Part shown: piece by piece, positions 1 to 64,000 of the stretch
How the letters are laid out: every line of letters begins with the position of its first letter
Position numbering within the stretch: position 1 is the first letter of the stretch
Assembly (NCBI GenBank): GCA_013333695.2
Contig: JABCOH020000013.1
Span: 4,623 to 68,622, forward strand
DNA: 64,000 bases
Source: Candidatus Saccharimonadota bacterium
GTDB lineage: Bacteria; Patescibacteriota; Saccharimonadia; Saccharimonadales; Saccharimonadaceae
Direction of reading: 5' to 3'
The notes under the pieces: generated by a model
Database searches by the model: none
What the model was told of the DNA's origin: nothing
The model's input: the letters and a program-made list of their open reading frames with translations, nothing else
Made by a program: the position numbers and the translations under genes

Positions 1-1
1 A

Positions 2-280
2 CTCATCAACGAGTTCAAGAAATTGTTTACTGAGTACGATGTGCTGCTGACGCCAACGGCACCAACGCCAGCATTCAAGCTTGGCGAGAACACTAGTGAT
101 CCGATCAAAATGTATCTGTCTGATATTATGACCGTGCCAGCCAGCCTGGCCGGACTGCCAGCAATTTCTGTGCCAGCTGGAAATAATGACGAAGGATTAC
201 CGATCGGCGTGCAGCTAGTTGGTAATTACCGTTCGGACGGAAGCCTGCTGAAACTGGCGGCGGAAGTGGAGGTGATCTGA
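2..280 (+). CDS. gatA: Asp/Glu-tRNA amidotransferase subunit A, C-terminal part (truncated by window edge)
   Basis: Amidase C-terminus (PTAPTPAFKLGE...MYLSDIMTVPASLAGLPAISVP...GLPIGVQL); frame open from base 2; gatB lies downstream. Confidence 0.95.
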   Translation, partial: LINEFKKLFTEYDVLLTPTAPTPAFKLGENTSDPIKMYLSDIMTVPASLAGLPAISVPAGNNDEGLPIGVQLVGNYRSDGSLLKLAAEVEVI

Positions 281-699
281 TGGATGGATTGTTGATCGCA
301 CTAGTGGTGGCGGCGCTGGTGATCGGTGGCCTATTGATGCTATTCATTCAGTTGACGTCAAAACAAACGGAGAAGCTCGACCGGGAACTATACCGAAAAG
401 TCTGGCAGGCGGTGCAGCGTGTGGCCGATACAAATAACCCCGATAGCCTGCAGATGGCGATTATCAAAGCTGACAAGTTGCTCGACCGGGCGATGCGCGA
501 ATACGGCGTTAGCGGTACGACGATGGGTGAGCGGCTCAAGGCACGGCGTGGTCTGTGGACGAATGAGGACGCGGTTTGGTCGGCGCATAAGCTGCGTAAT
601 CAAATTGCCCACGAAAGTCGGGTCACCATCACCACCCAGACATTCAAGCGGGCAATGGCCGCCTTTGAACAAGCATTAAAAGATTTGGGAGCGTTATGA
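280..699 (+). CDS. Membrane-anchored hypothetical protein with HEPN/DUF4145-like helical domain
   Basis: N-terminal hydrophobic helix and RNQIAH (RxxxxH) motif; overlaps gatA stop and gatB start. Confidence 0.7.
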   Translation: MDGLLIALVVAALVIGGLLMLFIQLTSKQTEKLDRELYRKVWQAVQRVADTNNPDSLQMAIIKADKLLDRAMREYGVSGTTMGERLKARRGLWTNEDAVWSAHKLRNQIAHESRVTITTQTFKRAMAAFEQALKDLGAL

Positions 700-2198
700 T
701 GAGTGTATATGATGAGTACGAAATGACCATTGGCATTGAGTGCCACGTCCAGCTGGCGACCAAAACCAAACTGTTTAGTCCGGCTGATAACGACGCTCGC
801 GACGCCGAGCCGAATAGTAAAACGCACGAGATTGACTTTGGCCTGCCAGGCATGCTGCCAGTGCTAAATAAGCACTCTGTCGAGCTGGCGGTGCGCGCCG
901 GTAAAGCGTTGAACGCGCCAATTGCCCGCGTTAGCCGGTTTGATCGCAAGCATTATTTCTACCCTGACTTACCAAAGGGTTATCAGACCTCGCAGATGTA
1001 TCAGCCGATTATCTTGGCTGGCTATGTCGACGCGCCGCTGGAAGACGGTTCGCTCAAACGGGTGCGGATTCATCACGCGCACATGGAGGAGGACGCTGGC
1101 AAATTGACGCACTATGACGGCTATTCGTTGGTTGACCTCAATCGCGCTGGTACGCCGCTGATTGAAATTGTTTCTGAGCCGGATATTCATTCTGCCGAGG
1201 AGGCGAGGGCGTACGCTTCGGAGCTGCACAAATTAATGGTGTATGCTGGCGTCACGCACGGCGATTTATACCACGGCAACATGCGGTTTGATGTCAATAT
1301 TTCGGTGGCCAAGAAAGGTGCGACCGAGCTCGGTAAACGCGCGGAAGTGAAGAATCTCAATTCATTCCGCAGCGTTGAGCGTGCCGCTGAATACGAGTTC
1401 AAGCGTCAAGTTGACCTGCTGGAGCGTGGTGAGCCGGTAGTTCAGGAAACTCGCGGCTGGAGCGATGACCAGCAAATTACTACCTCGCAGCGCTCGAAAG
1501 AAGACGCCCAGGACTATCGCTACATGCCCGATCCGGATATCCCGCCGATTGTTTTGACTGACGAGGAGATTGCTCACATGCAGCAGTATATGCCGTTGAT
1601 GCCAAGCCAGTGCCGAGAGCGTTGGGCTGATCTGGAGTTGGATCATTCAGTGATTACGACGATCCTCGGCCATCAGCCGCTCGCGATATTGCTTGATGCT
1701 ATCAAGACGCTGACGGTGCATAACGAGCAAGCCGTCCTTGATGAGCTGGGAGTTGACAAGATAAAATATCAGCGGCTGGTCAAGCGGATCTTTAACTGGT
1801 TTGCCTCGACGCCGGAGGAGTTGATTGATATGGATCTCATCGGGGAGGGCCATGTCGGGCCGCGTCGGTTGACAGAGTTGTCGCTACTCGTCGAGGATAA
1901 CGAGGTGAGTTCAACTGGTGGCAAAGAGATTTTCCTTAGTCTATTCGACCGACAATATCTCAAACAGGGGCCGCGTGAGATTGCTCAAATCAAGAACTTG
2001 CTGCAGGTATCTGACGAGGGGGTGATCGCAGCCATCGTTGACGAAGTATTGAATGACCCAGCCTCGGCGGCATCCATCGCTGATATTCGCTCGGGCAAAG
2101 ACAAAGCTATCGGCTACCTCGTCGGTCAAGTCATGAAGCGCTCTAAGGGCCAGGCCAACCCAAGCCTCGCCCAGAAACTAATCCGAGAGCGACTGTAA
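696..2198 (+). CDS. gatB: Asp/Glu-tRNA amidotransferase subunit B
   Basis: IGIECHVQL, FDRKHYFYPDLPKGYQ, HMEEDAGK, DLNRAGTPLIEIVSEPD, DYRYMPDPD motifs. Confidence 0.98.
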   Translation: MMSVYDEYEMTIGIECHVQLATKTKLFSPADNDARDAEPNSKTHEIDFGLPGMLPVLNKHSVELAVRAGKALNAPIARVSRFDRKHYFYPDLPKGYQTSQMYQPIILAGYVDAPLEDGSLKRVRIHHAHMEEDAGKLTHYDGYSLVDLNRAGTPLIEIVSEPDIHSAEEARAYASELHKLMVYAGVTHGDLYHGNMRFDVNISVAKKGATELGKRAEVKNLNSFRSVERAAEYEFKRQVDLLERGEPVVQETRGWSDDQQITTSQRSKEDAQDYRYMPDPDIPPIVLTDEEIAHMQQYMPLMPSQCRERWADLELDHSVITTILGHQPLAILLDAIKTLTVHNEQAVLDELGVDKIKYQRLVKRIFNWFASTPEELIDMDLIGEGHVGPRRLTELSLLVEDNEVSSTGGKEIFLSLFDRQYLKQGPREIAQIKNLLQVSDEGVIAAIVDEVLNDPASAASIADIRSGKDKAIGYLVGQVMKRSKGQANPSLAQKLIRERL

Positions 2199-2770
2199 TG
2201 AAAACATTCACGCGTATTCAGCCAACCACCACGCAGACTGTCGGCGAGGCGTACAAGCGCTCGGCCGTCATCAAGCGGTATCAAGCAGAGGATGGTGAGC
2301 AGCATGAGTTTACAACCTTCTTTTCTGAGGAGTTAGTGTCAGTATTGGTAGTAGCAGTGACGACGGATAACAAGATCGCTATGACCTATCAGTTTCGAGC
2401 TGGTCCAGAAAAATGGCTCTATGATTTTCCCGGCGGTGACGGGGAGCCGGGTGAAGCAGTAGAGATGGTAGCACGGCGTGAACTAGTGGAAGAGACTGGT
2501 TGTACACCGGGGCACTTTGAATATATTGGTGAATGCTATGAGGGCCCGTATATTAACATCAAGATTGCAGTGTACTTGGCGACTGATTGCGTGTACAATG
2601 AGGATGCAATCCACCTTGATCAAGCTGAAAGTAGCCAGGGCGCTGAACTACGGTTTGTTTCAGCGGCAGAGTTGTTTGCCATCGCTCGGGCGGGTGATTT
2701 ATGTGTAACAGGGCCATTCGCGCTACTGTTTGATTATTTAGATAACCTACGACAGGAGGAACTATCATGA
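2198..2770 (+). CDS. NUDIX hydrolase (ADP-ribose pyrophosphatase-like)
   Basis: Nudix box GDGEPGEAVEMVARRELVEETG, upstream QFR motif. Confidence 0.9.
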   Translation: MKTFTRIQPTTTQTVGEAYKRSAVIKRYQAEDGEQHEFTTFFSEELVSVLVVAVTTDNKIAMTYQFRAGPEKWLYDFPGGDGEPGEAVEMVARRELVEETGCTPGHFEYIGECYEGPYINIKIAVYLATDCVYNEDAIHLDQAESSQGAELRFVSAAELFAIARAGDLCVTGPFALLFDYLDNLRQEELS

Positions 2771-3675
2771 AAAAACCAACCAAAGCTATCATCGCTGCCG
2801 CTGGCTTCGGTACGCGGTTCTTGCCGCAGACCAAGGCCATGCCAAAAGAAATGATGCCGCTGATCGACAAGCCGATTATCCAATACGTCGTCGAGGAATT
2901 AGTCGAGGCCGGCATCAAAGATATCATTATCATCGGTAGCGCCAACAAACGAGCAATTGAGGATCATTTTGACAGGCCGAACGAGGAGCTGCTAGTCAAT
3001 CTGCGGGCGGGCGGCGCCAAGAAACAGCCACTGATTGACATCGTGAATAATTTGTCAGAAATGGCTAACTTTGTCTATATCCGCCAGAAAGGCCCGTACG
3101 GCAATGCCACACCGTTGACCTGCGCCGCACATTTGATCAATGGTGATGAGCCGGTTATTTATACGTTTGCTGATGACTTTATCGCTGCTAGTCCCAGTCG
3201 GTTCCGCCAGATGATCACTGCGGCACAAAAATTAGACGGCGCGGTGCTATCGTGCAAGAAGATTATTGATGATGCTGAATTTGATCGCTACGGCGTGGTT
3301 AACGGTGAGCAGGTTGCTGACGGCGTGATCAAGATGACAAACATCGTTGAAAAGCCAGGTAAGGCCAATGCCCCGTCCGATCTTGCAAGCGTCAGTAGCT
3401 ATTTGCTGCCGGGCGAGTTCTTTACCTATCTCGATAAGGCCAAGCATGCGTTTGATGGTCACGGCGAATTTACAGTGCAGCCGATTATGCAGAGTATGAT
3501 TGATGACGGCCATAGTTTTTATGGCGTAGAAATTACCAATGGCACATACTATGACACTGGTGACAAGCTAGAGTATCTCAAGACAGTGATCGATTTTGGT
3601 ATGCGCGACCCGAAGCTTGGTGCGAGCCTTCGTGAATATCTAGTCAAGCGGCTTGAGGAAAATGGCGCCAACTAA
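2767..3675 (+). CDS. galU: UTP-glucose-1-phosphate uridylyltransferase
   Basis: AAGFGTRFLPQTKAMPKEMMP, VEKP, YDTG motifs; Shine-Dalgarno GGAGG upstream. Confidence 0.92.
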   Translation: MKKPTKAIIAAAGFGTRFLPQTKAMPKEMMPLIDKPIIQYVVEELVEAGIKDIIIIGSANKRAIEDHFDRPNEELLVNLRAGGAKKQPLIDIVNNLSEMANFVYIRQKGPYGNATPLTCAAHLINGDEPVIYTFADDFIAASPSRFRQMITAAQKLDGAVLSCKKIIDDAEFDRYGVVNGEQVADGVIKMTNIVEKPGKANAPSDLASVSSYLLPGEFFTYLDKAKHAFDGHGEFTVQPIMQSMIDDGHSFYGVEITNGTYYDTGDKLEYLKTVIDFGMRDPKLGASLREYLVKRLEENGAN

Positions 3676-4006
3676 ATCGTCAAGAGAAAGTGGCCATGAG
3701 GACAAGAAGGCAGCCGACCCACGTCCCTCGGTAGCCCGCCGCGCCATTGATCGCATCAAGCGTGATAACGAAAATGGCGCCCGGCAAGCAATGATTGAAG
3801 ACTTGTTTTTTGATTTTCATCAATCACGGCGGCAGATCTATTGGATAAACTTTTGGCGCGGCTTTTTCTTTGGCATGGGTAGCCTCGTGGGCGTGACGGT
3901 GTTGATCATGGTGTCAGCTTGGCTGCTCGGGCGGTTTGCTGATATCTTTCCGGCACTGGCGGATTTTCTCAATCAGTTGATTGATACCATGCAGCGCCGG
4001 CGCTAA
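3662..4006 (+). CDS. Small membrane protein, DUF5665-like
   Basis: NFWRGFFFGMGSLVGVTVLI hydrophobic motif; ATG 3662 chosen over TTG 3653. Confidence 0.65.
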   Translation: MAPTKSSRESGHEDKKAADPRPSVARRAIDRIKRDNENGARQAMIEDLFFDFHQSRRQIYWINFWRGFFFGMGSLVGVTVLIMVSAWLLGRFADIFPALADFLNQLIDTMQRRR

Positions 4007-4056
4007 CATGCTATACTGAGTAAGGAAAATAGGAGGTAACGCCCAGAGCGTCATAG

Positions 4057-7000
4057 ATGATGATGGCTACGAAAAACACGACAGCTCAAGCCGCGGCTAC
4101 GTTACAGCCGTCTGATTACGTACACCTGCACAATCACACCCACCACTCGCTTCTGGATGGGCTGACTAAAATTCCTGACATGGTGGCGCGGGTGAAGGAG
4201 CTGGGCATGGAGGCCTGTGCCATTACTGATCACGGTACCATGTCGGGTGCGATCGAGTTTTATAAAGCCGCTAAGAGCGCTGGCATCAAGCCAATCATCG
4301 GTATCGAAACCTACGTAGCAGCCCGTACTCGTCACGACCGCGACCCGGCCAAGGACAAGGCACGCTATCACCTGACGCTACTGGCCATGAATCACAAGGG
4401 CTATCAAAACCTGATGCAGCTCAGCACCATTGCTAACCTTGAGGGCGTCTACTACAAACCGCGTATTGACCACGAATTGCTGGAACAATACAACGAAGGC
4501 ATCATCTGTATGTCTGGCTGTATTGGTGGTGAGTTGGGTGAGAATTTGCGTAATGATGATTATGAAAAAGCTAAGGAAATTGCTGGCTGGTACAAGTCAG
4601 TGTTTGGCGACCGATACTACATGGAGCTCCAAGACCATGGTCACCCCGAAGCTCGCAGCCACTGGCCGGAGCAGAAAAAGGTCAATGATTACATTGAGCG
4701 CATCAGCGAGGAACTGGACATTCCGTGTGTAGTGACCAGCGACGGCCATTACCTCAATCACGAAGACCAGGAGGCGCATGAAATTCTGCTGTGCGTTGGT
4801 ACCGGGGCGTACTTGAGTGATGAAAAGCGGATGAGCTTGAAGGATTTTGAGCTGCATTTGACCACACCGGAAGATATCATTTCGCGGTGGCAAACAACCA
4901 ACCCTCAGGCAATCGCCAATACCAAAGTTATCGCTGATCGGTGCGACGTAGAAATTAAACTTGGTGATATTCTCATCCCGAAATTCCCAACGCCAAACGG
5001 TGAGTCCGAGAAGGAATATCTGGATCATCTGGTGTACAGCGGCATGGCAGCACGGTACGCTGGCATGAAGTTGGAAGATGCAAAGAAACTGCCAAATGAC
5101 CAACTACGAGCCAAGTTGTCAGAGGCGCAGCTAGAACGACTAGATATGGAATTCGGCGTGCTCGACAACATGGGCTATAACGGCTATTTTTTGATCGTCC
5201 AGGATTTTATCAACTGGGGCAAATCTCAGGGGATTATCTTTGGGCCAGGGCGTGGTTCGGCAGCTGGCTCAATCGTCGCCTATGCCCTGAATATCACCGA
5301 TCTTGACCCGCTGCATTACGACCTACTATTTGAGCGATTTCTCAACCCCGATCGTATCTCCATGCCCGACATCGATATCGACATTCAAGACACCCGCCGC
5401 GGTGAAGTGATTGAATATTGTGCCAAGAAATATGGCTCAGAACGAGTGGCTAACATCTGTACCTTTGGCACCATGGCGGCGCGTGCTTCGGTGCGTGATG
5501 TGGCGCGGGTGCTGCAGGTGCCATATGGCGAGTCCGACCGGCTGGCCAAGCTCATTCCGCCACCTGTACAGGGTCGTCATGTACCCATCAAAAAGTCGCT
5601 GGAGGAAGACCCTGATCTCAAGAAAGAATATGAAAGCAACCCGACCGCCAAGACCGTCTATGACTTTGCCTCGCGGCTGGAGGGGACGATTCGTTCACAC
5701 GGTGTGCATGCTGCCGGCGTGGTGATTGCACCGGATGACTTGGTGAAATATGTGCCGCTGGAGATGGCGCAAAAGGGTGTGGTGGCAACGCAGTATCCGA
5801 TGGGCCCGGTCGAAGAGCTGGGGCTATTGAAGATGGACTTTTTGGGTCTATCTAACTTATCTATCATCAATAATGCGCTGCGTATTATTCGCAAAGTCTA
5901 CAAGACGGATATTGATTTATCAACGCTGCCGCTGGATGATGAAGAAACCTACAAATTATTCCAGCGCGGTGATACCACCGGCGTGTTCCAGTTGGAGTCG
6001 GCTGGCATGAAGCGGTACTTGCGCGAGCTCAAACCAAGTGTCTTTGAAGACATCATCGCCATGGTGGCCCTGTACCGCCCGGGGCCAATGCAGTTTATCG
6101 CCTCATTCATCAAACGTAAACATGGCGAGGAAGAGATTACCTACTTACACCCCGGTATGGAAAACTCGCTGAAGAATACTTACGGCATCTTGGTCTATCA
6201 GGAGCAGTTTATGCAGATTTCCAAAGAGTGGTGTGGCTTTACCGGCGGACAGGCTGACACCCTGCGTAAGGCAGTCGGTAAAAAGAAAATTGACCTGATG
6301 AAAAAGGTCAAGCCAGAGTTTGTCGAGGGGGCAATTAAGGTCGGCGGCGCTACCAAGGAAATCGCTGAGCAATTCTGGGACGCGCTGGAAGAATTTGCTA
6401 ATTACTGTTTTAATAAGTCGCACGCGGCGTGTTATGGCCTGATCGCCTACTGGACGGCGTATCTCAAGGCGCATTATCCTGACGCATTTATGGCGGCGCT
6501 GATGACTAGTGATCAGGACGACACCGAGCGCCTGGCCATCGAGATGACCGAGTGTAAGCACATGGGTATCGAAGTGCTCAACCCGGACGTCAATGAGTCA
6601 TTTGTCGAGTTCGCGGTGGTGCCTGGTGAAAAGAAAATTCGTTTTGGCATGGCAGCGGTCAAGGGTGTTGGCGTTGGCGCGGTGGAAGAAATTATTCGTG
6701 CTCGCGAGGCTGATGGCTCGTTCAAGTCGGTCGAGGATTTTGCCAAGCGAGTGTCGACCAGCAAGTTTAACCGCAAGGCTTGGGAGTCGCTGATCAAAAC
6801 CGGTGCCTTTGACGGCTTTGGTGATCGGTCTGATTTATTGTTTAATCTTGATACCATTGTCGCCTTTGCTCAAAAAACTCAGAAAGAGGCCGCGTCGGGG
6901 CAGACTGACCTGTTTGGTATGCTTGGTGATGAGTCGGCTGATGTTCAGTCAACGATACAGCTACAGCCAGCGCCGGCCAAACACACCAACAAAGAACGGC

Positions 7001-7824
7001 TGATGTGGGAACGAGAACTGATGGGATTATATATTTCGGCGCATCCGCTCGATGCTTACGAGATATATCTCAGTGAGCAGGCACAGCCATTAACGCAGCT
7101 GGTGCCAGAATACGACGGTCGCCTGATGACAATTGGCGGTATCATTACGACCATGCGCACTATTGTCACTAAGTCAGGCAGCAAGATGGCGTTCGTCGGG
7201 ATCGAAGATAAGTTTGGCGAGGGCGAAGTTATCGTTTTTCCGAATTTGTATGAGCAAGTCGGCGCCAAGCTCGTCCAGGACGCTGTCATTCGGGTGACCG
7301 GCAAAAACTCAGCCCGTGATCGGGATGGTAATTTGGGCTCAGAGAGCAAGATGATTGCTGATGAAATTGAACTGATTTCTGACGATGACCTCCGGCAGTA
7401 TCAGTCGACTGGCCGCAAAATGGAAGCACCAAAGATGAGTAGCAAGGTCAAGCAAGAGCGGCGTACGGCATTTCGAACTCAAACGACTCAGCGAGCAGGC
7501 GCGGCCCGAGTATCGACAGCACAAAGGGTGAACGTGAAATCAACACCGGCCGACACGACAAACACGCTACCGCATCCAGCAGCTACGCACGCCGTGCCCG
7601 AGACAGAAAAGCTATTTCTTCATATCAAAAACCCGAGCGACCATGATAAACTAGTAGCACTCAAGTCACTCTGCTCCGAATACGCTGGTGTGACTGATGT
7701 GGTGTTGGTGCTGGGTGAGGCCAATAAATCTGCCATGCGCATGCCGTTTCGTGTTGAGGCTGGCGACCAGCTCATGAGTCAGCTGCGCCAGACGCTGGGT
7801 GATGAATGTGTGGTCTTGAAATAA
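4057..7824 (+). CDS. dnaE: DNA polymerase III alpha subunit
   Basis: PHP domain (HLHNHTHHSLLDG, ITDHG), GRGSAAGS, PDIDID, FNKSH, OB fold. Confidence 0.98.
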   Translation: MMMATKNTTAQAAATLQPSDYVHLHNHTHHSLLDGLTKIPDMVARVKELGMEACAITDHGTMSGAIEFYKAAKSAGIKPIIGIETYVAARTRHDRDPAKDKARYHLTLLAMNHKGYQNLMQLSTIANLEGVYYKPRIDHELLEQYNEGIICMSGCIGGELGENLRNDDYEKAKEIAGWYKSVFGDRYYMELQDHGHPEARSHWPEQKKVNDYIERISEELDIPCVVTSDGHYLNHEDQEAHEILLCVGTGAYLSDEKRMSLKDFELHLTTPEDIISRWQTTNPQAIANTKVIADRCDVEIKLGDILIPKFPTPNGESEKEYLDHLVYSGMAARYAGMKLEDAKKLPNDQLRAKLSEAQLERLDMEFGVLDNMGYNGYFLIVQDFINWGKSQGIIFGPGRGSAAGSIVAYALNITDLDPLHYDLLFERFLNPDRISMPDIDIDIQDTRRGEVIEYCAKKYGSERVANICTFGTMAARASVRDVARVLQVPYGESDRLAKLIPPPVQGRHVPIKKSLEEDPDLKKEYESNPTAKTVYDFASRLEGTIRSHGVHAAGVVIAPDDLVKYVPLEMAQKGVVATQYPMGPVEELGLLKMDFLGLSNLSIINNALRIIRKVYKTDIDLSTLPLDDEETYKLFQRGDTTGVFQLESAGMKRYLRELKPSVFEDIIAMVALYRPGPMQFIASFIKRKHGEEEITYLHPGMENSLKNTYGILVYQEQFMQISKEWCGFTGGQADTLRKAVGKKKIDLMKKVKPEFVEGAIKVGGATKEIAEQFWDALEEFANYCFNKSHAACYGLIAYWTAYLKAHYPDAFMAALMTSDQDDTERLAIEMTECKHMGIEVLNPDVNESFVEFAVVPGEKKIRFGMAAVKGVGVGAVEEIIRAREADGSFKSVEDFAKRVSTSKFNRKAWESLIKTGAFDGFGDRSDLLFNLDTIVAFAQKTQKEAASGQTDLFGMLGDESADVQSTIQLQPAPAKHTNKERLMWERELMGLYISAHPLDAYEIYLSEQAQPLTQLVPEYDGRLMTIGGIITTMRTIVTKSGSKMAFVGIEDKFGEGEVIVFPNLYEQVGAKLVQDAVIRVTGKNSARDRDGNLGSESKMIADEIELISDDDLRQYQSTGRKMEAPKMSSKVKQERRTAFRTQTTQRAGAARVSTAQRVNVKSTPADTTNTLPHPAATHAVPETEKLFLHIKNPSDHDKLVALKSLCSEYAGVTDVVLVLGEANKSAMRMPFRVEAGDQLMSQLRQTLGDECVVLK

Positions 7825-7838
7825 AATCTGAGTGTGAT

Positions 7839-9257
7839 CTACTGAACTTTTATCTCTCGTCGCCGCAGGAGCTTATTATACCAGCGAATCATACCGCGCC
7901 GTACTGGTCGGCCGATCATATTACCAAGCGATGCGCCGATGGCGATGGCCACGCCGATCATGATGGCTCGCGCCAATATCGCCAGTGACAGTAAAAATTC
8001 AGGGTCGGTCGGTGGATTTTCTATCACACCCATCAAGCCGTTGTAGAGCGACAAGCCTGGCACCAGCGGCACGATGCCGGCAGCGATAATGGCCACTGAA
8101 GGAAAGCGCCACAGCCGGGATGCCAGCACCGCCGTCAATCCGACTACTGTTGCTGCGGCGCCGCTGGCGATGACAACTCCGAGTGACCCAATTAGCGTAC
8201 TTGACACCCACCACCCTAACACACCGACACCGCCGGCAATCAGCATTCCGAATAAACGCGCGTGATTGCCGGCCGCGAAACCAGCGGCAATGATCAGCGC
8301 CCCCAAGTATTGCGCCCGTATGTCTGCCGCTAGTCCCAGCCGATCCGGCGTCGTTGGAAAACTAATGCCAAATCGCTGAATGATGTATAGCCCGGTCATC
8401 ACGCCGACAACGATACCCATCGTCGCCATGGTCACCCGTAGTAGCCGGGCATTTGCCGTCACGTAATATTCGTCAATCGCATCCTGAAAGGCGCCAACGA
8501 TCATCAGCCCCGCCACCAACAGCACGATACCGCTGATCACTAGCATCGTCGTATCAACCTGCCAGCCCAGCCAGCCATTCAGCCACTGGGCAGCACCCGC
8601 CGCCAGGGTGATTAGGAGTGCGGTAATGATTTGGAGGTAAAATGTTGCGAGGCCCCATTTGTCCAGAATCCTCATTGTCGCCGTCGCCACAAAGCCCATC
8701 ACAAACGCCAGCCCGCTCATCAGGATTGAGCCGTTAAATAAAATCACCACGCCCATCGATACGCCACCGCCCGCCAGGCAGACGGTCCAGCGTGAATGTT
8801 CCCGTCGATTTGTCAATAATTCCTCGGTTCGTCTCTCAGCCTCCGCTAGTGGTAAGTGATGGTCGCGAATCACGAGGGCGAGGTTTTGCAATGCTTGGAT
8901 CGTTTGGTAATTGACATACTTCAACGTGATCGTTCGCACCAACGTGAGCGGTTCGCGCTCAGAGCCGCGATCTTGAGATATAGTGATGAGCGTTGAGCTG
9001 ATATCAATGTGAACCCGTCGCCTACAGTACGTGCCAGTGATCCCTAGCGCCATATGCACGACGTCCCGTGCGGCCACTCCCATCGCTAGTAGCTCCTCGG
9101 CGATTGTCATCGTCATCCGCAGCGCTCGCATGTTCGGCGTCAGGCTCTCGTCGATTTTATCTAATTGCCAAATGGGTTCTGGCGTTGGTAATCGTGGAAT
9201 TCGTCCTAGTGATCGCTTGATAAATTCAGGTACTTTTCTTTTGACGGTTGTTTTCAC
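7839..9257 (-). CDS. ThrE-family threonine/serine exporter (fused two-domain form)
   Basis: Soluble N-terminal region then about 10 TM helices; LLVAGLMI and IVPLVPGLSLY motifs. Confidence 0.85.
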   Translation of the reverse strand: MKTTVKRKVPEFIKRSLGRIPRLPTPEPIWQLDKIDESLTPNMRALRMTMTIAEELLAMGVAARDVVHMALGITGTYCRRRVHIDISSTLITISQDRGSEREPLTLVRTITLKYVNYQTIQALQNLALVIRDHHLPLAEAERRTEELLTNRREHSRWTVCLAGGGVSMGVVILFNGSILMSGLAFVMGFVATATMRILDKWGLATFYLQIITALLITLAAGAAQWLNGWLGWQVDTTMLVISGIVLLVAGLMIVGAFQDAIDEYYVTANARLLRVTMATMGIVVGVMTGLYIIQRFGISFPTTPDRLGLAADIRAQYLGALIIAAGFAAGNHARLFGMLIAGGVGVLGWWVSSTLIGSLGVVIASGAAATVVGLTAVLASRLWRFPSVAIIAAGIVPLVPGLSLYNGLMGVIENPPTDPEFLLSLAILARAIMIGVAIAIGASLGNMIGRPVRRGMIRWYNKLLRRREIKVQ

Positions 9258-9335
9258 ATCACTACTATAGCGCCTCTTGGCTAAAATGAAAATAGTTTAG
9301 TGGGTCGAGACCTGCATGGGTGATACAATAAGCTT

Positions 9336-10073
9336 ATGGACGAACGGCAGATAGCTCAACTTGAGACAATAAAAAATAAAGTGCGTGATATATTAGGCGG
9401 CGACCCATCGGGTCATGCTGATGATCACGTTGAGCGGGTGGCACTGCTGGCGGAGCGTTTTGCTAGCGAATGCAGCGAATCAGTAGATCTGCAAGAAGTG
9501 TTGCTGACGGCTTGGCTGCATGACGTCGACGACTACAAACTAGTCGGCAAGGCGCAGGCAGAGAAATTGACGAATACAGCCAATAGTATGGCGGAGGTGG
9601 GAGTGGCCACCGACCTATGCCAGGCGGTATTAGAAAATATTGCGGCGATTGGTTATAGTAAACGGCTGAACGGCCAGCAGCCGCGACGGGTAGCCGGGCA
9701 GTTGGTATCTGACGCCGATATGTGCGATGCTATCGGTGCGGTCGGGATTGAGCGGGGATTGATGTATGCTTGCCATCACGGTGGGCGGATTTTTGACCCC
9801 GCGGTTTGGCCAAATGTTGATCTAGCGGCGCACGAATACGACGTTAGCGGCAACACGCATGATACCGACGGCTTCATCAATCACTTCTTTGAAAAGCTGC
9901 TGAAGCTAAAAAGCTTGATGCTAACGGAGCCGGGGCGAATAGAAGCAGGGAAGCGCCAGCACGTTATGGTTGATTTCCTTCGTGCCTATTTCCGCGAAAA
10001 GGATGTGCCGGAGTGGAGTGAGTTTTTGGAAGGGTATTTACTTGATATAACTAAGGCAAATGATTTACAATAG
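9336..10073 (+). CDS. HD-domain phosphohydrolase (YedJ/YpgQ-like)
   Basis: GHADDHVERV, AWLHDVDD, VSDADMCDAIGAVGI, HFFEKLLKL. Confidence 0.9.
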   Translation: MDERQIAQLETIKNKVRDILGGDPSGHADDHVERVALLAERFASECSESVDLQEVLLTAWLHDVDDYKLVGKAQAEKLTNTANSMAEVGVATDLCQAVLENIAAIGYSKRLNGQQPRRVAGQLVSDADMCDAIGAVGIERGLMYACHHGGRIFDPAVWPNVDLAAHEYDVSGNTHDTDGFINHFFEKLLKLKSLMLTEPGRIEAGKRQHVMVDFLRAYFREKDVPEWSEFLEGYLLDITKANDLQ

Positions 10074-10091
10074 GCGGACAAGGACTATAGT

Positions 10092-10895
10092 ATGAGTGAA
10101 GTTTCAGAAAATATATACCCACTGCTGGTAGAACACAGCATTCATGACAGAATGGAAGATTGCGAAGTCTCGTATAGCGTTGTCGGCGGGCTGGGTCTAC
10201 ATGCGGTTACCAACGCTGCCGAAATTGATTGGGACAATCACGTTGTGTATCTGCCTGGCGGTGTGTGCTTACCGTGTTTACGTGAAAATGGTACGGTGCG
10301 AGACCTTGATACATTAGTGCAAAGCACAGATAAGGTTGTTGTGAAGGGTTGTCAGCGGGAAATGACCGATGCTATCGGTGATAAGTTAGTAATTTCAACC
10401 TTTGGACTTAATCCATACGAAGAAAATCGTCGTGGTATATTTGATTTCGTCGGTGATCGTTATATTGATGATGAAGGTCGTCTATACTGGCGCCTTGGCG
10501 GTATTGAGACGGAAATTCCTTCATCTAGTCTTGATCAGTGGCTTGTGAAGAGAGATGGCGAGACAGTATGTGCTATCCTTAATCCAATTTCTCAATTAGG
10601 AGCGTACGGATGTCGTTCAATTACCGGCTGGCGTCCAAAAGACAAAGAAAAAGTCGAGGAGTTAATAAAAGTTATAATGCCAAACCGCAAAATTTCAGAT
10701 ATTCCGCAAGATTGTCGCGACCAGTATTATACGTTCAGGGAACAATCAAAAAAAGTTGCCGAAGCTAGAAAAAAGTTAGGCTGGTTTGGGCTAAAGGCTG
10801 GATTGCTATCATTCCTTGAGCGTCAAGAGTGGGCGGTACGACTTGCTCAAGGCGAACTGGATGGCGTACTCAGTGGTTTTGTCGGCAAGACATGA
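10092..10895 (+). CDS. Hypothetical protein, putative Pol-beta-type nucleotidyltransferase
   Basis: YSVVGGLGL...RDLDTLV...RPKD pattern; more AT-rich than neighbours. Confidence 0.55.
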   Translation: MSEVSENIYPLLVEHSIHDRMEDCEVSYSVVGGLGLHAVTNAAEIDWDNHVVYLPGGVCLPCLRENGTVRDLDTLVQSTDKVVVKGCQREMTDAIGDKLVISTFGLNPYEENRRGIFDFVGDRYIDDEGRLYWRLGGIETEIPSSSLDQWLVKRDGETVCAILNPISQLGAYGCRSITGWRPKDKEKVEELIKVIMPNRKISDIPQDCRDQYYTFREQSKKVAEARKKLGWFGLKAGLLSFLERQEWAVRLAQGELDGVLSGFVGKT

Positions 10896-10916
10896 TCGCT
10901 TGATATAATGGTAGCT

Positions 10917-12500
10917 GTGAATAAACGGTTGCAGCAAAAACTCAAAACCCTACCGCGCACTCCCGGTGTCTATTTTCATAAGTCGGCCAGCGGCGAGATT
11001 ATTTATGTGGGCAAGGCGGCGGTGCTGAAAAATCGCGTGCGCCAGTATTTTCAGGATTCGCGCGGGCGGGACAATAAAACCATGGCGTTGGTGGCGGAAA
11101 TTGCTGATACCGATTGGATTGAGACCGAGAGCGAAGTTGATGCGTTGTTTTTGGAAAGCGAGATGGTCAAACGTTATATGCCGCGTTACAACGTACTGCT
11201 GCGCGATGATAAATCGCAGATGTATGTGCGAATCGACATGAAAAGCGAGTGGCCGACCGTCAGTTTTACGCGCAATCCTGCGGATGATGGTGCGGAATAT
11301 TTTGGCCCGTTCTATAATGGCTTTGCCTTGAAAAAAGCGCTGCGCTACTTGCGGCGGATTTTTCCCTATTTGACTAGGCAGCGCCGGGCGGGGCAGTCGA
11401 AATTGGATGAAGATCTGGGTCTCAGCCCGCGGCCGAGTGATGGGTCAGCCGCCTACAAAACCACTTTGCGCAAGCTCATCAGCTACATCAAGGGCAATCG
11501 TAAGGCTATCGCCGCCGAGCTGGAGCGCGACATGAAAACGGCAGCTGGGCTGCATGATTTTGAGCGGGCGGCGGATCTTCGCAATAAACTGCGCGCTATG
11601 CAGGAGTTGCAGCGGCGGGTTTGTTTTGGTGACAAAGAGTTTTTGGATATTTCTAAAGACAAGGCGCTGGCTGATTTGGCAAAATTGTTGGGTCTAAAAG
11701 GTATCCCAGTGCGCATTGAGGGTTATGACATTTCGCATATGAGCGGGCGGCACGTTGTCGCCAGTATGGTGGTATTTACGAATGGAGCGAGCGACCGGGC
11801 AGAGTACCGCAAATTCAAAGTCAGTGAGAAAAATGATGACACCGGCAATATGTACGAGACGATTTTTCGCCGGCTGAGCGAGCGTCATCTAAAAAGCTGG
11901 GGCCGTCCTGATCTGCTACTGATTGACGGCGGTAAAGGCCAGCTAGCGGCGGCTATCAAAGCGCGTGATGAGCGTGGCGTCACCGTGCCGATTGTCAGTA
12001 TCGCCAAGCGCGAGGAAGAACTGCTGGTACATCAAACTGGTTCGCAGATTGATACGGCGTTCATCAAACAGGTTCAGTCGCAGCCACGGGTAGACATTGC
12101 TATTCACGAAGACGGCGATGTTTATGTGGTGAATTTACACCCAAGTCAGCGCAATGCCGGCTCACACTCAAAAAACTTACGGGCTAGCACTGAGCAGAAC
12201 TATAAAGAGCACCCTGAAACAGAAGACAATAATCTCGCAACAACTGACATCGTCAAACTGTTCCAGCGCATCCGCGATGAGTCGCACCGCTTTGCGGTGA
12301 GCTACCACACGGCGCTCAAACGCCAGCAGCAAACGAAAAACCAGTTGGAGGAAATTCCTGGCGTGGGGCCAAAAACCCGCGCGAAATTGCTGAAAAAATT
12401 TGGCAGCATCAGCCGTATACGGAATGCCTCACTCACCGACCTGGAAAAAATCGTGGATAAAGAGCTAGCGAAAAAGATTATGCTTATGCTATCATCATAA
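10917..12500 (+). CDS. uvrC: Excinuclease ABC subunit C
   Basis: GIY-YIG (PGVY..IIYVGKA..LKNRVRQYF), UVR domain, RIEGYDISH, DGGKGQL, RIRDESHRFA, HhH; GTG 10917 preferred because a -10 box lies 7 nt upstream (track start 10908). Confidence 0.97.
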   Translation: MNKRLQQKLKTLPRTPGVYFHKSASGEIIYVGKAAVLKNRVRQYFQDSRGRDNKTMALVAEIADTDWIETESEVDALFLESEMVKRYMPRYNVLLRDDKSQMYVRIDMKSEWPTVSFTRNPADDGAEYFGPFYNGFALKKALRYLRRIFPYLTRQRRAGQSKLDEDLGLSPRPSDGSAAYKTTLRKLISYIKGNRKAIAAELERDMKTAAGLHDFERAADLRNKLRAMQELQRRVCFGDKEFLDISKDKALADLAKLLGLKGIPVRIEGYDISHMSGRHVVASMVVFTNGASDRAEYRKFKVSEKNDDTGNMYETIFRRLSERHLKSWGRPDLLLIDGGKGQLAAAIKARDERGVTVPIVSIAKREEELLVHQTGSQIDTAFIKQVQSQPRVDIAIHEDGDVYVVNLHPSQRNAGSHSKNLRASTEQNYKEHPETEDNNLATTDIVKLFQRIRDESHRFAVSYHTALKRQQQTKNQLEEIPGVGPKTRAKLLKKFGSISRIRNASLTDLEKIVDKELAKKIMLMLSS

Positions 12501-12502
12501 GT

Positions 12503-12871
12503 ATGAGTCGCAAGTATGGATTTACCGTCATAGAAATACTAATTGTCGTTGTGGTTATCGGCATCTTGGCGAGTATCGGTCTCGTCAGTTATAACGGGTG
12601 GCGCAAAGAGACGGTGCGTAAAGCCATAACGTCAGATCTACAGAATGCGCTATCAGCGGCGGAGCAGGAAAAAAACTTCAAAGGGTCATATCCAACGACA
12701 TTGCCGCAGTCGTTCAAGAGTGGCTCGCCAGACATCGTAATCACTGTACGGACAATCCCGCCGTCTGGTTCGACGCCGGCCGCGATCTGCATTGAGGGGA
12801 CGAGTAGTCGCCAGCAGCTCCAGCTGCACATCAAGAGCACTGAGCGCAAGGTAGTCGACGGCGCTTGCTAG
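12503..12871 (+). CDS. Type IV pilin-like protein
   Basis: Prepilin cleavage motif G|FTVIE, hydrophobic helix, C-terminal Cys pair. Confidence 0.92.
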   Translation: MSRKYGFTVIEILIVVVVIGILASIGLVSYNGWRKETVRKAITSDLQNALSAAEQEKNFKGSYPTTLPQSFKSGSPDIVITVRTIPPSGSTPAAICIEGTSSRQQLQLHIKSTERKVVDGAC

Positions 12872-12896
12872 CGTTATGATATAATGAAATGTAGTC

Positions 12897-13268
12897 ATGA
12901 GACGACAATTTGCAATATTTTTTGTTAGGTGGGTACTGAATTCTGTTGGTATCTGGGTGGCGGTGCGGCTTCTCGGGACGAGTGAGCCAGTGGTTGAGAC
13001 GACGGCAACGTTTGTCCTCGCTGGTTTAATTTTTTCGATCGTCAACTCTATCTTGAAACCAATCGTTGTCATTTTATCACTACCGGCGATCTTGCTCACA
13101 CTCGGTTTATTTACGCTGGTGGTGAATGGCATCATGGTTTACATATCATTGGCACTGGCGCCGGGATTATCCATGAGTTTTGGCTCGTCAATTCTTGCCG
13201 GAATCATACTCAGTCTGGTAAACTATATAGTAAGTAGCGCCTTCGTTATCAAGCCGGCGCCAGAATAA
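12897..13268 (+). CDS. YvlD-like 4-TM membrane protein ('phage holin family')
   Basis: NSILKPIVVILSLPAILLTLGLFTLVVNG signature. Confidence 0.88.
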   Translation: MRRQFAIFFVRWVLNSVGIWVAVRLLGTSEPVVETTATFVLAGLIFSIVNSILKPIVVILSLPAILLTLGLFTLVVNGIMVYISLALAPGLSMSFGSSILAGIILSLVNYIVSSAFVIKPAPE

Positions 13269-13277
13269 GGAGAAAGC

Positions 13278-13514
13278 ATGTCACTTGATACTATTTTGCC
13301 GTATGTCACATTAGGATCAGCCGTTTTGATGATCATTGCCATATTGTTGCAGCAGCGTGGTGCTAGCTTGGGCGCAGGCTTTGGCTCGTCGGGCGAGCTG
13401 TTCACCACGCGGCGAGGTTTTGACAAGAACTTGTTTGATGTGACTATTGTGTTTGCTGTTGTGTTCGTGCTGTCGATCTTGGCGAGTTTGGTGTTGCCGA
13501 GTCTGAAGGGCTAG
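13278..13514 (+). CDS. secG: Preprotein translocase subunit SecG
   Basis: Two TM helices with ILLQQRGASLGAGFG and TRRG motifs. Confidence 0.93.
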   Translation: MSLDTILPYVTLGSAVLMIIAILLQQRGASLGAGFGSSGELFTTRRGFDKNLFDVTIVFAVVFVLSILASLVLPSLKG

Positions 13515-13523
13515 GAGCGCGCC

Positions 13524-15317
13524 TTGGACACAAAAAAATCATCTTGGAAAAAATTTCTGCGGCTGGACTTCGCAACAAAAGATCTTGATGGGCAAGCGCA
13601 AAAACTGACCAAGACGACCTTGCGTCACACGCATATGTTTATCTCTTCGCGCCTCGAACATTTGGCTGGAGTCAAGCGGCATGTCCTGGGGTGGATTTTT
13701 CTGGTTATCTTGCTGATCACTGTTAGCATGGTACAGTGGCTGTCATTTCGTGAATTGTACGCTCATAATGCACCAGCCAGGGGTGGGTCGTACTCAGAGG
13801 GCGTGCTGGGGCCATTAGAGACGCTGAACCCAATCTTTGCTCGTAGTAGTGCCGAAAAGTCAGCGGCCCGACTGATGTTTGCGAGTCTTTATAATTATGA
13901 TACAACCGGACATATCAAGGGCGACCTCGCTGAGTCGGTCACAGTTAATGAGGCCGAGACTGAGTACACAGTCAAATTGCGCCGTAATCTCAAGTGGTCA
14001 GACGGAGCGCCGCTAGATGCTCGCGACGTGGTGTTTACTGTTAATTTACTCAAGGATGCACGGACACAAGCGGCGATTACCGGCTGGCAGTCGATCAGCG
14101 TCAAGCAGGTTGACGAGCGGACAGTACAATTTACTCTACCAGCCCCGTACGCACCATTCATGCACGCGCTCACCTTTCCAGTTTTGCCTCAGCACAGCCT
14201 CAGTGAAGTTAATCCGGCCGAGCTGCGTGAGCATGGTTATGGCAAGTCGCCCGTAACCTCTGGGCCGTTTGCCATGCGGATTTTACAGAATGCCAATGCT
14301 GACGGGTCGAAAAAAGTGCTTCATCTGGTGGCTAACTCGCAGTATCATCATGGCGCGCCAAAGCTGGATCGTTTTCAGCTGTATGTATACCCGACGCGGG
14401 ACGAGATCACCAAAGGTCTCAAGACGAGTGAAATTATGGCGACACCGGAGTTGTCATACATGGCTCAGTCAGACCAGATCCGTCATATGTATGCCTCGCG
14501 GCCGTACGCTATTAACGATGGTGTCTACGCATTATTTAACACCCAGAGCGAAGTGGTGAGTTCGCGCAAAGTTCGACAAGCGCTGGTCCAGTCGATTAAT
14601 ACCCAAGCACTACGTGAGAAGTTTGCCTTTGCCAAGAAGCCACTGCACGGCCCAATTTTTGACGACCAAGTGGACGGGCAACTGGCCGGTCGTTTGCCGT
14701 ATGACACAGAAGCAGCGAAAAAATTACTGGACGAAGAAGGATGGAAAGTAGTCGGTAATCAGCGCAAAAAGGGCGAGCAGGTTTTGCAATTGTCGTTCGT
14801 GACGCTCAAGGGCTCTGATTTTGAAACTATTGCACGTGAACTCGTAAAAGTCTGGCAGGAAACGCTGCATATTACCGTTGACTTGCGGGTGGTTGATCCA
14901 AATGATGCCTCGCAGAACGTTTTGCAGTCCGTCCTGCGGCCGCGCGGCTTTGATGTACTGTTGTATGAGTTGGTGCTGGGCGGTGACGCCGATGTCTTTG
15001 CCTACTGGCATTCATCACAGGCTAATCAAAGTGGGCTTAACTTTGCTAATTATAATAGTGCCGTGGCCGATGACGCCCTCGCCGCAGGTCGCACCAAACA
15101 AAGTGCCAAGCAACGAGTTAGCAAATATCAAGCGTTTACCAAGCATTGGCAGTCCGATGTGCCGGCCCTCGCACTATATCAAGTGCAACTGGATTACATT
15201 CACTTGCGTTCCGTGTCGGCGCTTGATAAGTCAATGCGGTTGGTATATCCCACCGATCGATTTGCCGACGTGATCTATTGGACAGTTCGCCGCGAATCCG
15301 TTTACAAAACACCGTAG
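13524..15317 (+). CDS. Peptide ABC transporter substrate-binding protein (family 5), membrane anchored
   Basis: GGSYSEG, TLNP, GDLAES, LKWSDGAPLDARDVVFT, SGPF, VRQAL motifs. Confidence 0.9.
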   Translation: MDTKKSSWKKFLRLDFATKDLDGQAQKLTKTTLRHTHMFISSRLEHLAGVKRHVLGWIFLVILLITVSMVQWLSFRELYAHNAPARGGSYSEGVLGPLETLNPIFARSSAEKSAARLMFASLYNYDTTGHIKGDLAESVTVNEAETEYTVKLRRNLKWSDGAPLDARDVVFTVNLLKDARTQAAITGWQSISVKQVDERTVQFTLPAPYAPFMHALTFPVLPQHSLSEVNPAELREHGYGKSPVTSGPFAMRILQNANADGSKKVLHLVANSQYHHGAPKLDRFQLYVYPTRDEITKGLKTSEIMATPELSYMAQSDQIRHMYASRPYAINDGVYALFNTQSEVVSSRKVRQALVQSINTQALREKFAFAKKPLHGPIFDDQVDGQLAGRLPYDTEAAKKLLDEEGWKVVGNQRKKGEQVLQLSFVTLKGSDFETIARELVKVWQETLHITVDLRVVDPNDASQNVLQSVLRPRGFDVLLYELVLGGDADVFAYWHSSQANQSGLNFANYNSAVADDALAAGRTKQSAKQRVSKYQAFTKHWQSDVPALALYQVQLDYIHLRSVSALDKSMRLVYPTDRFADVIYWTVRRESVYKTP

Positions 15318-15342
15318 GGTCAGGTATAATGATGACAGTCGT

Positions 15343-15429
15343 GCGGGCGTGGCGGAATTGGTAGACGCGCTAGCTTGAGGGGCTAGTGAACGCAAGTTCG
15401 TGGAAGTTCAAGTCTTCTCGCTCGCACCA
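15343..15429 (+). tRNA. tRNA-Leu(GAG)
   Basis: Acceptor GCGGGCG/CGCTCGC, anticodon arm CTAGC-TTGAGGG-GCTAG, long variable arm, GTTCAAGT T-loop, encoded CCA. Confidence 0.96.
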
Positions 15430-15442
15430 AATGTAACAGAGC

Positions 15443-15516
15443 GGCGCGTTGGCGGAGCGGTTACGCAGAGGTCTGCAAAACCTTTTAGACGAGTTCGACT
15501 CTCGTACGTGCCTCCA
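15443..15516 (+). tRNA. tRNA-Cys(GCA)
   Basis: Acceptor GGCGCGT/ACGTGCC, U discriminator, anticodon arm GAGGT-CTGCAAA-ACCTT, GTTCGACT, CCA. Confidence 0.96.
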
Positions 15517-15519
15517 AAT

Positions 15520-15544
15520 ATAGTCCCTATGCGGGGCTATTTTT
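15520..15544 (+). terminator. Intrinsic terminator after the tRNA pair
   Basis: ATAGTCCC-TATGC-GGGGCTAT followed by T run. Confidence 0.7.
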
Positions 15545-16262
15545 CTTTAAGAGGAAGGTCTAGTTTTGATGCGATAAGCATACTTTCGGCGATGATAGTG
15601 AGCGCTATTTTCGGGTCGATGATACCCTTTGCATGGATGATCGCTTGGTGCAGCACGACGCCGTAGCAACCAGGCCATTCTTGTTGATTAGGTACAATGG
15701 CGCTAAGATGTTCTGAACAGGTTTTCCACAATTCTGCAAAATCTTTGGGTGCTAGTACGTCTGGTTGATGATTCTTAGGAACCCTAATATTATAGAAGTC
15801 ATCACTACCCATAACTTGAGCACTATGACCAACACATTCTTGAATATCAAATGCTTTGAATACTTTAACTTTGCCGATTTGTTCCATGCCGCCACCAACA
15901 AATGACCAAGGAGAATATGTTTCTAAGAATACCTTTTGTAATATCTTATCGCCCAAGTAGAATTTTTGACCATCTTCCATACCAATCTTAAGGATATTTT
16001 CAGGACTTTCTGCACGGGCTGCTATTTGTGTCGCATAACCGGCGAGCATACTGGAGACGCAAAGAAATATTTGGATAGGAAGGCGCGGCTCTGTATCGTC
16101 TTTGTATGGTTGCATAAGAAACTCGAACATTTCTTGACCACCAATAGTTATACGATCTGACTCATTCATACTTTCTAGTTGCTCTCGTAGCGAGACAATA
16201 AGATTATCTTTCAATATTTTATCGTTGATGGCTTTAGGTTTCTTCTTAAATAATCCAAACAT
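15537..16262 (-). CDS. Hypothetical protein (AT-rich, MFGLFKKK N-terminus)
   Basis: 241-aa ORF with AAAGGA RBS, following the hydrolase gene; no family recognised. Confidence 0.8.
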   Translation of the reverse strand: MFGLFKKKPKAINDKILKDNLIVSLREQLESMNESDRITIGGQEMFEFLMQPYKDDTEPRLPIQIFLCVSSMLAGYATQIAARAESPENILKIGMEDGQKFYLGDKILQKVFLETYSPWSFVGGGMEQIGKVKVFKAFDIQECVGHSAQVMGSDDFYNIRVPKNHQPDVLAPKDFAELWKTCSEHLSAIVPNQQEWPGCYGVVLHQAIIHAKGIIDPKIALTIIAESMLIASKLDLPLKEK

Positions 16263-16272
16263 AATATCCTTT

Positions 16273-16863
16273 CTATTTTTTCTCTAACAATTCTTTCAAC
16301 TCTGGAAAAGTTGGTTGGAAAAAGTGATTGCGGTCTTCAAAAATATGCGTCTTGGCGGTCGGTAAATCGCGCTGAAATTTAGCAAGTTCAGAAAATGGTA
16401 CAACGGGGTCATCTGTGCTGTGAAACAGGTGGATTTCCTTGGCGGACTGTTCAAGTCCTGTGGTACTATTTAACCTAAAATTACCCAAGTCCTCATTAGT
16501 CTCGTCGTCATACGGACCAGCGACTAAAATCAGCTGGCTTACTGGCACACTAAGAGGATTCTCGTGTAGGTACTTTGCTAAAAATATTGCCCCGAGACTA
16601 CTGCCGACAAAATGAACGTCGTCGCACAGGAGTGGTAATATCTTCTCAAAGTAGATTTTCCATTCTTCATATTGGGCATTTTGTTTGTTTGGCATACTGG
16701 GTAGCAAGACGTCGGCATCATCTATTTCTTGGGCCAACCATTTACGCCATGTTGGTGTGTAGAGCAGTCGCTCGTACCGAATGGAGTCATTTTTGAGTGT
16801 CTCAAGATATTGCGCATAACTATTGAACGTATTGCCGCCGTGGATGTGTACAATTTGCCGCAT
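16273..16863 (-). CDS. Alpha/beta hydrolase, RBBP9/YdeN-like
   Basis: IHGG, GSSLG nucleophile elbow, HSTDDPVVP, C-terminal HF. Confidence 0.88.
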   Translation of the reverse strand: MRQIVHIHGGNTFNSYAQYLETLKNDSIRYERLLYTPTWRKWLAQEIDDADVLLPSMPNKQNAQYEEWKIYFEKILPLLCDDVHFVGSSLGAIFLAKYLHENPLSVPVSQLILVAGPYDDETNEDLGNFRLNSTTGLEQSAKEIHLFHSTDDPVVPFSELAKFQRDLPTAKTHIFEDRNHFFQPTFPELKELLEKK

Positions 16864-16885
16864 AAATATAGTATACTACGGATAG
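16864..16885. promoter_or_regulatory. Bidirectional -10 element (palindrome AGTATACT 16870-16877)
   Basis: TATACT on both strands: 6 nt before the hydrolase ATG (-) and 8 nt before the tRNA (+). Confidence 0.65.
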
Positions 16886-16971
16886 GCGCGAGTGGCGGAA
16901 TTGGTAGACGCGAGGGACTTAAAATCCCTTGACCAAAAGTCGTGCGGGTTCGATTCCCGCCTCGCGCACCA
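16886..16971 (+). tRNA. tRNA-Leu(TAA)
   Basis: Acceptor GCGCGAG/CTCGCGC, anticodon arm AGGGA-CTTAAAA-TCCCT, variable arm, GTTCGATT, CCA. Confidence 0.97.
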
Positions 16972-16981
16972 CAATTGTTGC

Positions 16982-17008
16982 AAAAGCCGCCGATAAAAGG
17001 CGGCTTTC
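16982..17008. terminator. Probable bidirectional intrinsic terminator
   Basis: AAAGCCGCC-GATAAAA-GGCGGCTTT between convergent tRNA and ABC permease. Confidence 0.8.
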
Positions 17009-17049
17009 GTTATGAATAGTTGAATTCTAGGGTGCCAGATCCAGATAAA

Positions 17050-17799
17050 TTAGGTGTTTCGTCCGGTCATCTTTCGCCGAAAGATATAGATGGCGAGTGT
17101 AAAGATAACGGTGGTATAACACAAAACAATCAGTAGATGCGGTGTGATGACTTGCCAATTTCCCTCAATGCTACCTTTAATGGCAGCAACACTGTGGTAA
17201 AATGGCAGTGCTTCCGCGACCATTTTAAAGCCACCGCCGATGAGATCAACCGGGACAAATACGCCCGACAGCCAGCCAGCGACATTGGTGAGCAGGGCGC
17301 CACATATACCGCCAACTGCTCGCTCGTTAATGAGACTGCCGAAGAATAACCCACATCCAACAAATAGAAGCGACGTTACCGTTGTAATAACGATTGCCCC
17401 AATAATATGCACTGAAAAGTCGAGCCCGATACAGCAGGCGATAACGAGGGTAATCACTGCCTGCATGGTAGCAATGATAATCATCGGAATTGTGTATCCA
17501 ATGATAAAATCTCGGGCTGTCATAGGCGAGGTAAACAGACGCATCAGGAATGATGAAGTTCGGTCTTTTGCTAGGAGCATACCTGAGAATAGTGCTAGGA
17601 ATGCCGTACCGAACATTGTGATACCTGGTGCCAAATTTTTGATGGCAAACATAGTATTATTGGCTTCGGCGGGAATGCTGGCATTTATAATAGAGAGTAG
17701 TCCAAGCAAAACGAGTGGAAAGACTAATCCAAAGAATAGATTGATCGGATCGCGTACAACTTCTTTTGTACAGCGTTTAGCAAATAGTAATGATCTCAT
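17050..17799 (-). CDS. ABC-2 type exporter permease
   Basis: Six TM helices; RDP, LMRLFTSP, LSGVFVP, LPFYH motifs. Confidence 0.92.
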   Translation of the reverse strand: MRSLLFAKRCTKEVVRDPINLFFGLVFPLVLLGLLSIINASIPAEANNTMFAIKNLAPGITMFGTAFLALFSGMLLAKDRTSSFLMRLFTSPMTARDFIIGYTIPMIIIATMQAVITLVIACCIGLDFSVHIIGAIVITTVTSLLFVGCGLFFGSLINERAVGGICGALLTNVAGWLSGVFVPVDLIGGGFKMVAEALPFYHSVAAIKGSIEGNWQVITPHLLIVLCYTTVIFTLAIYIFRRKMTGRNT

Positions 17800-18521
17800 C
17801 GAATACCTCCTACAAGTGCTACAAACGCATCCTCGAGAGTGCGCGTATTGGTTTGTTTTTGCAGTTCTGCTACTGTACCGATTGCCACGAGCTTGCCGCG
17901 CGCCATAACGCCGACACGATCAGACAATGCTTCAATTTCCTCGAGATAGTGAGTTGTCAACAGCGTCGTCACTGTACCTTTGAGTAACTGGATCGCCTCC
18001 CATAACTCACGGCGCGAAAAAATATCAAGACCTAGCGTTGGTTCGTCAATGAATAATATTTTTGGATTTGAGATGAGCGCCATGGCGATCGACAGGCGTC
18101 GCTGCATGCCGCCAGACAAATGCTTAGCTTTTTTATGTTCGACAGTTTCGAGCTTGAATTGGCTTGCCATACGTGAGGCGCTCTCACTGGCGTTATGAGC
18201 AGATTGTCCGTAGAGTCCAGCGATCAGTTCGAGATTCTCGCGGACTGATAAATTACCAGCTACAGCAGTTTCTTGCGGTGAAACGTTGATCATCTGTTTG
18301 ACTGCCTGAGGTTTTTCGGTAATACTATTGCCGAGTAAAATAGCATCACCTTGTGTTGGTTGGCTTAAGCAAGATAACATTTTAATCAATGTCGTCTTAC
18401 CCGCACCATTGACACCAAGTAGTGAAAATAACTCACCCTTTTCAATTGATAGATTAAGGCTGTCGACTGCGACAAAGTCACCGTAGCGTTTTGTTAAGTT
18501 GGTCGCAGTGATTGCATTCAT
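17796..18521 (-). CDS. ABC exporter ATP-binding protein
   Basis: Walker A GVNGAGKT, LSGGM signature, IDEPT, TTH. Confidence 0.96.
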   Translation of the reverse strand: MNAITATNLTKRYGDFVAVDSLNLSIEKGELFSLLGVNGAGKTTLIKMLSCLSQPTQGDAILLGNSITEKPQAVKQMINVSPQETAVAGNLSVRENLELIAGLYGQSAHNASESASRMASQFKLETVEHKKAKHLSGGMQRRLSIAMALISNPKILFIDEPTLGLDIFSRRELWEAIQLLKGTVTTLLTTHYLEEIEALSDRVGVMARGKLVAIGTVAELQKQTNTRTLEDAFVALVGGIR

Positions 18522-18733
18522 GATTTCATCTCCGTATCATTGAGTACGGCGGTGATTGTATCAATGACTTTATTCTTAGTCGGAATAGCAATTCCTTGCT
18601 GCTTGGCGCCGAGCATGATAAGTGTATCGCCAGGCTTGATATTAAAAATATCTCGTGCCTCTTTGGGTATCACAATTTGCCCGCGTTCGCCAACCTTGAC
18701 TGTCCAAGCATGTCTACTCTTTGGTTTTGTCAT
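18518..18733 (-). CDS. AbrB/MazE/SpoVT-family DNA-binding protein
   Basis: VKVGERGQIVIPKEARDIFNIKPGD; ATG 18733 has AAGAAAGGA RBS (alternative start 18751). Confidence 0.92.
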   Translation of the reverse strand: MTKPKSRHAWTVKVGERGQIVIPKEARDIFNIKPGDTLIMLGAKQQGIAIPTKNKVIDTITAVLNDTEMKS

Positions 18734-18746
18734 ATAATTCCTTTCT

Positions 18747-18803
18747 TTCATATAAATATGATTTATATGAATAAGTATACGACTACGATGAGCTGCGTGT
18801 CAA
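18747..18803 (-). promoter_or_regulatory. Sigma70-type promoter plus inverted-repeat operator of the abrB-ABC operon
   Basis: TTGACA(18803-18798)-18 nt-TATACT(18779-18774); perfect IR TTCATATAAAT-atg-ATTTATATGAA at 18747-18771. Confidence 0.75.
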
Positions 18804-18891
18804 CAATGAGTTGGCATGATTTTGCCGCTATACGACCCGTGTGTATGGTATAATTATGTGTATAAGGTACTAACCATAAGGAGAATAGAAC

Positions 18892-19461
18892 ATGGATGCA
18901 GTAATAATAACTTTAATTATCGTTGGTGTCGTTATCGTTCTGATCGTGGCGTTTTTGATCGGTACATACAACGGTCTAGTAACGCTGCGCAACCGCGTAG
19001 AGGAAGCATGGAGCGATATCACCGTCCAGCTCAAACGCCGGACTGATTTGATTCCGAACCTGGTCAACTCAGTCAAGGGCTACGCTACACACGAAAAAGA
19101 AGTATTTGAAAAGGTTACTGAAGCGCGGTCGGCTATTATGGGTGCAAAAGGCGTGGCCGATACGGCTCAGGCAGAGAATATGTTAGAGGGTGCCCTAAAG
19201 AGCCTGTTCGCTGTCGCTGAGGCGTATCCGGAACTGAAAGCTAATGAGAACTTCTTACAACTGCAGCAAGAACTGGTCGATACGGAGGACAAGATTCAGG
19301 CGTCGCGTCGCTTCTACAATGGCGGCGTCCGCGATCTGAACACAAGGATTCAAAGGTTCCCAGCTAACATGGTTGCTGGTATGTTCGGCTTCCAGGCCAA
19401 GGAGTTCTTTGAGGTTGCTGATCGAGCAAGTGTTGAGAATCCAGTCGAGGTGAAATTCTAA
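18892..19461 (+). CDS. lemA: LemA family protein
   Basis: YNGLV, QLKRRTDLIPNLV, AEAYPELKA, RRFYN, FPAN motifs; TGGTATAAT promoter and AGGAG RBS. Confidence 0.96.
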   Translation: MDAVIITLIIVGVVIVLIVAFLIGTYNGLVTLRNRVEEAWSDITVQLKRRTDLIPNLVNSVKGYATHEKEVFEKVTEARSAIMGAKGVADTAQAENMLEGALKSLFAVAEAYPELKANENFLQLQQELVDTEDKIQASRRFYNGGVRDLNTRIQRFPANMVAGMFGFQAKEFFEVADRASVENPVEVKF

Positions 19462-19486
19462 GGTAGGATAATCTTTGCCTGAACTA

Positions 19487-19518
19487 AGCCGCTCGCCTGT
19501 TTTCGGCGGGCGGTTTTT
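19487..19518 (+). terminator. Intrinsic terminator after lemA
   Basis: GCCGCTCGCC-TGTTTTC-GGCGGGCGGT plus T run. Confidence 0.8.
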
Positions 19519-19532
19519 GGTATAATGACTAC

Positions 19533-20408
19533 ATGTATAGTGCAATTTCTCATAATAAGCGAAACACCGTGCTGATCATGGCAGTGTTTGTGGCGATTAT
19601 TGGCGTAATCGGTGTACTGGTCGGTATGTATCTACGGAACTATTCATTGTCGTTGATCATTGTCGGTTGTGCGCTGCTTTATGCGTGGTTACAATATTAT
19701 ATTGCTGGTAAATTGGCCATGGCGATGAGCGGTGCGCAGCAGATTGAAAAGAAGGATGCGCCGGAGCTGTGGCGAGTAGTAGAAAACCTCGCGATTGCTT
19801 CCGGCATGCCGATGCCAAAAGTCTACATTATTGACGATCCAGCGCCAAACGCGTTTGCGACGGGCCGCGATCCAAAGCACGCTATCGTCGGTGCGACTAC
19901 TGGGCTGCTAGAAATTATGGATAAGCGCGAGCTGGAGGCGGTGATGGCGCACGAGATGAGCCACGTGCGTAACTACGATATTCGCGTTAGTATGATCGCC
20001 TTTGGGTTGGTGAGTGCTATCGGGTTGCTTGCTGATATCGCACTCCGGATGATGATTTATGGCGATGATGATGACGGGGATACTAGTCCGGTTGTCTACG
20101 TCGTGGGTATTATAGTAGTAATCTTGGCACCGATTTTAGCAACGATTACGCAACTGGCAGTCAGTCGCCAGCGCGAGTATCTTGCGGATGCCTCGGGCGC
20201 GCTATTGACTCGCGACTCGGAGGGGCTGGCGATGGCGCTGGAGAAGTTACAAAGTTATGGTCGGCCAATGCGCAAGCAGAGTACCTCAACAGCAAACTTG
20301 TTTATGAATAATCCGCTGCGCCCGGGCTTTTTCTCAAAGTTATTTAGCACCCATCCGCCGCTAGAAGATCGAATCGCACGCCTGCGAAGTAATGCAACGA
20401 AGATGTAA
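19533..20408 (+). CDS. htpX: M48 zinc metalloprotease HtpX
   Basis: PNAFATG, HEMSH (HExxH), SRQREYLAD, FSTHP. Confidence 0.95.
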   Translation: MYSAISHNKRNTVLIMAVFVAIIGVIGVLVGMYLRNYSLSLIIVGCALLYAWLQYYIAGKLAMAMSGAQQIEKKDAPELWRVVENLAIASGMPMPKVYIIDDPAPNAFATGRDPKHAIVGATTGLLEIMDKRELEAVMAHEMSHVRNYDIRVSMIAFGLVSAIGLLADIALRMMIYGDDDDGDTSPVVYVVGIIVVILAPILATITQLAVSRQREYLADASGALLTRDSEGLAMALEKLQSYGRPMRKQSTSTANLFMNNPLRPGFFSKLFSTHPPLEDRIARLRSNATKM

Positions 20409-20410
20409 TC

Positions 20411-21526
20411 ATGACGAAGCCAACTAAAAAACAACACACCACGCGGCGTAAACGAGTAACTTCAAAAGCGGATAGTCGCGCCGCGACAAAAAAAACAGTA
20501 TCGTTAAAAAAGAGGCTCAATAAGGCTTGGCAGCGGCTGATGCAGCGCCGTCAAGCGTTTCTCCGCCGTCGGCCGCACCGTAGCTTTCGAGTGACCAAGC
20601 GACGCGACTATCGTCGTTCGCTCAAGCTGCCGGGCTACTTTGCACTGACCAAACAAGCATGGCAACTGATGCGAAAGCACTGGCGGATCTTCGTTGGGTT
20701 GACGGCGATATACGCGGTGCTGGGTGTGTTGCTGTCGGGGTTGATTTCGCAAGACACGTATCAGCAGCTAAAGGATACGATCAATGGAACGAATCAGGGG
20801 GGCGCCCTGGGTACTATTGTGCCGACATTGATGCTATTTGCTGGCGTGGTTACCAATCAGCTCGGCAACTCGACAAGTAGCGCTGGATCGTCGCAGCAGG
20901 TTATTGGCGCGCTGATCGGGCTGTATATATGGCTGACGACAATTTGGCTGGTTCGCGGCGTAATTGTCGGTAAACGTCCAAAGATTCGCGATGGGCTGTA
21001 TAATGCGGGCGCGCCGGTCATCGCCCTGTCGGTCCTAGTGTTTATCGCGCTCATTCAATTATTACCAGCAGCGATAGCGGTCATTATTTACGGAGCGGCG
21101 GACACGTCAGGCATGTTGCAGCAGACGGTGGTGTTGATGTTGGCGGCCGGCGCCACCATATTAATCGTCACCTTGTCGATATATTGGCTGACGAGTACGT
21201 TGTTCGCTATGGTAATTATTACCCTACCGGGGATGTATCCACTAGAAGCAGCGCGACTGGCTTCAGACGTTGTACTAGGGCGGCGGATGCGGATCTTGCT
21301 GCGATTGATGTGGCTACTGGTGGTGCTCGCCGTGGTTTGGGCGGCGGTGCTTATTCCGGTTATTACGATTGATGGTGCACTCAAAACGGTGATACCGGCA
21401 TTGAACTGGTTGCCGCTGGTGCCGCTCGTGGCGTTGATGTTGGTGGCGTTCTCGATTGTTGCCTCGGCGTGCTACATCTATCTATTCTACCGAAAGGTCG
21501 TCGCTGATGACAGTGCGCCAGCTTGA
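20411..21526 (+). CDS. Hypothetical polytopic membrane protein with very basic N-terminus
   Basis: About 70 aa K/R-rich region followed by multiple TM helices. Confidence 0.8.
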   Translation: MTKPTKKQHTTRRKRVTSKADSRAATKKTVSLKKRLNKAWQRLMQRRQAFLRRRPHRSFRVTKRRDYRRSLKLPGYFALTKQAWQLMRKHWRIFVGLTAIYAVLGVLLSGLISQDTYQQLKDTINGTNQGGALGTIVPTLMLFAGVVTNQLGNSTSSAGSSQQVIGALIGLYIWLTTIWLVRGVIVGKRPKIRDGLYNAGAPVIALSVLVFIALIQLLPAAIAVIIYGAADTSGMLQQTVVLMLAAGATILIVTLSIYWLTSTLFAMVIITLPGMYPLEAARLASDVVLGRRMRILLRLMWLLVVLAVVWAAVLIPVITIDGALKTVIPALNWLPLVPLVALMLVAFSIVASACYIYLFYRKVVADDSAPA

Positions 21527-23537
21527 TAGGCAGGCGGCCGAGCAACGAATTGTCAAACTGCGAGATCTGATCAATGATTATCGCTATCATTACCATGTGT
21601 TCGACGAATCGATCATGAGTGAGGCGGCGGCTGATAGCCTGAAGCATGAACTGTCGCAACTAGAAGAGCAGTTTCCTGAACTTATCACACCAGACAGTCC
21701 AACCCAGCGGGTGGCAGGAAAAGCGCTCAGTAAATTCGCTAAGGTTCAGCATCAAACGCGAATGATTTCGCTGCAGGACGTGTTTGACCGGGCGGAAGTT
21801 GCGGCGTGGATAGAGCGTATGCACAAAGTGCGTAGTGATATCACTGAAGAATTTTTGTGTGATATCAAGATGGATGGCCTGGCCTGTGCGCTAATTTATG
21901 AGGACGGTGTGCTGACGCGGGCAGTGACGCGCGGCGACGGATTAATTGGTGAAGACGTGACCATGAACGTGCGGACGATTCAGAATGTGCCGCTGACACT
22001 GCGCGCCAATCAACGGTTCGCTCATTTTTTGCGCGGTCGGACGGAGATTCGTGGTGAAATTGTAATGCACAAGGCCGACTTTGTAGCATTAAATCAGCGT
22101 CGGCGAGCGGCCGGTCAGCCAGAATTTGCCAATCCGCGTAACCTAGCTGCAGGGACGATTCGCCAGCTTGATCCAAAACTGGTGGCAGAGCGTCCGCTCC
22201 ATTTTGTTGGCTATGACATTATTCGTGACAACCTCGAGGACACGCCGACGATTGCCTTTGGCTATCAAATGATGAATGAGTTGGGCATCACCACTAGTCG
22301 GCAGACGCAAATTGTCTATGGCTTGGACGAGGTGATGAGCTATATTAATCATCTTGATGAGCTGCGTCAGTCGCTGCAGTTTAACACCGACGGAGCAGTC
22401 ATCAAGCTTAACGACCGGCGACAGTTTGCCGAGCTCGGCATTGTTGGTAAGACACCGCGAGCGGCAGTGGCGTATAAATTTGCTGCCGAAGAAGCCACAA
22501 CCATTGTTCGTGATATCGTCATTTCCATCGGTCGAACCGGTGCGGCCACGCCAGTAGCGGTGTTTGACCCTGTGGTGGTTGCCGGTACGACGGTGCAGCA
22601 TGCTAGCCTGCATAACGCCGACGAAATTGCCCGGCTGGATGTGCGCCGCGGCGATACGGTGGTGATTTTCAAGGCGGGCGATATTATCCCGCAGGTGCAA
22701 ACCGTACTGAAAGAATTGCGGCCGGCAGATGCTAAGCCAATTGACTATCCAGCAGAATTGGCGCGCCAATATCCAGAGTTAGAATTTGTGCGGCCGGCAG
22801 GCGAGGCGGTCTACCGTGTTAAAGGTTTGAGCGGTCTGCTGATTTTGAAGCGAGCCCTAGCGCATTTTGCCTCCAAAGGCGCGCTGGACATCGATACGCT
22901 GGGCGAGAAAAATGTCGAGGCGCTGGTCGAGGCTGGGCTAGTTAACGATTTGGCGGATATTTACCGGTTGACGAAAGATGATTTACTGCAGTTGGAACGT
23001 TTCGCTGAGATTTCCGCACAAAAGCTCATCGATGCTATTGCTGCCAAAAAACAGCCAGCGTTGGAGCGATTCTTGTTTGGCCTCGGCATTCGGCATGTCG
23101 GTGCGCAGACGGCGATCGATTTGGCGAACCGCTTTGAGAGCATCAAGCGGTTGGCGCTAGCGACGATTGATGAACTGCGGGAAGTCGATGGTGTCGGTGA
23201 GATTGTTGCCGAGTCGGTCGTGGCGTGGTTTGCTGATGAAGACAACGTGGCGCTGCTCGAAAAATTTGCTGACTTGGGCGTGACGCCGCAGTTTAGTCAA
23301 AAATCCGACCGTCTGGCTGGCCAAAGTTTTGTCATCACTGGCACCTTGCAGTCGATGGGTCGTGATGATGCTGCCGAAAAAATCCGTAATCTCGGCGGCA
23401 CCTTCCAAACCGCTGTTGCAAAAGATACAACATATTTGGTAGCTGGCGGTAAAGTCGGCGCCAGCAAGCTGAAAAAAGCCGAACAATACGGCACTAAAAT
23501 TATTGACGAGCAAACATTATTAGAACTTATACAGTAA
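21507..23537 (+). CDS. ligA: NAD-dependent DNA ligase
   Basis: KMDG adenylation motif, TRGDG, FANPRN, HhH repeats, BRCT; ATG 21507 preferred. Confidence 0.97.
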   Translation: MTVRQLDRQAAEQRIVKLRDLINDYRYHYHVFDESIMSEAAADSLKHELSQLEEQFPELITPDSPTQRVAGKALSKFAKVQHQTRMISLQDVFDRAEVAAWIERMHKVRSDITEEFLCDIKMDGLACALIYEDGVLTRAVTRGDGLIGEDVTMNVRTIQNVPLTLRANQRFAHFLRGRTEIRGEIVMHKADFVALNQRRRAAGQPEFANPRNLAAGTIRQLDPKLVAERPLHFVGYDIIRDNLEDTPTIAFGYQMMNELGITTSRQTQIVYGLDEVMSYINHLDELRQSLQFNTDGAVIKLNDRRQFAELGIVGKTPRAAVAYKFAAEEATTIVRDIVISIGRTGAATPVAVFDPVVVAGTTVQHASLHNADEIARLDVRRGDTVVIFKAGDIIPQVQTVLKELRPADAKPIDYPAELARQYPELEFVRPAGEAVYRVKGLSGLLILKRALAHFASKGALDIDTLGEKNVEALVEAGLVNDLADIYRLTKDDLLQLERFAEISAQKLIDAIAAKKQPALERFLFGLGIRHVGAQTAIDLANRFESIKRLALATIDELREVDGVGEIVAESVVAWFADEDNVALLEKFADLGVTPQFSQKSDRLAGQSFVITGTLQSMGRDDAAEKIRNLGGTFQTAVAKDTTYLVAGGKVGASKLKKAEQYGTKIIDEQTLLELIQ

Positions 23538-23550
23538 CGGAGGCATAACC

Positions 23551-23955
23551 ATGACACAGCAACCACATCGCGCCCTCGCCATCAAACCCGCCGACACGAT
23601 TGTGTTTACCGCCATGTCCAAGAAATATTTTTACATGAGATTTTTCGTAACGAAATTTGCGCTCGACCAGGGTGTTGTGCCGATTAATCCATTTGCCAGT
23701 TTTGATTATTTTTTGCTCGACGCGGTGGAGCGTGACACGGTGCGGCGCGCTAACAATACGCTGGTGGCGCGCGCTGATGAACTCTGGGTATTTGGCGATA
23801 TTGCTGATGGCGTGCGGGCGGAAGTAGTCCAAGCCTGGCAGCAACATAAAACCGTCCGATTTTTTGCGTTTCGCGATGATAAGCATATTTACGAAGTTGA
23901 GATTGGCGAATTGATTTATGAAGATGGCGTTGAAACATTAACCCAACGGAGGTAA
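23551..23955 (+). CDS. Hypothetical protein, nucleoside 2-deoxyribosyltransferase-like fold (DUF4406-like)
   Basis: VVPINP...ARADELWVFGDIADGVRAE pattern. Confidence 0.55.
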   Translation: MTQQPHRALAIKPADTIVFTAMSKKYFYMRFFVTKFALDQGVVPINPFASFDYFLLDAVERDTVRRANNTLVARADELWVFGDIADGVRAEVVQAWQQHKTVRFFAFRDDKHIYEVEIGELIYEDGVETLTQRR

Positions 23956-23959
23956 CTAG

Positions 23960-24364
23960 ATGATCCGATTTTACTTACAAAAATTAGTTCGCGACAAAGT
24001 GGTAAAAAAGTGCCTGGATGATCCAGAATTTTTGCATACGGAGTATAAGACATTAGACAAACAAGAGTTTCGCCGCGAGCTGCTCCGCAAGGTTCACGAG
24101 GAGGCAGATGAGATTCCGCTGGGTGATAATCAGCGCGATGAATCGCTGAAAGAATTAGCTGATTTGCAGGAAGTCGTTGACGCGCTGCGCCAAGCCTTTG
24201 GCTTTTCTATAGAGCAAGTTCAAGAAGAAATGGCGCGTAAAAAGCAGGATAATGGTGGCTTTGATAATCGGCACTATATTGAATACAATGATTTTACGGA
24301 TAACAGTAGATGGGTGGAAATACTGCGTGCCCAGCCAGAGAAGTATCGTGAAGAAAAGAGCTAA
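23960..24364 (+). CDS. All-alpha NTP pyrophosphohydrolase (MazG/HisE-like)
   Basis: KLVRDK, KVHEEADE, ELADLQEV, KKQDNGGF motifs. Confidence 0.88.
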   Translation: MIRFYLQKLVRDKVVKKCLDDPEFLHTEYKTLDKQEFRRELLRKVHEEADEIPLGDNQRDESLKELADLQEVVDALRQAFGFSIEQVQEEMARKKQDNGGFDNRHYIEYNDFTDNSRWVEILRAQPEKYREEKS

Positions 24365-24373
24365 TATAGGGAT

Positions 24374-24922
24374 ATGGCAAAAAACGTTACGTTTATCACT
24401 GGCAATCAACACAAAGCAGATGCTCTAGCGCGCGTGCTAGATTTGCCGCTAGCACACCGGGCAGTTGATCTAACGGAAATTCAATCAACGAGCTTGGAAG
24501 AGATTGTTGAGCATAAGGTTCGCCAGGCGTATATAGTCGCTAAATGTCCGGTTTTGGTCGAGGATGTGGCGCTCGGGTTTACGGCGCTGGGTGGACTGCC
24601 AGGCCCGTTTATCAAGTTTTTTGTCGAGGCACCGAACGGTTTAGAGAATCTCTGTCGGATGCTTGATGGTTTTGACGACCGATCGGCGGTGGCGGCGTGT
24701 GTGTTTGGCTACTACGATGGTGAGCAGATCAAATTGTTCCGCGCTGAACTTGGTGGTGTCATCGCCAAGCATCCTGTGGGCAACGGCGGCTTTGGTTGGG
24801 ATAAAATATTTTGTCCGGATGGCTATGGTGGCAAAACGCGCGCCGAATTAACACCGGATAAGGATGCTGGCACTTTCAAGCCAATTGATACCGTCCGTAA
24901 ATTTCTCACCACACTTGAATAA
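24374..24922 (+). CDS. Ham1/ITPase-family non-canonical purine NTP pyrophosphatase
   Basis: FITGNQHK, EIQ, VLVED, LPGPFIK, FGWDKIF. Confidence 0.92.
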   Translation: MAKNVTFITGNQHKADALARVLDLPLAHRAVDLTEIQSTSLEEIVEHKVRQAYIVAKCPVLVEDVALGFTALGGLPGPFIKFFVEAPNGLENLCRMLDGFDDRSAVAACVFGYYDGEQIKLFRAELGGVIAKHPVGNGGFGWDKIFCPDGYGGKTRAELTPDKDAGTFKPIDTVRKFLTTLE

Positions 24923-24942
24923 ATACATGCTATTAGTTATAT

Positions 24943-25293
24943 ATGAAAGTGATCTATCTAGCTGGCAAAAATCTCGACAGGGCGAATCGCGTGGCGGCAA
25001 CTTTAGAGGCTTCCGGCTATAGCATTCCGTGCAATTGGTATTATAATTACAAAGACGACGAGACAAATTTCGGCCCAGAAGATGAGGTTCAGGCCATTCG
25101 CACTGCCGATGTTTTGGTGTATCTATGGGAATCCGACCAGGAGAGCGCGCGCTATGAAGTTGGCATGGCGATAGCGCTTGGTAAACCAGTGGTCGTTGTT
25201 CATGATAACCCGAAATGGTTTTTACAACTACCAAATGTTCATGCGGTCTCACGGGATGAGGATATTATAAAGGCGCTGAGTGAGGTTGGTTGA
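24943..25293 (+). CDS. Nucleoside 2-deoxyribosyltransferase-like protein
   Basis: IYLAG, DEVQAIRTADVLV, YEVGMAIALGKPV. Confidence 0.8.
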   Translation: MKVIYLAGKNLDRANRVAATLEASGYSIPCNWYYNYKDDETNFGPEDEVQAIRTADVLVYLWESDQESARYEVGMAIALGKPVVVVHDNPKWFLQLPNVHAVSRDEDIIKALSEVG

Positions 25294-25361
25294 CGAAGGA
25301 TTCCCTATGGCAAAACCAGTGCTACGGCTACACTAAAATAAGAAATGCTATAATAAACCCC

Positions 25362-25931
25362 ATGACAAAACACATCAATCTCGTCACTGGTAACCCACGT
25401 AAAATCGAGGAAGCAACGGCCACGCTGAGTCAATACGACATAGCGGTGGAGATCATTAATCTCGATATTGATGAGATCCAGCACCTTGATCCGCTAAAAA
25501 TTACCGAGGCTAAGGTTCGGGCAGCGTACGAGAAGGTTGGTGAGCCGGTTGTTGTCAACGATAGTAATTGGGAAGTGCCCGCGCTCGGCGGCTTTCCGGG
25601 TGGCTACATGAAGGATATCGCGCACTGGTTGACGCCCGAGGATTTTTTGGCTTTGCTACGCGACAAAGATGATTGGCAGATTATCCTCCATGATATTGTT
25701 GCTTATTACGACGGGCATAATCTACAGACGTTTATCTTTGATCAGCCGGGGAAGTTTGTCGCTCCGCCGCGTGGCAAGAGTGGTGCGTCGGTTAACAAGA
25801 TTATTACGATGGATGGTAGTAACGGCCTGACGATGTCCGAGGTGTTTGATCGGCGCGATCAAGGCCTAGCGGTCAGAACCGACACGCTGCGGCAATGGCA
25901 TCAATTTGCGCAGTGGTATGTCGCGCAGTAG
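25362..25931 (+). CDS. Second, divergent Ham1/ITPase-family protein
   Basis: LVTGNPRK, DEIQ, VVVNDS, ALGGFPGGYMK; ATG 25362 lies 7 nt after TGCTATAAT. Confidence 0.85.
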   Translation: MTKHINLVTGNPRKIEEATATLSQYDIAVEIINLDIDEIQHLDPLKITEAKVRAAYEKVGEPVVVNDSNWEVPALGGFPGGYMKDIAHWLTPEDFLALLRDKDDWQIILHDIVAYYDGHNLQTFIFDQPGKFVAPPRGKSGASVNKIITMDGSNGLTMSEVFDRRDQGLAVRTDTLRQWHQFAQWYVAQ

Positions 25932-25939
25932 GCTTGTTG

Positions 25940-26782
25940 CTAGGAATGCGCTCGCACCATACTGGCAGTAATAAGCGTGGCGCCAGTCACATCATCAACG
26001 CTGGAGCCGCGAGATAAGTCGCTGATCGGTCGGGCAAAACCCTGCAAGATCGGCCCGTACGCATGACCGCCAGCCAGGTGTTCAGCTAGCTTGTAAGCGA
26101 TATTACCAGAATCAAGATCAGGAAACACAAGGACATTAGCCCTGCCAGCGACCGGACTGTCCGGTGATTTTTTCTGGCCGATAGCCGGGACAATTGCCGC
26201 GTCTAATTGCAGTTCACCGTCAATGAGTATATCGGGCCGTTCTGTTTTGACGAGTTGTAGGGCCTGGGTGACGAGCTCGACACTATCACCGCCAGCGCTG
26301 CCTTTTGTTGAGTATGACAGCATAGCCACGTGCGGCTCCCAACCAAGTGACGCCGCACTATCCGCTGAAGTCATGGCAATCGCCGCCAGCTGCTCGGCGT
26401 TTGGCTGAATGTTCATGCCGCAGTCAGCAAAGAATAACAAACCGTGTTCGCCGCCCTGAAACTGCGGGATGTCTATCACGAAAAAGCTGGATGCATATCG
26501 AACATTGGGTGCCAGTCCAATAATTTTCAGTCCAGCTCGGAGCACGTCTTTCGTTGGATGATCAATTCCAGCCACCATAACGTCAGCCTTGCCGCTCGTT
26601 AGCATCGTTGCACCGCGACTAATAGCGTCCTCTTCCCCATCAAGCAGCACCGGCTGTACCGTACCGCTTTCTTCTAGTGCGCGCGCCGCCTGCTGGATGA
26701 TGTGATTATCGCCCTCAGGAAATACCACGCGCGGTGGATGTAGGGCTAAGGTTTTTGCTAAGTCTCGTATATGCTGATTCAT
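25940..26782 (-). CDS. pta: Phosphate acetyltransferase (short form)
   Basis: VVFPEG, FADC, LSYSTKGS, DGELQLDAA, FPDLDSGNIAYK, DLSRG. Confidence 0.93.
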   Translation of the reverse strand: MNQHIRDLAKTLALHPPRVVFPEGDNHIIQQAARALEESGTVQPVLLDGEEDAISRGATMLTSGKADVMVAGIDHPTKDVLRAGLKIIGLAPNVRYASSFFVIDIPQFQGGEHGLLFFADCGMNIQPNAEQLAAIAMTSADSAASLGWEPHVAMLSYSTKGSAGGDSVELVTQALQLVKTERPDILIDGELQLDAAIVPAIGQKKSPDSPVAGRANVLVFPDLDSGNIAYKLAEHLAGGHAYGPILQGFARPISDLSRGSSVDDVTGATLITASMVRAHS

Positions 26783-26802
26783 AAATATAGTATAATGGAA
26801 CT
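26783..26802. promoter_or_regulatory. 20-bp bidirectional leaderless promoter between pta and the GNAT gene
   Basis: TATAAT (+, 26791-26796) and TATACT (-, 26794-26789), each 6 nt from an ATG. Confidence 0.7.
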
Positions 26803-27240
26803 ATGAACGAATTGACAATTGAACGCGCATCCCACATCACCGAATCTGATGTGGCAGACATCACTAACCTCATCGCGGCACTCACTAGTAAGTCGCACCC
26901 AGCTGATGCTGAGTTATTGCAGCAGATTATCGACTCGCCAAGTCACGTATTGCTGTTGGCGCGGTTATCGGGCAAAGTTGTTGGCATGGCAACGGTGGCG
27001 CTATTGCTTGGGCCGGCTGCTGGGCGCAAGATCTACCTCGACGATTTTGTGACCGACCCGAATGTACAGGGTAAGGGTGTTGGTTCTCGACTCTGGGACG
27101 CTGTCATTGACTGGGGCCGCGAGCAGGGTGCTCAAAAACTGGAGTTTACATCGCGCCCAGAACGCGAAGCGGCGCAGCGATTCTACTTGAAAAAAGGTGC
27201 GGTCGTGCGTAGCACTAATGCCTTCGCCAAACAATTGTAG
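26803..27240 (+). CDS. GNAT family N-acetyltransferase
   Basis: Acetyl-CoA motif QGKGVG, AQRFY. Confidence 0.93.
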   Translation: MNELTIERASHITESDVADITNLIAALTSKSHPADAELLQQIIDSPSHVLLLARLSGKVVGMATVALLLGPAAGRKIYLDDFVTDPNVQGKGVGSRLWDAVIDWGREQGAQKLEFTSRPEREAAQRFYLKKGAVVRSTNAFAKQL

Positions 27241-27260
27241 GTAAATATTGATCAAACCCC

Positions 27261-27289
27261 TTGTGCTTTTTAACAAAAAAGCGCATAAT
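27261..27289 (+). promoter_or_regulatory. Promoter of candidate small RNA
   Basis: TTGTGC-17 nt-CATAAT, ending 6 nt before the stem start. Confidence 0.6.
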
Positions 27290-27295
27290 ATCGTC

Positions 27296-27385
27296 AGAGC
27301 TGGTACGCATAGGGGCGTTTCCTATGCTGCCATCCAAAACAAACACACGAAATTGCCCCGGGTGGGCGCGTAACAGCTCTTTTTT
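27296..27385 (+). ncRNA. Candidate structured small RNA of unknown family
   Basis: Terminal stem AGAGCTGgTACGC/GCGTAaCAGCTCT, inner stem, T-tail, dedicated promoter, no recognisable ORF. Confidence 0.6.
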
Positions 27386-27432
27386 ATTCGTCAAGTGGCG
27401 CGTTTGACAGCGCTTATGGTATGATAAAGGGG

Positions 27433-28734
27433 ATGTTCAAGAAGTCGTTTGAGAAAAAAATGATACGCTATGTCCGGCAATTTTTTGCCGACCATGCTGA
27501 TGTCAAGTTGATCGCAGTGACCGGGAGCGCTGGTAAAACGAGTGCCAAAACAGCGATCGCTACCGTGCTATCGCAGCAGTTTGCTGTCGCCATGCACGCT
27601 GCTGAGCCAACGTCGCACTTACAAACCCTTCTACAGATTATGGGCGTGCGCTACCCCGAGAATCGTCCGGAGGAGAAGTGGGGATTTTGGCACCGCCGCA
27701 AGATGATGCGAGCTGTCAAAAAGCGTGCTCGCGCCGAGCATCCTGAAGCTCATGTCATCGTCCAAGAATTCAGCCCGATGCAGCCTGGTTTTAATGCGTG
27801 GTTTCAGCAGGTTATTTTGCCGGACATGGCCGTTGTGACGTCAGTCACCTCTGGCCGCATGCGGGTTGAACATACCGTCGAAGAGGTAGCTGGCGAGATG
27901 CTAACGTTGGCGAATAATGCTCGCTTTGCGGCTATTAATCGTGATGATATCGACGGTCGATTTGCCGCATTTTTGACAAATCCCCAGATGACGACATATG
28001 GTACCAGCGAGGTCGCTGAGTATTATTTTGAGCAGCAAGATTTCTCGCTGGAACACGGCTACGTCGGCAAGATTATCGGCCCGGAATATCCTGATGGCAT
28101 CGCAGTGACGCTGCCGCTACTTGGTGAACATAATCTGCGACCAGCCGTCGTGGCGATGCTCGCCGGGGTGCGGATGGGTATGACGAAAGAATTGATTGAA
28201 AAGGGCTTGAGCCAGTTAGGCTCGCTGCCGGGTCGGATGCAAGTGCTTCGCGGTGCGGATCAGACGATTTTGATTGATGATAGCTATAGCTCATCACCAC
28301 TGACAGCATTGTCAGCACTACAAACGCTGTACAGTCTCGAGGTGCCGCAGCGTATCGTGGTGTTTGGTAATATGAATGGGCTACGCAAGGATACGCAGGC
28401 CGGTCATGCGAAGCTCGGCGCTCAGTGTTCGCCAGACGAGCTGGATTGGGTAGTGACCGTTGGCGAGATGGCTAATCAATACCTGGCGCCGGTAGCACGT
28501 CGTCGCGGCTGTCAGGTTAAGGAGTGTCGTGATGCGCTGATGGCTGGCGGATTCGTGCGCGAAAAACTTCATGCGGGTGGCGTGGCTCTCTTCAAAGGTT
28601 CAAGTGGCGGTGTTTGGCTCGAGGAAGCGATTAAAATTAACCTACACAGCACTGAGGATGAGAAAAAATTGGTGCGCCAGTCACCTGACTGGATTAAGCG
28701 AAAAAATGAATTTTTCTCGCGCTTTCGCGGATAG
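27433..28734 (+). CDS. Mur ligase family protein (divergent MurF-like)
   Basis: AVTGSAGKT P-loop, GEHN, LPGR, LIDDSY, LFKGS; ATG 27433 follows TGGTATGAT. Confidence 0.85.
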   Translation: MFKKSFEKKMIRYVRQFFADHADVKLIAVTGSAGKTSAKTAIATVLSQQFAVAMHAAEPTSHLQTLLQIMGVRYPENRPEEKWGFWHRRKMMRAVKKRARAEHPEAHVIVQEFSPMQPGFNAWFQQVILPDMAVVTSVTSGRMRVEHTVEEVAGEMLTLANNARFAAINRDDIDGRFAAFLTNPQMTTYGTSEVAEYYFEQQDFSLEHGYVGKIIGPEYPDGIAVTLPLLGEHNLRPAVVAMLAGVRMGMTKELIEKGLSQLGSLPGRMQVLRGADQTILIDDSYSSSPLTALSALQTLYSLEVPQRIVVFGNMNGLRKDTQAGHAKLGAQCSPDELDWVVTVGEMANQYLAPVARRRGCQVKECRDALMAGGFVREKLHAGGVALFKGSSGGVWLEEAIKINLHSTEDEKKLVRQSPDWIKRKNEFFSRFRG

Positions 28735-28764
28735 TGATACAATGAAAGTATAACGAGGAGGAAT

Positions 28765-30087
28765 ATGGACGACAAGGGTACGGATAGCAAGAAAACACCA
28801 GCGGATAAAGCCGCTGCGTCAACACCGCCGGCAGCGTCGCAGTCGACGGTCACATCAAGCTCATCACAGTCGACAACGACTCCGCCTACACAGGCTGATC
28901 AGCCGGCATCGACGCCGGCACGACCAGCATCGCCGACGTCGCAACCACCGATCATGAATTCGGTTATGCCGCCAAAAAAGAAAACCGGCCTCATCGTCGG
29001 TATTGTTACCGGCTCGGTCGTATTGCTGCTGGCTATCGCTGCGGTACTATTGTACTTTTTCTGGTGGCAAGACCCGCAGAGGATGGTGACTGATGCAGTG
29101 GTTAATTCATTCCAGACTAAAAAGGTGGTTTCCTCGGGCAAGTTTGTCATGAATCTCGGCAATGGCAATCGGGTTGATGTCAAACTCAAAGCCGCTACTG
29201 ACCCACCAAAATCAAAAACCGAGGCCACCGTTAAATTAGCGATCAATGGTATGGAAATCCAACAAGACATCACCCTCACAATGGTGGCTGATGGCAAAGG
29301 TACGATTTATATTAAGAGCGAACATCTAAAAGATATCGTGCGCCAGATGGTAGAGACTATTATCAAGGCTCGAAGCCGGGGGATGCTACCAGATACGCAG
29401 TCGACGATGGTACGCGACCAGATTCTCAAACAGTTTGATGAAAAATTTAACAAAATTGAAGGTAAGTGGCTTAAAGTATCATTTGATGAGCTTGGAGCAT
29501 CACGTACAAACAAAGACACGTGCTCTCAAGAAATCTTTGATTTGATCAATACTGACCAGCAGGTGCGTAGCGAACTGATCAACGCGTATCGCAAAAACAG
29601 CTTTGTGACGGTCAAAAAGGACGCTAAGGTCGAGCCGCGTGACGGTGCGCCTGGCTTTGAAATTGATTTAGCTTCGGACGGTAAAATGTCAGACAAACTA
29701 CGCGCATTTGTCGATTCTCTGGGGGATACAAAACTTGGCAAGAAAATCAAAGAATGTTATGGCAACAAAGTGTTCAATACAGTGAAAAAAACTACGTCAT
29801 CAAAGAAATTGCCTACTATGCGCATCTGGGTCAATCCGTGGTCGCACCAGCTTAAAGCGATCGAAATCAAGGCGCGCGGCTCAGATGGCGACAAGGATCG
29901 GGATCTCACTATGGACATGACGTTCGACTACAGTAAGTCAGAGCGAATTGATATACCGTCAGACGCCGATAATCTTAAATCGGTACTTCGGGATTTTGCC
30001 GGTTCATCACCAATACCGCCGTTTGCTAGGGGTGGTGCCTCCACGGATGAGAACGATGAAGACACCGACACTAGCGTCGAGAGATGA
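28765..30087 (+). CDS. Single-pass membrane protein: P/S/T-rich N-terminus, TM helix, extracellular domain (possibly LolA/LppX-like fold)
   Basis: Low-complexity N-terminus, KKK+TM, then IYIK...GKWLKV...RIWV...FDYSK..IDIP pattern; GAGGAGG RBS. Confidence 0.7.
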   Translation: MDDKGTDSKKTPADKAAASTPPAASQSTVTSSSSQSTTTPPTQADQPASTPARPASPTSQPPIMNSVMPPKKKTGLIVGIVTGSVVLLLAIAAVLLYFFWWQDPQRMVTDAVVNSFQTKKVVSSGKFVMNLGNGNRVDVKLKAATDPPKSKTEATVKLAINGMEIQQDITLTMVADGKGTIYIKSEHLKDIVRQMVETIIKARSRGMLPDTQSTMVRDQILKQFDEKFNKIEGKWLKVSFDELGASRTNKDTCSQEIFDLINTDQQVRSELINAYRKNSFVTVKKDAKVEPRDGAPGFEIDLASDGKMSDKLRAFVDSLGDTKLGKKIKECYGNKVFNTVKKTTSSKKLPTMRIWVNPWSHQLKAIEIKARGSDGDKDRDLTMDMTFDYSKSERIDIPSDADNLKSVLRDFAGSSPIPPFARGGASTDENDEDTDTSVER

Positions 30088-30100
30088 TATACTAAGGAGT

Positions 30101-32695
30101 ATGAAACGCTACAATCCGACGGAAATTGAGAAAAAATGGCAAGATAAGTGGGAGGCTGGCGGCACCTATGTCACTGACCTTGGTGATACGACGCGTCCCA
30201 AATACTATAGTCTCAGTATGCTTCCTGGCATCACTGGCGCGGGCATTCATATCGGCCACGGTCGGACGTTTCAGTTTGCTGACATCAAAGCGCGATTGAA
30301 GCGTCAGCAGGGCTACAATGTGTACCATCCAATTGGCTGGGATAGTTTTGGCCTCCCCGTAGAAAATTACGCAATCAAGGTCGGTAAAACACCGCGGGTA
30401 GCACATGATGAAGCCAAAGCGCATTTCATCACCCAGTTGAAGCGGCTCGGGTTTAGCTATGATTGGACAAAGGAAATTTCTACGGCTGACCCAGAGTACT
30501 ACAAGTGGACTCAGTGGATTTTTACGCAGCTATACAAGCACGATTTGGCGTATCAAAAGGAGCAGCCGCAATGGTGGTGTGATACCGACAATACGGTGCT
30601 GGCTAACGAGCAGGTCGAGGGCGGCAAATGTTGGCGCTGCGGCAATCCTGTGACCAAGCGCAACCTCAAGCAGTGGTTTTTCCGCATCACAGCCTATGCT
30701 GATGAGATTTTGGAGGCGACTGATGACCTAGACTGGACGGAAATGGTCAAGACCATGCAGAAAAATTGGATTGGCCGGTCGGTTGGCGCAGAAGTTGACT
30801 TTGTAGTCAACGGACAGGATGCCATCATTACCGTATTCACCACGCGCCCTGACACCCTGTTTGGTGCCAGCTACGTGGCACTGGCGCCAGAGCACCCATT
30901 GGTTTCTCAGCTGGTCAATGCCGACACGCGTGCCAAGGTTGAAACATATATTCAAGCGGCGCAGCAGAAGTCCGACGTTGAACGCCAGGAAAATAAGGAT
31001 AAAACCGGCGTCTTTACTGGCAGCTATGTTGTCAATCCAGTCAATGGCCAAAAGCTGCCAATCTGGGTAGCTGACTACGTACTGAGTGGTTACGGCACGG
31101 GTGCAGTCATGGCGGTACCGGCACATGATGAACGTGACTTTGCCTTTGCTGAGAAATTCGATCTGCCAATTGTTCAGGTGGTTGACAAGCCTGAAGATTC
31201 GGCAGACATCGGTTGCTATACAGGCGAAGGTGAGTTGATTAATTCTGGGCAATTCGACGGTACGCGGAGTGAAGATGCTCGCGAGCAAATCGTAGCGTGG
31301 CTGGAACAGCAGGGATCTGGTCGCGGTAAAACTACTTACAAAATGCGTGACTGGCTGATTTCTCGCCAGCGTTACTGGGGTGCGCCAATTCCAATGGTGC
31401 ATGTTGATGGTTTCGAGCCAATTGCTGTAGCGGATGAGTGCTTGCCGGTGATTCTGCCAGAAGTCGAGAACTTTAAACCGACGGGCGGTAATACATCGGT
31501 CCTAGCGCAAGTTGATGATTGGGTGCGCGTGTGGGTTGACGTCGAGACGGGTAAAACCGCGCCGATTACTGAGCCAAAGCCTGCGGGCGACAATTGGCGT
31601 GAAGGTCGGCGCGAAACTGATACGCTGGATGGCTATGCTTGTTCCAGCTGGTATTTCCTGCGCTATCTCGACCCACACAATGACGCCGAGGCATGGAATT
31701 CTGAGCGAATTGGTCATTGGATGCCGGTCGATTATTACAACGGTGCCGACCACGCGGTGGCGCACCTACTGTACAGTCGTTTTTGGCTGCACTTGTTCCA
31801 TAAACTCGGCTTGGTGCCGACGCCAGAACCATTCAAGCGGATGATGTACAATGCTTACATCATGGCGCCAGACGGCCAAAAGATGAGTAAATCTAAGGGT
31901 AACGTCATCGATCCGATGGAAATTATGGACAGTGGTTATGGCGCTGACGCACTGCGCGTATACGAGATGTTCATCGCGCCGTACGATATGGATGCACCGT
32001 GGGATCTGCGCGGGGTACCGGGGACGTATCGGTTCTTAAACCGAGTGTGGAATGTGGTACAGGAGTTTGTGGTTGCGGATACATTACCTCCTCTGACAGA
32101 GGCTGTGAAGTGTTCGCGAATAGCGGACGCTTCAGCCGAACGCTCGCGAGAAATCTCCAGTGGAGATTTGAGCGAAGAGTGTACTCTGGCGGAGGATGGT
32201 GATGTAGCCGCGGAGCTGTTGCGTCTCACTCACCTCACTATCAAGAAAGTCACCCGCGATATCGAGGACGAAAAATTCAATACGGCGGTGGCGGCGATGA
32301 TGGAAATGGTCAATGGCCTATACAAGTTCAAAGAATCACACGGTATGCAAACGTCAGAAACATGGCGGTTTACCCTGGAGAGTCTGCTGCAAATTTTGGC
32401 ACCATTTGCGCCGCACATAACTGAAGAATTGTGGCAGGAATTGGGCCATGCTGATACCATTCACGTTAATCACTGGCCAAAGTGGGATGAAAAATATCTG
32501 GTGAGCGATGTGATAACCATCATTGTACAGGTCAACGGCAAGCTCCGATCACGGCTGGAGCTGCCAGTTGATACCGATAAAGAGACGATTGAGCAACGAG
32601 CGCTGGATGACGAGAAGGTTCGCGCCTATCTCGACGCCCGGACACCGAAAAAGGTGATTTATGTGCCAGGGAAGTTGGTGAATATTGTTGTCTAG
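30101..32695 (+). CDS. leuS: Leucine--tRNA ligase
   Basis: HIGH, GWDSFGLP, FTTRPDT, GYGTGAVMAVPAHD, KMSKS; start MKRYNP at 30101. Confidence 0.98.
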   Translation: MKRYNPTEIEKKWQDKWEAGGTYVTDLGDTTRPKYYSLSMLPGITGAGIHIGHGRTFQFADIKARLKRQQGYNVYHPIGWDSFGLPVENYAIKVGKTPRVAHDEAKAHFITQLKRLGFSYDWTKEISTADPEYYKWTQWIFTQLYKHDLAYQKEQPQWWCDTDNTVLANEQVEGGKCWRCGNPVTKRNLKQWFFRITAYADEILEATDDLDWTEMVKTMQKNWIGRSVGAEVDFVVNGQDAIITVFTTRPDTLFGASYVALAPEHPLVSQLVNADTRAKVETYIQAAQQKSDVERQENKDKTGVFTGSYVVNPVNGQKLPIWVADYVLSGYGTGAVMAVPAHDERDFAFAEKFDLPIVQVVDKPEDSADIGCYTGEGELINSGQFDGTRSEDAREQIVAWLEQQGSGRGKTTYKMRDWLISRQRYWGAPIPMVHVDGFEPIAVADECLPVILPEVENFKPTGGNTSVLAQVDDWVRVWVDVETGKTAPITEPKPAGDNWREGRRETDTLDGYACSSWYFLRYLDPHNDAEAWNSERIGHWMPVDYYNGADHAVAHLLYSRFWLHLFHKLGLVPTPEPFKRMMYNAYIMAPDGQKMSKSKGNVIDPMEIMDSGYGADALRVYEMFIAPYDMDAPWDLRGVPGTYRFLNRVWNVVQEFVVADTLPPLTEAVKCSRIADASAERSREISSGDLSEECTLAEDGDVAAELLRLTHLTIKKVTRDIEDEKFNTAVAAMMEMVNGLYKFKESHGMQTSETWRFTLESLLQILAPFAPHITEELWQELGHADTIHVNHWPKWDEKYLVSDVITIIVQVNGKLRSRLELPVDTDKETIEQRALDDEKVRAYLDARTPKKVIYVPGKLVNIVV
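32075..32211 (+). repeat. Palindromic multi-hairpin element in frame within leuS
   Basis: Long outer stem plus two internal hairpins; encodes a peptide not typical of LeuRS. Confidence 0.7.
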
Positions 32696-32709
32696 ATGTA
32701 TTAATACTG

Positions 32710-33174
32710 CTAAGTACTAAGTAGGGAAGCTTCTTGGCCGTTGATACATACGAGGTTGTTTTTATTGTTGGGATCTAGCCCTATTCTGGGCATGGCTTGG
32801 CCAGCAGTGCTTTCGGTTATGCAAATCCATGGTCCACTATTCGGGTTGTCATTATGCCAGACGCCATCAGTCACAGCAACTTCTAGTTTCCCCGTTGACG
32901 TAAAAGTTGCTAAAAGGTTATCATCGGTAACTCCGCCGGTATCGCGTATCTGGGCGCCGCCTTCCACGATAAGGGTTGCGGTATCGGCAACATGATCCAT
33001 TGATTCCTTCTCGGCACTACCTAAGTGCTGAGTGGTAAGGTTACACCCAAATGTAACCATCGCCACGCCTACGGTCGCAGCACCCATTTTAGCTAACGTG
33101 TCGCGCCGCTTCGCTGCCTGCTCTGGTGTTTTTGGAGTTGTCTCAGCGATCCAATTGTGTAATAAATTGCTCAT
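32710..33174 (-). CDS. Hypothetical secreted/membrane-anchored protein
   Basis: KRR plus hydrophobic stretch ending FGC; AAGGA RBS before ATG 33174; TTGACT/TATTAT promoter upstream. Confidence 0.65.
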   Translation of the reverse strand: MSNLLHNWIAETTPKTPEQAAKRRDTLAKMGAATVGVAMVTFGCNLTTQHLGSAEKESMDHVADTATLIVEGGAQIRDTGGVTDDNLLATFTSTGKLEVAVTDGVWHNDNPNSGPWICITESTAGQAMPRIGLDPNNKNNLVCINGQEASLLST

Positions 33175-33345
33175 CGTAAAATATCCTTGCTTAGTGGTTG
33201 GGTAGCATGTCTTTAATAATATCATAAACACTTAATAAAGTCAATAACTTACTGCCGCCACCTTGTATCCCCTTGAGAAATCTATCAAAAACCGGTATAA
33301 TGAAGCCCAAGTGTTACGATAAACTGAAATAAAGGAGATTTTTCT

Positions 33346-33495
33346 ATGGCACAACCAAAAAAGCAGAGCAGCCCGCGCAAGACCGGTCTGCGTCGCAGCC
33401 ACTTGGTACTGAAATTAGCACGCCGCGTCAACGGGACGTCACCAGTGAAAGTCAAGACGACCAAACGCGAGACTGGTAAGAAGAGTACAAAATAA
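33346..33495 (+). CDS. rpmF: 50S ribosomal protein L32 (49 aa, not in ORF track)
   Basis: Hand translation MAQPKKQSSPRKTGLRRSHLVLKLARRVNGTSPVKVKTTKRETGKKSTK; AAAGGAG RBS. Confidence 0.9.
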   Translation: MAQPKKQSSPRKTGLRRSHLVLKLARRVNGTSPVKVKTTKRETGKKSTK

Positions 33496-33522
33496 ACTAA
33501 CACGAACAGGAACGTTTTTGTC

Positions 33523-33978
33523 ATGGCTTCAAACCGTCATTTGGGACGAATCGTCGCGTTGCAGACGTTATACGAGATTGAGTTTCGCCAGGAAGTTGGC
33601 GACAGCGAGGTTGATGTCGCCGATATCTTGAGGCGCAATCTTGAGAAATACAAATGATCAGTCGATGATGTTGAGTTTGTACGAAGTCTGATCTATGGCG
33701 CCGCCACGCATAAAGCAGAGCTTGATGATAAACTTCGTCCGCTGGCGCCAGAATGGCCGATTGAGCAGATATCGCGAATTGACCGGACGGTACTACGGCT
33801 CGGGCTGTATGAATTATTGTTTTCTCGGGCGGCGGTGCCACCAAAAGTGGCTATCAACGAAGCAGTGGAACTTGCAAAAACGTTTGGTTCGGATAACTCA
33901 GGGAAATTTGTGAACGGTGTGCTCGGCACGGCGTATCGCTCCCTCCAAGAGGATGCCGATGAAGACAAGCAGCTTTGA
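33523..33978 (+). pseudogene. nusB: Transcription antitermination factor NusB with one in-frame TGA (33655-33657)
   Basis: Hand translation MASNRHLGRIVALQTLYE...KYK*SVDD...WPIEQISRIDRTVLRLGLYEL...VPPKVAINEAVELAKTFG..SGKFVNGVLG. Confidence 0.9.
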
Positions 33979-34456
33979 TCATATCAAGAAATATTTTGGC
34001 GGTCGCAAAAAACCGTCGATCCAAGAAATAGTTCGCGAGCCAACCGCCGGCGGCGTGGTGTTTCGACGCAATAAAAAGGGTGATGTTGAGTTTCTGCTCT
34101 ACCAAGACGCGCGGGATCGCTGGACAATTCCCAAAGGTCACGTTGAACCGGGCGAGACAGCGCAGGCCGCCGCCAAGCGTGAGGTTGGCGAGGAAGCTGG
34201 CCTCAAGAATATCGAGGTGTGCGGTTGGCTGGGCAAAATTAATTTTCGCTACCGCCGACTCGATAAGTTAGTGTTGATTTCGCAGCAAGTGTACCTGATG
34301 AAGGCGCTTGATCCGGACGAAAAACTGCAAAAAGAAGACTGGATGAATGGCCTCAAGTGGTTTACCTTTCATGAGGCGCTGGACGAAATTGAGTATGAGG
34401 ATATTGGCAAGTTGATTCTGCTCGCTATGAAACGAATCAGACAGGAGAATCTATAA
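33959..34456 (+). CDS. NUDIX hydrolase (Ap4A hydrolase-like)
   Basis: AGGVV, WTIPKGHVEPGETAQAAAKREVGEEAG; ATG 33959. Confidence 0.9.
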   Translation: MKTSSFDHIKKYFGGRKKPSIQEIVREPTAGGVVFRRNKKGDVEFLLYQDARDRWTIPKGHVEPGETAQAAAKREVGEEAGLKNIEVCGWLGKINFRYRRLDKLVLISQQVYLMKALDPDEKLQKEDWMNGLKWFTFHEALDEIEYEDIGKLILLAMKRIRQENL

Positions 34457-35173
34457 ATGAGCGGGATAAATACGGCGCCGTATCAGGAGTTTGCGCGTGA
34501 GAAGCTAGGGTTTGAGTTTACGAACCTTGAATTACTCGTGACCGCCTTAACGCATCGCAGTTATGTCAATGAGCATAGAAAATCAGTCCACGAGCATAAC
34601 GAGCGGTTGGAATTCCTCGGTGATGCGGTGTTGGAGCTAGCGGTAACGGAATATTTGTTTACGCACTTTTCTGAGCCGGAAGGAGTTTTGACGGCGTGGC
34701 GGGCGGCGCTGGTGCGCACGGAAAGCATTGGTGATGCAGGCGATAAATTAGGTTATGGGCCGCTGATTCGTATGTCAAAGGGCGAGAAAAATGGCTCGGA
34801 TCGGGCACATTTGCAGATCCTAGCTAATGCTTTTGAGGCGGTGATTGGCGCGATTTATCTGGAGCGTGGGTTTGAAGACGCCCGAGATTTTATACATAAG
34901 CATATTGTTGTCAAGCTGGACGGAATATTGGAGTCAGGCAGTTGGCGCGATCCGAAGTCATATTTGCAGGAAATTTCTCAGCGCGTTGACAATCAGACGC
35001 CAGTATATAAAGTTTTGGGCGAGGAAGGTCCAGATCATGATAAGATTTTCACGCTTGGAGTGTTCGTCGGTGAAACGATGATGGGGCGCGGCGTGGGTCC
35101 GTCCAAGCAGGTGGCTCAACAGCAAGCCGCCCGCCAAGCGATCGCTCGATATCGGGCAGCTAATTCTGAATAG
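34457..35173 (+). CDS. rnc: Ribonuclease III
   Basis: ALTHRS, NERLEFLGDAVL, dsRBD (DPKSYLQE, GPDH). Confidence 0.98.
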   Translation: MSGINTAPYQEFAREKLGFEFTNLELLVTALTHRSYVNEHRKSVHEHNERLEFLGDAVLELAVTEYLFTHFSEPEGVLTAWRAALVRTESIGDAGDKLGYGPLIRMSKGEKNGSDRAHLQILANAFEAVIGAIYLERGFEDARDFIHKHIVVKLDGILESGSWRDPKSYLQEISQRVDNQTPVYKVLGEEGPDHDKIFTLGVFVGETMMGRGVGPSKQVAQQQAARQAIARYRAANSE

Positions 35174-35219
35174 TGATTATATCTTTTCTCAGCGCCTAAT
35201 CGGTGCTATAATCAAAAGG

Positions 35220-36644
35220 ATGAGTAACACAATTTTTAAACGTACCAAGATCCTAGCGACTGTCGGTCCGGCAACGATGAGTCAGGATAAAATTAGTCAA
35301 CTTATGCAGGCCGGTGTCAATGGCTTTCGTCTGAACTTTAGCCACGGTAGTTATGATGAGCGGCGTGAGCAAATCGACTGGATTCGCACAGCCAGTCATG
35401 AGCAGGGTAAACCAGTTGCCATTCTCCAAGACCTTCAAGGTCCAAAAATCCGCCTCGGCGTTCTCAAAGATAACATGCTGACGGTGCGGACTGGTGACAT
35501 GCTGACGCTTGATTCGTCGATTGCGGAACACGATGGAAGTTTCAATCTGCCTGTCCAATATAACCTCGCCGAGAAAATGAAAGTTGGCGAGCCGCTGTAT
35601 ATGTTTGATGGCAAGATCAAGTCGATCGTACGTGAAATCGCTGGCCCAACGGCCATCAAGGTGGAGGTGCAGAATAACGGATTTTTGATGAGCCGCAAGG
35701 GCCTGAATCTGCCAGATACCGATTTTGGTGGTGATATCTTGACGCCAAAAGATATCGCCGATATTGAGTGGGCAGCCAATCAAGATTTTGATTATGTAGC
35801 ACTTAGTTTTGTACAGACAGAGGACGACATTATCGATCTGCGCTCGCGGCTGACGGCGCTGGGTTCGGATGCGTATATTATTGCCAAAATCGAGACCAAG
35901 TCAGCGATCTCTGATGAACATCTGGAGGAGATCGTCAAGGCGAGTGATGGCATTATGGTGGCGCGCGGCGACTTGGCGGTCGAGGCTGGAGCGGAGATCG
36001 TGCCAGTTATCCAACGGCGCATTATCGCTCTTTGTCGTAAATATTCTAAGCTCAGTATCGTCGCGACACAGATGATGGGCAGCATGGTTGACAATCCTGA
36101 GCCATCTCGCGCCGAAGTGAGCGACGTTGCCAATGCGGTCATCCAGGGTGCCGACACGGTGATGTTGTCGGATGAAACAGCCAACGGTAAATATCCGATC
36201 GAGACAGTGCAGGCAATGCGCCGGACGATTATGTACACTCAGGAGCATAGTGATGTCATGGCGGTTGAGTCGAGTGAGAAGCGCCGCAAGCATGACGCAC
36301 TGCTAAGCTACACGGCGGCGCGGTTGGCTACTGAACTTAAGGCGCGAGCGATTGTCGCCGAAACTAGTACGGGTGCGACCGCGGTGAATGTCGGTGCCTT
36401 TCGGCCGAATATGCCGATCATTAGCGTCACCGATAGCCAAAAAACGGCCCAAAAATTAGCGTTAAGTTACGCTACGCGCTCATACGTTCGTCCAAGTGGC
36501 CTGGGTTCGGCGAATAAATTAGCAGAGGAATTGAAGGCCGAAGGTTACTTTGGCGAGGATCCAGTGACGTTGGTATTGGTCAGCGGTCATCAACCGGGCC
36601 GGCCGGGCAAGACTGACAATATCCAGATCCGGACAATGGAGTAG
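35220..36644 (+). CDS. pyk: Pyruvate kinase
   Basis: RTKILATVGP, RLNFSHG, DLQGPKIR, AKIE, MVARGDL, ATQM. Confidence 0.98.
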   Translation: MSNTIFKRTKILATVGPATMSQDKISQLMQAGVNGFRLNFSHGSYDERREQIDWIRTASHEQGKPVAILQDLQGPKIRLGVLKDNMLTVRTGDMLTLDSSIAEHDGSFNLPVQYNLAEKMKVGEPLYMFDGKIKSIVREIAGPTAIKVEVQNNGFLMSRKGLNLPDTDFGGDILTPKDIADIEWAANQDFDYVALSFVQTEDDIIDLRSRLTALGSDAYIIAKIETKSAISDEHLEEIVKASDGIMVARGDLAVEAGAEIVPVIQRRIIALCRKYSKLSIVATQMMGSMVDNPEPSRAEVSDVANAVIQGADTVMLSDETANGKYPIETVQAMRRTIMYTQEHSDVMAVESSEKRRKHDALLSYTAARLATELKARAIVAETSTGATAVNVGAFRPNMPIISVTDSQKTAQKLALSYATRSYVRPSGLGSANKLAEELKAEGYFGEDPVTLVLVSGHQPGRPGKTDNIQIRTME

Positions 36645-36656
36645 GACGAGAAAAGG

Positions 36657-37892
36657 GTGGGCGGATTTTTCAAGCAAACAATTCATGACGTTAATCTCCG
36701 CGGACTAACCGTCCTGGTGCGGGTTGATTATAATGTGCCTTTGAGCGCGACTGGTGGGATTGCCAGTGACTTACGAATTCGCGCTAGTTTGCCGACCCTG
36801 CGCTATTTACTAGAGCAACGCTGCAAGATTGTTCTGATGAGTCACCTCGGGCGGCCAAAGGGGGCCGATCCGACGTATAGCCTGCGTCCAGTGGCGCGTC
36901 GACTGGCTGAGCTGCTCGGGCGGCCGGTGCAGTTTATTGATGGCTGTGTTGGGGATAAGCTGCGTCAAGCAGTGCGACATATGGCGGCTGGCGACATACT
37001 GATGCTAGAAAATCTGCGGTTTTATGACGAGGAGTCGCGTGACGATACGGTGTTTGCCAGGGCAATTGCTCGGGCGGTGCGGCCGGATTATTTTGTACAG
37101 GATGGTTTTGCGGTGGTACATCGAGCTCACGCCAGTACCCATGCGATTACGCTATATGTTCCGGGGCTAGCCGGTGACCTGTTGGTGCACGAATATACTG
37201 TGCTAACCGCAGCGATGTCGCGTCCAGCGCGGCCACTAGTGGCGATTATTGGCGGTGTGAAAATTGCTGATAAGATTGTGCTGATTGAGCGGTTGATTGA
37301 TAAGGCCGACACGATTCTCATCGGTGGTGCGATGGCCAATACCTTCCTCGCCTATCGTGGCTACAGGATGGGTCACAGTACGATTGAGCCGGATCAGGAA
37401 CAAGTGCTAGCGGCCATCTACCGCCGTGCTGCTGATAAAGTTGGTGAGGAACGGGTCGATCAGTTCTTGCGGCTACCTAGTGACGTAGCAGTGGCTTTGT
37501 CACCAGAAGCATCGGATGATCGTCATGAGGTGTCGGTTGATGGGATTGGCGACGATGAGATGGCGCTGGATATTGGTGCTGAGACGATGGCGCAATTTGC
37601 TTCAGTGATTACTTCGGCGAAAACAGTCATTTGGAACGGGCCGTTGGGGTATTCGACTAACCCGTTGTTTGCTCGAGGGTCGGCCCGGATTGCCGAAGCT
37701 ATCGTACAAAATCACGGCGTCACCTCAATCATTGGTGGCGGCGATACGGCGGAATTTGTCCTTGGGTGGGATGGACATGACGGCAGGCAATTTTCGCATA
37801 TTTCTACTGGTGGCGGAGCCAGCCTCGAGCTGATGAGCGGCAAAAAATTACCGGGTGTGGAAAGTTTACTAGACGCACACGGACTAAAATGA
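36657..37892 (+). CDS. pgk: Phosphoglycerate kinase
   Basis: RVDYNVP, SHLGRP, LENLRF, HRAHAS, GGGDT, STGGGASLE. Confidence 0.98.
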   Translation: MGGFFKQTIHDVNLRGLTVLVRVDYNVPLSATGGIASDLRIRASLPTLRYLLEQRCKIVLMSHLGRPKGADPTYSLRPVARRLAELLGRPVQFIDGCVGDKLRQAVRHMAAGDILMLENLRFYDEESRDDTVFARAIARAVRPDYFVQDGFAVVHRAHASTHAITLYVPGLAGDLLVHEYTVLTAAMSRPARPLVAIIGGVKIADKIVLIERLIDKADTILIGGAMANTFLAYRGYRMGHSTIEPDQEQVLAAIYRRAADKVGEERVDQFLRLPSDVAVALSPEASDDRHEVSVDGIGDDEMALDIGAETMAQFASVITSAKTVIWNGPLGYSTNPLFARGSARIAEAIVQNHGVTSIIGGGDTAEFVLGWDGHDGRQFSHISTGGGASLELMSGKKLPGVESLLDAHGLK

Positions 37893-37911
37893 TACACTAA
37901 ACATAAGCATT

Positions 37912-38673
37912 ATGACGCGAAAAACACTCATCATCGGTAACTGGAAGATGAACCTCACCATGCACGAGGCGAGTTTGTATTTGCACAAGCTCATGGAGCA
38001 GCTGCCGGTACACCGCGACGTCGAGGTGGTGGTGGCGCCAACGATGTTGACACTGCAAAGTTTGAGCTTGCAAATTAAGCGTCGGATCGTCAAGCTCGCT
38101 GCCCAAAATTGCTACTGGCGCGACCACGGTCCGTACACCGGCGAAGTGCCAGCGTCGCATTTACATGGCATGGTTGATTATGTCATGATTGGTCACTCCG
38201 AGCGGCGACATATATTTATGGAGAGCGACAAGGATATTCGTTTCAAGGTGCAGGCGGCACTGCGTAATCGGCTTCAACCAATCCTCTGCATTGGCGAAAC
38301 GGCGCACGAGCGGACGCTAGGTGAAACGCGTGAAGTGCTCCAGGATCAGATTGTAAACGGTCTCGCAAATATAACGGCCGAGGAAATAGATCATGTGGTG
38401 ATCGCCTACGAGCCGGTCTGGGCGATTGGTAGCGGCGAGTATGCGCAGCCGAGTGACCTTGCCAAGGCGCTCAAGGTGATTCGTCAGCAAATTACGCATT
38501 TATTTGGCAAGGAAGCAGCCGAAGCGGTGCGCGTGGTGTATGGCGGCAGCGGTTCGGTTGACAACGCCGGTGATTACCTGGCGGTGGCGGGACTTGATGG
38601 ACTGTTGATTGGCGGAGCGAGTCTGGACGCATATCAATTTACGGAGATAGTAAAAAAGGCGCATAAAGAATAG
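37912..38673 (+). CDS. tpiA: Triosephosphate isomerase
   Basis: GNWKM, GHSERR, AYEPVWAIG, YGGS, LIGGASL. Confidence 0.98.
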   Translation: MTRKTLIIGNWKMNLTMHEASLYLHKLMEQLPVHRDVEVVVAPTMLTLQSLSLQIKRRIVKLAAQNCYWRDHGPYTGEVPASHLHGMVDYVMIGHSERRHIFMESDKDIRFKVQAALRNRLQPILCIGETAHERTLGETREVLQDQIVNGLANITAEEIDHVVIAYEPVWAIGSGEYAQPSDLAKALKVIRQQITHLFGKEAAEAVRVVYGGSGSVDNAGDYLAVAGLDGLLIGGASLDAYQFTEIVKKAHKE

Positions 38674-38682
38674 GGGGGGCTT

Positions 38683-40800
38683 ATGTCAGACATTGATTTT
38701 GACGAACTTGATCGGGCGGTGACGTCACTGATGCAAAAGCGGGCAGAGAAAGAAGCGGCTCAGCAGGCGGCCGGTGTTGATACGGACGTGGCGACGTCGA
38801 CGGCACCCGCGGCTAGCCCTGTTGAAGATACAGTGAAGGCGTCGTCGCCTGAATCTGTTCAATCTAGCGCCCCCGCTTCTCAGCCTGAGCCAGTAGCGAC
38901 ACCTCCGGTCACGTTGCCAAGCCCTCAACCCCAGCCAGTTGCGCCGCAGCCTACGGTGTCATTGTCGACGCCACCGAGCGCGTCAGCGGCTGCCGCGCCG
39001 CCGCCGATTGAGAAGCCGGAACCGACGTCGATGCAGCCGTCGCTGTCTTCGTCGGTAACACCAGTGGCCCCTGCTTCGTCAATCCTACCGTCGCCTGCCA
39101 CCACGCCATCAACGCCGATTCCGCCATTGACCATCAAGCCGCTAGCGCCTTCGTCACCGACCACTGCACCAGCATCGGCGCCAGCGCCGCTGTCGACGCC
39201 CGTGTCTGCGTCTACATCTCCAACGCCAGCCATAGCAACCGTACCCGTATCCGAGCCAACGAGTACCGATACAAGCAAGCCACCAGCCCCGGCCAAGACA
39301 ACGCAATCATCAGTCTCGTCGGACACTCCAAGTGCGCCGCCAGCGGCTGCAGCAACACCAGTACCGACTGCTGTCCCGATTTCTATTACAAAGCCAGAGC
39401 CAAAGTCTGTCTCGAAGCTGACGCTCGAGCCGATACCGTCGTTCAAGACAACCTCGTCGCCTGTCTCACCATCGCCTGCCTCGACACCAGCACCGTCGAC
39501 CCAGTCAACAACCCTGGAGTCTAGTCATGACGAGTCACAGGGTGAGCCGCCGACCTCACCACAGAAATCATCTACCGGGGAGACGACTTCACCGTCGACG
39601 GCGGAGGCCAACGGCTTTCCACACGCTGCCTCAGATACTAAACCGGCTGTGGTATTTCCAGATATCAAAACACCAGATAAAAAGGCGGACGACCAACCCG
39701 CCTCAGACGCGCCGCAGGATAAAGTGGCCGATACGTCAGCAGTAAAACCAACTGACGATTCCTCGGATACAGAACGCGGTAACGAGTCAACTGTCGCTCC
39801 CTCACCAGCTATTTCGCGTCGACCGTCTGGTCGCTTTATGGATGTTGTGCATCCGTCATCTGTCATGCGCGGGCATAGCGTTTCTCAGCCGCGCACTGGC
39901 GTAACGCTGCAGCCGACTGGTTCGTATCTCTCCAGTCGGACTGGTAATGACGGCCAGCAGGGTGTTAACATGGCTGAAACTACTGAGGACGTGTCAAGTG
40001 ATATGATGGCAGATGATAGCACCGCTCACTCATCGGTAGCTGATCGCGAGATCAAGCGTCGACCACCACGCCTCGTTCTGCAGCCCGATCCATCGCATGT
40101 GGCCGAAGGTCTGACGTCAGACAATGTGTCGCTCAATACCAAGGACGTGCCTGATTATGAATCAATGGCCAGTGAAGCCGAAGCTAGTACTGACAGCGCC
40201 TTTATCGAGGAAGGCCTACTGGCAGAGGACGCTCCGGCTAAAGCAGCCGATAGTGAAGGGCTGACCATGGATGAGTTGACGGCCGATGATGATCATCTGG
40301 TGACGGATGCGGCGACTGGAGACGAGGTAGCAGAACATCGTGATGAGGCGGCTGATACTGACATTACTGCTGATCGTACGAGCCTTGAAGCAACCATTGA
40401 TGAAATTGAAGCCAGCGAGGTCAGTGAGCAACTCGACGCAGATGCTACATCGGTAGGCGCTTCGTCCAAGCAGCCCGCCGCTGATACATCGGAGCTAGAC
40501 AGTGAGCTGATGGCGATCGAGTCGATGGATGAGAGTGGCGCTGAGATAGCTGGTGATGAGACGCCACGTCGACCGCACACTCCGGGCGATATTCCTCAGC
40601 AATACACCGCCGGTGACGAGATCGCACCAGATCCAGAGCCAATGTTTGATGCGGCAGCCAGCCAGCCAGCCAGCGGGGAAGCACTCCAGCCTGATAAGAA
40701 AAAATCCGGCATCGGGACGATTTTATTGATCATTCTCTTTGCCCTTATCGGCGTTGGCGGCGGTGCGGCGGCGTACTTTTTCCTGCTATACTATAAATAA
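38683..40800 (+). CDS. Large low-complexity (P/S/T/A then acidic) protein with C-terminal TM anchor
   Basis: 705-aa ORF; short N-terminal helix DFDELDRAV, internal GRFMDVVHP, C-terminal KKK+TM. Confidence 0.8.
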   Translation: MSDIDFDELDRAVTSLMQKRAEKEAAQQAAGVDTDVATSTAPAASPVEDTVKASSPESVQSSAPASQPEPVATPPVTLPSPQPQPVAPQPTVSLSTPPSASAAAAPPPIEKPEPTSMQPSLSSSVTPVAPASSILPSPATTPSTPIPPLTIKPLAPSSPTTAPASAPAPLSTPVSASTSPTPAIATVPVSEPTSTDTSKPPAPAKTTQSSVSSDTPSAPPAAAATPVPTAVPISITKPEPKSVSKLTLEPIPSFKTTSSPVSPSPASTPAPSTQSTTLESSHDESQGEPPTSPQKSSTGETTSPSTAEANGFPHAASDTKPAVVFPDIKTPDKKADDQPASDAPQDKVADTSAVKPTDDSSDTERGNESTVAPSPAISRRPSGRFMDVVHPSSVMRGHSVSQPRTGVTLQPTGSYLSSRTGNDGQQGVNMAETTEDVSSDMMADDSTAHSSVADREIKRRPPRLVLQPDPSHVAEGLTSDNVSLNTKDVPDYESMASEAEASTDSAFIEEGLLAEDAPAKAADSEGLTMDELTADDDHLVTDAATGDEVAEHRDEAADTDITADRTSLEATIDEIEASEVSEQLDADATSVGASSKQPAADTSELDSELMAIESMDESGAEIAGDETPRRPHTPGDIPQQYTAGDEIAPDPEPMFDAAASQPASGEALQPDKKKSGIGTILLIILFALIGVGGGAAAYFFLLYYK

Positions 40801-42896
40801 TGGACATCCTATCTGAGCTCAATCCTGAACAGCGGCGAGCCGTCCAGCATGATGGCGGGCCGCTGCTTATTTTGGCGGGAGCGGGGAGCGGTAAGACAAA
40901 AACCTTAACACATCGCATCGCCTATCTGATCAGCCAGCGAGGGATTTTTCCCAGCCGCATCTTGGCGGTAACCTTCACCAACAAGGCTGCTCGAGAGATG
41001 CGCCAGCGCTTGGCTGATATGCTGGGCGAAGACGCCTCGGATCGACGGTTTATGCCATGGATGGGGACATTTCATAGTATTTGTGTGCGACTACTACGGA
41101 TGGACGGAGCGTCGATTGGCCTCGGTCGTAATTTTATTATTTATGATGAAGATGATCGGCTGGGTCTGATCAAGCAGCTGATGAAATCGCGTGGGCTGAC
41201 TGATCGCGACATCAAGCCGCGCCGCATTGCTGCGGGTATTTCTGCGGCAAAAAATGACATGCTTTCACCCGATGAGTATATGATGCAGGCGGTCGGCCCC
41301 GTCAAACAGCAAATGGCCGAATTGTTTGCCGCATACGAGGCCGCTATGTACCGGGCCGGGGCGCTCGATTTTGATGATTTATTGCTTAAGGCGGTGGAGC
41401 TACTGCGCTCCTCGCCTGATATCCGTCATAAATGGCAGCAGCAATTTCGCCACATTCTCATCGACGAGTATCAAGACACCAACGCGGTGCAGTACGCGCT
41501 GATCAAGCTGCTAGTCGGTCCAGAGCGCAACCTCTGTGTGGTCGGTGATGATGCGCAATCAATTTATAGTTTTCGCGGCGCGGATTATACCAATATTCTT
41601 CATTTTGAGCGTGACTTTCCGGGTGCGGCAGTGATTAAACTAGAGCAAAATTATCGTTCAACGGGCGCGATTTTAACGGTGGCAAGTAACTTAATCCAAC
41701 ATAACACCCAGCGCACCGACAAAAACCTCTGGACAGAAGCGGTTGGCGGGATAGCACCACAGTTGTGGCAGTTATACAGCGAGGCTGAGGAGGCGCAAGC
41801 AGTGGCTGACGAAATTCATCGCCAGGCCAGGATGGGCCGAGCCTATAGCGACATAGCGGTACTGTACCGCACCAATGCCCAGAGCTACGCCATAGAGCGC
41901 GCACTGCGTCAACGGCACATCCCCTACAAAATTGTGGGCGGTCTGCGGTTTCTGGATCGAGCAGTCGTCAAGGATGTGCTGGCTTATCTCAGGTTGTTGT
42001 ATCAACCTAGTGACCGTGTTAGCTTTGCGCGGATTGTCAATCTGCCGAAGCGTGGTATTGGTGCGGTGACCGTAGCGAAATTTCTCGACTGGGCCGATCA
42101 ATCGGGTCGGAATATTATTGAAGGGCTGGTGGTGGTTGATGAGGCCGAAAGTTTGACTGCTCGCGCCAAGCAGTCACTGCGGGCGTTCGGTCAATTGATG
42201 CAAAAATTACAACAATTACTGAATAGCGCACCGGTCGAGGTCATTGAACAGATCATTGAACAGACCGGCTACGGCGAGGCGGTAAATGATGGTAGTGCGC
42301 AGGCTGAAGAGCGGCTGGAGAACCTCGGCGTTTTGGTGGCCGAGGCGCGCGCCTATGCTGACGTGTCGACATTTCTCGAAGATATGGCGTTGATGTCATC
42401 AAGCGATGATCAAGCGGATCAGCAGGTCACCTTGATGACGCTGCACGCTGCGAAGGGCCTGGAGTTTCCGGTGGTGTTTATGACTGGCTTGGAGGAAGGA
42501 ATCTTGCCGCACGCACGGGTATTTGATAGCGGCAAGGCGGACGACATTGAGGAGGAGCGTCGCCTTTGTTACGTGGGGATTACGCGGGCTCGAGAGGCGC
42601 TGTTTGTGACCTGTGCTAGTTCACGGACGCAGTTTGGTCAAATTGGCTATAATTTGCCGTCGCGCTTTCTCGATGAGATGGGGCTGATGAGCGGCGGCCT
42701 GGATGCGCCTGCCACGCCGCCAGCTGATGAAGTGTTTTATGATGACATAGGTCTAGAGGTTGGTGATCGGGTGCGAAGCCCACAATTTGGTGCGGGTGAG
42801 TTGGTGGACGTTGACGGGATGGCGGTGACGGTGCAATTTGCTGATGGTAATACGAAAAAGCTTAATGTAGAATTCGCCAGATTAGAGAAAATTTGA
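40800..42896 (+). CDS. pcrA: ATP-dependent DNA helicase PcrA/UvrD
   Basis: AGAGSGKT, DEYQD, VGDDAQSIYSFRGA, LEQNYRS, TLHAAKGLEF, EERRLCYVGITRA, C-terminal Tudor-like domain. Confidence 0.96.
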   Translation: MDILSELNPEQRRAVQHDGGPLLILAGAGSGKTKTLTHRIAYLISQRGIFPSRILAVTFTNKAAREMRQRLADMLGEDASDRRFMPWMGTFHSICVRLLRMDGASIGLGRNFIIYDEDDRLGLIKQLMKSRGLTDRDIKPRRIAAGISAAKNDMLSPDEYMMQAVGPVKQQMAELFAAYEAAMYRAGALDFDDLLLKAVELLRSSPDIRHKWQQQFRHILIDEYQDTNAVQYALIKLLVGPERNLCVVGDDAQSIYSFRGADYTNILHFERDFPGAAVIKLEQNYRSTGAILTVASNLIQHNTQRTDKNLWTEAVGGIAPQLWQLYSEAEEAQAVADEIHRQARMGRAYSDIAVLYRTNAQSYAIERALRQRHIPYKIVGGLRFLDRAVVKDVLAYLRLLYQPSDRVSFARIVNLPKRGIGAVTVAKFLDWADQSGRNIIEGLVVVDEAESLTARAKQSLRAFGQLMQKLQQLLNSAPVEVIEQIIEQTGYGEAVNDGSAQAEERLENLGVLVAEARAYADVSTFLEDMALMSSSDDQADQQVTLMTLHAAKGLEFPVVFMTGLEEGILPHARVFDSGKADDIEEERRLCYVGITRAREALFVTCASSRTQFGQIGYNLPSRFLDEMGLMSGGLDAPATPPADEVFYDDIGLEVGDRVRSPQFGAGELVDVDGMAVTVQFADGNTKKLNVEFARLEKI

Positions 42897-42914
42897 TATA
42901 ATACATAGCAGTTT

Positions 42915-44138
42915 GTGGCACTGCCCACGAGCGAGATTATGGAAAAGAGTTTATCTATTCGCTACCACTCAAAGAAGATTTTTCTATTGATCGGGTTATT
43001 CGTGCTTGGAGTGACATTGATCCAGCTGGCGGATGCTGCACTGGCGCAGGGTACCGAGCGTCCATCACGGAGCGACGGCCAGCGTCTGATGAGCGTCTAT
43101 GATAAGGGAGTCGAGAAAACAATTATCACTCGGGCAAAAACGGTGCGCGAGGCGCTGAAAGCGGCGCGGATTGAGGTTGACGAGCGGCGAGATGTAGTGG
43201 AGCCAGCACTTGATGAAGAGCTGGTCGTTAGTTCATATAACGTTAATATTTTTCGGGCGCGGCCGGTAACGGTAGTCGATGGCCGGGCGCGTATTCGGCT
43301 GACCACGGCGGAGCAAACCCCGGCGGCGATTGCCAAAGCGGCGGGAATTAAGCTTTATAGCGAGGATATTGTCGATATCCATGCCGCCGAAAACGTGGTT
43401 GCCAGTGGCACGAATGCAGTCTTGACCATCAAGCGGGCCACGCCGCTACAGCTCAATCTCTACGGGTCACTGGCTGAAGTACGCACCCACGCGAAAACCG
43501 TCGGCGCGCTACTCAAGGAAAAGCGTGTCCAGCTGGCCAGTAACGATACCGTATCAATGCCGCTCGAGGCGCCAATTACCAGTGGTATGCGGCTGGATGT
43601 TTGGCGCAACGGTAAACAGACAATTACCACTGATGAAGATGTCGCTTTTCCGGTTGAAACAGTGCGGGATGCCAATCGCGAGACGGGCCACAAGGAGGTG
43701 AAAGAGGCGGGCGAAAAGGGCCGGCGGACGGTGACCTATGAGATTGAGGTGCAAAATGGTAAGGAAGTGAGCCGTCGGGAGCTTGCTAGCCAGGTAACAA
43801 AACAGCCTAAAAAACAAATTGAAATTATCGGCACAAAAAATGCCGCTATGCCATATACTGGTGGCGGCAATAAAGATCAGTGGCTATCTTCGTCAAACGT
43901 CCCGCGTGACCAATGGGGTTATGCCGAGTGGCTGGTGCAGAAAGAAAGCGGCTGGAATCCAAATGCTCGCAGCCGGAGTGGCGCCTGTGGTCTCGCACAG
44001 GCGTTGCCGTGTAGTAAAGTGCCAGGAAATCCGCTTAACCCAGTCGATTCGCTGAATTGGATGCATGGCTACGTGATGAGACGATATGGCTCGTGGGAAA
44101 AAGCGGTGGCGCACAGCAAGGCCAGAGGGTGGTACTAG
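42915..44138 (+). CDS. YabE/RpfB-like cell wall enzyme: DUF348 repeats + G5 + lysozyme-like transglycosylase domain
   Basis: TM/signal, repeated TVREAL/TVGALL units, G5 domain, KESGWNPNA..SGACGLAQ. Confidence 0.85.
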   Translation: MALPTSEIMEKSLSIRYHSKKIFLLIGLFVLGVTLIQLADAALAQGTERPSRSDGQRLMSVYDKGVEKTIITRAKTVREALKAARIEVDERRDVVEPALDEELVVSSYNVNIFRARPVTVVDGRARIRLTTAEQTPAAIAKAAGIKLYSEDIVDIHAAENVVASGTNAVLTIKRATPLQLNLYGSLAEVRTHAKTVGALLKEKRVQLASNDTVSMPLEAPITSGMRLDVWRNGKQTITTDEDVAFPVETVRDANRETGHKEVKEAGEKGRRTVTYEIEVQNGKEVSRRELASQVTKQPKKQIEIIGTKNAAMPYTGGGNKDQWLSSSNVPRDQWGYAEWLVQKESGWNPNARSRSGACGLAQALPCSKVPGNPLNPVDSLNWMHGYVMRRYGSWEKAVAHSKARGWY

Positions 44139-44192
44139 TAATTATTAGATAAATGTGGTATAATACGTCCGTTAATTAGGTACTAGAGCAGA

Positions 44193-45254
44193 ATGATGAA
44201 CTGGTGGAAATGGCAAATGGAGAAAGGCTGGCGGCCAGTTGTTCTATTGGGCTGCTTCATGGCTTTCGTGGCCGGTGCGGTTGGCCTGCTGCTATCTCAA
44301 CCTGCCCAAGCACAAGATAATCACGCCCAGTCGTCAGCGGAGCGGCTGGTGACGATTCGCGACCGCGGCCGCGAGCAGACGATCATGACCCGAGCACGCA
44401 CTGTACGCCAGGCGTTACAGCTGGCGCGGGTAACGGTTGATGAGCGGCGTGACGTTGTTAAGCCAGACATTGATATGGAGCTGACAGGAACAACATTTAC
44501 GGTGACAATTTTTCGGGCTCGGCCGGTAACGGTCATTGATGGTTCGCGGCGCTCACATATTACCACGGCGGAGCAGACGCCGCAGCGAATCGCCAAAGCG
44601 GCGGGGATCACGCTATATGTCGAGGATAAGGTTGAATTTATGACGAGCGATAATATGCTGCTGGATGGGACAAACGTGCTGATGAATATTACCCGTGCGC
44701 CACTGCGAACCGTGACCGAGGAGGTTGACATTGACTTTCCTGTGGAGCAGATCAAGGATGCGAATCAGCCGATTGGTTTTAAGGAGATCAAGCAGCTGGG
44801 CGAAAAGGGTATTCGTACCGTGACTTACCAGGCCCAGGCCGAGCGCGGTGTTGAGATCAGTCGTAAAGAAATAGATAGTCGCATCAGCAAACAACCTAAA
44901 AAGCAAATCGAAGTGATCGGCACCAAGCCTAAAAATCCGTTAACCAAAGGCAAGGGTGCGCAAATATTTACCGACTCCAAGGGTGTGGCGCACCGCGAGA
45001 CTTATTATGATTTACCGATGAATATTGTTGCTAACGCTTGCGGCGGCGGTGGCTACACGGTGCGGGCGGACGGCGCCAAGGTGGACAAGGACGGCTATAT
45101 TTTAGTAGCGGCAAATTATGGTAATTATCCGCGCTGCTCAGTAGTAGAAACCAGCATGGGTCCTGGTAAAGTGTATGATACCGGCGGTTTTGCGGCTCGG
45201 CATCCGCATGGGTTTGATCTGGCGACTGACTGGACTAACGGGGACGGGCGTTAG
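44193..45254 (+). CDS. YabE-like paralogue: DUF348 + G5 + putative 3D/DPBB-like C-terminal domain
   Basis: N-terminal half paralogous to the upstream gene; ETYY...ILVAA...VYDTGG...FDL. Confidence 0.75.
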   Translation: MMNWWKWQMEKGWRPVVLLGCFMAFVAGAVGLLLSQPAQAQDNHAQSSAERLVTIRDRGREQTIMTRARTVRQALQLARVTVDERRDVVKPDIDMELTGTTFTVTIFRARPVTVIDGSRRSHITTAEQTPQRIAKAAGITLYVEDKVEFMTSDNMLLDGTNVLMNITRAPLRTVTEEVDIDFPVEQIKDANQPIGFKEIKQLGEKGIRTVTYQAQAERGVEISRKEIDSRISKQPKKQIEVIGTKPKNPLTKGKGAQIFTDSKGVAHRETYYDLPMNIVANACGGGGYTVRADGAKVDKDGYILVAANYGNYPRCSVVETSMGPGKVYDTGGFAARHPHGFDLATDWTNGDGR

Positions 45255-46043
45255 ATGGCGTCAACTCGCGGGCCGAAAAAAGAATTAGGCCAGCATTGGC
45301 TGCGCGACCCAGAAATCTTGGCGGAGATTGCCGAGGCAGCGGAACTGAGTAAAGATGATGTGGTTTTGGAAATTGGTCCGGGACTTGGCACATTGACCAG
45401 CCGGTTGTTGGCGCGAGCTCAGCGCGTAGTGGCGGTCGAGTTTGATGGGGATTTGGCGCGCAAGTTACCGGGGCAATTTCCTGGCAAAAATCTGGAAGTG
45501 ATTAACGAAGATATTTTGCAATTTGATTTGAATCAATTACCAACTGGCTATAAAGTAGTCGCCAATGTGCCGTACTATATTACTAGCAAAATTGTCGAGA
45601 AGTTGATGACGGCGGAAAATAAACCGAACTTGGCGGTGCTGTTGGTACAGAAAGAGGTTGCCCAGCGTATCGCGGCCGAGCCTGGCGAAATGAGTATTTT
45701 AGCGGTTAGCGCGCAGCTATTTGCTGAGGCAGAACTCGATATTGAAGTACCGCGGCAATTTTTCACGCCGCCGCCAAAAGTTGATTCGCAGGTGGTGGTG
45801 CTAAGAATCCGTACTGAACCATTGGTCGCCGCTGAAAATCAAAAAGATTTTTTCCGTGTCGTCAAAGCTGGTTTTTCAGCTAAGCGTAAAAAATTGCGTT
45901 CCAGCTTGAGCGGCGGACTGGGCGTCAGTAAAGCTAGCGCCGAACAGTTGCTGAAAAAGGCTAACATTTCGCCTGATGTTCGTGCTGAGGATTTGGCGAT
46001 TGACGATTGGCAGCGGCTGCTCAAAGAATGGCGGGCGCGATGA
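45255..46043 (+). CDS. rsmA: 16S rRNA m6,2A dimethyltransferase
   Basis: LGQH, LEIGPGLG, ANVPYYIT, QKEVA, PPPKVDS, RAEDL. Confidence 0.97.
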   Translation: MASTRGPKKELGQHWLRDPEILAEIAEAAELSKDDVVLEIGPGLGTLTSRLLARAQRVVAVEFDGDLARKLPGQFPGKNLEVINEDILQFDLNQLPTGYKVVANVPYYITSKIVEKLMTAENKPNLAVLLVQKEVAQRIAAEPGEMSILAVSAQLFAEAELDIEVPRQFFTPPPKVDSQVVVLRIRTEPLVAAENQKDFFRVVKAGFSAKRKKLRSSLSGGLGVSKASAEQLLKKANISPDVRAEDLAIDDWQRLLKEWRAR

Positions 46044-46777
46044 TTGCGGCAGATCAGCCGACATGTTTTGACGATAGTCTGCTTGTGGCAATGTCGTCAC
46101 GATCAGATGGGACCATGCTCGATCGTTCAGCTAGCAGGCACGCCCCACAAGTAGTTGCTAATCGGCGAAAGTTTTGCCAGCAACTAGCCGTGCCATATGA
46201 AGATGTGGTGTTCATGAGCGTGCTTTACCTGACGGGTCGGCGCTATGATTGTATCGTTGAAGTAGATGCGGCAGCTACGGCGCGGCATACCCCGGATGTA
46301 GTAGCGGATGCACTAGTCACGCGCACACCGGGCGTGGCGCTAATGCTGACCGAAGCTGACTGTGTCGCTGTAGTGATGTATGATGTGATCAAGGGACTAT
46401 TGGCGTTACTTCATTTGGGGCGGCATTCGACGGTGGCAAATTTGATGCAGCGGATGGTCGAAAAATTTATCCACGAAGGATCAAAACCCGAAGATATTAT
46501 CGTGTGGATGAGTCCGAGTGCACAACAATCAACCTATGTAATGAAATACTTTGATCAGGCAACTGATCCGGTGTGGCAGCCATTTTATGAAAAACACCAC
46601 GACGGCTACTATTTAGATATGCAGGGGTACAACGCTTCTATTTGCCAAAGAGCAGGCATATCGCCGAGCAATATTCATATCTCACCAATTAACACCATGA
46701 CCGATCCGCATTATTTTTCGCATGCTCAAGGCGACACAACGGGCCGGACTGCAGTGGTAGCAATGATGCGCGGGTGA
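46040..46777 (+). CDS. YfiH/PgeF (laccase-domain, purine nucleoside enzyme) family protein
   Basis: ADALVT, ADC, LHLGR, YFSH..GR; ATG 46040 overlaps rsmA stop. Confidence 0.8.
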   Translation: MIAADQPTCFDDSLLVAMSSRSDGTMLDRSASRHAPQVVANRRKFCQQLAVPYEDVVFMSVLYLTGRRYDCIVEVDAAATARHTPDVVADALVTRTPGVALMLTEADCVAVVMYDVIKGLLALLHLGRHSTVANLMQRMVEKFIHEGSKPEDIIVWMSPSAQQSTYVMKYFDQATDPVWQPFYEKHHDGYYLDMQGYNASICQRAGISPSNIHISPINTMTDPHYFSHAQGDTTGRTAVVAMMRG

Positions 46778-46834
46778 GCCCTCGGCGAACGCATATCGGT
46801 GAAAATTATTCCAGATAATGATACAATGAGTAGC

Positions 46835-48346
46835 ATGACTAAACAACACGCCTATATCACTACTGCTATTCCTTATGTCAACGGTTTGCCGCACATTGGG
46901 CACGCCATGGACTACATGTTGGCGGACGTGTGGACGCGCTATCAACGGCAAAACGGCCGCGAGGTGCGTTTCCAGACGGGCGTGGATGAGCATGGCAATA
47001 AAATTGCCGCCAAGGCTGCCAGCCAAAATCAGACACCGCAAGCCTACGTCGATCAAATGCATGGCAATTTCCAGAACATGATTGCCGAGTTGAATATTTC
47101 GGCGACGGATTTTATCCGCACGACTGACCCGCATCATGTTAGTGCGGTGCAGTACATTTGGCAGAAGCTGGCTGCGGCTGGCTATATCTACAAAGGCACC
47201 TACGAGGGTTGGTATTGCCAGGGTTGCGAGGCATTCGTCACTGACAAAGAAGCGGCTGAAAATAATGGTATTTGTCCTGACCATCAGTCGCCATACCAAC
47301 GGTTGAGCGAAGAAAATTATTATTTTAAGACCAGTGCTTTTTCGGAGAACATTCGCCAGGCTATTGAATCAAACAAGATGAAAATTGTGCCAGAATTCCG
47401 TAAAAAAGAGTTTTTGGAATTGATGAAAGATGGCTTGAAAGACGTGTCAATTTCGCGTCCACGCAAGAACCTCAGCTGGGGCGTGCCGGTGCCAGGCGAT
47501 GATACGCAGATGATGTATGTCTGGTTGGATGCGCTGAGTAATTACATCACAGTCATTGGTTATCCTGATCGTCCAGAGGAATGGCAGGCGTTTTGGCCAG
47601 CAAATGTACAGGTGATCGGTAAGGATATCCTTCGTTTTCACGCCGGGATTTGGCCGGCGATGTTAATGGCGCTGGACTTGCCACTGCCAAAGGTGCTATT
47701 AGTTCATGGCTTTATCAACGTTGGCGGCACCAAAATGAGCAAGAGTCTCGGTAATGGTGTTGGTCCGGTTGATATCATCCCGCACTATGGTGTTGAGGCT
47801 TTCCGCTATTATTTCCTGCGCCACGTGCCAACTCAGGACGATGGCGACTTTACTTGGGAGAAGTTTGAAGCGGCTTATAACGGTGAGCTGGGTAATGATC
47901 TGGGTAATCTGGTGCAGCGGGTGGCAAAGATGGTGCAGAGTTATCAAGCCGGCGTTATTGGCGATGCGCCGCAGTCTAAGCACGATATGGGGCCGTACCG
48001 TGCCGATATGGAGTCTTTGAATTTCAATCTAGCGATTGATGAAATTTGGCAGATTATCCGTTCATTGAATCAGTATATTGAGCGCGTGCAACCATGGCAA
48101 GTTGCTAAAAAACGCGATAAAGACCCAGAGGCGGAAGCGCATTTGGGCGAGATTTTGGCGCATGCCTGCGGCACATTGCTGCAAGTGTCTGACATGCTAC
48201 GACCATTCATGCCGCAAACTGCCGAGAAAATTCACGACATGTTTGCCAGTGGCGTCGTGCCGTCAGAGCTGACTCCATTATTCCCGCGCAAATATCTACA
48301 TACGCCCGATCCGCGCGCGCCAAAAGCAGAAGCCCAGGGCAAATAA
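46835..48346 (+). CDS. metG: Methionine--tRNA ligase
   Basis: YITTAIPYVNGLPHIGH, DEHG, YVWLDAL, IGKDI, KMSKS; ATG 46835 lies 7 nt after TGATACAAT. Confidence 0.98.
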   Translation: MTKQHAYITTAIPYVNGLPHIGHAMDYMLADVWTRYQRQNGREVRFQTGVDEHGNKIAAKAASQNQTPQAYVDQMHGNFQNMIAELNISATDFIRTTDPHHVSAVQYIWQKLAAAGYIYKGTYEGWYCQGCEAFVTDKEAAENNGICPDHQSPYQRLSEENYYFKTSAFSENIRQAIESNKMKIVPEFRKKEFLELMKDGLKDVSISRPRKNLSWGVPVPGDDTQMMYVWLDALSNYITVIGYPDRPEEWQAFWPANVQVIGKDILRFHAGIWPAMLMALDLPLPKVLLVHGFINVGGTKMSKSLGNGVGPVDIIPHYGVEAFRYYFLRHVPTQDDGDFTWEKFEAAYNGELGNDLGNLVQRVAKMVQSYQAGVIGDAPQSKHDMGPYRADMESLNFNLAIDEIWQIIRSLNQYIERVQPWQVAKKRDKDPEAEAHLGEILAHACGTLLQVSDMLRPFMPQTAEKIHDMFASGVVPSELTPLFPRKYLHTPDPRAPKAEAQGK

Positions 48347-48348
48347 TA

Positions 48349-49167
48349 ATGAGTCTGACGGCGGAGAATAGTATGGCGGCAGACTTACGCTTGATTGATT
48401 CGCACTGTCATCTGCATGATACCGAGTTTTTCGCGGACAATCGCGAGGAATTATACCAGCAGTCAATTGCAGCGGGTATCGGCATGATTTGCGTTGGCAC
48501 TGACGAGCGCAGCAGCCGACAAGCAGTGGAGTTTGCCGCGAATCGCGACTATACTTGGGCGGCAGTTGGCGTTCATCCGCATGACAGCAAAGATGGCTGG
48601 GGCGAGGTGGAGCGACTACTGAAAGCCAGGACAGAGGATTCACCAATTGTGGCGATTGGCGAGATTGGGCTTGATTATTATTACAATCACAGCCCGCGCG
48701 ATGTGCAGATTCAGGCACTGGAGGCGCAGCTGCAGTTAGCGGTGGATTATAATCTGCCGGTTAGTTTTCATGTGCGTGATGGTGCGCCTGACCAGCCGTC
48801 GGTATGGGATGATTTTTGGCCGATTTTTGATAATTTTCATGGCCTGCGCGGTGTGCTGCATAGTTTTACCGACACGCGCCTCAATTTAGAGAAGGGGTTT
48901 GCTCGCGGATTGTACGTTGGTTTGAATGGAATTAGCACGTTCACCAAAGACCAAGCGCAGCAGGAATTATTCGCCTCGATTCCGTTGGAACGATTATTAT
49001 TAGAGACCGACGCGCCATTCTTGACACCGAAGCCATTTCGTGGTAAGCTGAATAAGCCAGAATATGTGGAGTTGGTGGCAAAGTATTGGGCGGCGGAGCG
49101 CAAGCTAGTGCTTCACGACCTCGAAAAAGTAGCGACCGATAACACGGTAAAACTTTTTGGCTTGTAA
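48349..49167 (+). CDS. tatD: TatD family hydrolase
   Basis: DSHCH, GVHPH, IGEIGLD, LHSF, LLETDAP. Confidence 0.95.
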   Translation: MSLTAENSMAADLRLIDSHCHLHDTEFFADNREELYQQSIAAGIGMICVGTDERSSRQAVEFAANRDYTWAAVGVHPHDSKDGWGEVERLLKARTEDSPIVAIGEIGLDYYYNHSPRDVQIQALEAQLQLAVDYNLPVSFHVRDGAPDQPSVWDDFWPIFDNFHGLRGVLHSFTDTRLNLEKGFARGLYVGLNGISTFTKDQAQQELFASIPLERLLLETDAPFLTPKPFRGKLNKPEYVELVAKYWAAERKLVLHDLEKVATDNTVKLFGL

Positions 49168-49180
49168 TAGTGGAGAGATA

Positions 49181-49543
49181 ATGAATCAGCAGCCAAGACC
49201 AATCACAGAAATGATGTCGATTCAAAAGGCGCGGGCCGAAGCGCTGGATTTGGCGACGCAAGCACACCCAGAGCGATCACAGCGAGTGGCGCCGCGTCTA
49301 TCCGAAGCGGCGGTGCGCGGTAGTGCCGAGGTGGTGGCTGATACGGCCGAGCCGGCAAAGATATCGCTAGAGGAGCGACGAAGACTGGAGAGCTGGGTTG
49401 AGGAATGTTTGCAAACTGTTACAGCAATTGGTGAGTGCATTGGGGAGTATCGAATGAAGCATAATGCGATCGCGGCACAAGCTTTCGACGCGTCTGACGC
49501 CATGCCAAAGGATCATAGAAATAATTATAGACGAGCAGCCTGA
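49181..49543 (+). CDS. Hypothetical protein
   Basis: ORF with GGAG RBS filling the gap; no family recognised. Confidence 0.6.
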   Translation: MNQQPRPITEMMSIQKARAEALDLATQAHPERSQRVAPRLSEAAVRGSAEVVADTAEPAKISLEERRRLESWVEECLQTVTAIGECIGEYRMKHNAIAAQAFDASDAMPKDHRNNYRRAA

Positions 49544-49556
49544 AAGGAGGTGATTT

Positions 49557-50060
49557 ATGCCAACGATTCTCAAAAAAGCCCTTGGTCTCGTCTTGGCGGA
49601 TAACACGCGTCTTTCACGTTCGCCTAAACCAGCGAAGTCTGCTCACGCTACTTCGGCGCCAAAGGTCCCGAAATCAACGCGTTCACTGCTGCGACTCACT
49701 CGTAAAGATCGGCCACTGAAGAAATTGACTGAGCGCGAGCTGATTCAGCTGGAGAGTGAAATTGGTGCAACGATTTTTGGTGAAAAGCCGGCTCACGTCG
49801 TCCGACGGACGTTCTTTAACCTCGATAAAACGACGTGGATTTGGCATGAAGAAGTGATGAGTAAGGACGGCAAGCGCCATGAGCTGACGACGCGTTACGA
49901 GGTGCAGTCGAAGGGTATCTTGAAAATTCAGCCTAATTATCAGTATAACTACCTCGAAGGGCAGGAATTACAAAACTTTGTGCTGGCGGTTAATGAATAT
50001 CATGAACGGGTGGCACGCCAGCTATATAATCGCGATCCGAAAACTGGACAGTTGGTGTAG
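49557..50060 (+). CDS. Hypothetical protein
   Basis: 167-aa ORF with AAGGAGGTGA RBS. Confidence 0.8.
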   Translation: MPTILKKALGLVLADNTRLSRSPKPAKSAHATSAPKVPKSTRSLLRLTRKDRPLKKLTERELIQLESEIGATIFGEKPAHVVRRTFFNLDKTTWIWHEEVMSKDGKRHELTTRYEVQSKGILKIQPNYQYNYLEGQELQNFVLAVNEYHERVARQLYNRDPKTGQLV

Positions 50061-50093
50061 TCGCCGTCTGGGCTGCTTGGTATAATAGTATGT

Positions 50094-51248
50094 GTGGAAT
50101 CCTCTATGATATATCTTGATCACGCTGCTGCTACGCCGATGGATCCGTTGGTGATTGAAGCGATGCAGCCGTATTTTTCTGAGAAGTTTTTTAACCCGTC
50201 CAGTCCATATGCGCCGGCGGTCACCGTCAAGCGTGACTACCGCGAGGCAAAGTCGCGTATCGCGCGGGTGCTGGGCGTGGGTGCGGATGAATTAGTGATG
50301 ACGGCTGGCGCCACGGAGTCAATCAATCTGGCATTTACTGCGGCGGGTGGCGTGAGTTTAGTCTCGGCTATCGAGCATAGCTCGGTTATCAATTCTGCAA
50401 AAGCGCGCTCGTCTGTTCGGCTCATCCCACCGATGAAAAACGGACGCATCGATCCGCAGGCCGTTAAAAAACTGCTGACGCCAGACGTTAGTTTTATGAG
50501 TATCGCGCTGGCGAATCATGAACTCGGATATATTCAGCCCGTTGAAGAAATTGCGGAAGTTGTGAGACTCGAGCGCGTGCGGCGCCAAGAAAATGGCGAA
50601 TCAATGCCGCTTATATTTCATACCGACGCCTCGCAGACCGCAGCGCTAATGGATGTGAAAATTAAGCGGCTGGGCGTTGATTTGTTGACGCTATCGGCGG
50701 CAAAAGTTTACGGGCCGAAGCAGGTTGGTTTGCTATGGATACGGCCGGGCGTCAAGCTACAGCCAAATATCGTTGGCGGCGGTCAGGAGGCGGGCCTGCG
50801 TAGCGGCACGGAAAATGTGGCTGGTGTGGTCGGCTTTGCGGCGGCGCTGGAGTTAGCTACCAAGCGTCGCAGCGGTGAAGTAAAACGGCTGCGAGGACTG
50901 CGTGATACGTTAACAAAAAAACTATTACCGGCTTTCCCTGACATGATTATTTCTTCTGATCAGAAAAAATCCTTGGTTAGCTTTCTCAATATTTCATTTC
51001 CTGGTGTTGACGCCGAACGATTAGTGTTTTTACTGGAAGCGCGCGGCGTGCTGGTGGCGACGGGTAGTGCTTGTGCGGCTAATTCGGGGACACGATCACA
51101 CGTTTTGTCGGCGATTGGGCTAAGCGATGCGGCGATTGACGGTAGTCTGCGGCTGACGTTGGGGCGGTTGAACGATGAAGCACAAGTTATGAGGGCGGCG
51201 GACGAGATTGTTACTGCAGTGCGTACAGAGCAGGAGCGGATGCGATGA
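50094..51248 (+). CDS. iscS: Cysteine desulfurase (IscS/NifS-like)
   Basis: IYLDHAAATP, GATES, HTDASQ, KVYGPK, RSGTEN, GSAC. Confidence 0.93.
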   Translation: MESSMIYLDHAAATPMDPLVIEAMQPYFSEKFFNPSSPYAPAVTVKRDYREAKSRIARVLGVGADELVMTAGATESINLAFTAAGGVSLVSAIEHSSVINSAKARSSVRLIPPMKNGRIDPQAVKKLLTPDVSFMSIALANHELGYIQPVEEIAEVVRLERVRRQENGESMPLIFHTDASQTAALMDVKIKRLGVDLLTLSAAKVYGPKQVGLLWIRPGVKLQPNIVGGGQEAGLRSGTENVAGVVGFAAALELATKRRSGEVKRLRGLRDTLTKKLLPAFPDMIISSDQKKSLVSFLNISFPGVDAERLVFLLEARGVLVATGSACAANSGTRSHVLSAIGLSDAAIDGSLRLTLGRLNDEAQVMRAADEIVTAVRTEQERMR

Positions 51249-51841
51249 TTCATCGGTTAATTGGCCTGGTGTTAATTGCGGTCGCGGTTATTGTCGGCTT
51301 GAGTTATTATTTGTCGCCGGATGACCTGAAAGATTGTCTGCGCCCGGGCTCAGGGCAATGCCAGAAAGCGGGCGCGATCATTGTTATCAGCGGCGGCGAT
51401 ACCGAAGCGCGCACGGCTGAGGCAGTTAAATTATATCAAGCTGGCTGGGCGCCAACTGTCATTTTATCTGGTGCTGCGGCTGATAAATCCGGCCCGTCTA
51501 ACGCCGCCGCCATGAGAAAACAAGCCGAAGCGGCGGGTGTGCCAGCTGCGGCCTTGGTGATGGATGAACGTTCAGAAACCACCAAGCAGAATGCCCAGGA
51601 AGTGGCGAGTATCATAGCGCAGCGCGGCATCAAGCGTGTCATTCTGGTCACCAGCGGCTACCACATGCGGCGGGCACTGGCTGAGTTTTCAGCGCAACTG
51701 CCGAATGTTGAGCTGCGGGCACGTCCGACAACGCACGACAAGCATTGGAGTACATGGTGGTGGTTGACACCGTGGGGCTGGTGGCTGGCGGTCGGCGAAT
51801 TGCTGCGGATCGGTTTGTTTGCACTGGGAGTGTCGCGCTGA
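51245..51841 (+). CDS. YdcF/ElyC (DUF218) family protein
   Basis: IIVISGG, ILSG, SETTKQNA, LVTSGYHMRRA. Confidence 0.9.
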   Translation: MIHRLIGLVLIAVAVIVGLSYYLSPDDLKDCLRPGSGQCQKAGAIIVISGGDTEARTAEAVKLYQAGWAPTVILSGAAADKSGPSNAAAMRKQAEAAGVPAAALVMDERSETTKQNAQEVASIIAQRGIKRVILVTSGYHMRRALAEFSAQLPNVELRARPTTHDKHWSTWWWLTPWGWWLAVGELLRIGLFALGVSR

Positions 51842-53004
51842 TGGCTCGGGTGTTCGTCGGTATGTCGGGCGGCGTTGATTCGTCGGTAGCGGCAGCGCTA
51901 CTAGTCGAGCAAGGCCACGAGGTGACCGGCGTGTATATGAAAAACTGGTCGGAAAATTTACCGGGTATGCACTGTCCGTGGGCGGAAGATGTGGCTGATG
52001 CCAAGCGCGTGGCAGTGGGGCTGGGAATTGATTTTCAGGTGTTTGATTTCCAAAAAGAGTATAAGCAAAACGTCGTTGACTATATGATCCGCGAATATCA
52101 AGCAGGTCGGACGCCAAACCCTGATGTGATGTGTAATCAAGAGGTGAAATTTAAGTTATTTTTAGAGGCGGCGTTGGCGGCGGGTGCGGAGTATATTGCG
52201 ACGGGGCATTATGCGTGCACTTTTCTTCCCGCGGGTCCTGTCGCTCGGTCCGCCCCTGAAAATTTTTCAGATGAGCTGAAAACATTTTCGGGCGCTACCC
52301 CGCCTCGCGCCACCCGCAGAGCGGATTCTTGTTTGAGCGAGGGTCGGTTACTCCGTGCTCGTGATGATAACAAAGACCAAACTTATTTCCTGTACCGCGT
52401 AACGTTCGAGGCGCTAGCGAAAACTATGTTTCCGCTCGGCGATTTTACCAAGGCTGAGGTGCGCCAGATGGCTAAGGAGCGGGGTTTGTGGACCGCCAGC
52501 AAAAAGGAATCGATGGGGATTTGCTTTGTTGGACAAGTGGGGATTCGCGAGTTTTTGTCAGAATATGTTGCAACGAGCCCGGGCGATATCATCGATCAGC
52601 AATCAGGCGCGGTTGTTGGGCGGCATGACGGGGCGATATTTTATACCCTGGGGCAGCGCCATGGCCTGAATGTCGGTGGCGGCTTGCCGTACTATGTCGT
52701 CGGTAAGGATATGGCAAAAAACGAAGTTTATGTATCGCGCTCAATTGATGATGGTAATTTGTGGCGGAAAGAGTTGACACTGGCTGACGTTCACTGGATT
52801 AACCAGCCGCCAAAAGGCGATACCTGTCAAGTTCGGGTGCGGCATCGGGCGCCGCTCATTAATGCGGAGATTGCGCGTGTGAATTATGATGATGGCGAGA
52901 AAGTGACGGTTGTCTTGTCCGAGCCGCAGCGCGCCGTTGCGCCGGGTCAGTCAGCCGTGATATATGACGGCGAGGAATGTTTGGGCGGCGGGATTATTTG
53001 CTAA
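51841..53004 (+). CDS. mnmA: tRNA 2-thiouridylase
   Basis: MSGGVDSS, TPNPDVMCN, ATGHY, KDQTYFL, SMGICF, PGQSAV; ATG 51841. Confidence 0.98.
   Translation: MARVFVGMSGGVDSSVAAALLVEQGHEVTGVYMKNWSENLPGMHCPWAEDVADAKRVAVGLGIDFQVFDFQKEYKQNVVDYMIREYQAGRTPNPDVMCNQEVKFKLFLEAALAAGAEYIATGHYACTFLPAGPVARSAPENFSDELKTFSGATPPRATRRADSCLSEGRLLRARDDNKDQTYFLYRVTFEALAKTMFPLGDFTKAEVRQMAKERGLWTASKKESMGICFVGQVGIREFLSEYVATSPGDIIDQQSGAVVGRHDGAIFYTLGQRHGLNVGGGLPYYVVGKDMAKNEVYVSRSIDDGNLWRKELTLADVHWINQPPKGDTCQVRVRHRAPLINAEIARVNYDDGEKVTVVLSEPQRAVAPGQSAVIYDGEECLGGGIIC
52231..52317. repeat. Palindromic element in frame within mnmA
   Basis: Nested stems GCGGGT/ACCCGC, CGCCC/GGGCG, GAAAAT/ATTTTC, TTTTCAG/CTGAAAA. Confidence 0.7.
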
Positions 53005-53256
53005 ACTAGCTGCTACTGAGAAGCATACTTGCGGGCCTTCATTCATCATAGCCTCGATAAACATACCGCGGTTAGGAATTTGATCAAACAATTGTTTTAG
53101 GCGTTCAAAATTTTCTTCGTGTTCGACGATACTTTGGGAAAAACGAGCTTTAGCGATTGATCCTTTCTCTCAGACATTGCGCAACGTCAGGATCTTCAAG
53201 CTGACGCTTTTCTTTTTCTGCTCTGTCAGACACGGCTTTTATCGGATCATCAGTAA

Positions 53257-53979
53257 TTAAATCATACGCTTAGCGATTGCTTGAAGTTTCTGTGATAGAT
53301 TCATGCGCTCATGAAAATCGTAGCCCTGTTCTTCAAAACGCATCAACTGCTGGTAGTCAAATATGTTATCTAACATATAGACGACTAGTTTTGAATAATC
53401 CCCTCTAAGGTCATCTTCATTAACAGAATCATCGTTAATTGTCATATTCTGTAAATCGTAGAAAAATAAGCGCATCGATCCGTCCGGTAAGGCGGCAAAT
53501 GATATGCTGTCTCGCGACAGGACGATTCCCGATTGTGTGAGCGTGGCGATATCGGCGCCAAAACCAGTGATACAGGAAGAAATATCTGAAAAATGTTCAA
53601 TGTGAGAAAGTGGACCGTGTGTATATGTCTGTGTTCCATCCTTGCTGTCAAAGACCCTAAAAGGAAGATCAGAAAACGGTGTCATACTTAGTGCTGGTAG
53701 CTCTTGACCGTTTATAGTAGTGGTTATTATTTCGTATTCAGGAACAGTGAGAAGTCCTAATTCAGACAGTAGTTTCGCGTTTTCGGGTTCTTGTAATACA
53801 CTGTTCCATTTCTCTGCCTGTGTATCGGGATCGTCAATACTATTCGGTATCGCCAGCGCCCTTCTTTTTCCATTAATGATTGCGTCAAATACTGTTTTTG
53901 AGCCGCCTTCGCCAAGTAGACCCAAAATAATAAAATCTGTATCATCGATTTCTCTTGGTTGGATATGTTCATGTGGCAT
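53257..53979 (-). CDS. Hypothetical protein with protein-kinase-like motifs
   Basis: LGEGGSKTVF glycine loop, SRD, FYDL; AT-rich; own TTGACT-17-TATAAT promoter. Confidence 0.6.
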   Translation of the reverse strand: MPHEHIQPREIDDTDFIILGLLGEGGSKTVFDAIINGKRRALAIPNSIDDPDTQAEKWNSVLQEPENAKLLSELGLLTVPEYEIITTTINGQELPALSMTPFSDLPFRVFDSKDGTQTYTHGPLSHIEHFSDISSCITGFGADIATLTQSGIVLSRDSISFAALPDGSMRLFFYDLQNMTINDDSVNEDDLRGDYSKLVVYMLDNIFDYQQLMRFEEQGYDFHERMNLSQKLQAIAKRMI

Positions 53980-54034
53980 ATTTGGATATTATAACAGATA
54001 GACATAAAAAGTCAATAGCAGGCTCAAGACAGAA

Positions 54035-54063
54035 TTGACGTACATAGCGAAATAGTGTACACT
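54035..54063 (+). promoter_or_regulatory. rpsP promoter
   Basis: TTGACG-17 nt-TACACT. Confidence 0.7.
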
Positions 54064-54116
54064 CTCTAGGAGTAATACATTAATCAAAGAGTTGTAAGAA
54101 AAGGAAGAAATTACAC

Positions 54117-54479
54117 ATGCTAGCAATTCGTTTGCAACGGTTGGGTCGCAAGGGTTATCCGGTGTACCGCCTGGCAGTACAAGAGGCGCAGCGCCATCCA
54201 TCAAGCGGTCGCGTGGTCGCGTATGTCGGCAGCTACAATCCACACACTAAAGCAGCAAATATTCAGGCTGAATTAGCACAGAAATATCTGGACAATGGTG
54301 CCCAGCCAACACCGCGTGTTGTTAAGTTATTGAAAGAAGCTGGCGTCGCCTTGCCAAAGTGGGTTAAAGAGCCAGCTGCTGATAGGCACAAAGCCATCCG
54401 CAATCCAGAGAAGCTTCGTAAAAACCAGCCAAAAGAAGAGCCAGTTCAGTCAGATACTGATGAGTCAGGCGCTGAGTAA
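54117..54479 (+). CDS. rpsP: 30S ribosomal protein S16
   Basis: MLAIRLQRLGRK..P.YR, GSYNP, GAQPT. Confidence 0.96.
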   Translation: MLAIRLQRLGRKGYPVYRLAVQEAQRHPSSGRVVAYVGSYNPHTKAANIQAELAQKYLDNGAQPTPRVVKLLKEAGVALPKWVKEPAADRHKAIRNPEKLRKNQPKEEPVQSDTDESGAE

Positions 54480-54503
54480 TACGACGTGATAAACTGAGAC
54501 ATT

Positions 54504-54530
54504 TCCCGCCCGCGATGAGGGCGGGATTTT
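54504..54530 (+). terminator. Intrinsic terminator after rpsP
   Basis: TCCCGCCC-GCGATGA-GGGCGGGA-TTTT. Confidence 0.8.
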
Positions 54531-54607
54531 CTTGACAATGGAGGGCCTAATCGCGTATTATTTGAGGTAATAGTACAACGAAATAACATGAACATAATAG
54601 GGGGTTT

Positions 54608-56137
54608 ATGAAATATTTACAACAACGCGGGCGCTTGCTGCCGATGCTAACGGCAGGGGTTATCACGCTCGGTGTTAGCGGCCTGACGCTACTTGCGATG
54701 ACGCAGCCAGCGAAAGCTGATCCAATTAACAATACTGATTTTGTCATGACGATTGACACCACGAAACCGGGCGTATCAAACACCGATCAATTTACTATAC
54801 CGGTGACAGGCGGGGGATATAATTATACGGTCGACTGTAACAATGACGGTATTCCTGACGCTGTGGGCGTGACGGGTAGCCACACCTGCACATACAGCGA
54901 TGAGGGTCGTCACACAATTCGTATCGGCGGTACATTCCCGCAGATTTATGTGAATAATGCCGGTGATCGTTTGAAAATCATGTCAGTTGACCAGTGGGGA
55001 ACGGGCGTGTGGCGCAGCATGGACTCGGCGTTTCGGGGCGCTGAGAATATTGACGTCAAGGCGACTGACGTGCCAAATCTCACGAACGTAACGAGCTTAC
55101 AGAGCATGTTCGACACGGCTCACTCGCTCAAGGGTGAGGGTGCCAACTGGCAATGGAATACATCAAATGTGACGACAACTGCTAATATGTTCCATGGCGC
55201 CGGACAGTTTAACCAAAACATCGGTTCGTGGAACATGGGAAATGTGACGAGCGCTGGTCATATGTTTGCGTATGCGGGAGCGTTCAATAATGGTGGCAGT
55301 TCGTCAATTGCCAGCTGGAATACTGCAAAACTTGAATACGCTGATAGTATGTTCGAGTGGGCAAATTCGTTTAATCAGCCGATCGGGCTGTGGAATATGA
55401 CGAAAGCACATGCTATGGTACGGATGTTGGCTAATGCGCGGGCATTCAACCAGTCGCTGGCTGGCTGGCAACTGACCTCGCTGCAGGACGTTACGGGTAA
55501 TCCGTATGCTGGTGGGGCGAATATGCTTGATAATACGGCGCTATCGGTGCAAAATTACGACGCAACACTGGCTGCCTGGAATAATGCAGTACTCAAGTCA
55601 CCAGTGACGCTGGGTGCGGCTGGCCTGAAATATTGTACGGCGGAGGCGGCGCATGCAGCGCTGCAAAAGACAGTGGCCGACGGTGGTCACGGCTGGACGA
55701 TCAATGGCGATGCCAAGCAGTGCCCGACCTACACGCTGACGTTTAATACCGGCTCAGGCTCACCGGTACCATCTCAAACGGTCGCCTACACTGCCAAGGC
55801 GGTGCGGCCGGCTGATCCGACGCGGGCTGGCTATACCTTTGCTGGGTGGTACGCTGATCCAACTTATCTGATGCAATGGGACTTTAACGTCCATACGATG
55901 CCAAATTCTAACTTCACGCTATACGCTAAGTGGAACGCTGTGCCAACAGCGCCGGGTAATCCAGGTGCTCCTAACCAGCCGGGTCAGCCGAGTCAACCAG
56001 GGCAGCCGGGCGCTTCGCAAGGCCGAGCGGGCAGTCAACTAGCTGATACCGGTACGAGTTTGCTGGTAGCGATCGGGGCTGGTGTTGCTGCCATCATCAG
56101 CGGTGCAGTGCTGATGATGCGGAAAAAACGCTCATAA
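54608..56137 (+). CDS. Surface protein: signal peptide, DUF285/BspA-like repeats, InlB B-repeat, P/Q/G linker, LADTG sorting signal
   Basis: WNTSNVT..MF..A..FNQ.I..W repeats; PTRAGYTFAGWY...TLYAKW; LADTG + TM + RKKR. Confidence 0.88.
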   Translation: MKYLQQRGRLLPMLTAGVITLGVSGLTLLAMTQPAKADPINNTDFVMTIDTTKPGVSNTDQFTIPVTGGGYNYTVDCNNDGIPDAVGVTGSHTCTYSDEGRHTIRIGGTFPQIYVNNAGDRLKIMSVDQWGTGVWRSMDSAFRGAENIDVKATDVPNLTNVTSLQSMFDTAHSLKGEGANWQWNTSNVTTTANMFHGAGQFNQNIGSWNMGNVTSAGHMFAYAGAFNNGGSSSIASWNTAKLEYADSMFEWANSFNQPIGLWNMTKAHAMVRMLANARAFNQSLAGWQLTSLQDVTGNPYAGGANMLDNTALSVQNYDATLAAWNNAVLKSPVTLGAAGLKYCTAEAAHAALQKTVADGGHGWTINGDAKQCPTYTLTFNTGSGSPVPSQTVAYTAKAVRPADPTRAGYTFAGWYADPTYLMQWDFNVHTMPNSNFTLYAKWNAVPTAPGNPGAPNQPGQPSQPGQPGASQGRAGSQLADTGTSLLVAIGAGVAAIISGAVLMMRKKRS

Positions 56138-56179
56138 AGATCCAGAGTATCTGAGGCGACTTGTGCTATAATTGCTCCT

Positions 56180-58063
56180 ATGAACGCTCAAGAAATTCGC
56201 CTCAAATATCTCGACTTTTACAGCAAACAGGCTCACGCAGTCATCAAGCGCGCGCCGCTGATTCTAACCGACGATCCGACAACGCTATTTACCGGTGCGG
56301 GTATGCAGCCGATGATCCCATATTTACTCGGTGAGCCGCATCCTGAGGGTAAGCGAATCGCTGATTCACAGACGTGCTTGCGAGCGCAGGATATTGATGA
56401 TATCGGTGATAACCGTCACACGACGTTTTTTGAAATGCTCGGCAACTGGAGCTTGGGTGATTATTTCAAAAAAGAGCAGATCAATTGGATGTGGCAATTC
56501 CTGTCCGAAGAGGTTGGGCTGGACATGAACCGGATTTATATCACCTGTTACATTGGTGATGAACGCTACAATATTCCTAAGGATACCGAGGCAGCGGAAA
56601 TCTGGGCGGAGCTATACGAAAAAGCAGGCCTGAGCAGCGGTCAGGCCGATATTGGTTCGGAAGAAGCCGGTTATGCGCGTGGCATTTACCCGGGCGAGCG
56701 GATTTTCTTTTATGATGGCAGTAAGAACTGGTGGAGCCGTAACGGCGGGCCAGAAACCACGCCGATTGGTGATCCGTGCGGGCCGGATAGCGAGATGTTT
56801 TATGAGTTTGACTTCATTGAGCACGATCCGAAGTTTGGTAGGCACTGTCATCCGAATTGTGATTGCGGTCGCTTTATGGAGATCGGTAACAATGTCTTTA
56901 TGGCCTATAAAAAGGTGGCGGACGGCGTGTTTGAGCCACTAGAAAAGCCAAACATTGATCATGGTTCGGGTCTGGAACGAATTGCGGCGGCCGCTAATAA
57001 CGACCCTGATGTCTTCAAGATTAGCTTGCTGTGGCCAATCGTCGAGAAATTGCAGGATTTGAGCGGTAAAAAGTACGCGTCACATACCGAAAGTATGCGG
57101 GTAATCGCTGATCATCTGAGGGCCGCTACCTTTATGGCGGTCGATGGCTGCGTGCCGAGCAATAAGGAACAGGGCTACGTGATGCGCCGCTTACTACGCC
57201 GGGCGATTCGCTATAGTTTTGACCTGGGGATCGAGCAGAATTTCCTGGAGGAAGTCGTACCAGTAATCGCTGATTTATATGAAGCGGATTTCCCAGAAGT
57301 TAAGGAAAACCGCGAGAGTATCATCGCTGTTCTCGTTAAGGAAGAAAAAGCCTTCCGTCAGACGCTGCGTAAAGGCTTAAAACAAATGCAGCAGTATATC
57401 GACGATGGTTTGACTGGCGAAGAACTATTTACACTGTACGATACCTTTGGCTTTCCGGTGGAGCTGAGCACTGAGGAGGCGTATAAACAAGGCATCAAGC
57501 TTTCTGATAACTGGCGCGCTGAATTTGATGCTAAGATGGACGAGCAACGCCAACGCTCCAAGACAGCACGCAAGGGGCAATTTAGCGGCGGCCTGGAGGG
57601 GCACGATCCGATTCATCTCAAGTATCATACGGCAACGCATCTGTTGGGAGCGGCACTACGCAAAGTCCTCGATGCGCCGGATTTGCAGCAGCATGGTAGC
57701 AATATCACGGCTGAGCGCCTGCGCTTTGATTTCAATCACCATAAATTGACGCCGGAGGAAAAGCAGGCGGTGGAGGATCAAGTTAATGCCTGGATCGACG
57801 CTGATTTGCCAGTCAGCTTTGCCGTCTATCCGACTGACGAGGCGCTAAAAATGGGTGCAATCGGCGCCTTTGGCGAGCGCTACGGTGATACGGTGAAAGT
57901 CTATTCCATTGGCGAGGGTGACAATATCATTAGCTTTGAAGTCTGCGGCGGCCCGCACGTCGAGCACACGGGTATTTTGGCTGAGGGCGGCAAGCGCTTC
58001 ACCATCACCAAAGAAGAGGCGAGCGCTGCTGGGATTCGGCGGATTAAGGCGATACTTGACTGA
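56180..58063 (+). CDS. alaS: Alanine--tRNA ligase (short, no C-Ala domain)
   Basis: TLFTGAGM, HTTFFEMLGNWS, GLERI, LYDTFGFP, HTATH, CGGPH, GIRRI. Confidence 0.97.
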   Translation: MNAQEIRLKYLDFYSKQAHAVIKRAPLILTDDPTTLFTGAGMQPMIPYLLGEPHPEGKRIADSQTCLRAQDIDDIGDNRHTTFFEMLGNWSLGDYFKKEQINWMWQFLSEEVGLDMNRIYITCYIGDERYNIPKDTEAAEIWAELYEKAGLSSGQADIGSEEAGYARGIYPGERIFFYDGSKNWWSRNGGPETTPIGDPCGPDSEMFYEFDFIEHDPKFGRHCHPNCDCGRFMEIGNNVFMAYKKVADGVFEPLEKPNIDHGSGLERIAAAANNDPDVFKISLLWPIVEKLQDLSGKKYASHTESMRVIADHLRAATFMAVDGCVPSNKEQGYVMRRLLRRAIRYSFDLGIEQNFLEEVVPVIADLYEADFPEVKENRESIIAVLVKEEKAFRQTLRKGLKQMQQYIDDGLTGEELFTLYDTFGFPVELSTEEAYKQGIKLSDNWRAEFDAKMDEQRQRSKTARKGQFSGGLEGHDPIHLKYHTATHLLGAALRKVLDAPDLQQHGSNITAERLRFDFNHHKLTPEEKQAVEDQVNAWIDADLPVSFAVYPTDEALKMGAIGAFGERYGDTVKVYSIGEGDNIISFEVCGGPHVEHTGILAEGGKRFTITKEEASAAGIRRIKAILD

Positions 58064-58130
58064 GGCTGGTTAATTATCCTAGTAAAAAACTAGCCAATCC
58101 ACACTCAAATGGTATATAATCATAAAGACT

Positions 58131-59393
58131 ATGGTGTTAGATAGGCTTTTCAAGAAGACAGACAAAGATGAACACCAGTACCTGGTCGGTCTCGACATTG
58201 GTACGGAGTATATTAAGGCGCTGATTGCCGAGATCAAGGATGATGATATCGAGATTATCGGGGTTGGTCGGGCGCAGCAGAATTTGGGCGACATGCACCA
58301 AGGCGCGATCGCTGATATCGCCGGTGTGGTGACTAATTGTGAGGCGGCGCTGACCGAAGCTGAGGACAAGGCCGGTGTTCAGGCCAAGCGGGTGATCATC
58401 GGTATCGCCGGTGAGCTGGTCAAGGGCGTAACCAACACGATTCGCTATCGCCGGCCGCAGCCTGATAAGCCGCTGGACGTTGCTGAGATGGAATTCATCA
58501 TCGAGAAGGTACAGGAACGGGCGCAGGGCAAGGCGCAGGCGCAGATTGCGCTGGAGACTGGCAACGAGGATGTGGAAGTAAAGCTGGTGAATTCAGCGCT
58601 AGTCAGTATTCATATTGATGGCTACAAGGTGTCGAACCCGATCGGCTTTCAGGGGCGGGACGTGGCAGTGCAGATTTATACGGCATTTGCGCCGATGGTG
58701 CATATCGGGGCACTGGAAAAGGTGGCTGATGAGTTAGCGCTGGAGCTAATCGCCGTGGCGGCCGAGCCGTTTGCAGTCAGCCGAAGTGTGCTCGGTACGG
58801 ATGCGAATTCTAATTTTACGGCGATTTTGATCGACTGCGGTGGCGGCACGACTGATATTGCGGTCGTCAATGACGGCGGCGTTGAGGGTACCAAGATGTT
58901 CGGTATCGGTGGACGGAGCTTTACGCGGATGATTGCGGCGGATCTTGACCTGGGTTACAAAGAGGCGGAAAAGCTGAAGGTAAACACTGATAATGGCTAC
59001 ATCAAACCAACACTCAAGCGCAAACTTGACGAAGCGATTGATAAAACCCTTGAGGTATGGCTGTCGGGTGTTGAGCTGGCGCTTGGCGATTTTGACAGCG
59101 TTGATCATTTGCCGAACCGAATTTTGTTGTGTGGCGGCGGTGCGAGCTTGCAGCAGCTCGTTGATGCATTGGCCAATCAGCCGTGGTACAAGGAACTGCC
59201 GTTTACGAAAAAGCCAACCATTCAGCATATCAAGCCCTCTGATGTCATCGGTATCACTGATACGACTGGTGATATCACGGATCACACATTTATCACGGTG
59301 ATGGGCCTGCTGCGGGTTGGGTATGATACAATGGTAAGTAATCAAGACGCTCATGGCTTGATGGATAAAGTTAACCGATTACTTAAAATATAG
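58131..59393 (+). CDS. FtsA-like actin-fold ATPase (not linked to ftsZ)
   Basis: LDIGTE, AEP, IDCGGGTTD, GG..FT, EAEKLK, LCGGG motifs. Confidence 0.85.
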   Translation: MVLDRLFKKTDKDEHQYLVGLDIGTEYIKALIAEIKDDDIEIIGVGRAQQNLGDMHQGAIADIAGVVTNCEAALTEAEDKAGVQAKRVIIGIAGELVKGVTNTIRYRRPQPDKPLDVAEMEFIIEKVQERAQGKAQAQIALETGNEDVEVKLVNSALVSIHIDGYKVSNPIGFQGRDVAVQIYTAFAPMVHIGALEKVADELALELIAVAAEPFAVSRSVLGTDANSNFTAILIDCGGGTTDIAVVNDGGVEGTKMFGIGGRSFTRMIAADLDLGYKEAEKLKVNTDNGYIKPTLKRKLDEAIDKTLEVWLSGVELALGDFDSVDHLPNRILLCGGGASLQQLVDALANQPWYKELPFTKKPTIQHIKPSDVIGITDTTGDITDHTFITVMGLLRVGYDTMVSNQDAHGLMDKVNRLLKI

Positions 59394-61007
59394 ATGAATA
59401 AAGATGTTATTTACATTGACGTCGAAGATGATATCACTGCCATTGTTGGCAAGATAAAGGCGTCGAAGGAGCGAATTATCGCGCTGGTGCCACCCAAACG
59501 AGTTGGCGCGCTGCGTAGCGCGGTCAATATGCGGCTGATCGCTCGGACGGCTACGTCGGTTGGTAAGCGGGTGGTGTTGATCACCGGTGATACGATTCTG
59601 TCTGGCCTAGCGGCGGCGGCCAAGATTCCGGTGGCCAAGACACTCCAGAGCAAACCAGAAATGGCCGAGGTGCCGGTACTGAAGGTGGACGACGAAAATG
59701 ACGTCATTGATGGGCGCGAGCTGCCAGTCGGCGAGCTAGAAAAGAGCGCGCAACCTGTTAATGAAACGGATAAAGCGATTGATTCGGCCATCGCTGATTC
59801 ATCCAAAAAACAGGACGACGAAATGCCAAAACCGGCGGATAACGCTAACAAGAACAAGACAGCACCAAAAGTCCCGAACTTTAATCTATTTCGTAAAAAA
59901 TTCCTACTGATCGGTGGTGCCGCGCTACTGCTCATCGGGTTTTTGGTATGGGCGATTTGGTTTGCGCCACGTGCGCGAGTGATTATCACGGCCAAGACGA
60001 CGACCGTGACGGTAAATAAGAAAGTGACGCTCAGGACTGACGGGACGACCGATCCGACTGCTGACATGATCAAGGCCCGTCGGCAGGAGCAAAAAGCAGA
60101 GTTGTCCGTTGAGTTCTCGGCGACTGGCAAGAAGAAAGTTGGTGAGCGGGCCAAGGGTAAGCTACGTGTCGCGACTGATTCTATTAGCCTGCTGGATAAG
60201 ACCATTCCGGCAGGGACGTCGATTCGTACGAGCGGTGGGATGACCTTTACGACTGATAGCGCGGTGACGTTTAGTCGCTCCAATGCCTCGGGCTCAACGG
60301 TCATGGTGACGGCTGCCAATATCGGGGCGGAATATAACGGTGAAAGTGGTTCGGTATCGGGAATGCCATCAGGAGTTAACGCGACACTCGTTGGCGAGAC
60401 TTCAGGTGGTAGTAGTCGTGAGGTGACGGTGGTTAGTAGCGACGATGTTAAGCGTGCCGGCGACTTATTGAACGAAAAAAAAGCCGACTCTCTTCGTGGC
60501 AAGGTCGAGCAATCATTCGGCGGTTCAACGGTTACTATCAAAGAAAGCTATCAAGAACAGCGTAGTGCGCCAACTCCAAGTGTCGCCGTCGATAGTGAAG
60601 CGACTGGTGCAGTGACGCTTAAAACAGTGGTGACCGCCTCGATGGTTGGTATCGAAAAATCAGAGCTAAGCACCTACCTCAAGGCGACCGCCAACAAGGA
60701 ACTAGAGGGCAAGCAGTCACAAAAGATCTATAAAGATGGTGTTGATAGCGTGCAGTTTGCGCAGTTCAGTGGCCGGGGCAGCAACTTCATTGCTCACATC
60801 ACTGCCAATGCCGTCGTCGGCCCAACCATTGATGAGGAAAAGGTCAAGGAGCAGTCGCGCGGTAAAAGTTATGGCGACATCCAGTCAGCGCTCGAAGCCA
60901 TCAAGGGTATCGAAAATGTTGATGTGAAATTCTCTCCGTTCTGGGTGCGCACCGTACCAAATGATACCAAACGAATAAGCATCGAATTCAAGCTCAATGA
61001 AAGCTAA
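59394..61007 (+). CDS. Single-pass membrane protein with baseplate J/gp47-like extracellular region
   Basis: N-terminal alpha/beta domain, linker, TM, then AKG...IPAGT...FTT...VTA...G..YN...SGG pattern. Confidence 0.7.
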   Translation: MNKDVIYIDVEDDITAIVGKIKASKERIIALVPPKRVGALRSAVNMRLIARTATSVGKRVVLITGDTILSGLAAAAKIPVAKTLQSKPEMAEVPVLKVDDENDVIDGRELPVGELEKSAQPVNETDKAIDSAIADSSKKQDDEMPKPADNANKNKTAPKVPNFNLFRKKFLLIGGAALLLIGFLVWAIWFAPRARVIITAKTTTVTVNKKVTLRTDGTTDPTADMIKARRQEQKAELSVEFSATGKKKVGERAKGKLRVATDSISLLDKTIPAGTSIRTSGGMTFTTDSAVTFSRSNASGSTVMVTAANIGAEYNGESGSVSGMPSGVNATLVGETSGGSSREVTVVSSDDVKRAGDLLNEKKADSLRGKVEQSFGGSTVTIKESYQEQRSAPTPSVAVDSEATGAVTLKTVVTASMVGIEKSELSTYLKATANKELEGKQSQKIYKDGVDSVQFAQFSGRGSNFIAHITANAVVGPTIDEEKVKEQSRGKSYGDIQSALEAIKGIENVDVKFSPFWVRTVPNDTKRISIEFKLNES

Positions 61008-61401
61008 AAACTTTCTAGCGCTAGATGTGGGCGAGAAGCGGATCGGTCTGGCGATGGCCGATTCGCAGGTGCGGATCGCGGTGCCGTTTGGTTGGGTGGC
61101 CCATGACGAGCGGGTCATGGAGGAACTGGCAGAGATCATGCTGCGGCACGATATCTCGCTGGTGGTGGTCGGCTATCCGCGTAATCAATCCGGCGAGCCA
61201 ACACAGCAGACGGAGTTTGTGGTTGATTTTGTCAGACGCCTGGGTCAGCTAGACATTGATGCTGAGATTGCTTATCAGGATGAGTCGCTAACCAGCGTTC
61301 AGGCCGAACAGCGCTTGGCTGGCAAGATCAAAGATAAAGGCGACATCGATGCTGAGGCGGCGAGTATCATTTTGCAAGATTATTTGGAGGTGCACGGATG
61401 A
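60997..61401 (+). CDS. ruvX: YqgF/RuvX nuclease
   Basis: LALDVGEKRIGLA, VVGYP, DESLTS, IDAEAASIILQ. Confidence 0.95.
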   Translation: MKAKNFLALDVGEKRIGLAMADSQVRIAVPFGWVAHDERVMEELAEIMLRHDISLVVVGYPRNQSGEPTQQTEFVVDFVRRLGQLDIDAEIAYQDESLTSVQAEQRLAGKIKDKGDIDAEAASIILQDYLEVHG

Positions 61402-62486
61402 AGAAATTGAAGATTAAAAAACGGCGGTTGTGGCTCATTATCGTATCGGCAGTTGTCGCAGTGGCGGGTGTGGTGCTGCTTGGCAGTGTCATTTGGTACA
61501 AGCAAATGCTTCGCCCGGTCGACGCAGTAGCGCGGCAAAAAATTAGTGTCGAGATCGCCAGTGGCGACACGGCACAGGTTATCGCCAAAAAACTTGAAGA
61601 TAAAAAGATTATTCGTAGTGCTTTCGCCATGACGATTTACCTCAAGTTAAATAATGTTACCGGCACCTTCAATAAAGGCGTGTATAGTTTTACGCAAGAT
61701 CAAGATGTGGCGTCGGTGCTTAAGCATCTACTCGGTGGCAAACCGGATCGGCGCTCGGTATTGTTTTATCCAGGGGCAACACTGCGCGATAAGACCTCGA
61801 CGCCTGCCGCTCAAAAGACCGATGTTGCCAGCGCCCTCAAGCGGGCTGGCTACAATGATGAGCAGATCACGGCCGCTTTTGCTGCTACCTATACCGGTAC
61901 GGTACTAAAAAGTAAGCCAGCGACCGCCGATCTCGAGGGTTATATCTATGGTGATACGTACTTCTTGCCGTCAGACGCCACTGCCCAGCAAGCCTTGCAG
62001 CGGGCCATCAGTGAGCTAGATCGGGTGGTAACCGAGAATAATCTCGAAAAGAAATTTGCAGCTCGAGGGCTATCGCTGTATCAAGGATTGACGCTGGCTT
62101 CGATTGTTCAGCGCGAGTCAATCGGCTGTCCGGGTAAGGCGACCTGCGAGGATATGCGGTGGATCGCCAGTGTGTTTTATAACCGTCTCAAAAAGGATAT
62201 GCCGCTCGGGTCGGATGTGACGTATCATTATGCCGCCGATAAGGCCGGTGTTGCTCGCTCGCACACGCTTAATTCACCGTACAATACGCGCATTCACAAG
62301 GGGCTGCCGCCTGGACCAATTGCCTCGCCTGGTCTCGCGGCACTGAATGCTGTGGCCGATCCGGCTCAGGAGGATTACCTTTACTTCTTGAGCGGCGACG
62401 ACAATGTAACCTATTTTGCTAAGACCGAGGCCGAGCACAAGGCGAACATTACCGCCCACTGCGCCAAAAAGTGCCAATTGCCATAG
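61398..62486 (+). CDS. mltG: Endolytic transglycosylase MltG
   Basis: N-terminal TM, LEGYIYGDTY, LASIVQRE, SVFYNRL, SPYNT..GLPPGPI. Confidence 0.95.
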   Translation: MKKLKIKKRRLWLIIVSAVVAVAGVVLLGSVIWYKQMLRPVDAVARQKISVEIASGDTAQVIAKKLEDKKIIRSAFAMTIYLKLNNVTGTFNKGVYSFTQDQDVASVLKHLLGGKPDRRSVLFYPGATLRDKTSTPAAQKTDVASALKRAGYNDEQITAAFAATYTGTVLKSKPATADLEGYIYGDTYFLPSDATAQQALQRAISELDRVVTENNLEKKFAARGLSLYQGLTLASIVQRESIGCPGKATCEDMRWIASVFYNRLKKDMPLGSDVTYHYAADKAGVARSHTLNSPYNTRIHKGLPPGPIASPGLAALNAVADPAQEDYLYFLSGDDNVTYFAKTEAEHKANITAHCAKKCQLP

Positions 62487-62547
62487 TTGCCCTCGGCAAA
62501 TCGCCTATGCTATACTAGGAGTACAGTTAATTCCAAGGAGGGGCAGT

Positions 62548-62940
62548 ATGTCAACGATAGATCAGCAATTTGTAGAATACGTAGTAAAGGCGCTGGTTGG
62601 ACATCCAGAAGATGTCGTCGTCGAGCGTTTGATTGATGAAAAGGGAGTGTTGCTCACGCTGACGGTTAACCCAGAGGACCTCGGTCGGGTCATTGGTAAG
62701 CGTGGCGGTACGGCACAGAGCCTGCGGACACTACTCAGGGCATTGGGGACGAAGAATGATGCACGTTATAACCTGAAAATCGTCAATAATGACGGCTTTA
62801 CAAGCGCCAAGCAAGCTACGACTGCCGCTTCAGACGATGATTCTGTGGACAACTCAACAGATGAAACTGTGGAAAATAGCTCTTCTTATGCAGAAAATAC
62901 TCGAAAAGAGCTTGCAGAACTGGATGATCTTGATATATAA
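62548..62940 (+). CDS. khpA: KH-domain RNA-binding protein
   Basis: EYVVKALV..PEDV, DLGRVIGKRGGTA; ATG 62548 after AAGGAGG. Confidence 0.92.
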   Translation: MSTIDQQFVEYVVKALVGHPEDVVVERLIDEKGVLLTLTVNPEDLGRVIGKRGGTAQSLRTLLRALGTKNDARYNLKIVNNDGFTSAKQATTAASDDDSVDNSTDETVENSSSYAENTRKELAELDDLDI

Positions 62941-63022
62941 TCATAACTAGTTCAAGCACAGACGATATGCGAGAACAGCTCTATGCGAGCAATGGGTAAC
63001 CATTGAGAGCCTTATTTGTGCT

Positions 63023-63053
63023 AAAAAACCGCCTAGCTAAAGGGCGGTTTTTT
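63023..63053. terminator. Intrinsic terminator after khpA
   Basis: AAAAAACCGCC-TAGCTAAAG-GGCGGTTTTTT. Confidence 0.85.
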
Positions 63054-63088
63054 GGTGGTTTTTATGTGGGCGCGGTATAATGAAGGGT

Positions 63089-63748
63089 ATGCGAAAATTT
63101 CAAGTCATTACCCTGTTTCCCGAAATGTTCTCTGGGGTGTTTGAAAATTCTATGATGTGGAAGGCGCAAAAAGATGGTATCGTTTCACTCGAGACAGTGA
63201 ACTTGCGTGAATTTGGTCTGGGGCCGCGCCGGCAAGTCGATGATACGCCATATGGCGGCGGCGATGGGATGCTACTAATGATCGAGCCGTTATGGCGGGC
63301 AGTGGAATTTGCCAGGTCGCGCGATGAGAGCGCGAAGGTTGTCCTGATGAGCCCACGTGGTCGGCGCTGGCGGCAGGCGATGGCGCGCACGGCGGCGGAT
63401 GATGGCCGGGGGCTCATTATCATCTGCGGGCGATATGAGGGCGTTGACGAGCGCATTATGGAACTAGTAGATGAGCAGTGGAGTATCGGTGATTTTGTGC
63501 TGACTGGTGGCGAGCTGCCGGCGATGACCATTATTGATTCGATCGTGCGGCTGCTGCCAGGTGTGCTGGGCGGTGAAACGTCAGCGGAGATCGAGAGCTT
63601 CTCGGACAGCAAGACACTCGAGTATCCGCAGTACACTCGGCCAGAGATATTTAATGGCCTACGAGTACCGGAAGTACTACTGAGCGGGCACCACGGCAAG
63701 ATCGCCGAGTGGCGCAAAAAGCAGTCGCAAAAAGCAGCCGTTGATTAG
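63089..63748 (+). CDS. trmD: tRNA (guanine37-N1)-methyltransferase
   Basis: ITLFPE, VDDTPYGGG, CGRYEGVDER, SIGDFVLTGGE, LEYPQYTRP, LLSG. Confidence 0.98.
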   Translation: MRKFQVITLFPEMFSGVFENSMMWKAQKDGIVSLETVNLREFGLGPRRQVDDTPYGGGDGMLLMIEPLWRAVEFARSRDESAKVVLMSPRGRRWRQAMARTAADDGRGLIIICGRYEGVDERIMELVDEQWSIGDFVLTGGELPAMTIIDSIVRLLPGVLGGETSAEIESFSDSKTLEYPQYTRPEIFNGLRVPEVLLSGHHGKIAEWRKKQSQKAAVD

Positions 63749-63999
63749 GCGGATAGCAGCGACTCTTGTTCGTAGTCATTGACAGCAGGGGCTGCTAATG
63801 CCTTGGCTTTTGCGACGAACTCCTCGAGGTCAGCTAGCTGTTCGGGTGGCATATTTCTTGGATCGTCTCCATAGAGATACCGCACGGTCGATACGGCTGT
63901 CTTACCGAGGCGGATCTCTGATGCCTTTCGCTGAGCTCCAGAGCTGGTTTCTGCTATAAGGTCAAAGCTGGGCTGGGCATTGATAATTCGTAGTTCTAG
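63745..63999 (-). CDS. C-terminal part of a hypothetical protein (runs off window)
   Basis: Open frame ...LELRIINAQPSFD...YEQESLLSA* convergent on trmD. Confidence 0.55.
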   Translation of the reverse strand, partial: LELRIINAQPSFDLIAETSSGAQRKASEIRLGKTAVSTVRYLYGDDPRNMPPEQLADLEEFVAKAKALAAPAVNDYEQESLLSA

Positions 64000-64000
64000 G

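Follow-up and report, generated by a model that had tools for sequence, protein, structure and literature searches.

The stretch of DNA analysed here (the window) comprises 64,000 nucleotides of a Candidatus Saccharimonadota genome, and between a GNAT gene and a Mur ligase gene it carries a predicted small RNA. A sequence-only reading had proposed at this place a stand-alone RNA with the promoter TTGTGC-17-CATAAT, paired ends followed by a T run, and two mutually exclusive folds; the promoter, the paired ends and their coordinates were all verified. The features of the locus are as follows, in positions of the window.

26803-27240: GNAT gene, upstream of the RNA
27261-27266, + strand: -35-like hexamer TTGTGC, read from the sequence
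27284-27289, + strand: -10-like hexamer CATAAT, with a 17-nt spacer from the -35
about 27296, + strand: predicted transcription start, inferred from the promoter position
27296-27385, + strand: predicted small RNA of about 85-90 nt, from the model match and homologues
27296-27308, + strand: 5' strand of the closing stem P1, in which 9 of 10 pairs are changed on both sides
27301-27332, + strand: 5' hairpin of fold B, a predicted alternative structure
27312-27321, + strand: 5' strand of P2 (fold A), GGGGCGTTTC, with 6 of 6 pairs changed on both sides
27336-27345, + strand: loop motif rich in A, AAAACAAACA, of which the window RNA has one full copy, predicted unpaired
27349-27359, + strand: strand M, GAAATTGCCCC, the 3' strand of P2 and the alternative partner of the GGGUGGGC segment (fold B)
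27360-27367, + strand: GGGUGGGC, which holds the near-invariant GGUGGG (27361-27366)
27368-27380, + strand: 3' strand of P1, pairing with 27296-27308
27380-27385, + strand: U-run (T6) immediately 3' of P1
27417-27425, + strand: separate extended -10 of the Mur ligase, TG-n-TATGAT, 7 nt before the in-frame ATG at 27433
27421-28734: Mur ligase ORF with Mur_ligase_M/C domains, downstream of the RNA

The ends of P1 pair in 12 of 13 positions in the window copy, with one G·A, and the two strands of P2 enclose a 27-nt loop, which together give the rod (fold A) that had been described; both hairpins of the proposed fold B also exist in the sequence. Taken alone the window sequence is unconvincing: its folding z is -1.64, and a consensus scan of the window for promoters and terminators listed neither the promoter nor the terminator of the RNA. 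It is more than chance because it is conserved. The covariance model R2 has its sole match in the window at 27297-27379 (E 4.5e-11), a copy that was in the training set. The gene ligA, named from homologous ORFs, lies 3.8 kb before the RNA. The space between the two contains a nucleotide-housekeeping cluster (23551-26782) made up of DUF7768, an ORF of 134 aa without a name, a pair of Ham1-family genes, one gene like nucleoside deoxyribosyltransferases and one for a phosphate acetyltransferase. Leaderless-looking genes are many in the window (for example at 19533, 26782, 27433, 35220 and 40800), and by a strict pattern a -10-like hexamer stands 4-9 nt before the ATG in 10 of its 54 long ORFs. 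One orphan pilin-like gene at about 12500, apparently leaderless, is without GGUGGG.

In order to follow the distribution of the RNA we searched relatives at several levels. The nearest genome (G001) carries the locus at 98% identity, a DNA search detected it in 143 of the 201 genomes of the family, and a first covariance model matched 88 of 150 genomes of the order, once each. The second model, R2, built from 77 sequences, found a single copy in 38 of 38 sampled family genomes and in 98 of 150 Saccharimonadales genomes at E ≤ 1e-4, a tally that was counted from the match table, takes in one unpublished genome (G522), which bears on nothing else here, and includes many matches that are training sequences; the conservation on which the earlier proposal depended is present. 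A pattern scan of GTDB returned at least 120 stretches, and the 80 listed with titles are mostly Saccharibacteria or Saccharimonadales. From 100 scored loci, namely 99 of these stretches and one viral match, 95 pass the model, the five failures being four non-Saccharibacteria records and the viral match. Viral copies were rejected more generally, as none of 12 pattern matches was convincing. Two true copies of the RNA lie on contigs of 4.5 and 9 kb from genomes labelled Bifidobacteriaceae and Magnetospirillaceae (L256, L274), which are probably misbinned Saccharibacteria DNA.

Beyond the Saccharimonadales nothing convincing was found among the genomes searched. The phylum-wide pattern search matched 6 of 301 genomes, all from the family and none outside it, and R2 gave outside the order, in the phylum sample, only matches with E ≥ 9.8e-4 that have no promoter/terminator layout. 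A match at class level (G650, E 1.4e-7) was discarded, as it lacks an evident promoter and is possibly coding sequence. No RNA was found in the stretches downstream of ligA in other orders (15 and 20 stretches). A different element turned up in just one genus of another order among the ligA-downstream stretches examined (L188:2944-3076 in G657; L507 in G708): a hairpin of 40 nt (-23 kcal/mol) whose ends pair perfectly and whose loop is CAAGGGGGAA, accompanied by its own promoter-like pair and a U-run.

The homologues are 74-118 nt long. A divergent one that was located via synteny (L172) keeps GGGUGGG and both stems and has lost the A-rich loop. In two further copies (L204 in G553, L205 in G504) unrelated sequence has replaced the 5' half, with the A motifs, strand M and GGUGGG preserved; these copies were possibly disrupted by insertion.

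Homologues also share the layout of an independent transcription unit. A promoter of the form TTG...-16-18-YAnnnT precedes 72 of 99 of them, as it does 2.8% of random positions. Behind 92 of 99 stands a terminator, which random positions have in 20% of cases; it is a U-run directly after P1 in 16 and a separate hairpin with U-run in 76. Judged from these sequence features and their conservation, the RNA gene is very probably real. The Mur ligase of the window has its own -10, and with a terminator behind nearly all homologues the RNA does not look like its leader, which agrees with the sequence-only reading, as does the stand-alone and uncatalogued character of the RNA. The gene upstream is often ligA (21 of the 48 ORFs tested, from 97), a tRNA-Ala gene is present in 72 of 106 loci on either strand, and the downstream proteins vary, the Mur ligase accounting for 6 of 31 tested (from 94). 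Because ligA and tRNA-Ala adjoin also where the RNA was not found, the site is probably a mere landing place.

Comparison with known RNA families gave no assignment. Rfam 15 has no match at E ≤ 10 within 26800-27800, so that the check proposed with the original observation revealed no known family; at gathering score the window contains three tRNAs and nothing else. Five homologous loci gave nothing above gathering score at the RNA, the best being Thr_leader with 27.2 of 55 bits. The partner-gene and housekeeping-RNA tests cover five genomes each. SRP RNA (RF00169) and Ffh (PF02978) were detected in 0 of 5, and a piece of RNase P RNA or tmRNA was rejected, as complete genes for both were found elsewhere in 5 of 5. 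Y RNA was set aside with its Ro60/TROVE partner (PF05731) in 0 of 5 genomes, a CrcZ-type Hfq sponge with Hfq (PF17209) in 0 of 5, and membership in the CsrB/RsmZ family with CsrA (PF02599) in 0 of 5 and with no conserved GGA in alignments A3 and A4. T-box RNAs have a stem I with specifier, an antiterminator with a 7-nt bulge and a downstream amino-acid gene; a T-box was rejected on the lack of an Rfam match, of T-box parts in the alignments and of any relation among the downstream genes.

Fold A is, by comparison of the homologous sequences, the conserved fold, as P1 and P2 both covary. In a MAFFT alignment 15 of 16 pairs show changes on both sides, a score that 0 of 500 shuffles reach and that lies far above that of slid controls. 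In 95 further sequences, which were chosen by a pattern fixing GGUGGGC and parts of P1 and of the A motif and not P2, and whose alignment was fitted to the covariance model, P2 is 97.4% paired with 6 of 6 pairs covarying. The cognate P2 duplex has -11.9 kcal/mol compared to -8.2 kcal/mol for non-cognate strands (0 of 5000 permutations). RNAalifold recovered P1 alone from alignment A3, because P2 is misaligned there between lineages. The two stems have about 10 bp and 6 bp, and the internal loop has anywhere between about 1 and 10 nt on its 5' side.

Two motifs stand out in this frame. AAAYAAAM (consensus AAAAYAAAMA) occurs in 1-3 copies in 89 of 100 homologues within a loop that is predicted to be unpaired. 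GGUGGG is present in 98 of 100, the other two having GGUGAG, while adjoining stem positions vary, and the hexamer is preceded by a G in 88 of 100 RNAs and in most pilin leaders. In fold A GGUGGG is unpaired; ViennaRNA pairs part of it in about half of the homologues.

The case for the second fold is different. For the window copy the constrained energies are -27.6 kcal/mol for fold A and -28.9 kcal/mol for fold B, and the unconstrained minimum of -29.5 kcal/mol belongs to a third fold. ViennaRNA prefers fold A in 69 of 100 and 59 of 95 homologues, and a local helix on GGUGGG in 12 of 100 and 24 of 95. A helix of at least 5 bp hiding GGUG can form in 76 of 83 non-family homologues (null 49.7 ± 4.0), and its sole covarying pair (4 of 8 versus 0 of 38) reached 0 of 4 in a held-out set. 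Thus, from the covariation test suggested for both folds, fold A emerged with covarying stems and fold B with a pair that does not recur. Conformational switching is possible according to these folding models.

The GGUGGG motif also occurs at the start of pilus genes, a link that like the neighbouring RRM gene described below was beyond what could be seen in the window. Three weak secondary matches of the model (L158, L208, L210) are leaders of pilin-like genes. Across most of the order's genomes, a major-type type IV pilin gene has GGUGGG between its Shine-Dalgarno position and its start codon; this gene codes for about 150 aa, has its own promoter and an A-rich leader, and directly follows pilC in the mapped loci. 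The pattern GGTGGG-N2-16-ATG..GGNTTYAC, which includes the pilin GFT codons, was found in 112 of 150 genomes of the order, usually once, with some matches that are not pilin starts and with mostly 0-1 matches per genome in backwards controls. An open search with purine5-GGTGGG-N3-12-ATG in 36 genomes gave 62 matches, 27 being pilin starts (in 26 genomes, counted from the listing) and 35 others, compared with 23 in the backwards control; of 15 of the others that were examined, two are pilT (TIGR01420), three more are long ORFs and the remaining ten are short frames. A metagenome scan yielded 36 pilT stretches, 32 of them distinct, and in all 32 the motif is followed at 2-15 nt by an in-frame ATG, numbers that count motif matches and are not a fraction of all pilT genes.

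As background, the motif stands at 1 of 439 non-pilin starts in loci chosen independently of it. Within 17 pilus regions, selected around motif matches or pilins, it is found at 10 of 38 pilins, 2 of 7 pilT and 0 of 33 pilB/C/D/M, as well as at 1 of 268 other starts, that one a PilN. All these counts overstate the support, since related genomes are not independent. A purine run (AGGAG/GAAAG) already lies 5' of the motif in 33 of 44 pilin leaders, and the motif is therefore extra to the Shine-Dalgarno sequence there. With its register shifted, the 16S tail GGAUUACCUCCUUU can pair with GGUGGG, and in several pilT leaders GGUGGG is the sole Shine-Dalgarno-like sequence, for which reasons GGUGGG may also be a mere Shine-Dalgarno variant. 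The usual bacterial 16S tail is GGAUCACC; in L137 and L138 it reads GGAUUACC.

The A-rich motif of the RNA is found in relaxed form in 14 of 42 pilin leaders (5.6 ± 2.1 in shuffled ones) and in the strict form AAAYAAAM in only 2 of 42. As a general translation-start signal it was rejected, with just 2 sites in the window. Hairpins that expose GGUGGG are no commoner in the pilin leaders than in shuffles (28 of 44 versus 27.1 ± 1.9), and a genome's having the RNA is no predictor of its having the pilin motif (76 of 97 versus 36 of 52 genomes, p = 0.24).

In G001 the genes pilC and pilD flank the GGUGGG pilin, and GGGGGCA is found at two pilins of the pilin cluster; by layout, as inferred from synteny, the G001 pilins may correspond to PilA1 and PilA2 of TM7x (PMC11623550). 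The major pilin of the pilin cluster has mostly AGGGGGCA in the family, while the RNA keeps GGUGGG. Two classes of major-type pilins and two G-rich start elements, AGGGGGCA and GGUGGG, are seen overall, and the assignment of element to class appears swapped between the family and other families (L368, L375, L397-L422 versus L377, L384, L484). Several GGUGGG pilin leaders (L337, L339, L344, L361-L365) begin with a hairpin-like AGATAC...GATC/TATCT segment that has no Rfam match.

A gene for a protein of about 100 aa with a single RRM (RRM_1, PF00076) is a frequent neighbour of the RNA in the family. The sources name it RNA-binding or cold-inducible RNA-binding protein, and its closest solved relatives are eukaryotic RRMs. 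It stands head-to-head with the RNA in 33 of 54 family loci at a distance of 128-574 nt, and downstream in one more. It adjoins the RNA, again head-to-head, in only 1 of 83 loci of other families and does not adjoin it in the 64-kb window, so that the adjacency may be a single inherited arrangement. In G597 a distance of about 5 kb separates the RRM gene from a pilus locus. GGUGGG and the A motif are both missing from the RRM gene's own leader (0 of 36). Instead, 30 of 36 distinct leaders (L008, L012, L013, L015, L016 and other family loci) contain a conserved GGTCGA(T/A/C)CTGA, often preceded by GTTCAGA, 130-570 nt upstream of the RNA on the opposite strand; the leader has no Rfam match and no predicted consensus fold, and from its sequence conservation the element is a possible autoregulatory site.

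Since GGUGGG is shared by the RNA and the start sites of pilus genes, the RNA may be a decoy. CsrB, CsrC, RsmY and RsmZ repeat an element of their target ribosome-binding sites and thereby titrate CsrA/RsmA. The logic we propose is alike, in that a small RNA would repeat an element of target ribosome-binding sites and titrate its binder, and the element is indeed carried single-stranded in fold A; the RNA differs from CsrB-type decoys in having one GGUGGG and A-rich repeats and not many GGA loops. A CsrB-like decoy for a non-CsrA protein that binds the ribosome sites of pilus genes is the reading we favour, tentatively and at somewhat less than an even chance, and the guess of a protein sponge made from the window alone is the best-fitting class. 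That the RNA touches pilus expression in one way or another appears slightly the more probable case.

In mechanistic terms, a separately transcribed RNA of about 85 nt would use its two stems to hold two single-stranded protein-binding signals, one being the A-rich loop and the other (G)GGUGGG(C), which would lie exposed. The protein would bind the GGUGGG element on pilus mRNAs and set their translation, and the RNA, as a copy of the site, would titrate the protein away and so tune pilus output. More speculatively, re-pairing of strand M in fold B might hide GGUGGG and turn the decoy off. The RRM protein, suggested by gene adjacency, is the best candidate for the titrated protein, though a rather doubtful one. 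Unlikely as a whole is a pilus switch of the Saccharimonadales' own, in which the RRM protein would read GGUGGG at the ribosome sites of major pilin and pilT mRNAs and be titrated by the two-state RNA, so that the making and retracting of pili would follow whether the cell is attached to its host or free.

Without any special link to pili, the RNA could serve the RRM protein, or another binder of A-rich RNA, as its ligand, sponge or scaffold, and its match to the pilus genes would be a coincidence of two G-rich motifs. The head-to-head RRM gene in 33 of 54 family loci, the repeated unpaired A-rich motif and the lack of significant co-occurrence of RNA and pilin motif all fit this explanation, but the match is 7-8 nt long and falls on three different pilus genes, and L172 keeps GGUGGG though its A-rich loop is lost; we consider it unlikely. 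A related case is RbpB of Bacteroides thetaiotaomicron, an RRM-1 protein which according to the accessible portion of PMC11697453 is associated with the FopS/GibS sRNAs controlling surface-related mRNAs and is likewise a bacterial single-RRM protein linked with sRNAs and such mRNAs. The FopS sRNAs are a set of 14 paralogues with a 5' seed for base-pairing with targets, and RbpB counteracts these sRNAs; a sponge role for FopS is not borne out in that portion (PMC11697453). Unlike FopS, the RNA described here is a single-copy closed rod, and its motif has the same sense as the putative target.

Quite unlikely is an antisense repressor in which strand M pairs with the G-rich ribosome-binding site of the major pilin mRNA with the help of a chaperone such as the RRM protein. 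Strand M of the family RNAs does pair better with their own leaders than with those of other families (-12.2 versus -9.4 kcal/mol), as does M of the other families (-12.4 versus -8.4 kcal/mol), but inside lineages cognate pairs gain little over non-cognate ones (p = 0.04, n = 15; p = 0.15, n = 27), and the folded RNA binds with a net mean of -0.4 kcal/mol, no better than to unrelated leaders (median rank 0.5, n = 28). The match of M to the pilin site is explained by the complementarity of M to the RNA's own G-runs, and since the pilus element has the same orientation in the RNA as in the mRNAs, the RNA cannot pair with that element through GGUGGG. Good-looking, hand-picked antisense pairs in G001, G056 and G584 failed to generalise. 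The Arp sRNA of Acinetobacter baumannii, in the portion of PMC12338739 available to us, pairs with pilA's Shine-Dalgarno sequence and its initial 17 codons and offers a likeness as an sRNA acting at a pilA ribosome-binding site; unlike for Arp, pairing is not favoured for the folded RNA here.

The binder could also be the ribosome itself, with GGUGGG as a shifted Shine-Dalgarno sequence and the A-rich loop as an S1 or standby site, so that 30S subunits would be bound for storage or in competition with pilus mRNAs. By inspection the 16S tail permits a 6-pair GGGUGG/UUACCU duplex, a 4-domain S1 is encoded in 5 of 5 genomes and GGUGGG is the sole Shine-Dalgarno candidate in some pilT leaders; however, 3 of the 6 pairs are G-U, no start codon follows GGUGGG in the RNA and other genes including rpsA use ordinary AGGAGG/GGAG sequences. 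A ribosome decoy is very unlikely.

The miniature 6S-like RNA offered in the sequence-only reading, binding sigma70 RNA polymerase, is highly improbable. 6S RNA (RF00013) was detected in none of 5 genomes, and the RNA resembles it as a stand-alone rod with an internal loop flanked by two helices. It has, however, no RF00013 match at E ≤ 10, is with 74-118 nt half as long, has helices of about 10 and 6 bp that are far too short and a loop whose 5' side varies from about 1 to 10 nt, and carries its A-rich part in a terminal loop and not in a central bubble. That the RNA acts in cis, as leader or riboswitch of the gene that follows (Mur ligase or tRNA-Ala), or senses tRNA in the manner of a T-box, has almost nothing left of its probability, as the Mur ligase next downstream in 6 of 31 ORFs tested, tRNA-Ala in 72 of 106 loci and GGGUGG, which resembles the T-box motif, are outweighed by the RNA's own terminator in 92 of 99 homologues, mutually unrelated downstream genes, a tRNA often on the opposite strand, ligA-tRNA-Ala adjacency without the RNA and the lack of any T-box or riboswitch match in Rfam.

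Our literature search, which was thin on subscription journals, found no account of the RNA or of RNA control of these pili. The locus may be the anonymous candidate HMP2_7371 of Fremin and Bhatt 2021, judged by matching taxa and neighbours: as far as the consulted sections of PMC8040213 go, this candidate has 67 bp and 137 instances, mostly from Saccharibacteria, its neighbours GNAT, PTA_PTB, Ham1 and NTP-PPase are like those of the window, and it belongs to a set possibly overlapping coding regions, with one covarying pair and no function stated there. The main text of the TM7x transcriptome paper (PMC10768705) has no mention of sRNA or ncRNA, and the part of PMC8172020 on CPR that was accessible deals with diverged RNase P only. 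According to excerpts of PMC11623550, Saccharibacteria bind hosts, compete and twitch by means of type IV pili, and among their pilus genes those for the two major pilins are expressed most.

In summary, more than 200 homologous sequences, for which Rfam has no model, make this a well-supported ncRNA family even if the pilus link fails. The RNA is kept across the order in genomes of 0.6-1.2 Mb that seemingly do without 6S, SRP, Hfq and CsrA, and its retention in such small genomes suggests an important role. Concrete leads for tests come from the motif that it shares with pilus genes and from the RRM gene next to it, in Saccharibacteria strains that have become amenable to mutation. If the decoy reading is true, the RNA would control the pili that these bacteria use to grip their hosts.

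Follow-up and report, generated by a model that had tools for sequence, protein, structure and literature searches.

We consider it fairly probable that the leuS gene of the window (the whole stretch of DNA analysed here, 64,000 nucleotides) carries one copy of a multi-copy Saccharibacteria repeat of about 117 bp, placed in a variable surface loop of leucyl-tRNA synthetase (LeuRS), that is likely selfish and non-autonomous, is predicted to fold as a three-way junction and is likely translated as a tolerated flexible peptide. The repeat family is real, structure-defined and apparently unpublished: no account of in-frame palindromic elements in Saccharibacteria or Nanosynbacter was found in the literature covered, subscription papers being outside its scope. 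As read from the aligned copies, what is conserved is a putative three-way junction in which short motifs are invariant and the stems are free, common also to distant relatives that are mostly intergenic. The insertion sites in the genus are few and reused.

The host gene and its loop

The leuS gene (30101..32695, + strand) encodes 864 aa from the ATG at 30101, contains the Pfam domains tRNA-synt_1, tRNA-synt_1_2 and Anticodon_1, and gives a product that matches the T. thermophilus LeuRS 1h3n (phmmer, E 4e-221); the record titles of its relatives name Saccharibacteria, Ca. Nanosynbacter and TM7 oral taxa. The LeuRS signature HIGH is found in a divergent context (SMLPGITGAG-IHIGH, within 30101-30250), and the leucyl-specific domain of 1h3n (residues 580-636) is nearly missing.

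The original prediction had singled out an odd stretch of about 40 aa in this protein. It corresponds to 42 in-frame codons (32078..32203, + strand; residues 660-701) encoded by strongly folding DNA (z about -8), in the loop joining the first two helices of the anticodon-binding bundle. Between the alignment anchors, the window LeuRS has 49 residues vs 22 in 1h3n; the loop varies in length among distant orthologues, and in the shortest leuS alleles of the genus it is 36 aa shorter than in the window allele. The AlphaFold model assigns a pLDDT of 43-52 to most of the insert, vs 90-97 in the flanking helices.

Predicted fold and conserved junction of the element

On the + strand, the whole stem-loop with its site-specific outer arms spans 32075..32211 and scores 163.9 bits with the covariance model R1, and within it lies the family core, a symmetric unit of 117 bp (39 codons; 32085..32201) common to the copies in other genes, as delimited by BLAST matches spanning 32085/32086-32201 and by alignment A1. 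The outer stem P1 is formed by a 5' arm (32075..32101), whose outer part is site-specific and whose inner, covarying part is family-wide, and by a 3' arm (32184..32211) supported by the predicted fold and a stem check. It encloses the first conserved junction motif (CTGTG, 32103..32107), the last TG of which opens hairpin P2 (32106..32134), the second motif (CAGCCGAACGC, 32133..32143), hairpin P3 with its asymmetric internal loop (32141..32174), and the third motif, of AGAGTG type (32176..32184). The stems and hairpins listed in the original prediction are all present, namely GCGG (32075-32078) with CCGC (32208-32211), TACATTACC (32080-32088) with GGTGATGTA (32198-32206), TCCTCTG (32089-32095) with CGGAGGA (32190-32196), CAGAG (32097-32101) with CTCTG (32184-32188), and its two hairpins, which coincide with P2 and P3.

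The segment 32070-32215 folds with -77.7 kcal/mol as RNA (z -8.1) and -40.7 kcal/mol as DNA (z -7.4), values reached by none of 200 shuffles in either case. With 140-nt windows and GC correction, no other + strand segment of the 64 kb folds more stably (z -4.85); when both strands are scanned in 100-nt windows it drops to fifth place, since its long outer stem exceeds such a window. Other strong local folds, at 56026-56225, 8201-8375 and 62921-63100 (z about -3 to -3.7 with 100-nt windows), are outside the element family, and no second copy was found within the window.

In the 39 rows of the wide alignment A2, only TGTG, CAGCCsAACrC and the AGAGTG-type motif are fixed: TGTG is invariant in all rows, the second motif has 9 of its 11 positions invariant and the remaining 2 conserved in at least 90%, and the third has three invariant and two near-invariant positions. 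The stems, by comparison, are compensated throughout, with changes on both sides in 40 of 44 pairs (8 of 10 in P2, all 7 modelled pairs in P3) and a score reached by none of 500 shuffles; in the genus alignment, 20 of 43 pairs covary. Pairing in A2 holds in 85% of cells vs 56% in shuffles and 35-46% in slid controls, figures inflated by the by-eye choice of three-arm copies. The freedom of the stems is also seen within a single genome, G232, whose 16 copies each have their own outer arm and their own inner hairpins.

The folded strand

On the element strand, consensus G-T pairs outnumber A-C pairs by 26:1 in the sense classes and by 26:5 in the antisense classes (20:1 without one mis-registered row). 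The bias recurs in the outer arms of 35 distant copies (68:39, p 0.007) and of 18 genus representatives (38:22, p 0.05) and is weak in recent variants, whether antisense (35:24, p 0.19), sense (39:22, p 0.04) or intergenic (16:10), all of these p-values being overstated since the copies are related by descent. Present-day selection on the fold within the genus can therefore not be claimed from the recent variants. Since the G-T excess follows the element strand even in antisense copies, the fold is that of the element strand and not of the mRNA. The G-U signal of the original prediction is thus real and tracks the element's own strand, but it persists in antisense copies and gives no pointer to selection on the mRNA. 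The element's own strand would most likely be read as single-stranded DNA.

The folded strand is C-rich in 19 of 26 distant copies and 12 of 18 genus representatives, and it is the lagging-type strand for 18 of 26 copies in five complete genomes, a count that assumes the terminus at mid-length and includes sites shared between genomes. A lock to the replichore was rejected because the latter preference is partial, and the C-rich preference is a tendency that survival bias could produce. The active strands of IS200/IS605 elements have the opposite preference.

The same data bear on an unlikely alternative, namely that the element strand gives rise to a structured RNA, either a protein-binding module or a small ribozyme, which spreads through an RNA step and leaves the coding copies as by-products. 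Structured RNAs typically combine invariant single-stranded junction motifs with stems that vary freely under compensation, G-U pairs here exceed A-C, and the P1-NCUG-P2-GCCGA-P3-R topology bears what we take to be a loose likeness to the hammerhead core. However, G-T wobble is favoured in single-stranded DNA too, no Rfam family covers the element (no match to the covariance models over it at E up to 10, and just two sub-threshold chance matches on 7 distant loci), no reverse transcriptase (RVT_1) occurs in 5 genomes, and the orientation of the copies is unrelated to that of the neighbouring genes.

Distribution of the copies

The searches for further copies by BLASTN and covariance model, which had been proposed as a check, were productive. 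The nearest genome (G001) has five BLAST copies, located in leuS, topA, an ABC-F ATPase gene, the region that links RNase HII to YraN (UPF0102) in a fusion gene, and between the convergent relA and ppa genes; the fusion (L004:1136-2218) places RNase HII and YraN in one frame. By BLAST, the element is present in 18 of 37 genomes of the genus and in none of 24 other genera, and the covariance model matches 37 of 54 genus genomes that are at least 95% complete, with 1-7 copies each. A further 39 loci taken from the model's matches include a shorter subfamily with the same junction and add dus, der, tsaD and dnaX as in-frame hosts, so that the element is known in frame in eight genes (leuS, topA, ABC-F ATPase, rnhB-yraN, dus, der, tsaD, dnaX) and in the relA-ppa spacer; relA, ppa, dus, der and tsaD were named by reading translations, not by a family scan. 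A Saccharibacteria family that adds peptides to essential proteins, as first proposed, is supported by these copies in unrelated genes and by short alleles. The opposite picture, a peptide uniform among orthologues and no other copies, fails, since orthologues do not conserve the peptide, some alleles are short and unrelated genes contain copies.

Beyond the genus, the covariance model found distant relatives in four other genera (151 order genomes); 5 of 150 order genomes carry them, mostly in intergenic positions and up to the 16 copies of G232. An exact pattern, which passes over variants, matched 4 of 401 genomes of the phylum, all within the family of the window. The pattern scan of metagenomes gave at least 120 stretches, and 50 non-genus candidates among the matches listed passed a hairpin filter, of which 34 were kept by eye as full three-arm elements and 16 were dropped (3 viral, 10 without outer stem, 2 genus copies, 1 truncated). 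Twenty-five of the kept copies come from metagenomes and carry no host assignment. Almost all (32/34) overlap no reading frame of at least 100 aa, and together they face the neighbouring genes in every arrangement; the genes beside distant copies are ordinary (44 neighbours scanned). Two genomes of the same genus as G261 (G646 and G282) do not have the inserts that G261 carries at rpl21-parA and parB-lepB. In G261, parA-parB is bracketed by two direct copies (L179, L184), and in G232 two inverted copies (L381/L382, G232:C5 8074-10102) bracket one gene for a transporter-like protein of 405 aa. Phage and plasmid collections gave no match to the element, and viral contigs gave four loose pattern matches, all without outer stem, and none with two stricter patterns.

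Reading frame and probable translation

In 96 distinct full-length coding copies, two 3-bp indels occur and no frame-breaking one, vs 4 of 16 intergenic copies with indels of 1 or 2 bp (the set being 16 after removal of one short ABC-F locus from 17), a difference for which the Fisher p of 3e-4 is to be read with the relatedness of the copies in mind. Because the frame is preserved in the coding copies, read-through of the insert is likely, as far as sequence comparison can tell. Although four of the six frames of the window copy are open, just one per strand is in use in the 10 gene-orientation classes, and these are the two lowest in W, F, Y and C; the in-place flip of the unit links both frames, and the 10 classes are therefore not independent choices. 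Genic insertions would persist only where a loop tolerates them and where the frame is one of the two with hydrophilic products.

With the flanking codons placed side by side by the long outer stem, a mini-intron or a translational bypass signal comes to mind, in which the stem would unite the flanks and the insert would be passed over. This is very improbable, given that antisense copies, whose mRNA is the complement, occupy the same sites in five genes, that frames are kept with only the hydrophilic ones in use, and that distant copies are mostly intergenic.

Alleles and probable recombination at shared sites

In the genus, the leuS loop has short alleles of 28-35 aa between the anchors and filled alleles of 60-78 aa, the latter including the sense element (64 aa) and two antisense forms (60 and 78 aa); further alleles have deletion remnants or either of two other repeat families in place of the element. 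The alignment of LeuS from relatives, proposed as a way to find empty sites, did yield the short alleles, but none of them is definable as a pristine pre-insertion allele. Specifically, the deletion allele, marked by a CATCC repeat, is one clade nested among carriers and is therefore derived rather than a pre-insertion site. A target duplication is likewise not definable, with no pristine pre-insertion allele for comparison.

Both orientations are present in five genes (leuS, ABC-F, topA, rnhB, dus). In leuS, the sense and the 78-aa antisense alleles have the same outer arms, and an in-place flip of the symmetric 117-bp unit would yield just this antisense frame. Allele types are interleaved in a tree of 85 leuS flank sequences, although its bootstrap had not converged, and the sense state needs 9 changes, at least 5 of them forced by well-supported branches. 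Moreover, an identical 144-bp copy, both arms included, is found in rnhB and dnaX of G083, with no site-specific duplication adjoining the twins, and an identical 221-bp composite is found in ABC-F and relA-ppa of G001; such identity at unlinked sites shows recent copying. Stacking of several repeat families produces loops of up to 125 aa.

From these observations we infer that recombination, inversion and slippage now dominate the spread of the element in this genus, which, on the sequences compared, looks largely like recombination among a few sites. The genus copies would be reshuffled mainly by inversion between the outer arms, copying between sites, exchange of alleles among lineages and deletions across short repeats, and this reshuffling would generate mosaic arrays with other repeat families. 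The idea that the outer arm is made from the host flank at each insertion was discarded as not needed, both arms having moved intact between the two G083 genes and the inner hairpins varying equally freely, although the host may still be the source of the outermost 8-10 bp, the 60-aa leuS allele being a case in point.

Several other repeats were observed in these loops. A second family, a single long hairpin in either orientation, occupies the same loops in leuS (L108, L152-L154) and in topA, ABC-F and dus (L005, L028, L315), with peptides of 'NNPGP...AQIFSE' or 'KTIRDP...QIFSE' type; a third, ending in 'RSEEADGGK', is found in leuS (L154) and dnaX (L330), and some short leuS alleles resemble its deletion remnants. 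A fourth module ('SLSDKSI...LPDAFD'; L002/L003, L338/L340) accompanies the element among ABC-F, der and relA-ppa. Additionally, an unrelated insert extends a tsaD loop to 80 aa (L403-L406), vs 22 aa in G062, and in the leuS of another Saccharibacteria genome (L134), short AAAAGTG-type tandem repeats ('LKVKSEKLKV') fill the same LeuRS loop.

The reuse of the same few genes in many species, together with arrays of several repeat families, could also indicate domestication, with the element kept for the cell as a host protein-binding or chromosome-organising site or as a source of useful variable loops, and the strong structural conservation across families would agree with this. Such a role appears quite improbable, since no match is found in 17 of the 54 near-complete (at least 95%) genus genomes or in 145 of 150 order genomes, copies are inverted, truncated or replaced freely at the same site, and the peptides are wholly different between orientations.

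Search for a mobiliser

For a selfish repeat of this kind, a trans-acting enzyme would recognise the junction and not a terminal sequence; tentatively, this enzyme may belong to the HUH/Y1-type strand-transfer class. The linked mobiliser for which a search had been suggested did not turn up among Y1_Tnp, GIY-YIG, DUF559, RVT_1, IS110 or tyrosine recombinase loci. Specifically, Y1_Tnp is absent from the 10 element-tested genomes, and DUF559 and IS110 are absent, like RVT_1, from 5 genomes; the GIY-YIG matches are UvrC-sized or truncated frames, except for two (G007, G232:C102) with no tie to the element, and the tyrosine recombinase loci contain no element. Of 201 family genomes, 37 have RAYT-like genes, but none of 6 sampled from this genus does. 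Twenty Y1 loci (17 RAYT-like) of the 68 Y1 matches listed in family genomes have other short hairpins and generic stem matches, with no junction. These RAYT/TIRYT-like Y1 genes (L419-L435) encode about 200-230 aa, reach up to four per genome and each lie beside their own short hairpin pair; some hairpins beside the sampled RAYT-like genes have a GGGGACTGTCCCC-type motif resembling the published GGGGWSAS.

Comparison with known repeat systems

The closest description is that of the Rickettsia palindromic elements (RPEs), of which RPE-1 to RPE-3 were reportedly introduced by Ogata et al. in 2000 and 2002. The analogy drawn in the original prediction holds for size, fold, copy number and insertion: the element is a unit of 100-150 bp with a long terminal stem and a stable fold, has several copies per genome, both intergenic and inside unrelated conserved genes, and is in frame at exposed variable positions in genes whose orthologues lack the insert. 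In the RPE literature (PMC10969869, PMC2229807, PMC3767692), RPEs are likewise units of 100-150 bp predicted to form long stem-loops with terminal inverted repeats, with intergenic and in-frame copies in conserved genes at solvent-exposed sites, in host-dependent bacteria with small genomes and with no established transposase, and orthologue sites may be common to different repeat groups (PMC3767692). An RPE in gmk is translated and leaves the enzyme active, and an RPE transposase has no experimental support, according to PMC2229807. In contrast, the host here belongs to another phylum, the copy number is 1-7 per genus genome vs 44 RPE-1 in R. conorii (PMC10969869), identity resides in three junction motifs while all stems, terminal arms included, change freely, and either orientation occurs at one site. 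The element is thus RPE-like in its apparent mode of action but is not filed as an RPE proper (RPE-1 to RPE-10), the hosts being Saccharibacteria and the likeness one of description.

The REP/BIME/REPIN systems, moved by RAYT or TIRYT transposases, share strand-specific hairpins, some of them intragenic in replication, repair and tRNA-synthetase genes, and mosaic arrays of several motifs (PMC3733652). The fold here is larger and three-armed; a GTAG or CGTC terminal tag is absent from the conserved columns of A1 and A2, and the lack of this tag and of a linked RAYT is the reason for not filing the element as a REP. Bacterial MITEs (Correia, ERIC, RUP, YPAL) are similar in being small, without an encoded enzyme, strongly folded and able to form in-frame fusions (PMC2229807). 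The element, however, has no TA ends, and no target duplication could be made out at its sites. No terminal inverted-repeat sequence is conserved, the outer arms differing even among the 16 copies of one genome, and the element is not filed as a MITE for want of a conserved terminal sequence.

Implications

The surprising parts are the fixed junction amid freely varying stems and the flipping and exchange at shared sites. There is a slim chance that the invariant three-way junction is itself active. The element would then be a new self-propagating structured nucleic acid defined by shape and not by terminal sequence, either a small ribozyme or a junction of DNA with a dedicated strand-transfer partner, and in ultra-small bacteria it would have turned into a system of recombining cassettes for protein loops. 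With dozens of copies that have almost no stem sequence in common and keep about 20 junction bases, the family gives pull-down, cleavage and transposition assays a precisely defined substrate. For the study of oral Saccharibacteria, the inserts distort marker-gene alignments, and for their biology, they indicate that streamlined genomes tolerate, within essential enzymes, loops of 55-125 aa assembled from repeat modules that can be flipped and exchanged.
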